Positions 1 to 64,000 are shown, counted from the first letter of the stretch. The stretch is 64,000 nt of DNA from Eledone cirrhosa (GCA_964016885.1 OZ024755.1:20274001-20338000); one strand, 5' to 3'. Made by a program: numbers and translations. Notes: generated by a model from the sequence alone, not told the origin.

Positions 1-1020
1 TATGTACCAGGCCAGAGAGTACGGGATCCTGTCCAGCTTAAGCTTCCAGATCAGGTCGGAGAGAGCCGTGCTTTTCCTTATGGCCTCCTTATTGAATAAA
101 TGGCGATGGTTGTACCAGCGGTCTTTAAAGCTTGTTGATGTGGCTCCTATGTAGGGGTGTTCGGAGTTGGGGGTTTTAACCCTACTACCCTATACTAGGT
201 TCTTCTTGAGGCATTCATTAACAAGGGGGCATGATTCGGGGTTTCTGCAGTTGCAGAGGGTGGTCGACCTCTGCGTGCCTATATTAGGGTTCCCGTTATG
301 TGTTACATGTTGGTCTTCCCCCAGGCCCGGTGGGGAATCCCCGGGTCTGTTTGGGTTTCTTGTGTGGGCTCTGGGTACCCCTCCCCTCCTTTCACATGGT
401 TCTGCTGAGTGCTTGTATTGCCATCTTCTGGTTGTGTGTGGTTTTTAAGCCTACTCCTGTTGATGGTAGATATGTGTTGGGCCAGGTTTCTCGTGGTGGA
501 ATACGAGAGCTTCACAGTGTGTCTGTTGAAGATCCTGTGGTATCTATGGTCCCTCGGGAAGCATTTATCAAGTGCTCCAAAGAATAATCGGGCCAAGCTG
601 TTCTTTAGGGCCGCTGAGTAGGGTGGATTGTACCACGTGATTTTTCGGTGTCTCCTCCTATATGTGTGGGTCGGGCGCGTCGTGATTTGTTGGAGGTTTG
701 TTGGGTTGCTAGTGATTCCCGCACTGTTGCTTCCCCTTTGGGCGCTATGCTTTTTGTTATCTTCACGGCCCGAATCTGTGGGGTGGTCGTTGCCCGCGCT
801 GGGAGATCTATCGTGGGGTGGTCCCCCGTTTCCCCCCTCCCTACGTGTCGTGCGGTTGGGGTCGTCGGTCTTGGGGTGGTTAGCGTCACCCCTGAGACTG
901 CTACTCATATTGTGTTTCATCTCGTGGTTAAGCGTACTAGTCACCACCGCCCGTGAGGTGGTATCGGGCACATGGTGCCTATTTGTTTCTGCTCTGCCTG
1001 TATTGCATTTTTGTTTTTAA
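1..1020 (-). mobile_element. Decayed Penelope-like retroelement C-terminal region (linker plus GIY-YIG endonuclease), running off the window edge
   Basis: Minus-strand peptide RKITWYNPPYS...LDKCFPRDHRYHRIFNRHTVKLSYS (ORF 303-971). After a frameshift it continues as CNCRNPESCPLVNECLKKNLV*GSRVK...YIGATSTSFKDRWYNH...STALSDLIWKLK, i.e. a Cys knuckle plus GIY-YIG motifs with a TAG at the first Tyr. Confidence 0.85.
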
Positions 1021-1051
1021 AATGCAAAGTCAATAAATACACCAGGATTTT

Positions 1052-1112
1052 TTTCATTCTGATGATTGAAAGCAAAATTTTTTTGCTTTTAAGAAACCAA
1101 TGGTAAATGAAA
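1052..1112 (+). ncRNA. Type I hammerhead ribozyme (canonical core, GUA site)
   Basis: TTTCATT-CTGATGA-TTGAAAGCAAAA/TTT/TTTTGCTTTTAA-GAAA-CCA A TGG-TA-AATGAAA: 7-bp stem I, 12-bp stem II and a minimal stem III. Confidence 0.85.
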
Positions 1113-1141
1113 TAATTGCCTTATGTTGTTTATTACATAAC

Positions 1142-2580
<1,439 letters not shown>

Positions 2581-3742
2581 TATAAGCATACACCTGAACG
2601 TATATACTTCAACATATACACTTCATATATATACGTATGTATTCCTACTTATATGAACAAAATTTATTACAAAAAAGAATAAAAGGCAATCTACAAAAAT
2701 CAATTCTGTCAGCTTAAGAACTGTCTGAAACGGTGGCCACAAATGTCAGAGAACTACCATCTTTACCAGAGACGTCCTTCATATTGCAGTAGTTTTTGTT
2801 ATCATGTTATCGCTTCCACGATTGTTGCTGTTAATAACAAAACCGAAAACTTCGGAGTTGTTCCTAAAAACAAGAACGACTGCTGGAATTGGCTCTATGA
2901 ATATGATAAAAACAACGTTATCTGAATGTGCGCCAGGAATTCTATTGATTTGTTTGTCGGTCTTGGCTTGTTAATAGTCGACATCAGTCTGTAACGACTT
3001 ATTTTGTAGTAGGCCTGATATTTAGGAAATTACAACTGTCATACAACCACAATATATTGATTGCAATTTAACTCGGTGAAACGCCCAATTAAAATGGGAT
3101 TCTCTCTCTGAGCTTACTGTTGAAATTATTCGCGTCTCTCCTCCCACGTATATGTTTGTGTTTGTGTTGAGATAGGTGATATAAAGTTCAGGTCTTCTCT
3201 TATCAACAAAAATACTCCTCAACAATAACTTCAAAATAATGTTAACGTAATTACAGCTTAAGCAACGATATAACACTGCATGTTTATTTATCCCTATCCT
3301 CTCCTAACAGAGGAGTTTACCATGATGACAATTAAAGGAATAAACAGAAGCTAAGCCAATTATTCTGTACTTATAGGCAAAATAAGTAGCATATGAAAGT
3401 AATGGTCACAGATAAAAATTAGATTCTGGCTTACAGTACTGAATTCAAATCCAGCTGTTGTAAAACTATGAAAGGAGGAAAATGGAGGTCAGACTTGGAT
3501 TCATGTCCCGGAGAGAGGACATATTTGCCAGTATTTTCAACAACTCATCATTAGCACTATTAGTATTACCAACACCTTTGATCACAGTAAATCCCCTGTG
3601 TCCCAAATATCCTTTAGATCACAAATATTGAAACAAACAGCAGAAACACAATTATCATATGACACAAGATAGAGTCTCTGAAATGTTATTAGGTTATCAA
3701 AATGCTTCAACTTTCGCGACAAAACGATGACGATGGCAACAT

Positions 3743-3960
3743 ATGAGGGGATACTGAAAGGTTTCTGTCTTATCGCTGCTACAGAGACCGGGTTGGTGAC
3801 TCAACCATCCGAGTTCTTTTTACAGGGCTTAGACAAATTGAAGGACTGCTGCAATAAATGTGTGAATCTAAGAGGAAAATATGTTGAATAAAATCATAAT
3901 TAACTGATCCTCCTATATTTTCTTTTACCCAAAGCCAGGAACTTTTCAGCTCCCCCTCGT
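3743..3960. mobile_element. Mariner-type MITE
   Basis: Imperfect TIRs ATGAGGGGATACTGAAAGGTTTC ... GGAACTTTTCAGCTCCCCCTCGT. An inverted relative lies at 23157-23359. Confidence 0.65.
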
Positions 3961-4575
3961 TTGTTAAATGCTTTACTGTAGTATCCTCAACATTCTATAA
4001 TACAAGCTGCTGTCCTTACCATTGCTATCAAATTCATCGTGATCGAAAACCGGTGGTGGGTTATTTAATATACTCTCGCACTTTTAAACCCTTTAGGATT
4101 ATATTTTGCCATTCATCACTCCAGGATCAATAAAACCATTGACGGATTTCTGAGATGTAAGACCATAAATCTTAATATAAATCTTAAGAAAGAAAGAAAC
4201 AAGATATTGTTGGGTGTGTGGAGTTGTGAACGAGGTGAAATAATTTCAATCAATCGATAAAATAGCTATATCTAATATAGGATTCTTAAGTCAATCTCCT
4301 TTAATATTCTTCTGTTATGGCCAGCCACATAATAGTCTTAGGCGTTGTGATTAGCTTAGACCAAAAGTTTTTCTAGTTCTTCAGAATTCATTCTGAGGGT
4401 ATAACTATATATAAATAAAAATTTCTTAAGTGTTTCCTGCATTGCACCATTGTTCAATCAATAGGATATATACAATTCACCCCTATTTATATCGGCCCAG
4501 AAATATAGAATATCAGGAGAAACTGATCAAATAAACATCCAATTCATTCGTCCTGATTAGAAATATCTGGGTATG

Positions 4576-4792
4576 TTAACCCTTTAGAATTTACATTACT
4601 CTATGTTTACTATTTTGTATTTTCATGGTAAAGGCATTACCTCATATAATTATATCACATAATATCAAATGTATGAGATTTTGATATTATTTATTTTGAG
4701 AACAATACCTGAACCTCAATATGAGCGGCCGGGTACAGCCGGTTTGATCAGAGAGAGGTGAGAGAATTCTGACCGGATATGGCTGGTTTAAA

Positions 4793-4796
<4 letters not shown>
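4576..4796 (-). mobile_element. piggyBac-type MITE, one end lost in a TA run
   Basis: Starts TTAA-CCCTTTAG. Reverse-complement match to the complete copies at 53866-54083 and 63616-63837. Confidence 0.7.
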
Positions 4797-4827
<31 letters not shown>

Positions 4828-4967
4828 CAAATTTATATTAAGGATATGATGCCTGAGAATATCAGAATCATGCGCCATTTAATAGGTGTGCGCGTGCGTG
4901 TCCCAAAATGTATATGCAAATGCATGTACAGGTAATCAAAGTGTGTATATATTTGGGGGGGGGGACA

Positions 4968-5210
4968 ATGTATGTATGTATGTATGTATGTATGTATGTA
5001 TGTATGTATGTATGTATGTATGTATGTATGTATGTATGTATGTATGTATGTATGTATGTATGTATGTATGTATGTATGTATGTATGTATGTATGTATGTA
5101 TGTATGTATGTATGTATGTATGTATGTATGTATGTATGTATGTATGTATGTATGTATGTATGTATGTATGTATGTATGTATGTATGTATGTATGTATGTA
5201 TGTATGTATG
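4968..5210. repeat. (ATGT)n microsatellite
   Basis: Direct reading. Confidence 0.98.
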
Positions 5211-6650
5211 TCATTGGCGGTAGCATTAAGACAGCGTTTAAGCATAATAGAGGTGTATATGAAATCATATATATATACATATCTCGTAATACGCTTATAC
5301 ACATTAAATATATATATATAGCGGTGAAGAAAAATAAATTTTTTCGTAGCAAAATAAATCTAATTTTTCTTTATTTTACTATGTGAATATATGAGAGTTA
5401 CCAGTAAGTATGTCAGACAGCGCTGTTTCAAGATTTCATGAGTGGCACTCACTCAAAACGTCCCTGCATTAAATATACTATAGTCTATCTAGTATATTGC
5501 ATGGTGCTCATTTGCTTGAGATGCTTATATTTGGGTTCCAGCTACACCTAATTTGTAAAGTAAAACCATCGGAAAGCTTGTTAACACTTTGTGTTAGGTT
5601 CTTATTCAGATAAATTGAATGCCCTGGATTCCATCCTCATACAGAACAAATTTTTTTACTCACGCTGCGATCCAATTTATCTTAATTATGTGAATATATA
5701 AAGTTGCGTTTTTTATAAGTTTCAATCTCCCTGATGTCAAATTTATCTTCTTCATGTGAGCAAAAAGATATGCTTTAACGTTTTCCTCGAAATGTTATAC
5801 TAAATATATATTGTATTAAATTTCTGGTTATCCGGGTCGTTAATTATCAAAACCTCCTCACGGGCAGGGCTGTCATTTAGTATGTTTTTTTTAATGTTTA
5901 TCTGGTTGATATGCCCAATCTCTCCTGTAATTCATTTCTTCCTACTCCTCATTACACGTTCACATCTTACTTCTCTTTTGTTTGTAACCATCAATCTCTT
6001 TTTGTGTATATAGCTATCGCCTACTACGTCGCTACCACCAGAGTTGAGAGTCAAAATGTTTTTCTAGTCTACCACTTACTACCTTCTCTCTCTCCCACAC
6101 ACACACACTCTCTCAGTACAGTCTTACAGTCTATTATTTACACTCACCCACCTCATACGTTATCTGTCATACGCTTCTACTCTATCCAATTATTCTTTCA
6201 GTTTTGCCTTAACAGTCAGTCTTTAAATGAAAAAAAAATTGGTGTATATATCACTTTTTACACAGGCTGAGGGCAAGAACTTTGGTCAGATTATACCGAC
6301 CAATCTTTGACTGGCAATTATATTATTAATCTCGTAATGGTGAAATGTCTGAGAAAACCGTCTAAGAATTTCATGAAGCACTCGGCCGTTATTTGACGTT
6401 CTTTTCATGAACTGACATTTTTGCCAGCAGCAAAGAACTGAGTAACAATGGAATAAAGCATCGGCCCCAGTTTAAAAAAAAAATCAACTAAACATATTGA
6501 GCACATGTTCAATCGTGTGGACATAGGCTTATACATACACACCTCTATACACATGTGTGTGTATGTATGTATGTATGTATATATATATTTATATACCATA
6601 TGTTCTCTTATTTATAGTGGTCGGTTATTATTATGATAGTTATTGGATAG

Positions 6651-6838
6651 TGGATTGGCAGTATTGGTAGAGAGTCGGACGCCATGCTTTGACGCATAGA
6701 GTTACGGCCCTTGCTATTCTGAGTTCAAATCCCGCCGAGGTTAACTTTGCCTTTCATCCTTACGGGGTCGATAAAATAAAGTACCAGTAATACACTCGGT
6801 AATTGCTGGCCTTGTGCCTAACGTAGAAACAATTATTA
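6651..6838 (+). mobile_element. tRNA-derived SINE, family A
   Basis: Box A-like TGGCAGTATTGGTAG, box B GAGTTCAAATCC, body GCCTTTCATCCTTACGGGGTCGATAAAATAAAGTACCAG, tail GTAGAAACAATTATT. More than 20 copies in the window. Confidence 0.9.
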
Positions 6839-7589
6839 TGATAGTTATTTCCGTTGGGACACGCACTTCCAATTTCAAATTCTTTGACTGCTTTTTCAGT
6901 TAGCCGGTGTAGAAAATTTAGCTATCAACTTAATTGCTTCTAAATAGAGAGAAATAGTGGCCAGCGGTTTTTGAGCGTAGAGGTCTAAGACCTCGCCCCA
7001 AATCGTATTTATGTATGTATAAGTGTATTCTTTTGTACATATTCTTGTATAGAATATCAAAAAAAAATCTATTATTTTGAGATGAGATATTACGTGTCTA
7101 GGTGTGTATTTATAAATATAGTCTTCAGTTATACACTCGCGGGTTTTCGTAGCACAAATAGGCGTAATGTTTCTAACAGACCTCCCCATTGGTTAGAGAA
7201 CCGTGAAACATTGAAAAACAAGAAAAAGGGAAATTTCAATCTTGTGAGAGATGAAAGAATTCCACAAACAGAAACAAGAAAGTAATAATGATACATAAAC
7301 AAAATGTTTTCTTATTCTGTAAACTACAACATTTAACATCGACCTTGGAACTTGGCAACTGAAATGTTAAATTTAACAATTTCGAGATGATTATATTTTT
7401 TTCTTTACAACTCTCTTGGGATTCGTTCAACATGATGAATTTGCAATAATTATATTATTTTATATTTTACTCTATTGTTAGTTTTAGCATTTTTTGGACT
7501 GCGGCCATGTTAAACCACCTCTCTCAAAGATTTTATTCCAATAGTTTAACACAACCCATTATTTCGTTCCGGACAAGTATGGTCCTGCA

Positions 7590-7995
7590 ACTCCCGAAAG
7601 AGTCGTATCGGAGCCCATCCCTCTCCAGACCTGGACACAGCAGATATCTTCCAGGTAACTCCCGATAGAGTCGTAGCGGAGCTCATCCCTCTCCAGACAT
7701 GGACACAGCAGATATCTTCCAGGTAACTCCCGATAGAGTCGTAGCGGAGCTCATCCCTCTCCAGACATGGACACAGCAGATATCTTCCAGAGAAAGATGG
7801 AAATGCGAGAGGAAATGAGAGAAAAGAAATGAGAGAGGGAATGAGAGAAAGGAAATGAGAGAGGGAATGAGAAAGAGATATAAAGGAAGAATCGACCCCA
7901 GTACTAGACTGGTACTATTTTTACCGACCTCGAAAGGATGAAAGGCAAAGTTGATTTCGGCGGGATTTGAACAAAGAACATAAAGGGCCATAACT
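7590..7995 (-). mobile_element. SINE family B (shares body with A, CT-rich 3' part) with an internal 68-bp tandem triplication
   Basis: ACTCCCGA(A/T)AGAGTCGTA recurs at about 7590, 7658 and 7726. Homologous to 28560-28785, 32058-32520 and 49006-49350. Confidence 0.7.
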
Positions 7996-8433
7996 CTGCT
8001 TCAGACTTTGGGCAAACAGTCGTTAGATAAAAGCCTTGTTTTTCAATGGTACAACAGTTTCAATGCTGATTGAGTCTCAGCTCAAATGATAAGCGTTCAA
8101 TCCCTAACATAAAGCCAGAAAATGTAGAATATTTATTTACATGGTCGTTTGACCAGCTAGAATTAGTAACAAAAACCCTCATGCGAGACCTTGCTTTCTT
8201 AAAACACGAACAGTGCTTTGGTTAAGATAGTTCTGGATACATTGGCTGAAAGGTCACGGCTGGAATGACTTTGACTATAGGTTTCCTTGACTGGTGTTCA
8301 CTTGGTGCTAAATAACTATATATACAATACACATTGAATGGGCAACTGAAATTGACTGCTTTTATCCATGGATTTAAAATATCTATAATTACATTATCAT
8401 TTCCTTCATGGCTATTTTTCATACTATATTTTA

Positions 8434-8653
8434 AATAATGATTTCTAGTATAAGCACAAGGCCAGTAATTGGGGGAGGGAAAAGTCGATTAAATCTACCC
8501 CAGTGCATTACTGGTGCTTTATTTTATCAACCCCGTTAGGATGAAAGGCAAAGTTAACCTCGGCGGGATTTGAACTCAGACCCTAAAGGACCGTATCTCT
8601 ATGCTGCAAAACATGGTTTCCGACTCTCTATCGATACTGTCAATCCACCGCCC
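8434..8653 (-). mobile_element. SINE family A (long 3' form)
   Basis: Reverse complement of the family A consensus, including the GTCGATTAAATC hairpin arm and TCCCCC segment. Confidence 0.9.
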
Positions 8654-9315
8654 TTTCATACTATATTTTAAATAAAGTCTTCTAAAGGCACATTTACACA
8701 TTATAAAACTTATTTAAACTCGATAATAGAGACCACTTTCTGTCTGGTTAATTCCCAATGTTCTGTTCTGCAGTAGATTATCACTTGTAATAAACAAATA
8801 AATTCTGTTTTTAAAAAATCATTTATGTTTGATATTTGAGGTTAAAATTACACTCAAGAGTTATATCGTAAAGTAATAAAAGGAAAATAAAGTAATAATT
8901 TCTCAATTAGGTGATAACAACATTCCTTCTAAACAAAATAATACAACGGGCTAATCGTAATAGATAAATACATATATTCAGAGTTCAGATTCATAAAATA
9001 TCAACTCAACATGAAATTAAACTGCCATAAGAATGAAGCTACAAAATTGATGCGTACAATAATCTGCAAGCCTTTCCAATGATTTTATTAGTCGATGGCA
9101 TAAAAAGAAAGATTTATTTTGTTATAAATTTCCTTGATTCTGAACAGAACTTCACTTAATGTCAGATTTTTTAATACATTTAATTGTAAGTTTTATGTCA
9201 CCGAATATGTTTTTATTTTTAATGTGAAAGCTGACCTGACATGGCATCGAGGTTAAAATCATTTTATTATACTCCTGGGGTTCACGGTACAATTTGGTTC
9301 ACTGAAGCAAAAGCG

Positions 9316-9351
<36 letters not shown>

Positions 9352-9370
9352 GTATGTGTGAGAGAGAGAG

Positions 9371-9405
<35 letters not shown>

Positions 9406-9569
9406 GTGTGAGAGAGAAAGGGGGAGATTTTATATATATATTTATATTTAAGCGTGCGTACGTGCGAGAGAGTACGAGCGAGAGAGAGAGTACGAGCGAG
9501 AAAGAGAACGAGTGAGAACTTAAACCGCTTATGTCTATGTATGCATGTATGCATGTCTTCTTCACTTCG

Positions 9570-10300
9570 TTATTCCTGGGAGCGTCATGGGGTCAGAGTC
9601 GTCAAACAATCCTTCCATCGAGCCATGTCAGAAGCAACTCTCTCCAATTGATCCGACTGGATACACAAGCAAGACCAGCCAAGCTCTTGGATGTTATCCA
9701 ACTATCATGCTCGGAGTCTCCTGGCGGTTGGTTTTGCCAGTAAAATATGTCCAGCGATTCTTTCCTTACACATACAGGCTGCTAATAAAGTCTCACCAAT
9801 CGATACGAATCCCGGTTACTTCTAATTACTCTTTTCCATGTCAGGTGGTCTGTGCCTACATGTGCATTGAAGTCACCCATTAGGCTAAATGACTGTCTTT
9901 TCATCAAACGTTGCAGTGACAATATCAAGGGAGGATCTGTATTCGAACTATTAACTTTGGTGCAAAAACTTGCACCACCCACTCAGAGCTATCTTGCAGC
10001 CTAAGCTTCAAGAGACAAACCCACCCTCCGAATGGGATCCAGTCAATTACAAATTATGACAGTCGGGGTACTTGTGACTATCTCCACTTCCACCTGTGCA
10101 GACTATTCTGGCACCACACTTGAATAGTGGAGTTTCCATTCTCTATTCAAATCTACAATATCAGTGCCATGGAGCTGTGTTGAGGAAACACCGACTATAT
10201 CTAGCCAGTAGAATCTAGACTCCTCCACCAGTTTCTGCCCCTTACTTGTAAGTGTTGTAATGGTCCAGTTTTTTCAATTGTTAACATTTTCTCCTTTCTG
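9570..10300 (-). mobile_element. Internally deleted RTE-clade LINE (APE endonuclease remnant joined to the 3' end)
   Basis: Minus-strand peptides NWTITTLTSKGQKLVEESRFYWLDIVGVSST and LMGDFNAHVGTDHLTWKRVI match RTE-type APE motifs. Multiple stops and frameshifts. Confidence 0.75.
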
Positions 10301-10956
10301 GACCCCGGTCCCACCCCGGGGAAGCAACATTTGTGCGTCCATCCGACATCTCCCGGGAAAGGACGCAAGCCTATAGCCAATTCTACCAGCGTCGAATGGA
10401 TACTGCAATATATTTTCCGAACAATTATTTTGGTTTATGAAAACATGATAGAAACATACGCAGAAATTCCCACAGAATAGACAAAGTGACTATATTCGCG
10501 GACAGGAATATTCATCAAGTCACCTAGATTAAGTCAAAACAACATGATATCGTTGTCAAAACTATCGAGCAAAAAATATCTCTCAATCGATGTATCAATT
10601 CCAACGGACGACAATATTGCTCGAAAAAAAAATGGAATAGCTATTAAAATATAAATATCTAAAAACAGAGAGAAACAGAATGTCGGTCCTGGCAAAAAAA
10701 TAACAGAAACAATTTATAATGATATGTGCTTCGTGAATGATAAAAAATATATATATATAAGAAACAATGTAAATAGCAAGAGGCACATGACATACATACG
10801 TACATACATACAGACACACACATTATATATATATATATATATATATATTTATAATGCGATGAAATATCAATTATGGTTGGCAAATCACTGACGAAGGACT
10901 AATTTTATCATATGTAACCCATGTGCAACCACCCAGTATTCTTCTTTCTTCTCATG

Positions 10957-10991
<35 letters not shown>

Positions 10992-10993
<2 letters not shown>

Positions 10994-11143
10994 GGAACGA
11001 GTAGGACCCCGACGGCTGAGCTCAAGCCGTTTCGACGGCAAATTCTGGACTAAAAATTTTAGGACTATAAATTTTAGATTTTTAGTCCAGAATTAGCCAT
11101 CGAAACGGCTTGAGCTCAGCCCTCGGGGTCCTACTCGTTCCTA
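10992..11143. repeat. Fold-back inverted repeat (about 66-bp arms) carrying the 3' half of a hammerhead
   Basis: 10992-11057 is the near-perfect reverse complement of 11078-11143. The left arm on the minus strand reads GAAA-CGGCT-TGAGCTC-AGCCG-TC. Confidence 0.85.
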
Positions 11144-11220
11144 TTACCCACTCTAGTACCCTAAGTATTGAGTACGTTGGTGCGTTATGGTCCATCTGGT
11201 TCCTTACCACATTTCCTTCG

Positions 11221-11643
11221 TTATATATTATACATATATATATTATACATACATATATATATATATATATATTATACATACATATATATATATATATATT
11301 ATACATACATATATATATATATATATTATACATACATATATATATATATATATTATACATACATATATATATATATATATTATACATACATATATATATA
11401 TATATATTATACATACATATATATATATATATATTATACATACATATATATATATATATATTATACATACATATATATATTATACATACATATATATATA
11501 TATATATTATACATACATATATATATATATATATTATACATACATATATATATATATATATTATACATACATATATATATATATATATTATACATACATA
11601 TATATATATATATATTATACATACATATATATATATATATATT
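11221..11643. repeat. Compound minisatellite ATTATACATAC(AT)n, left flank of the Penelope
   Basis: Direct reading. Same unit and orientation as 15838-17320. Confidence 0.95.
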
Positions 11644-12159
11644 CTTATATTTGGGGAGGGTCATATTTGCGTAATATTGCCAGAATTAATAACAGAACAC
11701 ACTCACTGTTTGGTTGGTTTTCGCTTCTCGCTGTCTTTTATATATATATATCTGCGATCTAACTTACTCGGTCCTCAATGTTGCCATTGACTGACCGGCG
11801 GTCAAAAATAATACAGATACAATATAGACAAACACATATATATATAGTTTACATAAATCTTTCGTTGCACATCTGCAACATCGTCAGTGGTGTTATATTC
11901 ATTGTTCCTCCTGTTGTGTTGTATGTCTACGCCATTTTTTTTGTTCAGTCTGTCTATATATTTATTTATTTATTTGCTTGTTTGTTTATCTTATTTTATT
12001 TTGTCTTCTTTGCGCATGCGTTTGCGTGTGTGTATAGTGTTATGTGTGATGTGTGACTAGTGTGTATCGTGTTGTGTCTGCTGGGTGACTAGTGTGTGTT
12101 TATGTGCTTGTGTATGTATTTATTTATCTTATTTTATTTAATTTAATTTACTTATTTAT

Positions 12160-14482
12160 TTATACTTCTCTTAGGTCAGTGTTGTTTGTTTGGGTGTTGT
12201 TGTTGTTCCACTCATTCTTTCTGTTTAGCTTTGGTTTTCTAATTTCTATTTCACTGGCCTCTCTGATTTGCCTATCTGCTGGGTCATTCCTATGTTTAGA
12301 TATTATTCTAATTTCTATGTTGTCTATGTTACCGTCATGATGTTGTCTAGCATGTTCGTATAGTACTGACCCGTTTTTTCGTCCTTTTAGTTCCCCCCAG
12401 TGTTGGTCTATCCTTTCACCTATGCTACGAGCTGTCTCACCTATGTATGTTGTTGTCGTGTTTCTGCAAGTACCCTCTGTACATCTTATGCTATAGACTA
12501 CGTTTCTAGTTTTACAGTTTATCCGGGGGTTCACCTTACATATGATACATTTCCTATTGGTACAGTGGGTTTTCTTAAAAGGGTAGGTTTTGCTGATCAG
12601 GGATTTTATGGTGGTTCCTGGCTTTTCTACCACCTTTATTTTTAAGTGGGTCTTTCTCAGGGCCTTTCTACACTGGTTAGCTAATTTCCCTCCAGGGGTG
12701 GCGTCCACAAACATGACACTCTGATATCTCTGGTTGTCGTACCATGATGTGGCCTTCCCTATCTTATGTCTAGCCCTATCTAAGCTATTCCATGATTTGC
12801 TCCTGTATAGTGGGCAAATTCCTTTCATGTCCAGTTCTATGAGGGTCTTATACTTTTCCATGGCTCCTTCGTATACTCTGACTCTGTCTCTTTGGTTGTA
12901 GCCAGAGAACTGCATGCGGTTGATGAAGTGTTGGATGTGTCCTTCCATTTCTGTTGGGTCGCACATGCTGGACACATTCTTCATCACTCGTACCAAATCT
13001 GCGATCAGAATATTAAACTTAGCACTACTGGACATTGCTGAGTTTTTGAGTATCAGGTATTTGGAGGCCATGGGTTTAGCATAGTGTGAGTGGAGAATTT
13101 GGGCTCTCTCGTCTATAGTGTTAATCCAGAGTTCTGTGTCTAATACAGGTAGTCTATTGTTAGGGTGTTTGGAAGGGAAGTCTATAGTTACAGTTATACT
13201 CTGGTGTATGGAATTAGCTATCTGCTGGATGCTTTCCATCGTGCTACGTTCTAAATCAAACTTGTTAGTGCTCTCTAGTGGGGGTGTTCTTATAACTATA
13301 TTGATATCGTCTACATAACGAGAGTACATGATGAGGTCTATGGAGCTTTCATTAAGGAGATCTTTAAGTCTCCTTTCCCACCATACCATGAAAAGGTTGG
13401 CAACATCGCCAGCTATGCTGACGCCGATGGCTGCTCCCTCATTTTGGGTGTAGATTTTCTCATTGAACTTAAATATGTGGCCCTTTAGGGTAGTTTTGAT
13501 ACTAGCCCCTATTGCATGTGCGACCATTTTTCTTACCTGATCAGTGTTTTGGGGGGTCCGTATAGCTTTGGTCCACCCAATCCACCTTCCTATGGGAGTC
13601 TTTTTAGCCATTGAGGTTATGGTGGGGGGTCTACCTCTTATAGGTCTACTAGGGCAGAAACATCTAAGGTCATGGCTGTCTAGGTAGTCAGTGTCGTAGG
13701 TAAGTCTAAGTAGGAGGCCTAGTTCGTCTGTGTCGACGTCGCAGAACTCCACCTCACTCTCAATGATCATCTCCACACATCTTTTCACAGCAAAATCAAT
13801 GTTAATGGATGGGTACAGTGACACCACATCCATGCTGCCTATTATGCAGTTGGATAGGCTCCTGTTTTTGTTGCACTCACTGATTCTGCTGAGGAGGTCC
13901 TCTGTACTTTCACATACATCTGGGGACATCTTGATTATGGGGCGTATAACCATTGAGAGGAAGTAGGAGATCCTGTAGTTGCTAGCTATATTAGCTCCGC
14001 ATACAGGTCTTGTTGGTGGTCCTATTGTCGGGTCGTCGACTGTCTTGTGGTCTTTGCGGAGCCCATACAAGGGTGGTATGCCATTGTTAGACGCCTGGAA
14101 GTTGTTGGCAGTGCGTCTGCTTGGCTTTAGGATGTCAGTCCACATCATCATGTGAGCGTTGAGGATTTTTTCTCTCCCATCGTGTGTTAGTTGTGCAACT
14201 TCGCTCGTGTTGGTGATGTGGGGTTGCATTGCCTCGATGTAGTTCGGCATGCTATCTATTGACATCCTACCAGACTTATCTGTGGGTAGACACACTACCT
14301 CACCATCCCTTGTGCGCTGCTTGAGGCTAACCAAGCCTTCTACAGGTTTTATCCCAAGTTGTTGGGCCTCTGGTCTGCTCTGTCTCATAGTGTACCTGTC
14401 TACTACTTGTCTAATCTTATTTCTAGCTATGGTGAACTGTGCCTCCGTCTCGTCATCTATTTGTTGTGGTATGCAACATCCA
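12160..14482 (-). CDS. Penelope-like reverse transcriptase-GIY-YIG endonuclease (N-terminally truncated, frame intact)
   Basis: RT motifs PPTRPVCG, GSMDVVSLYPSI, QNEGAAIGVSIAGDVANLFM, YSRYVDDI, LPVLD. Cys-rich linker CTNRKCIICK...C. Endonuclease motifs NVVY...YIGETARS...RIDQH...HARQHH...RQIREA...LN. First in-frame ATG near 14388. Confidence 0.95.
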
Positions 14483-15261
14483 ACATCCAACACTTCATCA
14501 ACCGCATGCAGTTCTCTGGCTACAACCAAAGAGACAGAGTCAGAGTATACGAAGGAGCCATGGAAAAGTATAAGACCCTCATAGAACTGGACATGAAAGG
14601 AATTTGCCCACTATACAGGAGCAAATCATGGAATAGCTTAGATAGGGCTAGACATAAGATAGGGAAGGCCACATCATGGTACGACAACCAGAGATATCAG
14701 AGTGTCATGTTTGTGGACGCCACCCCTGGAGGGAAATTAGCTAACCAGTGTAGAAAGGCCCTGAGAAAGACCCACTTAAAAATAAAGGTGGTAGAAAAGC
14801 CAGGAACCACCATAAAATCCCTGATCAGCAAAACCTACCCTTTTAAGAAAACCCACTGTACCAATAGGAAATGTATCATATGTAAGGTGAACCCCCGGAT
14901 AAACTGTAAAACTAGAAACGTAGTCTATAGCATAAGATGTACAGAGGGTACTTGCAGAAACACGACAACAACATACATAGGTGAGACAGCTCGTAGCATA
15001 GGTGAAAGGATAGACCAACACTGGGGGGAACTAAAAGGACGAAAAAACGGGTCAGTACTATACGAACATGCTAGACAACATCATGACGGTAACATAGACA
15101 ACATAGAAATTAGAATAATATCTAAACATAGGAATGACCCAGCAGATAGGCAAATCAGAGAGGCCAGTGAAATAGAAATTAGAAAACCAAAGCTAAACAG
15201 AAAGAATGAGTGGAACAACAACAACACCCAAACAAACAACACTGACCTAAGAGAAGTATAA
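14483..15261 (+). CDS. Inverted duplicate of the C-terminal linker plus GIY-YIG domain
   Basis: From IQHFINRMQF to DLREV* the translation is identical to the C-terminus of the minus-strand ORF. First ATG at 14506. Confidence 0.85.
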
Positions 15262-15533
15262 ATAAATAAGTAAATTAAATTAAATAAAATAAGATAAATA
15301 AATACATACACAAGCACATAAACACACACTAGTCACCCAGCAGACACAACACGATACACACTAGTCACACATCACACATAACACTATACACACACGCAAA
15401 CGCATGCGCAAAGAAGACAAAATAAAATAAGATAAACAAACAAGCAAATAAATAAATAAATATATAGACAGACTGAACAAAAAAAATGGCGTAGACATAC
15501 AACACAACAGGAGGAACAATGAATATAACACCA

Positions 15534-15561
15534 CTGACGATGTTGCAGATGTGCAACGAAA
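15534..15561 (+). ncRNA. Hammerhead core plus stem II in the pseudo-LTR (mirror copy 11860-11887, minus strand)
   Basis: CTGACGA-T-GTTGCA-GATG-TGCAAC-GAAA. Stems I and III are not convincingly formed locally. Confidence 0.55.
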
Positions 15562-15837
15562 GATTTATGTAAACTATATATATATGTGTTTGTCTATATT
15601 GTATCTGTATTATTTTTGACCGCCGGTCAGTCAATGGCAACATTGAGGACCGAGTAAGTTAGATCGCAGATATATATATATAAAAGACAGCGAGAAGCGA
15701 AAACCAACCAAACAGTGAGTGTGTTCTGTTATTAATTCTGGCAATATTACGCAAATATGACCCTCCCCAAATATAACAATATCTGTTTCGACACACGATT
15801 TCATATAAAAAACCTCGCAAAACTAATTCATCGCCGC

Positions 15838-17320
<1,483 letters not shown>

Positions 17321-17519
17321 TACACAAAACACTACTGCTAAGCATTGCACACACATAATATGAGGAATAGATTCAATAACAGAACGCCATTCTAAAACAA
17401 ATCATTCCACACAGGAAGGGAGACAGGACTTCACACTTGTTTAACAGTGAAAACAATAAAAAATAAATTGAAACAACCAAAATAACGTTAGTAGTGGTAA
17501 CAAAGATGATATAGATAAT

Positions 17520-17649
17520 GATTTCTTTATTGGCCACAAGGGCTGACATTAAAAAAAACATTTCAGACGGCATAGGACGGTACGATGTGGGTTTTGTGCG
17601 TGTAAAGATTTTTATTTATATAAGAAATGAAAAAGAAAAAAGACATAGA

Positions 17650-17687
<38 letters not shown>

Positions 17688-17960
17688 CAATAAAAATGAA
17701 AATTCAAACAATGAAAAATTCCCCAATAGGGAGGAACCCTCCGAGGGTTACACGTGGCAAAAACCACACAAAAGACCACGGCCACCCTGACCACCAGGGC
17801 AAGCGCCCTCTCTCAATTTTTCCATTTCTCAAACTACAGGCGTATATTCAGAGCGGTCCCGTTCACTCGGACCATTCTCGCTACATTCACCCACCTTTCA
17901 ACAAACTTGCTAGAAGGCAGCACTTGCCTCTCCACCCTGATTTTCCTCTTCAAGTGAAAA
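17520..17960 (-). mobile_element. 3' end of an L1/Tx1-like LINE
   Basis: Minus strand reads HLKRKIRVERQVLPSSKFVERWVNVARMVRVNGTALNIRL*, then a 3' UTR ending CCCTTGTGGCCAATAAAGAAAT. Clade assignment is from memory of F...W C-termini. Confidence 0.5.
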
Positions 17961-18353
17961 ATAAAAACACACAAATACAGAGCCAAAACCCCCACGACTT
18001 ACAAATATATACAACATACTAAAGATAGCACTACTTGGCACTGCACACATATTACGAAAAGTACTATCAATACAATAGAAACAACCTCAGCAAAACCTAC
18101 ACTGCTCAAACTCAAGGTGCACAAAGGCGTGCTCGGAAAAGCAGTAATAATGTGCAGTAACAATAATAATGGAAATAATAATAATAATAATAATGGAACA
18201 CTTCAAAAGGCATGCTTGCTGGGACAGCAAGACCCCCTCCGATACGTCCTGAATATCTGAGGCTGCAGGTAGCGGCTTGATATTCATTTCAACAAACTTT
18301 CCAGTTAACTAACATCAATTACTGAGACTCAAAGAACAATAATAATAATAATA

Positions 18354-18594
18354 AACTCTTCCCAAATCCCAGGAAACACGCGTATAGAAGAAATTCAAAA
18401 GATAGTCCTAATGGGAACTGCCCATATACTAAGGAAGATCACAAGTCTAAACACCTAATGATTCACGTGTGTGTATGTATATTCTTTCATGGCGGACCTT
18501 GTTGTCTCTTGAGGTCACTGGCTGTGACTTGGTGACAACTCGTATGAACATAAAGCAAGATAAATGCAAATAATAATAATAATAATAATAATAA
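18354..18594 (+). mobile_element. 3' end of a Dong/R4-like LINE inserted in (TAA)n
   Basis: SQIPGNTRIEEIQKIVLMGTAHILRKITSLNT* resembles the R4/Dong C-terminal QK..L.GTAHILRK motif. (AAT)n on both sides. Confidence 0.75.
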
Positions 18595-20559
18595 TCTATT
18601 CTATTAAGGTGATATTCATACAGTAAAAAAATGCATAATATATTCAATAGTATTATAAAATGTTGGGATAAACAAAATAAATTGATGTAAATAAAAACGA
18701 ACGACATTTTAGAATCATGATGAGAATATTTGAGAGGCTGCGAGATAATGTATAAAACGTAAAAAGTGTAGGAGACTTATGAAAGATTTTAAAGAGACGT
18801 TCAGAAAGAAAATGGTCTGCAGAAAGTTTAGATGGAATTAAAAATCAATTGATGAAGCTGTAACATATCGTAGACGTGAATTCTTTCTTAATCAACATGC
18901 AATGCTGCATTTTCTTGAGCTATGTTGATCTGCAGTGAGGTAACGAAGTAGAGATATATATGGAAATAACTGATTTAAACAGCTTATAAAAGATTTCCTT
19001 GAAATACTTCTCTGAAAAGCTATAGTAATCGTAATAATGAATGTGGTGTTAGGACCCATATATACAAATATTAATTGATTCATGCATCATAGATAAAATC
19101 AAAGACAATTAATAACACGTGCATGTAGATTTCAAAGCCTTCTAGAATGACTCCATTATGGTACCCTATAAGGAATGTGGTTTGATAAGAAAGTTTGTAA
19201 GTAGATGAGATTAGAAGTATTTGTCAATGGGAGAAACAAACGTGTCACTGAGATTATATAGGATTTATGCGAGGAGTCCGTTATCTTCGTTTAGAATTTG
19301 CTCTATTGATATACTAATATCAATAATACATTTTTAAAAAAAAGGTGAATATAGGATCATATTGAATAGAAACAGGCGTAATAAGAGTTATTAGCTCTGT
19401 TTATTGTATTTGCAAAATGTATCTCAAAAGCCACTCACAGCTGGGTGTAGCTAATGGTCGTATGAAGCAAATAAACCAAGTTACAAACGTATGCTATAAC
19501 GTTAAAATATTCAATGATTCCGTATATAAGAGAATAAATGGCGAGAATAGCATAATGGTATCGATAGTTGTCCATCTACTGACTGAAAGCATGAATTACC
19601 ATGCTGTGAAAGAGATAAACATATCTGTAAAATAAAATACTGCCATAATTTCAAGTAAAATCTAAATCTGAATAAAAACCCACATTGAATTGATGCTATT
19701 CGCTAAGCTGAAACTGGTTATAAAATGCAGAGTCATTCAATTAACTGGGTGTGTGAATATGTGTAATAAAAGAATCTACAAATGTAGGAGCGAATCATAA
19801 AGATAATCGTAAGGTATTCTTTATTCTTCTATCCTACACACAAGATTGCGGTGACGGATATTGAGGAAAATCAGAACAACTACAAAATCACACCTAACGC
19901 TCGGAAAACACGTAGTTATTACACGCAATACATAGCGTCAAACTTCTGTTGTTCGCCAAAAATTATATTGCACTACACTCTATATGAAACTCAGACTTAA
20001 TAAATATTTTTTCAGCTGTTTTGATGGCTGCACACTTAGAAGTCTGGATTTTCACTGGACGACATATGGATTCTTACCGAAGCTCGACAACAAAAAAAGA
20101 CCTTACAGCATAAACATGTGCTGCGGTCTCAAGGATTTTATGGAAACTACTGTCATTTTTTGAGTGACCTGTGTGATGAATATGCAGAAATGGGTTGTAT
20201 GTCCCTCAAAATATATTCTTTGCTTTCAATTCTCGATTTCTTTACTGTGCACTGTGTGGTACAGTAGGCGAGCTTGGCAATTGTTTTTTTTTTTTATCAA
20301 GGGATCACTTAAGTGGCAGGCAGATACCAAGGCAAATTCAATTCAAATATGGTGACTAATTATTGTTTGGCTTATATAACGATACTGCTCTAAATATCAT
20401 AAATGAGAAATAACAATAAAACTAGAGATTTACAATTCTAGAACTATGTCTGTGCACTGAGGGTGAACGGTTGGAATCATGTATGGTAACTCTGAAAGTG
20501 AAGTAAATATTTACTGTATTTCATTAGCCAGGATAGAGGGGAAGGGTAATAGATGAGGC

Positions 20560-21065
20560 AGGGGAAGGGTAACAGATGAGGCAGCGGAGGGGGTAAGAGA
20601 AGATGAAGGAGAGAGGAAGAGGAGAAGAAAGGAGAGAAAGGAGAGAAAGGAGAGGAAGAAGAGGAAAAGAGAAGGATCAGGGATGGATGAGATTAGGGGG
20701 AGAAGGAAGATGAGGCGAAGGAAGATGAGGGGGAGAAGAAGTGGATAACAAGAGGAGGAGGAAGAAGAGGAAAAGAAGGATTAGGAAAAAAGGATTAGGA
20801 AGAAGGGAGGAGAAGGGAAGAAGGGAGAAGAAGGGAAGAGAGGAGGAGAAGGGAGGAGAAGGAAGGAGAAGGGAAGAGAGGAGGAGAAGGAAGGAGAAGG
20901 GAAGAGAGGAGGAGAAGGGAGGAGAGGGAAGAGAGGAGGAGAAGGGAGGAGAAGGAAGAGAGGAGGAGAAGGAAGAGAGGAGGAGAAGGAAGAGGGGAGG
21001 AGAAGGAAGAGGGGAGGAGAAGGAAGAGGGGAGGAGAAGGAAGAGGGGAAAGGAAGGGAAGGGGA
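20560..21065. repeat. Polypurine (GA-rich) low-complexity tract
   Basis: Direct reading. Confidence 0.95.
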
Positions 21066-21920
21066 CACCAACGTCTTTTCTACGTGACTATCGATATGTT
21101 TATAAGGAAATATTGAAATGTGGCTGACACTGTTTACATTTCCGGAATACATGAACGAGGTTCATCATTGCGTAAAACCTGGATATGATTGCATAATCAG
21201 CATTTCAGATTTGAATACAGGATTACTAATTAAGTAGGAATCAGTTCACATTCAAATAACAAAACAGAATCACAATTTCTTTTAAAGTCAGTCATATATA
21301 TATGATATAGTCAATTAGTGGCAGTAGTATGTAGAATATGAAAAAGATATGTAAGAAAACTAAACTTAGCGCGGTATGTTATACCGTAATGAATGAGTGT
21401 GAATTGATAAGCACATATCAGAAGAGTGATATCAGAAAACAATATGTTTTATAAGCTGTAAGCTGCTATGCTTCAGTATAGTAAATGTAGCGAAATCTGA
21501 TAAGGCGGATATCAGAAAGAATGTAGAAAAGAATGAATGTAAGAGAATCTGTTGTAATCTGAAAAGAGTCTGTATCATGACATAGTAGAACTAAATCTAA
21601 CGTAATATCATAATGACTTAGCCGAGTATATCATTAACTGGTTAGATTTTTTTTTTTTTTTTTTTTTTAGAATCATGATGGTAAAAGTGTAACATAGACT
21701 TGGTTTATTGTTGGAATGTAGGAACTAATTGTAGAAAAGTAAGGATAAAATAAATTGTAAGTGAGAGCTGTGTCATCAGACTTCCTTCAATGCTCTGTGG
21801 CAGAAAACGAGAGCATATCATGTGCTGTATATGTTCGCTATTTAAACCAGCGCAATACGTACATCGACATTTCTTGTAGTAGCTTAAGCATAAGAGAAGG
21901 AAGATTAAATAGACATTTAT

Positions 21921-22112
21921 ATAATTGTTTCTACTTTTGGCACAAGGCCAGCAATTATCCCAGTGCATTACAGGTACTTTATTTTATCGAGCCTGCAAGG
22001 ATGAAAAGGCTAAGTTAACCTCGGCAGGATTGGACCTCAGACCGTAAAGGGCCGTAACTATACGTCAAAGCATGTCGCCCGACCCTCTACCAATACTGTC
22101 AATCCACCACCC
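21921..22112 (-). mobile_element. SINE family A
   Basis: Reverse complement of the consensus. Confidence 0.9.
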
Positions 22113-23156
22113 TAAAACAAGATATAATATTGGAACAACACAAGCAACTAAACAACATAGAACTAGCTATAGAGTGTTGACTACGACATATATTAATTAA
22201 ACAAGCCTGTAAGCCTGGATATAAATTTAGAGAAATCCTACCAAACCTAGAGATACAATATTAATATTGACTACAAGAATTATTCAAAAAATGGAAAAGA
22301 AAAGCATCCATACATACCTACATAATCACATATATACGAGAAAAACACAAAATATTTGTGATATCTCATGTGTAGATTTTTCCTATTGAGTGTAAGTCTT
22401 ATACGTAGTGTAAACCAACAAGATACTTCTCTCTCTCCCTCTCTCTAGAACCTACTGCTATTGTTAAATTATTGTCATAGAAAATAGCTAATTCTTTGGA
22501 GAATCACAGACGGTTTAGATTTGGTATTAGTGTCCATTCATACTTCTATTAGTAGTAATGCCTTTAGTAAAAACATGAAACTAACGATTTCCCATTTCTC
22601 TAACTATATAAACTGATTTTTTTGTGTGTGTGTTTGCTCATATAACATGTTTATTTTAGGTTATAAAAGACCCTTTAATGTAGTCAATTCTGTAAAAATG
22701 CTTTTAGCGTATTCTCCCAATAAACACGAACACTTAATTCATTGGGCGTTAAGATCCTGAGGAACCACATTAGACATTTGATATATTTGACGGTAATGAT
22801 CAGTTTCTACGCTTTAGTATTATTCTGACAATAAATGGGTATTTGATTTAGTAGAAAGACTCGAATAACCTCTGGTTGATAAGATGTTTCTTTTTCTATT
22901 TTCTCTCGGCAAAAATTATTTAGTAGGATAGAGAAATTGAAAATAATACAGGAAGATCTCAAAATTGCAGGAATTCTTCAAGAAAATCTATAAATATCAT
23001 CACTTATGCTCCACTTAATAGAAGAAATTGAATTTAATTGTAATTTTTCTTGTTAAAGACACATGTTAGTAAATTGTGAATAAGTTCACATGAGTACATT
23101 TGATAAAATACGAAGAACCGGTATATAGAATATTATCTCTCTTTCTATGTATATAA

Positions 23157-23359
23157 ACAAGGAGGTGTTGAAAAGTTCGTGGCTTTGGGTAACAAAAAAT
23201 ACAGGAGGATCAATTAATTATGATTTTATTCAACATATTCCCCTTTCAGATTCACACACTTATTGCAGCAGCCCTTCAGTTTCTTTTTTTAAGGTCACTA
23301 CAAAGAACTCGGAAGGTTAGACCTCCAGCCAGGCCAGGGACGTTTCAGCACACACCCTC
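23157..23359. mobile_element. Mariner-type MITE (inverted relative of 3743-3960)
   Basis: Shares ATGATTTTATTCAACATATT...AGATTCACACA and GAAAAGTTC-type termini. Confidence 0.65.
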
Positions 23360-23409
23360 TGTGTGGTGTGGTGTGGTGTGGTGTGGTGTGGTGTGGGTGC
23401 GTGCGTGCG

Positions 23410-23450
<41 letters not shown>

Positions 23451-23491
23451 CGAAACATAAGTCAATTGCATGAACTCATAATCCTTTATTT

Positions 23492-23547
23492 ACTGCTATA
23501 TATATTTCGGTGATATCCATTGAGTGGCTATGACCTCATCAGGCAGT
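23492..23547 (-). ncRNA. Type I hammerhead ribozyme with palindromic stem III (AUA site)
   Basis: Minus strand: ACTGC-CTGATGA-GGTCATAGCCA/CTCAA/TGGATATCACC-GAAA-TATATA-TA-GCAGT. Confidence 0.85.
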
Positions 23548-23606
23548 TAGTCAGTTCTTAGAGAGGCCAGCTCTGTGTTTATGGTGTTGATTGTATCAGA
23601 GCCTTG

Positions 23607-23652
<46 letters not shown>

Positions 23653-23973
23653 CGGACGATACCGAACATAGAATGGCTACTGTCGACTTATTGGTGGTGT
23701 CTTGGTGTGTTTCTGCTATATATAAAGATAAGTTAGAGTTACATATAAACTTATACGATTAGCAGGCACTTATTTCAATAATTTACATTTGAGTATATCC
23801 GCTGTCAGTGCGTAAAAATAAAATATCTAAAGTAACGAGAAAATTTGAATGCATGGGTGAATTGTTAATAGATTTACATCTGTATATTTGATAGACATGT
23901 ATATATGTGTATAGACATTCATCAACCTTTTGTGAAACGTACGAATTATATTTCATTATATATACACACGGTG

Positions 23974-24580
23974 AGGGCGGTGGGTTGGCAGTATCGGTAG
24001 AGAGTCGGACGCCATGCTTTGCAGCATAGAGTTACGGCTCTTTATGATCTGAGCTCAAATCCCGCCGAAGCTAACTTTGCTTTTCATCCTTACGGGGTCG
24101 ATAAAATAAAGTACCAGTCACGCACTGGGGTCGATTAAATCGACTTTCCCCTCCCCCAAATTACTGGCCTTGTGCCTATATAAGAAACCATTATATATAC
24201 ACACAGTGGATTGGCAGTATCGGTAGAGGTTCGGACATGCTTTCCAGCATAGTTACGTCCTTTTACGATCTGAGTTCAAATCCTACCGAGGTTAACTTTG
24301 CATCTCATCCTTACTGGGTCGATAAAATAAAGTACCAGTAATGCACTGGGGTCGATTTAATCGACTTTCCACCTATACTAGAAAACATTATATATACACT
24401 ACCAGCAGTGTCGGTATGGAGTCGGACGCCATGCTTTCCAGCATAGTTACGTCCCTTTACGGACTGAGTTCAAATCCCGTCGAGGTTAACTTTGCCTTTC
24501 ATCCTTACGGGGTCGATAAAATAAAATACCAGTAATGTACTGTTTAATTGCTGGCTTTGTGCCAAGAGTAGAAACAATTA
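23974..24580 (+). mobile_element. Three head-to-tail SINE family A copies
   Basis: Heads near 23974, 24206 and 24405, separated by ATTATATATACAC-like target repeats. Confidence 0.9.
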
Positions 24581-25552
24581 TATAAACACTACCAGCGTAT
24601 ATCCCCAGCAATGGCCCGAGGGTTTAAATCAGCGATGGACAGTCCAGGGAGTAGTCTTGTACTCTCAGTCGCTTAACACCATGGTAACCGGGATAAGTAT
24701 CGGCTTGATGAACCTTTGGGTTTGTGACAGACTTTAGACTTTACAAACATACGCTTGTGAACTTATTTTATCCATATCACTTATATGCTGTCACCCATAC
24801 TCTAGTTGTCTTGTACATACTTGTTGGCAATTTAGCAAATCTCATGACACACTTGTTCTCCAACTACAGATACATATCAGAACCTTATAAGAATCTTATA
24901 AGACCATATCGACTTGTTTTCAGAGAGCATGGTTTCGGTTACATGAATATAACGTGTCATTTACTTTAAAACATTATAGTGTTACTTGACTGCTCTTTCT
25001 AGCGTATCAAACAACCCGATAGACACGACGTCGTCATTCACATATATAACGAAATGCTACATATTTTGTGACTAAGTAGCTTATAAACTTTACATTTTTC
25101 TCATTATAGAATATTTATTAGAATTTGATGAAAAAAATGTTTAAACATTCTTTCAAAATTTTATCTTCAACTGAAAATCAAACATTACGTTTATCGATCG
25201 GATTTAGCTACTTATTGACTAATTATTTTTTTCAAACAATTCTAATTTCAAGATTTCTAAACATATACATGTATTACAACAATAAACCAAATGCAATGGT
25301 AGTTAAACAAATTATCACACAATATTTTCTTGAGTTTCTTTTCTTGTCTCATAATCTTCAGTGTTAGGTATTTGCCTTGCTATCTCTAACATCTTTTTCA
25401 CTTTTATCATGTACATATATATATGCATAAATACCGTTTATGCGCTTGCACGTAGACACATACTCACATATACACACACACACACAGACATATATATATA
25501 TATTGGAATTCCTTTTATTAATATAATCTTCTATACACAATCATACACACGC

Positions 25553-25595
<43 letters not shown>

Positions 25596-25789
25596 TACTC
25601 ACACACACACATACATATATATATACACATATATATGTGTGTGTATACATACTATATTTGATTCAGTGATTAATGCTGGTGGTACCAATATGAGCACTCG
25701 TTGCACGTAAGAGGTCGATACTCAATAAAAAAAATATTTAAACACGAAAGCGAAACTTTATCATTTTTTATCCTATATATATATATAGT

Positions 25790-25928
25790 TATAAGAATAT
25801 TGCCAGAAATAATAACAGAACACTCTCACTGTTTGGCTGGTTTTCGCTTCTGTATCTTTTATATCTCCATAGTTAATTTATTTGGCAATCAACGTTTATC
25901 ATTGATTGACCAACGGTTAAAAATACAG

Positions 25929-25965
<37 letters not shown>

Positions 25966-26298
25966 ATCAAATAAAATAAAATAAAAATGGCGTAGACATT
26001 ACAATACAACAGGAGGAAACATAATAGTACCACTGATGATGTTGCAGATGTGTAACGAAAGAACTTTGATAAACTATATATATATTTATATCTGTATTTT
26101 TAACCATTGATCAATTAATGATAAACGTTGATTGCCAAATAAATTAACTATGGAGATATCAAAGATAGACGCGAAAACCAACCAAACAGTGAATGTGTTC
26201 TGTTATTATTTCTGGCAATAGTATTACAACAATATGACCCTCCCCAAGTATAACAATATTTGTTTCGACACACGATTTCATATAAAAAAACCTTGCAA

Positions 26299-26302
<4 letters not shown>
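25790..26302 (+). mobile_element. Solo pseudo-LTR of the 11645-15837 Penelope family with an inverted partial arm
   Basis: 25985-26300 matches 15485-15822, including CTGATGA-T-GTTGCA-GATG-TGTAAC-GAAA (26033-26060) and the 3' extension. 25795-25935 is an inverted copy of about 26085-26220. Confidence 0.85.
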
Positions 26303-26342
<40 letters not shown>

Positions 26343-26460
26343 TAAAAGGAAAAGAAAATGCTGACAAATTTTTCCCAGTGAAAAATAGTTTAATTAGAAA
26401 TAAGTAAAAATTAGTAATAAGTATTGGTTAGTATTCAGTTTTAGTTTTAAGTTTTAAGTT

Positions 26461-26495
26461 TTTACCGGTTGCGCATTTCTAATGCTTTTCAAAAA
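26461..26495 (-). ncRNA. Degenerate or variant hammerhead motif
   Basis: Minus strand: TTT-TTGAAAA-GCATT/AGA/AATGC-GCAA-CCGG-TA-AAA. Confidence 0.4.
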
Positions 26496-26660
26496 TAATT
26501 TTGAGATAGAGCGCCCGTGATGTTTGCTCTAATCTGTATATATATATAAATATATATATATATATTATATATATATATCCGTATGGTTGAGGTGGAGAGA
26601 AATGAGTACACAATACCGAAGTAGCGTTTTAATATTCATGTTATTAAGGCTAAATAGTGA

Positions 26661-26705
26661 GTCTTGTTACTCTGGAGTTTCGCTTGTGTATCACAGGATC
26701 AGCAG

Positions 26706-26708
<3 letters not shown>
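26661..26708 (-). ncRNA. Degenerate or variant hammerhead motif, stem I truncated by a TA run
   Basis: Minus strand: CTGCTGA-TCCTGTG/ATA/CACAAGC-GAAA-CTC CA GAG-TA. Confidence 0.5.
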
Positions 26709-26736
<28 letters not shown>

Positions 26737-26812
26737 CCTGATGTCTTCCAAAAGTAACGGTCGCATTTTGAAAGGGTACGTCAATGTTTATTTATAAAAC
26801 TGGTATATATTG

Positions 26813-26877
26813 TATTTTATCTGATGAAGGCATACCATAATTTAACATTGTATCCTTGAAATATGTATAATGAAATA
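26813..26877 (+). ncRNA. Type I hammerhead ribozyme, AUA family copy 1
   Basis: TATTTTAT-CTGATGA-AGGCATAC...GTATCCTT-GAAA-TATGTA-TA-ATGAAATA. Confidence 0.8.
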
Positions 26878-27354
26878 TAATATCGTATATATATATATAT
26901 ATATATATATAAATCTGGATCCGTTTGTAGGGAGGATGGGAGAGAAGGTGTGAGTGGCTTCAGTAATATGTGTGTGCGTGTACTTGGCACCTAATGTCAC
27001 CAATATACATACAATTGCCGTGAACGATACAGCAGATTCAGATGTGTATTTAAATCATATTTAAATAATAATTGTCAATTCTTAATTATTTCGTTGTGCA
27101 CACAATGACCGGTGTTTGTGAACGAGTGATAACTTCGTCATTCCATTACCGATGACATCGGAAAGACAGGGTTAATTCATATGTACAGCACTGTTGTAGT
27201 ATTAACCAGTTAAAGATCGATGCACTGCAATGACCTGATGTCCATACATTATTTCAGTACACATCTTTGTCATAAAGATCAGCGTCACTCTGGAGATCGA
27301 GCCACTGTTGTTTTTCTTGGCATTTAAAACGAAGGCAACACTGATTACACAATA

Positions 27355-27538
27355 TTTGGCAGTATCGGTAGAGGGTCGGACGCCATGCTTTGACGCATAG
27401 AGTTACGGCCCTTGCCATTCTGAGTTCAAATACCGCCGAGGTTAACTTTGCCTTTCATCCTGCCGGGGGCCGATAAAATAAAGTACCAGTAATACACTGG
27501 GGAAATTGCTGGCCTTGTGCCAAAAGTAGAAACAATTA
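27355..27538 (+). mobile_element. SINE family A
   Basis: Consensus match. Confidence 0.9.
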
Positions 27539-27984
27539 CGTTTAATATTTCCTACTATTCTAATTAAGGACCGAAACACTTGCTTAAGGGGGTGGATCTT
27601 TTTCTGTGAAGGCCTTCTGCCCAGCCCTCCATAGAGTTACCACTCACCCATCTATTCTCTTCTTTCGTTCTTTTCTTCGACATATTTTATTTTATTTCCT
27701 TCTTAAGTCTATACTTTTCTATATCCCTCCAATAAATGTATACCAGTGTTCAGAACATGTGGTAATTTAATGCTGTTGCACATACATTTTAGACCCCATC
27801 ACAAAAGTGGTGACCCGAATGATATAGAAACGATAATATGAAAGTTGCTCATTACAATATACTACAAACACACATTGGCACATTCAGGCGCAATATGCTG
27901 ACATAGCATTTGTCTTCTCCATTTCTTTCTTTCTTATTTGACTCGCTCCACTTTATTCTTTCTTACTGCCTACTCTCCCCCCCC

Positions 27985-27994
27985 CCTCTCTCTC

Positions 27995-28085
<91 letters not shown>

Positions 28086-28140
28086 CTCTCTTTCTGCCCT
28101 CTCCCTGTCTCTTTCTGCCCTCTCTCTGTCTATCTCGTTC
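27985..28140. repeat. (CT)n microsatellite
   Basis: Direct reading. Confidence 0.95.
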
Positions 28141-28559
28141 TGCCCCTCTCTCCCTGTAGCCCTGTTACATCGCTTCTAGACATACTTCTACGGCCCCTTT
28201 TCGGTATTCTCATTCAACTAACATTACTGCCAATCACATCACTATACCTGCCAAGCCTCATCTCCTCAATCATACTACATCATACTCTCACACATTCACT
28301 CTCAAAATTCACAAATAAAACGCTATTCGTTATTCTAGAGCTGGAAATATTCAACACAACTGCCAGGTTGTAAATCCATCAAGCCTCCAATTACGGTCTA
28401 AAATTCCTTTGTTTAAGAATATTCTTTAACTAAAAAGAATTAATCTTTGGTGGTCTGATTTTTTTCGATTCTATATTTTGTAGAATATATCTGTATGAGC
28501 CGAACTATCTCCACTCTGTCTTTGGCATCCAGCCGGATCATCCGTTGGAGACGGTTATT

Positions 28560-28785
28560 TTTGACAGGACCTGTTGGAAGGACTGTTTGAGGACTCCTTT
28601 TTAACCTGGCGGAGCCCAGTCCCTCTCCAGATCTGAATACAGCAAAACATTTCTTCCAGAGAAGGAGAGAGTGAGAGAGAGAGGAAGTGAGAAAGAGATA
28701 TATAGGGAGAAACGACCCCAGTACTGCTAGACTGCTACTTTTTTGTCGACCTTAAATGGATGAAAAGCAAAGTTGACCTCGAAAA
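28560..28785 (-). mobile_element. SINE family B fragment
   Basis: CCCTCTCCAGATCTGAATACAGC...GAGAAAGAGATATA...GACCCCAGTACT...GGATGAAAAGCAAAGTTGACC, homologous to 7750-7960. Confidence 0.7.
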
Positions 28786-29420
28786 CACAATACTACGCTC
28801 CTGCAAACAAGAGACTTTCTTAATGATCAATTGTTTGGCTAGAAATAACAATAATATCTCTTATGACATGAAACTTCCTTCTCCAGCCGACATGAAGTTA
28901 CCATCTCTCTCCGACATGAAGCTAACTTCTGTCTCTCCGATATAAAGCTGACTTCTCTCTCTCTTATATGAAGCTACCTTCTTAAATAGCAAAAGAATCC
29001 ATTAGATATTATATTTCTAGTTGTAGCGGAAATGCAGCATTATTTCACTATTGAGATTCTATGGGAAAAACGGAACATAAATAGCACTTACAATTAGAAA
29101 CGTTTGAAATTTACCCAAACACTTTAATGTATTCTGCATACGTTACTTTTAAGGACATTAGTGAATTGTAACAAAGATAAATATCATTATTTAAACACTG
29201 CACGTACACATACACATATGCACCCACACAACAAAGACACACGTACACATATACACCCACATAAACACACACACGTACACATATACACCCACATAAACAC
29301 ACACACATATGCACCGACGCAAACACAGACATGTACACATGCACCCATGCACATACACTCACATGAACCTACGCAAACATACACATTCACCCACACAATA
29401 TACACATATGAACACACAAA

Positions 29421-29454
<34 letters not shown>

Positions 29455-29499
29455 CGTATACACACACAAATATATGTATGTATATATAAGTGCATACAC

Positions 29500-29545
<46 letters not shown>

Positions 29546-30245
29546 AATATATATATATGTACATATTCACACACACACACACAACATCCAGAATTCCGTG
29601 ACTAACACTCCAATGAAAGGCTCATAAAACATTAAATAAACCTCCATGTATTGGACGTGCTTTAGCATGTTATTTCAAAGCTGGTAATAATAATAATAAT
29701 AGAAACTTATGAGAAAATAAGGGGAAATAATGATGAAATATTTTAAGCTAATACAATATTTTGTGGTTCATGTTATATGCTAGAAAGAAAATAAAACTAT
29801 TTTTTTAAGGTTATGCATGTGTGTATATTAGAGTGGGTTATTATGTATTTATACGTTTAAATTTCAATCAGAAAAAAGTTACATAAGTTCATTCAATTAT
29901 TTTCTCTTTCAGACTCGTTCATAATATTCCAACATATAAAAAAGAAAATACTATGAATAACAGGAATACGAATATTAATAATTAATGCTGTAGAACACGT
30001 TAATCAGAACTTATATAAGTGTGTACTGACAGCTATTTTCCTAGTGTCTGCAGATTTATAAGATAGAATGTACACAATATAAAAACGTTTGACCCAAAAA
30101 TAAACTTAACTGCGTATTATAATTATATATATATATATATATATATATAGTGGTAAGAACTCAAAGGAGAACTTCACAGCAGACGGTCTTCAGAGTAGAA
30201 CCCCCCAGTAGAACCTTCTACCGATACTGCCAATCCACCGCATTA

Positions 30246-30281
<36 letters not shown>

Positions 30282-30375
30282 AAAGTTATATTTACTGCCA
30301 GCTTAACCTCTTCAAATGCAAGTCGGTGTTATAACGGTATGTCGAATCTATTTATCTATAAAACTGTTTATATTG

Positions 30376-30441
30376 TATTTTGTCTGAGGAAGGCATAGCA
30401 TATTGTTAATATGATATCCCCGAAATATATATAATGAAATA
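30376..30441 (+). ncRNA. Type I hammerhead ribozyme, AUA family copy 2
   Basis: TATTTTGT-CTGAGGA-AGGCATAGCATATT/GTT/AATATGATATCCCC-GAAA-TATATA-TA-ATGAAATA. Confidence 0.75.
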
Positions 30442-30624
30442 AATATGGTTTTATAAATATAGTTTCCATTTATTTAATATTGTATATATATATATATATA
30501 TATATTAAACAAGCAAATTATAAATGTAAACATGTAAGTATGTTTTTGAAACGGTGCGCGAGTTTGAAAATTAGAAATTAGAAATTATAAGCTTTCACCG
30601 TATTTTAGACTAAAGAAATTTCTA

Positions 30625-30736
30625 GCCTGATAGTGGGGTTTATAACCCTCGGAGAAATGGAAAAAGATGAGTGTTGCCGTACGGCAACACTCATCTTTTT
30701 CCATTTCTCCGAGGGTTATAAACCCCACTATCAGGC
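30625..30736. repeat. Perfect 112-bp palindrome with no spacer
   Basis: GCCTGATAGTGGGG...GTTGCCGT|ACGGCAAC...CCCCACTATCAGGC, centre between 30680 and 30681. Confidence 0.95.
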
Positions 30737-31517
30737 ATATATATATATAGACACACACTCACATAAAGAGAAATATCACTAGCTATATCTTTATCAATTC
30801 AAATCTACAATCATACAAAAGGTGATTGCATTATTAGATAATACCATCGTGATATTATCGTCTAGATTATCTCCAGATGTTGGATTTAGGGTCAGACAGC
30901 AGTACCAACTCTAGGGTGATTTAAAACAAAGATAACTTTTATTGAATAAAATATATTAAGAAAATGTACGAAATTGATAAGAAAATGTACGAAATTGATA
31001 AGAAAATCAGATTAGAATGAATTGGTTTTTCGTTTTTTGTTATAACGTTATGAAGTCAGCCATGATTGAGAAGATCTCTGATCAATAGCATGCTAGTCAT
31101 GATTTTGAATAGCACCACCCAGTCTTTTCTTTTTAAGAACTGGTGGTCTCCAAGATGTCGATACCGCCCCTATGAGTCTATAGGCCTACCTAGCGGTCAC
31201 TTGAACTTTTGAGTCAAAGTCTGACATTTGTATGAGAAACGAAAATATAAAAAAAATAATAATGCAATAATAGATTTCTGATTTATATAATATAATTAGT
31301 CGTCAATGTCTAATTTATATTCTGTTATACACTGGTTTATTTATTTAAATAATTTTGTTGTACTTGCCCGGGGATCGACAAGGGGTCAAACATTCCAGCT
31401 CAAGGTTAACGGTCTGATTAGTTCAGGCAGCACTGTGCTTTTGTCTGATACATGTCCATGGTAAAGTACATCTCGCATAGAACGGATAGTTGCGTACTTA
31501 CGTTATTTTAGATAAAT

Positions 31518-31948
31518 GGCGGTGGATTGGCAGTATCGGTAGAGCGTCAGACACGATGCTTTGCAACATAGAGTTATGGCCCTTTACTTTCTGAGTTCAA
31601 ATCCCGCCGAGGTTAACTCTGCCTTTCATCCTCACGGGGTCGATCAAATAAAGCACCATTAACGTACTGGGTCAATTTAATCGACTTTCCCACATCCCCC
31701 CAAATTACTGGCCTTGTGCCTATACTAGAAATCATTATTATAACTCATAATAGAAGGGCGGTGGATTGGCAGTATCGGTAGAGGGTCGGACGCCATGCTT
31801 TCCAGCATAGTTACGTCCCTTTACGATCTGAGTTCAAATCCCGCCGAGGTCGACTTTGCCTTTCATCCTTACGGGGTAGATAAAATAAAGTACCAGTAAT
31901 GCACTGGGAATAATTGCTGGCCTTGTACCTAAAGTAGAAACAATTATT
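31518..31948 (+). mobile_element. Two head-to-tail SINE family A copies
   Basis: The second copy is flanked by the direct repeat ATTATTATAACTCATAAT. Confidence 0.9.
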
Positions 31949-32057
31949 ATAACTCATAATTTTAGCCTTTTGTTAGTCGTGAGCAAATTGATATTTTATG
32001 AACGGCGTTCCATATATGACCATTCCTTATTTTTGTATATCCTATATATTTAGCAAG

Positions 32058-32520
32058 TGGCGTCAAATTAGCAGAATCATTAGAACGATGGATAGAATAC
32101 TTTGAGGTATTCGTTTCCGCTCTCTGAGTTCAAATCCCACCGACGTCAACTTTGCCTTTCATCCATTCAAGATCGATAAAAAAGTACCAGTCTAGTACTG
32201 ATGTCGATTCTTTCTCTATATCTCTTTCTCACTTCCTTTCTCTCACTCTCTATCCTTGTCAGGAAAAAAATCTGATATATTCAGACCTGGAGAGGAGACG
32301 GGCTCTGCCAGGTTTAAATAACTGTTTTTACTTTTGGCACAAGGCCAGCAATTACCCCAGTGTATTACTGGTTCTTTATTTTATCGACTCCGTAAGGATG
32401 AAAGGCAAATTTAACGTCGGCGGGATTTGAACTCAGATCATAAAGGCCAGGTTTAAATAATGCCCTAGAAACGCCGTATATAATACGGCACCCCAACGAC
32501 TTCAAGAGTTACAGGACCGT
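32058..32520 (+). mobile_element. SINE family B interrupted by a minus-strand family A fragment
   Basis: The A fragment (about 32320-32445) is flanked by the 15-bp TSD GCCAGGTTTAAATAA (32307-32321 and 32446-32460). Confidence 0.8.
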
Positions 32521-33503
32521 GCCATGCCATATACTTAGCAGTAAGTACGCTTTGCGGAGGATATTTGACTGCTATTTCTAACAGGTTATTGTAATAACTA
32601 AATATCTTAATGCAATACTATGACAGATAAGAAGCTTTTGTTTACTGCATTTAGATCTTACATTAGTATATGCATAGAATATACGCATATAAAACATATG
32701 CACAGCTATTTTATTCACATAAAATGCATTGGATGATGTACAAACACCCTAAAACCAATATTTACCCAAGCCCAGTCTCATGTACACCTGCACATAAACA
32801 TGTATGACAATCACTTAAAGAAACTTTCCAAGAGACAGAAACACTACATTATTTTGTTACGAAAAAAGCAATAGATTATTTCATTACTCAATACAAGCAG
32901 TTCATTGCAATAATAAGAGCTGACATTGAATTCATTGTACACTACAAATAGCAAACAACTGTAAACACAGTTACATATATTACACAGATTTTGTAAATGA
33001 ATCGTCATGGAACTCGGCTTAGAAAAATGCGACCATGAAGAATTCAAGACAGGAAAATGAATAAACATCACGTATATCATGTTACACAGAGATACGTGCA
33101 AGAGACTAAAAACAGACTTAGAAATACTTGCGAATTAATGAACTAGTTGGAGTTTCGAAACACAAAAGTAAAGAACAATGTTAGAAAGAAATATAATAGA
33201 TGCATTAGATTAAAAGTTAAAATAGAACTAAATGTAAAGAATGGGTGATAAACATCAATACTGTTTCAGTTGTAGAAATAAAGAAACATGTAAGACTTAT
33301 GAAATTCTCCACAGGAAGTTAAGTGAATTAACAAGGCGAGACAGTGAATGAAGAAACAAAACAAAACAGTAAGGACTTCATTTAGAAGATAGCACGCGAA
33401 TTATATATGCGAGTGTGAAGTGTGTGTGCACGCGTGTATGCCCATGTGTGGGTGTGTGGGTGTGGTGTGTGGTGTGTGGTGTGTGGTGTGTGGGTGTGGG
33501 TGT

Positions 33504-33547
<44 letters not shown>

Positions 33548-34482
33548 TTCTGTTTGTATAGCGTTTTCTTACCGTTACATCATCTCTCAACGTTCTTTTC
33601 TCTTCTGACAGTTTTTCTCTCTTTCCAGCAACACTTGTTACCTCTTCTACATGCCGCACACCATGTTTTCTCTTTTCTTCTGCCTCATTATTCCCAGTTC
33701 ATATTGCCTTCCTATTCCCCTCAATAACTGTTGACATTTTACCAATTTTCAATGAACGATTCTCTCCAAAACGTTATACTTCTTTTCCTAACGGCATAAA
33801 CTACATTCCAGTTTAAATTAGTTGAGTTCTTAAAATCTGTACAACTCTCCATAATAAAACATTATGACCGTAATGTCCAGTCTTGCTCCAGTTTTAATCT
33901 AATGACATTAGAACCTCTGTTTGGTTCTCTTGAGCCATCGATTCATCTGCTATCAACATTTTTTTGTACGGAGGTTTTGGTATGTCGTGGCTAAAGAAGT
34001 TGACACATATCCTAACGTTGCGACATCTACATAAAATTTGTGAAGATTTGAGGGCAATATTTGCGAAGCATCCACTGTTACAGATCATGTTTTTAAACGG
34101 AGTTGGAACCCTCACATCTGGAAACGTTCCAGGTGTTCACATTGAGTTACACAATGCAGTCGTTGGAACGGCTATTTTATCATTCTTTCGAAGGTTCCTG
34201 ATGCTTATGATAAGAGTCAATTTTCTCGTGAAGACCTAAGGTTCCGACGATATACATACTGCTAACTTATATCGGGTGATGTTATATCCAGGGACTTAAA
34301 CACTTCCAGGAATACCTAGCAGGTCAGTGGTAATAGGAATAGGAACGACCTTTTGTTCGAGATAAGCTTTGTAGTTAAGCAAAGTATCCTCAATGAATTT
34401 GTCTGGAATGCGTGGAGAGCGACGAAATTGCTTTTCAATGAGTATTGGAGTCGTGTCAAGCGGTCATTATCGAATGTAGAAA

Positions 34483-34672
34483 GGGCGGTGGATTGGCAGT
34501 ATCGGTAGAGGGTCGGACGCCATGCTTTCCAGCATAGTTACGTCCCTTTACGATCTGAGTTCAAATCCCGCCGAGGTTGACTTTGCCTTTCATCCTTACG
34601 GGGGTCGATAAAATAAAGTACCAGTAATGCACTGGGTAATTGCTGGCCTTGTGCCTAAAGTAGAAACAATTA
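34483..34672 (+). mobile_element. SINE family A with TSD
   Basis: Full consensus, flanked by TTATCGAATGTAG on both sides. Confidence 0.92.
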
Positions 34673-35295
34673 TCGAATGTAGGAAGGATCCGCTTCCTGG
34701 TGGAATGCCTTGTATATATCACACCACCACCCTCCTTCAGCAAGAAAGGCCAAGTAAATTTAAACTTTTACGTGACTGTGATATAGTGACAGAATTTGTA
34801 AGTATAGCATTTTTGTGGACTGTAATATAGCAGTTGAATCAAACTTGCTCTAATATGCAATTCAAAAAAAGGCTCGGATGAACGAGCTGAGAGAATGTAC
34901 GAGGTTTCACCACGAGAACAAAGCAAGTAATAGTTGGCAGAAGGATATGAAAATAGTGAGGACTCTCCGGACGGTACGGTAATATGTTTACAAATGGCAC
35001 CCACCCTTCGAGGAAAGCTATTTCTACAACCACGGCTTCAAATATTAGAGCTGTTAGTATGTAACACAATTTCAACGTAAAACAAAAAGGTAAAATGTGT
35101 GTAAAGTTATTTTAATGCTTCTATAAATATATCTTCGTTGATGCCAATGAAACAAAAAGAATAAATAATTTAAAGAATAGAATAAAGATATTCTGATTTG
35201 TGTTTTCTTTTTAATTTAAGGGTAACTATAGCCGATACAAATATGGCGCTTATACTTAAACGTACGAGCATACATACATACACATAAATACATAC

Positions 35296-35330
<35 letters not shown>

Positions 35331-36284
35331 TATACATACATACATACATAATGTGGTCCTGGAATTCCAAGCCAAGGTATCTCTTTCTATTTCCTTTCTA
35401 GCTGTTTAAAATTATATAGAAAAACAAGAAATTGAAAGAAAGAAAGAAGGAAGAATAGTTTTGGCAATCTTGCCAGGATTATGTTTTTAATGAAGAAATA
35501 TTTTCTGTATTGTTTAAATATTACTCTCACTTTTTAGGCTTTTTTCCTCTAAGAAATTGAAAATAATCTTAGATTTTGAAAACAAATATTAATATAACTT
35601 AGTCAGACAGTATATAACCTCGTTGGTTTAAGAAAATTAAAAATAAAAGTATGTTTGAATTTATTTTAAGGTTACTAAACATTGTTTATCTTAGCAGAGT
35701 TCTATAATGAAAACATAAAAAGAAATCTAGCATTATGCTGCAATAAATTGAGCCATTGTCTCTATTATATAGTTTTGAAGATTATTTGAAGCAATAAAGT
35801 ATAACATCGTAAAGATTTAGTATACTTTGTGTGACTGCATTTGGGCTGTTCTTACGACAACGTTCTTGTAAAAATGTAGCTGGTTTGTATAAGGTATAAG
35901 AGCAAATAGAGATTAAAATAAGGGCATCTGAATTGTGCATAGTAAGCAGTTAGCTTTTAAAAGTACAGTTTTATTTTTATAAGTACATCTGGCGTTGAGA
36001 AGTACAACCAAATTTTAAAAGTACAGCGTGGTTATGAAACAAGAGCAGCTAAAGTTTACAAGTGCAGTATATTTTTACAAGTGCGGCTTGTAGTCACGAA
36101 ATTAGATGCTTGAAAATAATAATTGTAAAAAAACATCAACCTGAACATCAATCCACATCCCCAAACATTAATTGGAAATGTATTCCAGACCCAAACTCTA
36201 AAAATTGGAAAGTTAGAATATAATACAAGTCAAATGCATGACATAAACAAAAAGAAGTATATAGCATCCCAGTGGTTGGGGCAT

Positions 36285-36720
36285 TATATTTCTGTTGGTT
36301 TGTGTGAGAGGTGAGAATTTTGTTTTGGTTTGTGTGAGAGGTGAGAATTATCTGTTGATTTGTGTGAGAGTTGAGAATTATCTGTTGATTTGTGTGAGAG
36401 TTGAGAATTATCTGTTGATTTGTGTGAGAGTTGAGAATTTTCTGTTGATTTGTGTGAGAGTTGAGAATTTTCTGTTGATTTGTGTGAGAGTTGAGAATTT
36501 TCTGTTGATTTGTGTGAGAGTTGAGAATTTTCTGTTGATTTGTGTGAGAGTTGAGAATGTTCTGTTGATTTGTGTGAGAGTTGAGAATTTTCTATTGATT
36601 TGTGTGAGAGTTGAGAATTTTCTGTTGATTTGTGTGAGAGTTGAGAATTTTCTGCTGATTTGTGTGAGAGTTGAGAATTATCTGCTGATTTGTGTGAGAG
36701 GTGAGAATTTTGCTTTGGTT
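36285..36720. repeat. 30-bp minisatellite, about 14 copies
   Basis: Unit TCTGTTGATTTGTGTGAGAGTTGAGAATT(T/A). Confidence 0.97.
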
Positions 36721-37259
36721 TTTCATTGATTTTTAAGGAAAAATAAAAGATGTTCCAACGACTCCTCCATCAACTTCCCTAGATGCAGCTCTACGTAGGA
36801 CAAGAGATATCACTCCATCCATGGACACAAATGTCGATGACCAAGAGATCCATTTTCATGTCATAACTAGTAAAACTACATCAACGGCTTATGATGAGAA
36901 GTTAGCAGCTAGAGAGGTGTGACAAATGCTGACAGGTAGCAAATAATAAATATGCCCTTCCCAACTAAAGAAAATGAGTTCACATTGAAAGATCCTAAAA
37001 CACAGGAAAGGAGACGCCAAAATGAATAAACGCATGTGTAGATACAGAAACATAGGCACGTCTGCACGTATATATAACTCAAAACAGCTCCATACATGCA
37101 ATAACATCCATACATTGCACACACACACACAAACACCCATGCACACACACATATATATATATACACGTATTTGAGTAGTTGACGCGTTCTAAATTCAAAT
37201 GAAAGTCTACTTTCTATGTTAGCACGCAGTTCTATCTCTCTATTAGCGGAAATTTATAA

Positions 37260-37448
37260 AATAATTGTTTCTACTTTTGGCACAAGGCCAGCAACTACCC
37301 AGTACATTACTGGTACTTTGTTATCGACCCCGTAAGGATGAAAGCAAAGTTAACCTCGACGGGATTTGAACTCAGACAGTAAAGGGACGTAACTGTGCTG
37401 GAAAGCATAGCGTCCGACCCTCTACCAATACTGCCAATTCACCGCCCT
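37260..37448 (-). mobile_element. SINE family A
   Basis: Reverse complement of the consensus. Confidence 0.9.
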
Positions 37449-37515
37449 TATAAAATAATAATACCAGAACATACATAGTGTCCCTATAGGAAAAGACAAG
37501 ACGCAGCACACACAT

Positions 37516-37564
<49 letters not shown>

Positions 37565-37604
37565 GTGTATACATATATATTCCCATATCTTTATATAAAC
37601 ACAC

Positions 37605-37639
<35 letters not shown>

Positions 37640-38514
37640 CGAGGTGTGTCAGTAAAGTTCCAGGACTGATGTCAAAAGATTTATTTCAAACCCAAATTTC
37701 ACACTAAGAGTTTCCTCCTTCAAAGTAAGAGTCTAAAGCACTTTTCCATCCTTTTCTGCCACGCATGCATGCACTCCTGGAAGGATTCTTCCGGGATCCT
37801 CCGCAGTTCCGTCGTCACGGCCTTTTTGCTATCGTTCACGTCTTCAAAACGGGTCCCCTCCGGGTCGTACTCGAAGATCCATGACTGATAACCGGTGATG
37901 ACTGTCCCTAGCAAGTCTGGTTCGGTTTCAAGACGCTCGAGGATGTCCTGGCACACTTGCATGCGTCGACCCTTCTGGTCATCGTTCAGCAGTGTTGGCA
38001 CCATCTTCGCGCAGACTTTCCGCATGTCCAAATCTTCAGTGAGAATCTTCCAGACGCTGTCCCGATTCATGCCCATCTCATTTGCCATCAGTGGAACAAT
38101 CAGCCGACGATTGCTACGCACCATCTGCCTGACACGCTCAACGTTGACCTCAGTCCTGTTTGTTGAGGGTGAGCGCTCCTGGGGTTATCTTGCACCACTC
38201 AAAAACACGTGAGCGTGACATCGTCTCATCTCCACACACTTGCTGCAGCAATCCCAGTGCTTCTGACGGAGTTTTCCCCAACCGTACCAGAAACTTCAAG
38301 TTTGTTCGTTGCTCTGTGCTCATTGCTTGACGACCTGAAACAGAGGACATGTATATAAAATTATGAAGAAAAAGGTTTGATCGCTGCAGAGAGCTAAGAT
38401 TACAGTTACATACTCCAGGGGGATTACTTTGAATGAGAAAACTCTTAGTTAGAAATTTGGGTTTGAAATAAATCTTTTGTGACATCAGTCTTGGAACATT
38501 TCTGACACACCTCG
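37640..38514 (-). mobile_element. Mariner DNA transposon, internally deleted
   Basis: TA-flanked TIRs CGAGGTGTGTCAG...TTTATTTCAAACCCAAATTT at both ends, inserted in a TA run. Confidence 0.92.
37720..38323 (-). pseudogene. Mariner transposase remnant
   Basis: MSTEQRTNLKFLVRLGKTPSE...MSRSRVFEWCK (HTH), a frameshift, then DLDMRKVCAKMVP and ITGYQSWIFEYDPE fused directly to the C-terminal GTRFEDV...WQKRMEKC. The catalytic core is deleted. Confidence 0.9.
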
Positions 38515-38864
38515 TATATATATACATATACACACACACACACATATATATACATATATATGTATGTAAATACGTTGTTTTTATGCAATCATGATATTCC
38601 AATGTAAGACGGATAATGTACAGAATGTGTGTTTGTATGTATGTATGTATGTATGTATGTATTTTCTGTTAATTAGCTTGTATTGTATTCTGTCAAATAA
38701 TCTCGAATTTTCTCACAATTTCTCTGTAAATAACGCTGATTATATTATATTCAATAGCTCGTTATATATATTTTTATGCAACTCATGTGTTTCCTCCCGT
38801 GTAAATCATCAAATTGTTTAGTAGCAAAATGATGACAACATGATTATGTTTCTACTGTTGACCT

Positions 38865-40320
38865 AATAGTGGTTTCTTATATAGGCACTAGGCCAGCAAT
38901 TTTGGGGGAGGGGAAAGTCGATTAAATCGACCCCAGTGCGTGACTGGTACTTTATTTTATCGACCCCGTAAGGATGAAAAGCAAAGTTAACCTCGGCGGG
39001 ATTAGAACTCAGATCATAAAGAGCCTATGCTGCAAAGCATGGTGTCCGACCCTCTACCGATACTGCCAATCCATCGCCCTTACTGTTGACCTAATAGTAT
39101 TTGACGAAAATATTCTTCTAAATTATTTTCAGTTATCGTCTATCTTCAGATAACATTATTGATCAATAGAAAATACAAATTCTTTATAGGCATATAAAAA
39201 CATAATGAACGAGTATCAATCTTGGAGATCCCTCATTTTTTTTTTTTTTTTTTTTTTTTTATTATTATTATTGGAAATTTCCGCAGAAATTATTCATTTT
39301 GAGGGCTTGTTATGTCTGTGGAAGGTCATATTACATATAATAGTGAATCAAAAATAATTGTTTCTACTTTAGGCACAAGGCCAGCAATTATCAGTACATT
39401 ACTGGTACTTTATTTTATCGACCCCGTAAGGATGAAAGGCAAAGTTAACCTCGGCGGAATTTAAACTCAGATCATAAAAGGGACGTAACTATGCTTCAAA
39501 AATAATTGTTTCTACTTTAGGCACAAGGCCAGCAAAATTACTCAGTGCATTACTGGTACTTTATTTTATCGACCCCGTAAGGATGAAAGGCAAAGTCAAC
39601 CTCAGCGGGATTTGAACTCAGATCGTAAAGGGACGTTGCTGGAAAGCATGGCGTCAGACCCTCTACCGATACTGCCAATCCACGTGTAATTATGTATTTC
39701 TCTGATGAGAACAATGCAATGAAGAATGTTGAGACAGACAGGGTCCCCTGAGACGTGTCTGCAATATCTCCAACAATACATTTTTATGAGCTTAGGTGCT
39801 TCCTTCTACTAGTACTAGTACTGCGGTAACTTTAGCAGCAAAAGAAGGAAAGTGTGTTTGAAAACAAATGATTATAGTGTATTTGTAAATGAATAATTGT
39901 TACTCTGCCATATTCGGAGAACATAACATATATAATTGTTTCTACTTTTGGCACAAGGCCAGCAATTACCCAGTGCATTACTGATACTTTATTTTATCGA
40001 CCCCGTAAGGATGAAAGGCAAAGTTAACTTCGGAGGGATTTGAACACAGACCATAAAGGGACGTAACTCTTTCCTGCAAAGCATGGCGTCCGACCCTCTA
40101 CCGATACTGCCAATCCGCCGCCCTATAACATATATAATTGTTTCTATTTTAGGCTCAAGGCCAGCAAATACCCAGTACATTACTGGTACTTTATTTTATC
40201 GACTCCGTAAGGATGAAAGGCAAAGTTAACCTCGGCGGGATTTGAACTCAGATATTAAAGGGACGTAACTCTATGCTTCAAAGCATGGTGTCCGACTCTC
40301 TACCGATACTGCCAATCCAC
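38865..40320 (-). mobile_element. Cluster of five minus-strand SINE family A copies
   Basis: Copies at about 38865-39080 (TSD TACTGTTGACCTAATAGT), 39353-39497, 39503-39683, 39932-40123 and 40134-40320. Confidence 0.9.
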
Positions 40321-43162
40321 ATAATAGCAGTATATCACATTTGACAAGTAATCTAATTCGTATGACACTAGTTCCTTATACACAGTCAACAACATATTTA
40401 CCGTAGCGACCGAAATATTTTCCATGGCTAACAAAATATGTGATGTAAACGAGGTTCTGAAGAGGTTCTAAAACTGCAGACCTGCTCTCAATATTTCTAA
40501 TAAATGAGCCTCACTGATATTCAATAGAAGACAAGAAGAGTAAGCAGAGGAGGAGGAGTTATGTGGAAAGCAGGAATGGATTAGAATATCTAATGTGGAA
40601 CTAATCAGTTATTTCCTGATTTAAATCTCCGTCACCTTCCCTTTTATCTTTTTTCTCTCCGCCAGCATGTAAGTTGCGGCAGAAAATATAGACCCACAAA
40701 GAATGTCTCTTAAATAAGTTTATAAAATTCTTTGCGGGAAGTTTAGTGAAATATAGTGGAGGTGAGCCAGATAATTCGAATATTGTATTTAACCAAAATA
40801 TACTCCAAAGTCATGAAGTGGTGCTGAACCTAAAGGTAATAAAACGGTTGCAAATAACCATCACCTTTTCAGAAACTACGCAGCTTGAAACATTTTTGTT
40901 AATCTGTGGGAAACAAGTACGGCATACTAACTAAATATTTCGTGATTTTTGTGAAGCTTAACTTGGCTCCGGTGTCGAGATTTCTTTTCATAACTGATCT
41001 CATGGGTTGTTAGTTATAGGTATGTGATCGTTATAGCATATTTGAAATGGAATTATCATTTTTCATCAAAAAGTCTCTACTCATTCTGGGATTACTATGT
41101 TCTCTGAAATGTATCAAAAATTCTAAATATTCTAACATTATACAATTTCCTCTCTCTCTCTCTCTTATTAATAATGCATTGTTAGCAATATCTAGTTACA
41201 AGTACTTTACATTTTACATTAACCTCTATGCAAGTATTTTCAACTCTGGCTTTTTTCCATCTTAGAAGTGTCTTCATTAAGTAGCCCCCATTCACTCATT
41301 CTTTGAAATAACACACATGAAACAGCTTTTATCTTATAAATTATTTCTAAACACTCCAAAATGTAAAGGATTTTCATTAGCGACATTTAGATTCAAAGAC
41401 TATTTATTTTTTTAGCTTATTAATGTTCATTTTGAATGTGTGTTTAGTCAACGTCATCAAATTGCATATTAATAATTGCATAAAGTTTGTTTTAAAAAAT
41501 TTTCCTTTCAGAAGAAATTTTAAATAGTGATCACTCTTTCGAAATATTTTATTATAAGTTCTGTTAATAGAATTGATCCAGAAACTAATGAAAAGTCACC
41601 TATTCTAAATACTTCTCTTGCTTTTCGATTTCATACTTTAAAATCTCGAATGAATATAAAAGAGATTAGTTTTACTGTGTTTCTAAACATTTGTCGTTCG
41701 TTTTAATGTTCTATGATCAATGCCACATGCAATGTTAGATATGCAGGGTGAAAGCTCGAAAATTCATTTTGTTTAGTGTAACAGCTAAATTTAAATAGAC
41801 TGGTGATCAAATGTTTATGCGTGCAATGCCTGTGCGTGAAGATATTTTTTAAAGTGAAAACTGTGCACTGAGCCAATCCCACTCTCTGAGCGACAGTAGC
41901 TATAACCCGAAAAGAAGAAAAGATCAACATCATCGGTAACTACTGAGCCGCAGGTTTTATATCGGAGTTATCCCAGTTTCCTGAGTTGCCTTCTCCTAGA
42001 AAAATGCTCTGACAAAGGCGAGGGGTCCTTTACTCCCAGCTGTTTAACCGGGCGGTACATGTCTATATACATATTTACACAATTTCGGATGGCCGTTGAC
42101 TGTGTTCTTCCGCCCTTTGTATATACATACATACACACACACTCATATACACATATGTGAGCGTGTGTGTGTGTGTGTGTGTATTTAATAACGTACATAC
42201 ATATATAAGATTATGCATCCTAACTTGACAATCACCGCACAATGGAAACATCAGGAATTAACTTCTATACTCACTTAAATCCATATAATACACCACTTAA
42301 TATCGTCCTTTGGAAATATTGTGCATGCACACAATTTATATAAACAAATAAACTAAAGACAATTTAATATTTAGAAACTGCGTATACATTAAAAGTAACA
42401 AAAGGTAAAGATGGAAAGTGCTGAGGGTATAGTAAGGATCTTTATTAGAAAAATTAATATTAAAATTGAAAATCTCAAGCACTATTATACATGATAAATA
42501 AATTAAGTGCTTTTGTATCCATCTTCAGTGCAGGAACCGTGGAGTATTTATGACCGTGTCATGCTTCGCACTTAGATCCTTTGATGTCATTATTAAAATT
42601 GATTCTATTTCTAAAATGGATATCCATATATGAATAACAAATTGTGTTAAAGGTTAATATGCAAATAGTTTTAGTATCTCATTTTATCCTTTACATTATG
42701 GCGGCGATGATAGAAAAGAACGGTAAATATTTTACCTACCTCCTCCTCTTCTGATTTCAAACTCCATCGATAATAGCTTTGTTAATCATTTCAATGATAT
42801 TCATAAATATAAAAACTAAAACCTCGTTTCTGTATTACGTATTATTGGTTCATGAGACAATGCCCTATATTGTAAGGTAAATGGTGTATTCCTTAATTAA
42901 ATAAAGGTTACCTCTACCAAAAAAGAGATTATTTCAAATATACATGTTTAAACACGTATCCTTACATCTTGGCCAAGCTCTCAAACTATGGCATTTCGTG
43001 TAAGAAATGATTTCAGTTTATATATAGATCTGAATAGAAGGTAAATTTAAAATGTAATTAACTTGTTAGAGGATCAATATACTCTATTTATCGACCTATT
43101 TACAACACAAGTCCGTTCTTTGTTGAAAAACGAAACCGTTGTTACGTTTTTCTTTGTGAATG

Positions 43163-43610
43163 ATTTTGATGTACTGTATGGCCTTGTATGTGGCTGGTTC
43201 TGTAATATTTTGATGTACTGTATGGCCTTGTATGTGGTTGGTTCTGTAATATTTTGATGTACTGTATGGCCTTGTATGTGGCTGGTTCTGTAATATTTTG
43301 ATGTACTGTATGGCCTTGTATGTGGTTGGTTCTGTAATATTTTGATGTACTGTATGGCCTTGTATGTGGCTGGTTCTGTAATATTTTGATGTACTGTATG
43401 GCCTTGTATGTGGTTGGTTCTGTAATATTTTGATGTACTGTATGGCCTTGTATGTGGTTGGTTCTGTAATATTTTGATCTGCTGTATGGCCTTGTATGTG
43501 GTTGGTTTTATAGTATTTTGATGTGCTGTATAGCTTTTATATCATGGTTTATGTAGTATTTCGATCTGGCGTATGGTCATTGGCGTGTTGGTTTGTGTGA
43601 TATTTTAAGT
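43163..43610. repeat. 42-bp minisatellite, about 10 copies, decaying to the right
   Basis: Unit ATTTTGATGTACTGTATGGCCTTGTATGTGG(C/T)TGGTTCTGTAAT. Confidence 0.95.
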
Positions 43611-44005
43611 TTTGTATATTTAGACATCAAGAAATGATACTAAAATCTCACTCAAATCCCACCACGTTCTTAAACATGGCAAAGGACATTGAAGATATTG
43701 GCAAGTGTAGTCCTAAGGGTAAAAAGCGGAATTGTTAATGCTAAGTCGGTTAATGATGGTTGAGATAAACAACTGCAGAAGTTCGTTTTCTTTCTACAAA
43801 ACTATGAAACATAAATTTCAAAAAAAACAAAAACAATATTGAGATTCAGAGTTTTCAGTCGCCTCTACTAATTGATCTTCACGATATTAATAATAAAAAC
43901 GTCCCTACAGGATTTTGTATTTTAATAGTATAAGTTTTGTGATCACATTGTTGACTCATCTTAACTGAATTGCAACAGTGAGCCTTTTGTTATAACTTTC
44001 TTTAT

Positions 44006-44036
<31 letters not shown>

Positions 44037-44651
44037 TTCTTCTTTATGACAGATCAATCAATATTAGTGTGTCTTCAAATGGAAGAGCAGAATAGATTTT
44101 GTTTGTTGGATTCCACATTTCTAACGAGACTGAATTCTGAAATCTTTTCACGATATTATGAACACCATATAATTGTTCCTCTTCACTAATTTTATTATTA
44201 ATGAACATTCTGGTAATTTTAATATTCTATAAAAATAAATCACTATTTGAAGGAAAAGAAAATGTTACTTAACAGTCGCCCCTCTTGTTCTATTATGATG
44301 ATTCGTAAATATTCCTCTCAATCGATATTATGATTAACTTGTCAAACATCAGTAAATTATAACAAACTAGTATTTTTATTGATTCCATTTAAATAAGTAA
44401 TGTTCTCCTTCTGGTTTAAGACAAGTATCAAGAACTGCCGATAGATAATTGCCGAGCGCCGTCGAGTAATATCTGGAATCCTACGAAGTAATTATAGCAA
44501 TATTTTAATAAAATGTTGTAGTTTGCTTGAAGTACTGTGTCTAGTATATAATGTAGAAAGTAATATAAATTTAAGAAGTCTAAGACAATGCGAAATAGAC
44601 AATAAAATGAAGGCAACGAAAACAATTATCGTTTTTTTAATGTATTAATTT

Positions 44652-44968
44652 AATTGTTTCTACTTTTAGCACAAAGCCAGCAATTACCCAGGACATTGCT
44701 GGTACTTTATTTTATCGACCCCGTAAGGATGATGGGCAAAGTTAACCTTGGCGGCATTTGAACTAAGAATGGAAAGGGCCGTAACTCTATGCGTCAAAGC
44801 ATGGCGTCCGACCCTCTACCAATACTGCCAATCCACCGCCCTTGACAAGACAAAGTATAATTAATAACTTCAGATAATTGTTTCTACTTTAGGCACAAGG
44901 CCAGCAATTACCCAGTGCATTACTGGTACTTTATTTTATCGACCCCGTAAGGATGAAAGGCAAAGTTA
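44652..44968 (-). mobile_element. Two SINE family A copies (second 5'-truncated)
   Basis: The second copy is flanked by TTAATAACTTCAGATAAT. Confidence 0.88.
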
Positions 44969-45745
44969 ATAACTTCAGATAATGCCATATTTTTAGATTG
45001 ACCGACGAAACATTTGGCAAGAATTTCAATTAACTTTTCCAGCATTCTCTAATGTTCATCTCATCATTAAATTGGGAAACGCGGTGACGATGAAAGGCAG
45101 AAAAAATATTGAAATATAAGAAAAACTTAGGTTCAAATCCAAAAATTAATAGACTTTGCCGTTGCTACAAATTTCCAAAAATCTACATTAAATATAAGGC
45201 ACGTAAAATTCCTCTCATTATGTTAATATATCAAATAATAAACAAAGGAGGATTTGTGTAAAATGATGAAATGTTCACTTTGCCATTTATCTTTACGAGC
45301 TCAATAAAATAAAGCACCAGTAATGCACTGGGATGATTGCTAGCCTTGTGCCAAAAGTAGAAACAATTATTATGGTGATATAATGATGTAACCTTTCGAA
45401 ATGTCTGGGCTTTTTTTTTTCTCTTGTTTAATTTTTAAGTTATAGCTCGATTTGCATAAATAAAGCCAGTTTAAAATTGTACATAACAAAGTCTGTGTGC
45501 CTGGATGTATTTACTCACACACTACTACATGACTAAAATTGTCTCATTCGTTTGAAATCATCAGGGACGTCTATGTATGTATGTATGTATGTATGTATGT
45601 ATGTATGTATGTATGTATGTATGTATGTATGGATGTATGGATGGATGTATGGATGTATGGATGCATGGATGGATGTATGGATGGATGGATGGATGGATGG
45701 ATGGATGGATATGTGTGCGTGTGCGTGTGCGTGTGTCTGATATAT

Positions 45746-45827
<82 letters not shown>

Positions 45828-45847
45828 TTATTAAAATAACAGATTAA

Positions 45848-45898
45848 AGTTTAAGCAAAGAATCGCTGCTTTCACCCTTAACGGGATCTTCTGAAACT
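45848..45898 (-). ncRNA. CAGAAGA-core hammerhead-like motif, copy 1
   Basis: Minus strand: AGTTT-CAGAAGA-TCCC/GTTAA/GGGT-GAAA-GCAG CGATTCT TTGC-TT-AAACT. Confidence 0.6.
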
Positions 45899-46161
45899 AA
45901 AAAAGTCAATCTGTGAACGCAGAAGTAAATATTTCAAAATACATTGCAACTGAAGGAAGACAGGAAGACGATACTTTGGTTCGTGGAAACGTTCCCTGGC
46001 AAAGAACGGAAAAAAACGAAGATAATACGTCATTATTTGGTGCAGTGAAAACAATTACACGCAAAGACAAGACCTCGTTTATGGTATAAAGTATCGTCTT
46101 CCTGTCTTCTTCGGTTGCAACGTTTTTTGAAATATTTACTTCTGCGTTCAGATTGACTTTT

Positions 46162-46216
46162 TTAGTTTCAGAAGATCCCGTTAAGGGTGAAAGCAGCGAT
46201 TCTTTGCTTAAACTAA
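46162..46216 (+). ncRNA. CAGAAGA-core hammerhead-like motif, copy 2
   Basis: TTAGTTT-CAGAAGA-TCCC/GTTAA/GGGT-GAAA-GCAG CGATTCT TTGC-TT-AAACTAA (7-bp stem I). Confidence 0.62.
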
Positions 46217-46900
46217 TCTGTTATTTTAATATATATTTGATCTACAGTTCCTATATATCTGATATATATTTATCCTTATCGAGCCCTCTTTGGATTTAGT
46301 CTTCAAATTTAATATTATTACTATTATGTGTGTGTGTGTGCGTGTGCGTGTGCGTTGAACAAATTCCTCCTTGTGTAACACACAAGTAATCAGTAAAGAT
46401 TTTTGTACGTAACATATATTGAAAATAGATATAAATTCAATTCATTAATGCTAAGATAAAAAAAAGCACGAATCAATAAAACCATAATCTCATGGAAGAG
46501 AGTAGAAAAGATTATTATTTAATTATTTGAAAAACATGTATGTTTGTATATATATATATATATATATACACATATATATATATACATACACATATATACA
46601 TACATATATATGTGTGTGTGTGTGTGTGTATATATAACATAACAGTACGTGACATATTTCTATGACTTACTGTCTACAAATCAATGAAAGTGTTGTTTAA
46701 TTGTATATTTTGTGAAGCAAAACTCATTTTTTTCTGTGACAATAGTCAACTAGTCAATAATATTTTCTTCATATCACACATTTTTGCAAATATTCTAATA
46801 TATTTATAATAGATACTAATCAATATAGTTATCTGCTGAAATATGTAGACACATGCTTATACATAATGTATAAATATCTCTCTCTCTCTCTGGCTGTATG

Positions 46901-46989
<89 letters not shown>

Positions 46990-47018
46990 GGTAAACAGAA
47001 ATAACAACACAATCGGTA

Positions 47019-47052
47019 TTAACGTTTCGGACGCTAGTCCTTCATTAGACGA
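47019..47052 (-). ncRNA. Mutated minimal hammerhead (G5A)
   Basis: Minus strand: CTAATGA-A-GGAC/TAGC/GTCC-GAAA-CGT-TA. Stem I is poor. Confidence 0.5.
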
Positions 47053-47497
47053 AAGAATGAGGAATTAAAATATATTGAGGAGAAGGGCGGGTTGGAATTG
47101 GAAAAAATGTCTTTAGTCGTTGGATTTTCTAATTGGATTTTCACCCCGAAACTGGATACCAACCCGGAGTACACCTGAACTTCCACCAGGAAATCATTGA
47201 AATGTTCTTTGCTTCTTATATCTCTATATTTCTCTCTCTTGATTTTTTCTCTGTCTGGTGTTTTGATATATCTCTCTCCTATTTCTTTTTTCTTTTTTTT
47301 TTTCTCTTTTTCTTTATCTCTCCCTTTCTTTCTCAACTTTTCTCTCTCTCGGTTTTTCTCTCTCGCCGTCTTTTTCCTTCTCCGTCACACAATGACTTAC
47401 TAAGATAAACAAATCCAATATCCTGATGTCTTCCAAAAGTAACGGTTGCATTTTGAAAGGGTATGTTAAAATTTATTTATAAAACTGGTATATATTG

Positions 47498-47562
47498 TAT
47501 TTTGTCTGATGAAAGCAAACCATAATTTAACATGGTATCCTTGAAATATGTATAATAAAATA
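47498..47562 (+). ncRNA. Type I hammerhead ribozyme, AUA family copy 3
   Basis: TATTTTGT-CTGATGA-AAGCAAACCAT...ATGGTATCCTT-GAAA-TATGTA-TA-ATAAAATA. The module 47419-47605 matches 26735-26890. Confidence 0.7.
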
Positions 47563-47601
47563 GATACGGTTTTATAAATATAGTTTCCATTTGTTAATAT
47601 C

Positions 47602-47641
<40 letters not shown>

Positions 47642-47689
47642 ATAATTATGAAGACTAAAACCCGAAGAGGGTTCGATAAGGGGGATATG

Positions 47690-47741
47690 AGTTTCAGAAG
47701 ATCCTATAAAAGGGTGAAATCAGCGATTCTTTGCTTAAACT
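47690..47741 (+). ncRNA. CAGAAGA-core hammerhead-like motif, copy 3
   Basis: AGTTT-CAGAAGA-TCCT/ATAAA/AGGGT-GAAA-TCAGCGATTCTTTGC-TT-AAACT, preceded by an inverted copy of the family's 3' tail. Confidence 0.55.
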
Positions 47742-49005
47742 TTAATCTGTACAAAAATAATAAATAAATATATATACATACACACACACACCACACACAT
47801 ATACATATATATATAACTTCAAAATGTTTTCCGTCTTAAGACAGTGTCTATTTCAATTATTAAGAGGTATATATTTTTCCATTCACACACTGCAAACACG
47901 AGTCTATCAGAATGTTGTTTATCTAAATACTTATACATTTATTATGGTCTTCCAAATGATTTTTTGTAGATTAGGAACTATTTGTTTCTGTAATAATTTT
48001 ATCTTTATTCCTACACTATACTGTATTGATTTTCTATCTAAAATTCTCTAAAGGCATCGCTCTTTCATGTTGCATATTGATTCAATGCAAAATCATGGAA
48101 TATTTTCTTTCATTTAATGTAGAAGTCCAACAAATGCTACCTCTCCTCATTTCGTCCAACAAGGAAAATAAAATGTTTTCCACCCGTTCAGCCTTTTCTA
48201 TTTTTCTTCAATTATTGAAGACTTCGTCTTCGGCTTGTCGTTTGAGGAATCGATCGATAAACTCTGGGACACATCCCAATATTCTAACTAATAATTTATT
48301 TTGTAATATTCAGCACTATTCTGTCAACTCTATATTATTTTAAAACCTAAAACCTACATTACCATTTGAGAATCAGCGAAATTGAAACAACTTTGATTCA
48401 TTAGAGTCTGAATGTAGCAAATAATATATATTTATTCATAATCAAACCTATAAGAAAAAGTAATTACTGTTTTTATTAAACCCTGGTGTATTCATTAACT
48501 GACTTTCGAATATTTCTTTAGAACATAACTTGAATCATTTAGTAAGTGAATAGAAACTAAGTGATTCATTTCCACTATTACTATTTAGGTTCGATGTTTG
48601 GATAACCATGTACTTATTTGCTTACATTCATGCAACATCAACCCAAACATAGATCATTAACCACAAAAAGAAATAAGACGTCTAGATATTCTGTAAATCA
48701 TACCGCATTATGAAATATACCAACCATTTTATTGATTATCGATATATATTGACCTCAACTACCTTGGTTATAAACAGTTTGTACTCCTTACACTAAATAT
48801 TATTGTGTAATCTATGATAGTTTACTGTACGCCACAAATTCTCCACAGAAAGACGCATAACCATAAACCAATCCTGTTTCAATTCTTCTTAAAAGATTCG
48901 CACCATATATTAAAACTCAATTCTCCTTTTGATAATTTCACATTATAAAAACTTCATAAATTCAGACTCATAATTGTTTCTACTTTTGCCATTATTTATT
49001 TAGGA

Positions 49006-49350
49006 AGGCGATGAATTAGCAGAGTCGTTAAACCGGCGTATAGAATGCTTTGCGCTATTCGTTTAGGCTCTCTGACTTCAAAACCCGCCGATGTTAATTT
49101 TGCCTTTCATTCATTCGAGATCAATAAAAAAAAAAAAAAAAAGTACCAAAGTACTGGGTTCGAATCTTCCTCTATATCTCTTTCTCACTTCCTTTCTTTC
49201 ACTCTCTCTCTCTCTATCCTTCCCAGGAAGAAATCTGTAGTATTCAGACCTTGAGAGGGATGGACCCATCATGCTTTAAAAATGCCCTAGAAACGTTGTA
49301 TGTCAATATGGAGCCCCTACGACTCCCTCAAGAGTGACCGGATCAAGCCA
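49006..49350 (+). mobile_element. SINE family B, uninterrupted
   Basis: Degenerate tRNA head, shared GCCTTTCAT body and CT-rich tail. Collinear with 32058-32520 minus the inserted A copy. Confidence 0.75.
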
Positions 49351-50002
49351 TCCCATGCCAATTATTTAGGAAATAAACTAAAGGCGAATATTTCAACTTA
49401 TACCTTCTCTTCACAAATATTTATTTGAATATTTATTTGTTTTATTACTATTCTATGTTTAAGTATTCTTTGAAAAAACATATGCTTATTAATATATCAA
49501 AACACATAACACTGTGTAACATCGTCTCTTAAAAAAGCTATTTTCTCATCGATATTTACTTCTTTCGATAGTTTATACACAATCAATAAACTTTACAATT
49601 GGCATTTAAACAGATCTTAGTAACAAACACAGACAGAAAGTAATTTTTACAATATAACAGATCATAATATTAGTAATTCAAAAGAGCTTTTTTTTCTTGT
49701 GTTTATAGATTATTGTAATATATCAAAACTGTTAAGTTGCTCTCAGAACTTCTCAGTTTTTAATTGTTATGTTGAGGATCAGAACCAGACAAGTTGTTAA
49801 AGAGCCGGAATATTAGATGAAGAGTCAAGAGTTTGTATATTATAGACGGCGTTAAACTGAATTCATTTCTATTGAAATTAATCTTGTCTTAAACTGGTAA
49901 AATGAACGTTATACGTAGCAGAAAGACTATTTTTCAACGTATGTTGGAGTTTAGTAATAGAAATCATTGTTTCTTTTTGTCTAATCCAATGACTGGCTCC
50001 TA

Positions 50003-50205
50003 TTGGGCAGTATCAGTAGAGTGGCAGTATCAGTAGAGTGTCAGATACCATGCTTTGAAACATAGAGTTGTGGCCCTTTCCGTTCTGAGTTCAAATCTCG
50101 CCGAGGTTAACTTTGCCTTTCATCCTTACGGGGTCGATAAAATAAAGTACCAGTAATGCTCTGGGGGGTAATTGCTGGCCTTGAGCCAAAAGTAGAAACA
50201 ATTAT
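50003..50205 (+). mobile_element. SINE family A
   Basis: Consensus match with a duplicated head segment. Confidence 0.88.
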
Positions 50206-50904
50206 TTCCTTTTTATTTTATTTTCTATTGTGTCTGAAGGCTGGAATGTAAGTCAACTCAGCTGGAAACAAAGCTGAATTCTGAGCATAAGACTAATTAC
50301 TGTAATGAATTAACTCGGTTTATCTACTAGTACTGTGAATTTTGGAGGATGGGGGGGAGTAGGGAGAGGAGTGGAGGAGGGAGGAGGGAGTTGGTGAGGA
50401 AAGGGGTGAAAAGAGATGGTGGGGGTGATTTCAAATACTGTCGTAATAGACGTTACCCTTCTATGTGTTGGACTCATTTAAAGTTGATCTGAGTTAATGG
50501 GAGTCCATCCATTTAGTACGCTCTTTCCTTTAAACGTATTGATATTCTGCATGATTAATCAAAAGAAATCAATATTTTCAGCAGATTGTTATTTCATGAT
50601 ATTTTAGTTATTGGGTTGATTAAAATCTGTTACTGTTAAATACAGCCATTTGTTTGCTTTTTGCAAAGTCAAGTTCGAAATATTTATTGATGGGCTTCTG
50701 CATAAAAATTCCTTATTTATCCAAGGAAATTAGATATTAGTAATATTAGCACTGCCGCTTCACTGTTTGGGTATTTATGTTTGCTCATATTCCTGGCAAA
50801 CATTCTATTTATTCTATTTCTCGACCGTCGTTAATTTCAACGACACTTTCAGTTAAAGTAGGAGCCTCTATAAAGTAAGAGCTTCGCTTTATCTGCAAGA
50901 TATC

Positions 50905-51140
50905 CTAACTTAACACCTTAAAGATTGGCAGCCATATTGTATAATATATAGCTTTTCTATAGTATGTTATTGAACGCTAGATATCTTATTTTAACACCTT
51001 AAAGATTGGCAGCCATATTCTATAATATACAACTTTTCTATACTATGTTATTGAACGCTAGAATTCCTAACTTAACACCTTAAAGATTGGAGGCCATATT
51101 TGCATAATATATAATTTTTCTACACTGTTTTATTGAATGC
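50905..51140. repeat. About 82-bp tandem repeat, 3 copies
   Basis: TAACACCTTAAAGATTGG(C/A) starts at about 50911, 50992 and 51073. Confidence 0.9.
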
Positions 51141-52322
51141 CCATAGCTGTTCTTTGATAATACGACTACCCAATCAAAAGTAACCTAAGGCTAAACTGTA
51201 ATATCTTAGTCTCCCATGGTAATTAAAAATAGAATTTTTTTTTGCCATAATATGAAGAAGACTTTGCAACCGTTTCAAACAATTTGTTAATATTGATCTC
51301 TAGGGCATACAATATTAGGTTCCTTTCAAACTTTTCTCTGGATATTTTATAGTCTTTTAACATTTCCTTTATTAGTTTAGAATATGAAAATTGAAGTGGA
51401 TAATGTTCAATAAGTCGCGATAACATTTATTGAACAGCACAGTTGGTTTAGTCTCCTTATCTTTCCTTCAGACTATATTCACAATCCTTTTATTTTAGCT
51501 TTGATATTGAAAGCCAAACTTTCAACAAAACCGCATTTATGGTTTTACTCTGACCGACTCTTTAACTGTGTTATGAATTTATTCATTTTGGCAAAGAGAT
51601 AAACCAAATTAATTGTGGGTGGCATTAATTGCCATGGTCCTCAATGAATTCTTTCCATTAATATCTGGAAAACATAATTGATTTTCATCTTTAGAATTTA
51701 AATTCATATTTTACTGTCTAGTTATGAATAACTAGAACGTAATTTGAAATACCAGATAAGTGAGATTTGTTTCCAAGTAGTAAAATATGTAAATTATTTT
51801 GCATTCATCATATAATTTTACGGAATATCGTTCAAATAAAAAGAAACAATTTAAGTGAGAGCGGATGGAACATTATTCCAGCTAAACTGCAAAAATTAAG
51901 CATTTTAAATGCCAGAAATATTTATATTTCAGTAAAAATGCTCATATACTTTGTAAATAATTGTTTCTACTTTAGGCACAAGGCCAGCAATTATCCAGTG
52001 CATTACTGGTACTTTATTTATACTTTGTAAATAATGTTTTGTTTTTATTATCATTATCATCATTTTAGAAGAATCATATTCATTACACAGACTCTCGTTA
52101 TATTTGCTTGTTTCGTTCCAGATTATTCCTGAAGAAGCACACATATAATGAAAGGTATTAGATCGCCTCTTTTTAATGTGCAGCCTCCCATGTGAGCTGA
52201 CATATTTAAGATAATAGGATGCGAATAAAGGTAAAAATTGCTTCTATTTCTAACCTTTTTTATTATAACTTTGATTCCCCATCGTTAGCCCTGAACATAT
52301 TACATATAAGTATCGGATTCAT

Positions 52323-52361
<39 letters not shown>

Positions 52362-52737
52362 AAGAGCGGGAGAAAGAGGGGGAGAGACAGATATAAAGAG
52401 AGAGAATCAATATCTAATAACGTATAATTATAAAATCGATATGTAACAATGATTATACCACAAGGCAAGATATTTTTCCTGACGGGATTTAATGAATTAC
52501 AGTCATTCCGACTATTTGAACGGGACTCATTTTATCCTACCCACCCCCTCACGTAATAATAAACAGCCCGCTACACACACACACACACACACAGACAAAC
52601 TCATAAATCTAACACTTATAATTCCCCAGAGGTCACTTCTTAAAACCACGCACGTAAATTACCACCACTTCATCGCAAACAACCCCTGGTATCACTTCTA
52701 AACACCTAGCGACCAGTATTACAAACCTCAGTTAACA

Positions 52738-53385
52738 GAAAAAGAAAAAAAGAAAAAAAGAAAAAAGAAAAAAGAAAAAAAAAGAAAAAGAAAAAGAAAA
52801 AGAAAAAGAAGAAAAAGAAGGAGAGGAAGGAGAGGCGGAAGAAGAGGCGGAAGGAGAGGAAGAAGAGGCGGAAGAAGGGGAAGAAGAGGCGGAAGGAGAG
52901 GAAGAAGAGGCGGAAGAAGGGGAAGAAGAGGCGGAAGAAGGGGAAGAAGAGGCGGAAGAAGGGGAAGAAGAGGCGGAAGAAGAGGCGGAAGAAGGGGAAG
53001 AAGAGGCGGAAGAAGAGGCGGAAGAAGGGGAAGAAGAGGCGGAAGAAGAGGCGGAAGAAGGGTAAGAAGAGGCGGAAGAAGAGGAAGAAGGGGAAGAAGA
53101 GGCAGAAGGGGAAAAAGAGGCAGAAGGGGAAAAAGAGGCGGAAGAAGAGGAAGAAGGGGAAGAAGAGGCGGAAGAAGAGGCAGAAGAAGGGGAAGAAGAG
53201 GCGGAAGAAGAGGAAGAAGGGGAAGAAGAGGCGGAAGAAGAGGAAGAAGAGGAAGAAGAGGAAGAAGGGGCGGAAGGGGAAGAAGAAGTCAAAGAAGTGG
53301 AAGAAGAGGAAGAAAGGGAGAAAGGGAGAAAAGGGAGAAAAGGAAGTAGAGAAAGAGGAAGTAGAGAAAGAGGAAGTAGAGCCAG
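52738..53385. repeat. Purine-rich (GAAGAGGCG)-type repeat
   Basis: Direct reading. Confidence 0.95.
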
Positions 53386-53865
53386 AATCCTGAAGAAAGA
53401 GAAAGAAATTTCTCAAGTTACTTCACCACTCCAACCACCAGAATAGATACTTCCCTACATGTTCTGAACAAAACAAATATTGGAGCGTCTAATAAGCACG
53501 TCCCAAAAGGCATCATAAAAAATGTAAATAAGTTTTCATAACTTTCACGAAAAAAGAAAAGAATATCTAGAAACAGTGTCAGACAATTAGATAAGAAAAT
53601 ACCAAAGAATATAAAGAATAGCAGAATAACAGAGGCAGGGGAGTGGAATCAGCAATATTTCCATCTAATATAAATCATAAAACAAACAGTAAAGTAATTA
53701 GTAATTAGTATCAACAACAATAACAATGACCACACCTTATCCCATATCAAAATAGATCACTTCAAACAACATAGCCACTTCCTAAACTAAGCAAACGCTA
53801 GACAGTTATTCAGAAATCAGTCACTGAAAACTACACAAAGAAAAAATGAACACAAAACAAACATA

Positions 53866-54083
53866 TTAACCCTTTAATGTTCAAACCAGCCAGAATTCTC
53901 TACCTTTTTCTATTGAAACTGGCTGCAACTGGTCGCTCAAACTGATGTTAAGGTATTGTTCTCAAAATAAATACTTTCAAAATCTCATAGATTCGGTATT
54001 ATGTGAGATAATTATGTGAGGTAAAGCCTTTACCATGAAAATATAATAGTATATATAGAGTAATATGAACGCTAAAGGGTTAA
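53866..54083 (+). mobile_element. piggyBac-type MITE, complete
   Basis: TTAA-CCCTTTA...TAAAGGG-TTAA (TTAA TSD with TIRs). Confidence 0.85.
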
Positions 54084-54231
54084 GCACCTTTCACAAAGCA
54101 AATGATTTATGTTCATTTTACCAGTCATGCCTAACACGCCAGCATCTCCACTCCACAACAAATATAATAAACTAGAAAATATACAAAACATCACATTTCG
54201 AATCCTCACATATTCTACACATAATGTACAC

Positions 54232-54419
54232 CAGGCATGTCAAACTGAGGGTCACCCGAGGGCTACATGGGTCACATATGTGCTGTCTGAGGGCCACACA
54301 TGACAACTAATTGCACACATTACAACTAATATTTTTTTTATTTTATAACGCTCGCACTGTAAAAACCTTTGTTTGGGCCGGAGGTATGCTTGTAAAGGGC
54401 TGCATTTTTACCATGCCTG
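54232..54419. mobile_element. hAT (Charlie-like) MITE
   Basis: TIRs CAGGCATG...CATGCCTG. The 8-bp flanks ATGTACAC and TTCTAGAC are only partly alike. Confidence 0.5.
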
Positions 54420-54837
54420 TTCTAGACTACCGATCGTACAGAGAACCTACCCATAGTCTACATAATCACTATTTAAAGACAGTTTCCAATCCAATCCAAA
54501 GCCTCACTCCTGTTGGAGTAAGCCTCTCTGATTGACCTCCATCACATTAATCATATTAGGTTTTGGTCATGTCTTCAAGAGTGTAGTCGTACTCAGCACA
54601 CTTGGTCAATTGTGAGTTGGTGAGGCTATTTAACCCATAGTTGAGGTGGATGACTTTTGACTGAGGATTTTATCCACCATTTGAAACATTCTTGTTCTTT
54701 GTACAGCTGGAATTCCACTTAGCCTCCTCACCAGACCAGCATCTGGTGAGGGAGCTGGTTCAGTCAACAACCACCAGATGTTGAAATATGGTGACATAAG
54801 GAAAGAAAGAAAGAGACAAAGAAGTAGAAAGAGATAC

Positions 54838-55700
54838 GGAGAGAAGGGGAGGAAAGAAAGAAATAGAAAAAGAGAGGGAGAAGGGGAGGAAAGAAAGAAA
54901 TAGAAAAAGAGAGGGAGAAGGGGAGGAAAGAAAGAAATAGAAAAAGATAGAAAGAAATAGAAAAAGAGAGGGAGAAGGGGAGGAAAGAAAGAAATAGAAA
55001 AAGAGAGGGAGAAGGGGAGGAAAGAAAGAAATAGAAAAAGAGAGGGAGAAGGGGAGGAAAGAAAGAAATAGAAAAAGAGAGGGAGAAGGGGAGGAAAGAA
55101 AGAAATAGAAAAAGATAGAAAGAAATAGAAAAAGAGAGGGAGAAGGGGAGGAAAGAAAGAAATAGAAAAAGAGAGGGAGAAGGGGAGGAAAGAAAGAAAT
55201 AGAAAAAGATAGAAAGAAATAGAAAAAGAGAGGGAGAAGGGGAGGAAAGAAAGAAATAGAAAAAGATAGAAAGAAATAGAAAAAGAGAGGGAGAAGGGGA
55301 GGAAAGAAAGAAATAGAAAAAGAGAGGGAGAAGGGGAGGAAAGAAAGAAATAGAAAAAGATAGAAAGAAATAGAAAAAGAGAGGGAGAAGGGGAGGAAAG
55401 AAAGAAATAGAAAAAGAGAGGGAGAAGGGGAGGAAAGAAAGAAATAGAAAAAGATAGAAAGAAATAGAAAAAGAGAGGGAGAAGGGGAGGAAAGAAAGAA
55501 ATAGAAAAAGAGAGGGAGAAGGGGAGGAAAGAAAGAAATAGAAAAAGATAGAAAGAAATAGAAAAAGAGAGGGAGAAGGGGAGGAAAGAAAGAAATAGAA
55601 AAAGAGAGGGAGAAGGGGAGGAAAGAAAGAAATAGAAAAAGAGAGGGAGAAGGGGAGGAAAGAAAGAAATAGAAAAAGATAGAGAGAAGGGGAAGAAAGA
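54838..55700. repeat. About 35-bp polypurine minisatellite
   Basis: Unit GAGAGGGAGAAGGGGAGGAAAGAAAGAAATAGAAAAA with variants. Confidence 0.97.
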
Positions 55701-56241
55701 AAGACGCTAATACTCGTCTCCATGTTTTCGCTCAAATTTCAGATTCTTTAGTTTCTAGTGGAATACTGCTTGAAAGGAAAGCAACAACATTCTCAATGAA
55801 AATATCTTTTTTAAAAAAGATGCCTCAAACTTTAACAATCTCATAGATCTGATAATGACAAAATGGTGGTATGTATGATGAGGCTTCTGAGCAAGTTATT
55901 CAAATATTCAATTTCCAAAGCGTTAATAACTACTCGAGTGCTGTTCAGTATGGAGAAGAAAGTATTTTATTGAATTTAAGATTAGCTATTCAGATAACAC
56001 TAACTGTTGCAAAATGTTCTCATATCTCAGCAGTGAACCACCTTTAATCAATTTAAAATTATATTTATGAATTTCCAGGGGTAGACAATGCTGTTCGCCT
56101 TAGTTTGCTGGGCATTGAACTTGAAGAAACTGAATACTAGAATTACTATATCATCTCACAAGTTTGAGTAAGATAAAAGTGAGAATATATGATGTACATA
56201 TTTATCTATAAACACACACACTATAAATATATATACATGTG

Positions 56242-56275
<34 letters not shown>

Positions 56276-56390
56276 GCTACACTTCTGATATAACAAAAAC
56301 AAAAAAAAACAGAAAACGATAGAGGTCAATCAGGGAGGGGTTCCTTCGGTAGGAGTGAAAAGGCCCTGGATTGAATATATATATACATAC

Positions 56391-56421
<31 letters not shown>

Positions 56422-56601
56422 GGCGTTAGGAAGGGCATCCAGATGTAGAAAACCAGCCACAAACACCTCTATATGAGTGAGACATGGTCATCCAACACAA
56501 TTTGCCTCTAAATGGGACTCGTCTAACCCATGTTAGCATTTAAGATGGACATTAATCGATGATGATGATATATATATATATTTATTAAAATAACAGATTA
56601 A

Positions 56602-56652
56602 AGTTTAAGCAAAGAATCGCTGCTTTCACCCTTAACTGGATCTTCTGAAACT
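56602..56652 (-). ncRNA. CAGAAGA-core hammerhead-like motif, copy 4
   Basis: Same as copy 1 with one stem II substitution. Module starts right after a TA run. Confidence 0.55.
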
Positions 56653-57054
56653 AACAAAGTCAATCTGTGAACGCAGAATTGAGTATTCAGATGTTTCTGC
56701 ATGATGAATATAAGTCAATAGAGTGCTCAACCGAGGGAGCCAAATATATATATATATCATCTTCATCATTTTGATAATACAGCCATATAAAGACGAAGAG
56801 AATTTTCAGACCTCTGTCATTGTTTTATGTAATGGTAAATGTAAATATTACTTTTATTTAGAGGATTCTAAAGACTTCATTATAACAGGAATGAATTTTT
56901 CTGTAATTTTAGTGAAACAATCATGAATCAAATATTTTAATTGAAATCCTGATTATTTTTTATTCATTTATATATATATAATTAAGTTAAATTCACAACA
57001 TTGTCATCAGCCACATATGAAAATGTTGTGAATTCAACATATTATATATTACAA

Positions 57055-57207
57055 CACACTGGAAGAGGAAAACCAAGGTTAACGTATGTTGATGCCCTAA
57101 GGACAGACACTGGTCTGTTGGAGACGCAGGACATGGCAGCGATAATAAGGGACAGAGACCGCTGGAGAGAACTCTTCCATGGGTCTCGGGAATTTTACCC
57201 GCCCTAG
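57055..57207 (+). mobile_element. 3' end of an RTE-type LINE ORF
   Basis: GRGKPRLTYVDALRTDTG...DMAAIIRDRDRWR matches the RTE C-terminal GRP..T..D...DR..WR pattern. Confidence 0.7.
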
Positions 57208-57329
57208 AATATATTACAACTTATACCTTGGAATGCATGTTCTGTTAACAGCATATAGATCTGTTATGAAATTCACTACATGTGTGTTAGAAGAGGACAT
57301 ATATGCATATATTCATACTGCCTTACATG

Positions 57330-57760
57330 CATTACTTATATGTGTGGGTGTAAGTATACTTGCATAGTATATACATACTTATACATACATATGCAGAAAT
57401 GTATATATACATGCATAGTATATACATACTTATACATACATATGCAGAAATGTATATATAAATACACACACATACATATATTATATATATATATCCACAT
57501 ATGCATATACATATATATATATATATATACACACATACATATAAATACACACACATACATATAAATACACACACATACATATAAATACACACATACATAT
57601 AATTACACACACATACATATAATTACACACACATACATATAATTACACACACATACATATAATTACACACACATACATATAAATACACACACATACATAT
57701 ATATATATATATCCACATATGCATATGCATATATATATACACACACATATACATATATAT

Positions 57761-57791
<31 letters not shown>

Positions 57792-58371
57792 CACACACAC
57801 ATACATATATATATATATACACACACACATATACATAAATATATATATGTGTGTGTATATATATACTATATATCATCAAAAAATGATATATATGTATATA
57901 TACACACATATATACATAAATAAATATATATCTCTATACACACACACACACATAAATAAATAAATAAATATATATCTCTATACACATACACACACATAAA
58001 TAAATAAATAAATATATATATACACACACATACATAAATAAATTTAAAAAAAAATATATATATATATATACTCACACACACGCGCATGAATATATATATA
58101 CACACACGCATAAATATATATATATACACACACGCATAAATATATACATATACACTCATGCATAAATATATACAAACATATACACATGCATAAATATATA
58201 TATACATATATCTACACATGCATAATTATATATATATATACACATGCATAAATATATATATATATACATATATATATACACATGCATAAATATATATATA
58301 TACATATATATATACACATGCATAAATATATATATATACATATATATATACACATGCATAAATATATATAT

Positions 58372-58422
<51 letters not shown>

Positions 58423-58725
58423 CACTCATGCATAAATATATATATATATACACTCATGCATAAATATATATATATATACATATATACACATAAATATATA
58501 TATATATGCATAAATATATATGTACATATATATATATACACTCATGCATAAATATATATATACATATATATATATACACATAAATATTTATACACACACA
58601 CTCACATGCATAAATATATACATATATACACACATGCATAAATATATATATATACACACACACACACATGCATAAATATATATATATATACACACACACA
58701 CGCATAAATATATATATGTGTGTGT
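57330..58725. repeat. Compound TA/CA microsatellite
   Basis: Direct reading. Confidence 0.95.
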
Positions 58726-58942
58726 GGTAACACAGTAAAAGTTCCCAGTTCCACACTGTCAATGTTGTTGGAGTTAGGAAGGGCATCCAGCCGTAGAAAA
58801 CCTGCCAGATAGTCCTATATGAGCGAGACACGGTCACCTGGGTGTATTTTTGTTAGAGATGTCTACTGACTGTAGGTTTCGCTTTGTACTTAGACAAGGC
58901 GGGTCTTCGGTATTACTGTGTAGCACCAAAGATCTCGGTCCA

Positions 58943-59272
58943 TCATTCATTTCATTTCATTTTACGTCCGCTTTTCCCTGCTTGCAAGGGTGGGACGGGA
59001 ACTGATTCTGGCTTGATTTCTACAGCTGGATGCCCTTCCTAACACCAACCTCATTTACAGTGAGTGCTGGGTGCTTTTTTGCCGTGGCACCTCCACGACC
59101 ACTTTGCAGTGGAATGATAGGGACCCCAGTCCCTATCATCTCATTTCTACAGCTGAGTAAACTGGAGCAATGTGAAATAAAGTGTCTTGCTCAAGGAAAC
59201 AACACATCACCCGGTCTGAGAATTGAACTCACAACCTTTCGATTGCAAGGCCAATGCTCTAACCACTAAGCC
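58943..59272 (-). mobile_element. tRNA-derived SINE family C (CORE/V-like central domain)
   Basis: Minus strand: GCTTAGTGGTTAGAGC (box A), GAGTTCAATTC (box B), CCTTGAGCAAGACACTT, AGGAAGGGCATCCAGC and a (TGAAA)n tail. Partial plus-strand copies at 56421-56570 and 58770-58837. Confidence 0.8.
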
Positions 59273-59396
59273 TCCATATATATATAGTAATAATAATAAA
59301 TTTGCAGACTAAAATCCAAAGAGGGCTCGATAAGGATAAATATACATCAAATATATAAGAACCGTAGAGCAAATATTTATTAAAATAACAGATTAA

Positions 59397-59445
59397 AGTC
59401 TAAGCAAAGAATTGCTGCTTTCACCCTTAACGGGATCTTCTGAAA
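59397..59445 (-). ncRNA. CAGAAGA-core hammerhead-like motif, copy 5 (5' edge at a TA run)
   Basis: Minus strand: TTT-CAGAAGA-TCCCGTTAAGGGT-GAAA-GCAGCAATTCTTTGC-TT-AGACT. Confidence 0.5.
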
Positions 59446-59731
59446 TATATATATATGAATAAGTGTGTGAGAAGACAATATACAAATGAAAGATGGGCAT
59501 CTACATGAAGAATGCAGATTGTCTGTTATCAACGAGGCTTACTTCATCAATTCAAATAGTTTATAGTTTGAAGTTATCTGGCTCAGCTGGATATGACAAC
59601 TAGAGAAATCATAAAATCAAATCATGGTTTTAGATGGTTTGGCAACTTGACAAGAATAAATAATGAAGTAGATATTACCCCAAAGGGTCTGAATTTCTTG
59701 TTTACACTATACAATATTGCACTATTTCACT

Positions 59732-59734
<3 letters not shown>

Positions 59735-59767
<33 letters not shown>

Positions 59768-59773
59768 TGATGA

Positions 59774-59817
<44 letters not shown>

Positions 59818-60542
59818 ATAAATATATACATATCATCATCATCGTAATATGTATATATATATATATATATAATCATCATCATCATCATCATGATATATAT
59901 ATATATATCATCATCATACGTCCGTTTTTCCCTGCTTGCAAGTGAATATATATATATTTAAACACGCACACATTATATATATATATACATATATACACAC
60001 ATATATATATATATACACACATATATATATATATACACACACATATATATATATATACACACACATATATATATATATATACACACACATATATATATAT
60101 ATATATACACACATATATATATATATATATACACACATATATATATATATATACACACACATATATATATACACACATATATATATATATATACACACAT
60201 ATATATATATATATATACACACATATATATATATATATATACACACATATATATATATATATACACACATATATATATATATATATACACACATATATAT
60301 ATATATATACACACATATATATATATATATATACACACATATATATATATACACACATATATATATATATACACACACATATATATATATACACACATAT
60401 ATATATATATACACACATATATATATATATACACATATATATATATACACACATATATATATATATACACACATATATATATATATACACACATATATAT
60501 ACACACATATATATATATATACACACATATATATATATACAC

Positions 60543-60573
<31 letters not shown>

Positions 60574-60600
60574 TACACACATTTATAAATATATATACAC

Positions 60601-60639
<39 letters not shown>

Positions 60640-60690
60640 TTTATATATATATATACACACATATATATATATATATACACACATATATAT

Positions 60691-60722
<32 letters not shown>

Positions 60723-60776
60723 TTATATATATATATATATACACACATATATATATATATATATATACACACACAT

Positions 60777-60862
<86 letters not shown>

Positions 60863-60929
60863 TATATATACACACACATATATATATATACACACACATA
60901 TATATATATACACACACATATATATATAT

Positions 60930-60972
<43 letters not shown>

Positions 60973-61205
60973 TATATATATACACATATATATATACACA
61001 TATATATACACATATATATATATACACATATATATATATATAGACACACGCACACATATATACATACACATATTTACATGTACATATACATACATATACA
61101 TATACATGTACATATACATACATATACATATACATATATACATATATATATATATACATATATATGTGCGGGTATACATGGACATATGTGTGTGTAGGTG
61201 TGTGT
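59735..61205. repeat. Compound (TA)n(CA)m microsatellite
   Basis: Direct reading. Confidence 0.97.
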
Positions 61206-61330
61206 GTAATAAATACACTAGATTTAAACTTGGAATAAATTGTTTTATTGTAATTTCCTGAACTTTAACAAACACTTAAATTTTTTTCATATTGTACAAA
61301 TGCTCAAAAGTAACAACATTATTATATTGA

Positions 61331-61808
61331 ATTGGCAGTATCGGTAGAGGGTTAGGCGCCAGGCTTTCTAGCACAGTTACGTCCCTTTACGATCCGAGTT
61401 CAAATCCCGTCGAGGTTAACTTTACGTTTCATTCTTACGGCGTCGATAAAATAAAGTACCAGTAATGTACTGAGTAATTGCTAGCTTTGTGCCAAAAGTA
61501 GAAACAATTATTATATTTTTCCAATGGAAATAGTTTACTATTGAATACATTTTTGCTTTACCCAACTTTTATACATGACCTTTAAATGGTACCTAACACT
61601 CAATAAGTTTCCTTTTAATAATTGTTTCTACTTTAGGCACAAGGCCAGCAATTATCCAGTGCATTACTGGTACTTTATTTTATCGACCCCGTAAGGATGA
61701 AAGGCAAAGTCAACCTCGGCGGGATTTGAACTCAGATCGTAAAGGGACGTAACTATGCTGGAAAGCATGGCGTCTGACCCTCTACCGATACTGCCAATCC
61801 ACCGCCCT
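61331..61808. mobile_element. Tail-to-tail pair of SINE family A copies (+ 61331-61510, - 61617-61808)
   Basis: Consensus matches. The second copy has TSD CAAGTTTCCTTTTAATAAT-like flanks. Confidence 0.88.
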
Positions 61809-61969
61809 TTCCAAGTTTCCTTTTAATAATATTTCATATTCTATTCTATATCTAGTATATTTGTGTTCTGTATCACCTTTATTCTGACCCGTACATTTTG
61901 TTTATTGTCAACATATCTCTAGTGGTTGCTGTTTAAGGAAGGGTCATATTTGGTAAACTGCCTATAACT

Positions 61970-62500
61970 CCAGAGCAGTTTTAACCTGGTAGAACCTAAC
62001 ACTCTCCAGGTCGGAATACAGCCTTTTTTCTTCCAGAGAAAGAAAGGGGAGAGAAGTGAGAAAGTGGATGAACACACACACATTAAACTGATTCATCCAG
62101 CACATTTTGCAGAACCTTCATCAACCGACTATCTTTGAAGACTTCATCACTTCACAAAGAGCAGTTTTAACCTAGCTGCACCTAACACTCTCCAGGTTGG
62201 AATACCACCTTTTTCTTCCAAAGGAAGAGGAGAGAAGTGAGAAAGTGGTAGAACACACACACACACATTAAACTGATTCATCCAGCACATTTTGCAGATC
62301 CTTAATCAACCGACTATCTTTGAGGGCTTCATCACTTCACAAAGAGCAGTTTTAACCTAGCTGCACCTAACACTCTCCAGGTTGGAATACCACCTTTTTC
62401 TTCCAAAGAAAGAGGAGAGAAGTGAGAAAGTGAAAGAATACACACTAGTACTGGATGGTACATTTATTTATCCACCTCAAAATGATGAAAGGCAAAGTAC
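61970..62500. repeat. About 185-bp tandem duplication (2.5 copies) built on a SINE B-like tail
   Basis: AGAGCAGTTTTAACCT recurs at about 61972, 62158 and 62343. Confidence 0.85.
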
Positions 62501-62845
62501 CTGGGTCAGGCCTATGCTCAAACTCTATCCAGCTATAATAACCATCACACATTATGACCATCTCTACATATGAGGATATCATGGAGACTTCACTGCTATT
62601 TCAAGCACAGCAAATGACCGTATTTGTTGATGAATGTTGATAAGATTTAGTAAAACCTGATATACTTAAACACAATATTTCCATGTAATTCTATTTGTAA
62701 TGTTTTGGTCTAGAGGTCCCGATTTTCTCATTACCTTTGCTGTATGTGCAATTTAATAGAAAATATGAATGACTAAGAGATTTCCATTAGTAAAATCATA
62801 TTTGACGCTTTATCAAATTGGATTTCGCAGTATTTTCAACAGCAA

Positions 62846-63214
62846 TACGAAGATCGACTAAAAGGTTCATAGGCTTACTATGAAAAAGTGATGTTAGAGT
62901 TCTGAAATCTAGCATGGATTAATTTTAACTCTTCTTATTAATAAGTGCATTGTTTCTTTCCATGGACTATGTTGAAAAATAAACCTCGTTCGATCATTCA
63001 ATGACAGTATCTTGGTCAGTCTATGAACTTTTCATAGGCTGACTAATAAGGAGTTATGCGAGAGCTGTGAAATATTGTATGCATTTGTTTCAACTATTCT
63101 TATTAATAACTATTGTTTCTTTCTTAGAGGGACAATGTTAAAAAAATAAACCTCATTTGGTCATTCTGTGAAAGTATTTTGGTCAGCCTATGGATTTTAC
63201 AGCCAACCTTCATA
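62846..63214. mobile_element. Mariner-type MITE with an internal direct duplication
   Basis: Imperfect TIRs TACGAAGATCGACTAAAAGGTTCATAGGCT ... AGCCTATGGATTTTACAGCCAACCTTCATA. Confidence 0.6.
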
Positions 63215-63615
63215 CTTGAAGACCGTGTGCTGTTATAGCTGCTGCCCAATGAAATAATGCCTGCTTCTATCACAGCTATCCACTATCCAATAAAATATAC
63301 CCCAGAATTAACTAATAAATATTGAATTGAAGCGTATGTGACCAGCATTGGTCAATAGCTATCGACCACACATCGTACCAGCAATGATCCAGAAGTTGGA
63401 AAATTTGCACTATGAAACTGATTCATCCAGCACACTCTCTGGATCTTTAACCAACTACTATCTTCAAAGACTTCCTTGCCTCCAGAGCTTCAGAATTCTA
63501 TGTTAATGGAATAAATGAAACTGTATCTTGTTGGAAAATGTGTAGATTCTAATGGTTTTTATTTCAATCAAAAATATTTATTCTAGACTTAGACATCTCA
63601 CTTTAAATTTAATGT

Positions 63616-63837
63616 TTAACCCTAATTTAATGTCTAAACCAGCCATCTCCAGCCAGGATTCTCTCACATCTTTCTGTTCAAACCGGCTATAACCAGCTGC
63701 TCATAATGAGGTGTTCTCAAAATCAATAACATCAAAATCTCATAGATTCAATATTATGTGAGATATTATGATAGGTAAAGCCTTTACCATGAAAATACAG
63801 TAGTAAATATAGAGTAATGTAAATGCTAAAGGGTTAA
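63616..63837 (+). mobile_element. piggyBac-type MITE, complete
   Basis: TTAA-CCCT...TAAAGGG-TTAA, collinear with 53866-54083. Confidence 0.85.
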
Positions 63838-64000
63838 AAAACCTGCATTCATTTCTGAATTAATTTTTTCTTTAAATCAGAGAACTACGATTTTATCAAA
63901 CAATACTGAAGCGTACTGTGTCATATTGTCAATAGATTATACATATGTGTAAAATTCTTTCATGGATGTTAGTTCTTTACTGAAGAGAAATATTGTTAGG

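Follow-up and report, generated by a model that had tools for sequence, protein, structure and literature searches.

The window, a stretch of 64,000 nucleotides of Eledone cirrhosa DNA (GCA_964016885.1 OZ024755.1:20274001-20338000), holds five CAGAAGA cores in a type I hammerhead context, at 45893(-), 46169(+), 47695(+), 56647(-) and 59442(-). A sequence-only reading had claimed five such motifs, and they are present at its coordinates and in the context it described. Along the strand each motif runs stem I, CAGAAGA, U, CCC/GGG, U, GAA, A-U stem III, U, stem I, an order of stems and core that agrees with the type I topology claimed; the three-stem junction, with stems I, II and III of 5, 3 and 5 bp, has its ends joined in stem I. 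Position 4 of the core is A in place of U (U4A). The copies are not independent of one another but are homologous ends of a repeat, brought in by four insertions: an inverted pair at 45824-46325, then arms at 47636-47750 (the second insertion), 56577-56746 and 59284-59445, with the following features:

45824..46090, minus strand: inverted, 5'-truncated element arm (3' UTR, hammerhead, short end in (TA)n), 90% to the natural full-length copy L071 3410-3675
45848..45898, minus strand: U4A hammerhead motif copy 1, intact; core 45893-45887; predicted cut after 45853
45839..45914, minus strand: predicted distal extension of stem I (centroid fold), 45914-45906 with 45847-45839, closing a 7-nt bulge
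46088..46325, plus strand: forward arm of the 45824-46325 insertion, with ~87-nt tail (5' UTR sequence), 92% to L071 3522-3763
46164..46214, plus strand: U4A hammerhead motif copy 2; core 46169-46175; predicted cut after 46209
47636..47681, minus strand: second insertion, inverted tail fragment
47689..47741, plus strand: copy 3, an extra G (47689) and then the motif from the exact first stem I base; one stem III pair broken
56577..56687, minus strand: arm with copy 4; motif 56652-56602; one stem II pair broken
56684..56746, minus strand: element 5' UTR end and start codon, joined to the 56577..56687 arm; internally deleted copy, 92% to L071 3760-3825
59284..59445, minus strand: arm with tail; copy 5 motif 59445-59397, its first base being stem I base 3

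Two of the five copies pass a structural scan. One stem III pair is broken in the copy at 47690 and one stem II pair in that at 56602, and the copy at 59397 lacks its first two stem I bases; the stem differences among the copies, noted earlier, are decay and not covariation. Stem I, given before as up to 7 bp, is really 5 bp, the 7 bp at 46162 being the product of a 2-nt deletion in that copy. The cut previously expected after 46209 is the same as the one predicted here from the motif structure. Because the arms of 45824-46325 are unequal pieces of a retroelement end, the candidate reading of this insertion as a MITE is ruled out. No hammerhead family appeared among the 150 of 160 Rfam matches listed at E<=1.

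Searches of the 3.0-Gb genome identify the motifs as the end repeat of one Penelope-like retrotransposon lineage with Hydra-clade protein motifs, which bears out the suggested link to the hammerheads of Penelope-like pseudo-LTRs. Open frames of 702-726 amino acids are found in 8/8 fetched loci, with RT and then a C-terminal GIY-YIG in a single ORF (YRDD at 346, AYIG at 597). The protein also has RWR at 37, DKT at 115, CNCRNRADC at 564 (CxCx5C linker), CDLC at 662 (CxxC) and CKH at 690 (CxH); RWK-like, DKT, CxCx5C linker, CxxC and CxH motifs mark the Hydra clade (Craig et al., 2021; PMC8557442), and by its motifs the element appears Hydra-like. Two protein fragments queried against Pfam were assigned to no family. 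The unit measures ~3.26 kb and inserts in (TA)n. Copies occur as partial tandems and with inverted arms, and the two ends differ in length by ~87 nt; the hammerhead motif precedes the start codon of the following unit by ~200 nt. In eight long loci every canonical core listed lies outside the element, and the oldest relatives do carry a canonical hammerhead in the end repeat.

In the Hydra clade (Craig et al., 2021, file S2; PMC8557442) type I hammerheads likewise lie near the element 3' end, and the elements that carry them share the (TA)n targets, inverted arms and tail. A short stem II opened by U10.1·U11.1 occurs in 14 of the 26 rows of that file and U at the cut site in 10 of 26 (hand counts), so both features are ordinary for this clade, including the U of the NUU triplet singled out earlier; U10.1·U11.1 is a known tolerated hammerhead variant (Perreault et al., 2011; PMC3088659). 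The Eledone cirrhosa family differs in its tail (~87 nt versus 30-40), in its cut-site triplet (CUU, where the Hydra clade has mostly GUH), in stem III (5 bp with a 7-nt non-palindromic loop versus 3-4 bp and 1-3 nt) and above all in position 4, which is U in 26 of 26 Hydra-clade rows, found with canonical descriptors, and A here. The octopus Hydra element carries a different, canonical motif (PMC8557442).

A4 is the norm across the genome. A 30-letter pattern with positions 4 and 7 free has 18,744 exact matches, 18,557 of them (99.0%) with A4; the first 100 of the remaining 187 comprise 37 G, 35 T and 28 C (hand count), which puts U4 at ~0.35% of the family. A 17-mer from the sequence 3' of the cut matches the genome at 47,932 sites, and young-type ends number at least as many. 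Of the arms picked out in this way, the first 88, on contig 1, contain 68 whole cores, and A4 is present in every one of these. In 50 of 53 old-type loci, picked by the downstream flank, the cores uncut by a joint read CA at positions 3-4, with one TA (by eye), and in the old set picked by the upstream flank A4 is found in 27 of 28 loci with a base at position 4 and U4 in none. These counts support the earlier proposal that the source elements amplified with the A4 variant; a family-wide CTGAAGA, named beforehand as the contrary case, does not hold, and a CUGANGA-based descriptor is indeed blind to a family with CAGAAGA. Among young-type U4 copies (35 listed, 20 of them fetched) the upstream variants and the ends are mixed, as would fit separate changes that followed insertion. 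An apparent U4 subfamily of 1,386 matches was rejected, since most of 30 fetched loci are fold-back joints centred on TTC-A-GAA in which one strand reads CTGAAGA. Separately, no RNA run appeared among the runs listed for the repeat, and four contig runs, of uncertain kind, gave no other letter at position 4; these may include the window's own sample and are not counted as support.

The rest of the canonical core, C3, G5, A6, G8, A9, G12, A13, A14, A15.1-U16.1 and H17, is in the majority in the oldest, old and young groups of the family, and the canonical G10.1-C11.1 pair is replaced by U·U. Because position 4 departs from the canonical U in nearly all copies, we file the motif as a derived variant and not as a canonical member. 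Natural core variants described before likewise alter one otherwise fixed base, among them U3-A8, A6C, U15.1-A16.1, insertions and the viroid U4C (PMC3088659; Cervera and de la Pena, 2014; PMC4209133); in the present family the change is U4A, a string absent from the main text of PMC3088659. The literature searched, which includes parts of PMC3088659, PMC6765202, PMC11014351 and PMC3376415, describes neither a naturally occurring U4A hammerhead nor this family.

A sister family in the same genome (L332), with 51% protein identity, has the same architecture with a CTGATGA core (U4), and when the two families are compared by structure, 8 of 11 stem pairs are changed on both sides. The A4 motif is a true hammerhead descendant. 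A U4 pattern has 27 matches, 7 of them from a very decayed group of the A4 family's own lineage; the A4 version of the pattern has 1,091. A DNA search with one decayed U4 copy gave 45 matches, of which 30 loci were fetched, and the 16 whose alignments reach the upstream flank, query included, constitute the oldest group. Here position 4 is U in 12 of 16, A in 2 and C in 2; a flank pattern for the group matched two loci, both already in the set. This group matches the A4 groups throughout stems I and II, over the first four pairs of stem III and in seven distal pairs, and its motif differs from theirs only at position 4 and at one outer stem III base. Decay from the own-group majority amounts to 13% in the oldest, 8% in the old and 1.2% in the young group, and a separate comparison gives 10% for old, 7% for middle and 1.7% for young copies. 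Because the most decayed relatives are mostly canonical U4, U4A arose in this lineage, and the distribution among the groups suggests that it most likely did so once, between the oldest and the old group.

What happened to the motif afterwards can be read from a comparison of column majorities between thirty old loci (30 of 40 matches, upstream flank only) and 39 young arms, two subfamilies of which the old set mixes at least two types (N7 T 14, A 10), and both of which were selected by flanks that touch one distal strand in each set. None of 38 stem and core positions differs, and none of the 18 positions in the distal helix, which is the same in both subfamilies and has seven of its pairs in the oldest group too; differences are found at 8 of 20 loop, bulge and N7 positions and at 19 of 57 flank positions, or 10 of 42 without a possibly replaced upstream block. 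Against the latter flank count, p is 0.001 for the 38 stem and core positions and 1e-4 for all 56 paired or core positions (0/56). Unpaired positions of the core are also unchanged (0/12) compared with unpaired free positions (8/20; p=0.014), and N7, the free core position, has changed. We take this history as showing signs of continued constraint on the fold after U4A. The stems of the A4 lineage are invariant and do not covary, and therefore constraint on sequence is inseparable from constraint on structure; sequence-level constraint, for example on a promoter or a protein site, could be the source of the invariant stems.

Many short insertions start at an extra G before stem I and include the whole motif. 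A base other than T precedes the first stem I base in 1,918 matches, and the 100 listed have G in 65, A in 26 and C in 9 (hand count). Upstream of nearly all of these 100 the sequence is unrelated, and G remains in excess after removal of ten microhomology cases (55/90, 25% expected); in several loci both inverted arms carry it. Of the 88 arms picked without bias, by sequence 3' of the cut, 6 begin at ~+1, five of them placed there by alignment and one by eye; 20 begin between +1 and +10, 14 in the 43 nt that follow and 1 at the cut. The native context around the stem I start is initiator-like. Untemplated G in LINE-1 and SVA insertions has been read as cap reverse transcription (PMC4859970), and Penelope has an internal promoter with an initiator and a downstream element (PMC2377424). 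The extra-G starts likely mark a capped transcription start at the first stem I base, inside the ribozyme, a position thereby located from DNA alone. Each extra-G insertion would then preserve a capped RNA that was not cut at +46 and on which priming took place 75 or ~162 nt downstream.

Such a start is not peculiar to A4, since the sister U4 family has inverted joints at or near the stem I start in 10 of 25 arms. Of seven long copies that have an inverted arm, three speak against a single linear template, because there the arm extends well past +1; therefore read-through, multimeric or circular RNA also serves as template. Ends at the predicted cut are scarce (1 of 88 arms), as in canonical family A (0/31); by eye, no peak at the predicted cut is seen among 100 of 964 matches listed, and canonical family E likewise has no sharp peak (100 of 399 listed, hand count), so that scarce ends at the cut carry no weight either way. 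In Anolis the Poseidon element PAc (Frangieh et al., 2024; PMC11167929), from a different clade, shares the two internal priming sites that define the tail and the use of unprocessed RNA, its main insertion substrate in vitro, without an end pile-up at the cut site. Its hammerhead cuts in vitro, and only with protein; a cap-like G at the first stem I base, present in the Eledone cirrhosa family, is unreported in the part of that paper covered.

The folding energy of the copies is no better than that of shuffled sequences (z -0.5 to +0.7), so it is homology, and not energy, that supports a hammerhead here. In a folding model that leaves out tertiary contacts and protein, the hammerhead in no case comes out as the minimum. 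From +1 the most stable fold predicted pairs UUUCA with UGAAA, at -8.8 versus -5.5 kcal/mol for the hammerhead. Pair probabilities in this rival hairpin are 0.3-0.7 with A4, about 0.7 at A4-U11.1, compared with at most 0.06 in a natural U4 copy, and those of stem I do not exceed 0.08 with A4, also when the distal helix is present, versus 0.08-0.20 with U4. When the upstream sequence is included, a 9-bp distal helix forms (0.76-1.0), and proximal stem I still stays at or below 0.08.

We hypothesize that the U4A hammerhead is an attenuated, slow and possibly protein-assisted ribozyme under selection, a reading of these comparisons to which we give a probability of about 0.5. Metazoan Penelope-like hammerheads are slow (PMC4209133), and in a viroid U4C lowers activity to a level still sufficient in vivo (PMC3088659). 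On this reading transcription would begin, capped, at the first stem I base, and reverse transcription would be primed 75 and ~162 nt downstream on uncut RNA. The cap-side copy is predicted to lack the upstream strand of the distal helix and to pair its A4 with U11.1 in the rival hairpin, and therefore the capped mRNA and template would stay whole. Cutting, if any, would be left to the copy that is complete, in the downstream repeat, or to read-through RNA. Cleavage probably needs no dimer, given a 5-bp stem III whose loop is non-palindromic. More tentatively, we propose a U4A hammerhead in which cleavage persists, weakened by selection and governed by context: the capped copy would be locked, and the downstream copy could fold and cut with help from the element protein.

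The capped, uncut RNA that would so frequently act as template, and the preference of A4 for the rival hairpin, also fit a motif that is catalytically dead, in which the three-way fold is a scaffold for the element protein or the two priming sites and the 5' half is an internal promoter of the kind known in Penelope. We consider this a serious contender, if short of an even chance. In a pairwise scan of one type III ribozyme, all single and double mutants of the CUGA region except the C3/G8 swap had low activity (PMC9901934), and hammerhead mutants did not impair insertion in vitro (PMC11167929), so that cutting may be dispensable. However, a promoter alone leaves the unchanged 3' strands (+41 to +60) unexplained, and N7 has changed where the other 12 unpaired core positions have not, an argument from a single position. 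It is improbable that the motif is a neutral dead relic, killed by U4A, the remainder of which has yet to drift in the source elements: few subfamilies can be compared, and Naiad elements thrive without canonical hammerheads (PMC8557442), but the subfamily history argues against it, with the contrast between constrained and flank positions set in three age classes (~10%, 7% and 1.7% decay). Least probable by our estimate, and very unlikely, is an efficient ribozyme whose core has a new geometry, A4 being rescued by tertiary contacts of the stem I bulge with loop II. Such rescue of variant cores has been proposed (Perreault et al., 2011; PMC3088659), and the distal helix and bulge are conserved. 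However, bulge and loop II sequences vary between subfamilies, CUGA mutants show no rescue in pairwise mutagenesis (PMC9901934), and fast cutting of the capped copy is hard to square with the many whole-motif insertions from +1.

The history of U4A is unusually clear. The lineage amounts to a natural experiment, with a U4 ancestor, an abundant A4 descendant and a fold apparently still under constraint. If the attenuated, context-switched ribozyme proposed here is real, the hammerhead core consensus would be widened at the uridine turn. Should the motif cut, the uridine turn tolerates A and CUGANGA searches overlook abundant ribozymes; should it not, the fold has a non-catalytic job. The purpose of hammerheads in Penelope-like elements has been called unclear (Craig et al., 2021; PMC8557442), and both outcomes bear on why these elements carry them; under the context-switched reading, the passage from a U4 ancestor to A4 subfamilies would provide a natural test series for the role of the hammerhead in Penelope-like elements.

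Besides the A4 hammerhead core under study (CAGAAGA), the window contains hammerheads with the canonical core CTGANGA, which belong to other Penelope-like families, together with a very young insertion and further element fragments:

1-641, minus strand: another Hydra-type endonuclease fragment, 45% identity
1059, plus strand: canonical hammerhead
11639-15782: very young Penelope-like insertion
14610-12160, minus strand: 816-aa frame of this insertion, encoding RT plus GIY-YIG
near 11887, minus strand: its canonical core, CTGACGA
23542, minus strand: canonical hammerhead
26821, plus strand: canonical hammerhead, same family as 47506
30432 region, plus strand: canonical hammerhead
45525-45585: tail fragment of the sister family (related, U4 core), inverted
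47506, plus strand: canonical hammerhead, same family as 26821

The very young insertion has an inverted repeat that is perfect over 1,300 nt. At two genomic loci (L176 and L409), a Hydra-type endonuclease is followed downstream by the canonical hammerhead of the 26821/47506 family. In L071, a natural full-length copy of the young A4 element, the 3' UTR (L071 3251-3522 and again 6509-6781) carries two tandem repeats of ~140 nt, which are ~80% alike and stop ~80 nt ahead of the hammerhead motif.

Of 1,386 matches to an apparent U4 form, 30 loci were retrieved (L076-L105), and most of these show fold-back joints that create a false CTGAAGA on one strand. The quasi-palindrome TTC-A-GAA inside the core is the centre of this joint hot spot.

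Among the 88 arms (the first element ends on contig 1, picked by sequence 3' of the predicted cut), five share a start at -46, relative to the first stem I base, and an identical flank (L294, L311, L312, L315 and L332), which suggests a short, secondarily amplified derivative. In another canonical family (L203, L261 and L307; also present in L166), several arms start at a site that resembles an initiator and lies ~37 nt upstream of the core. This site may be a second mappable transcription start.
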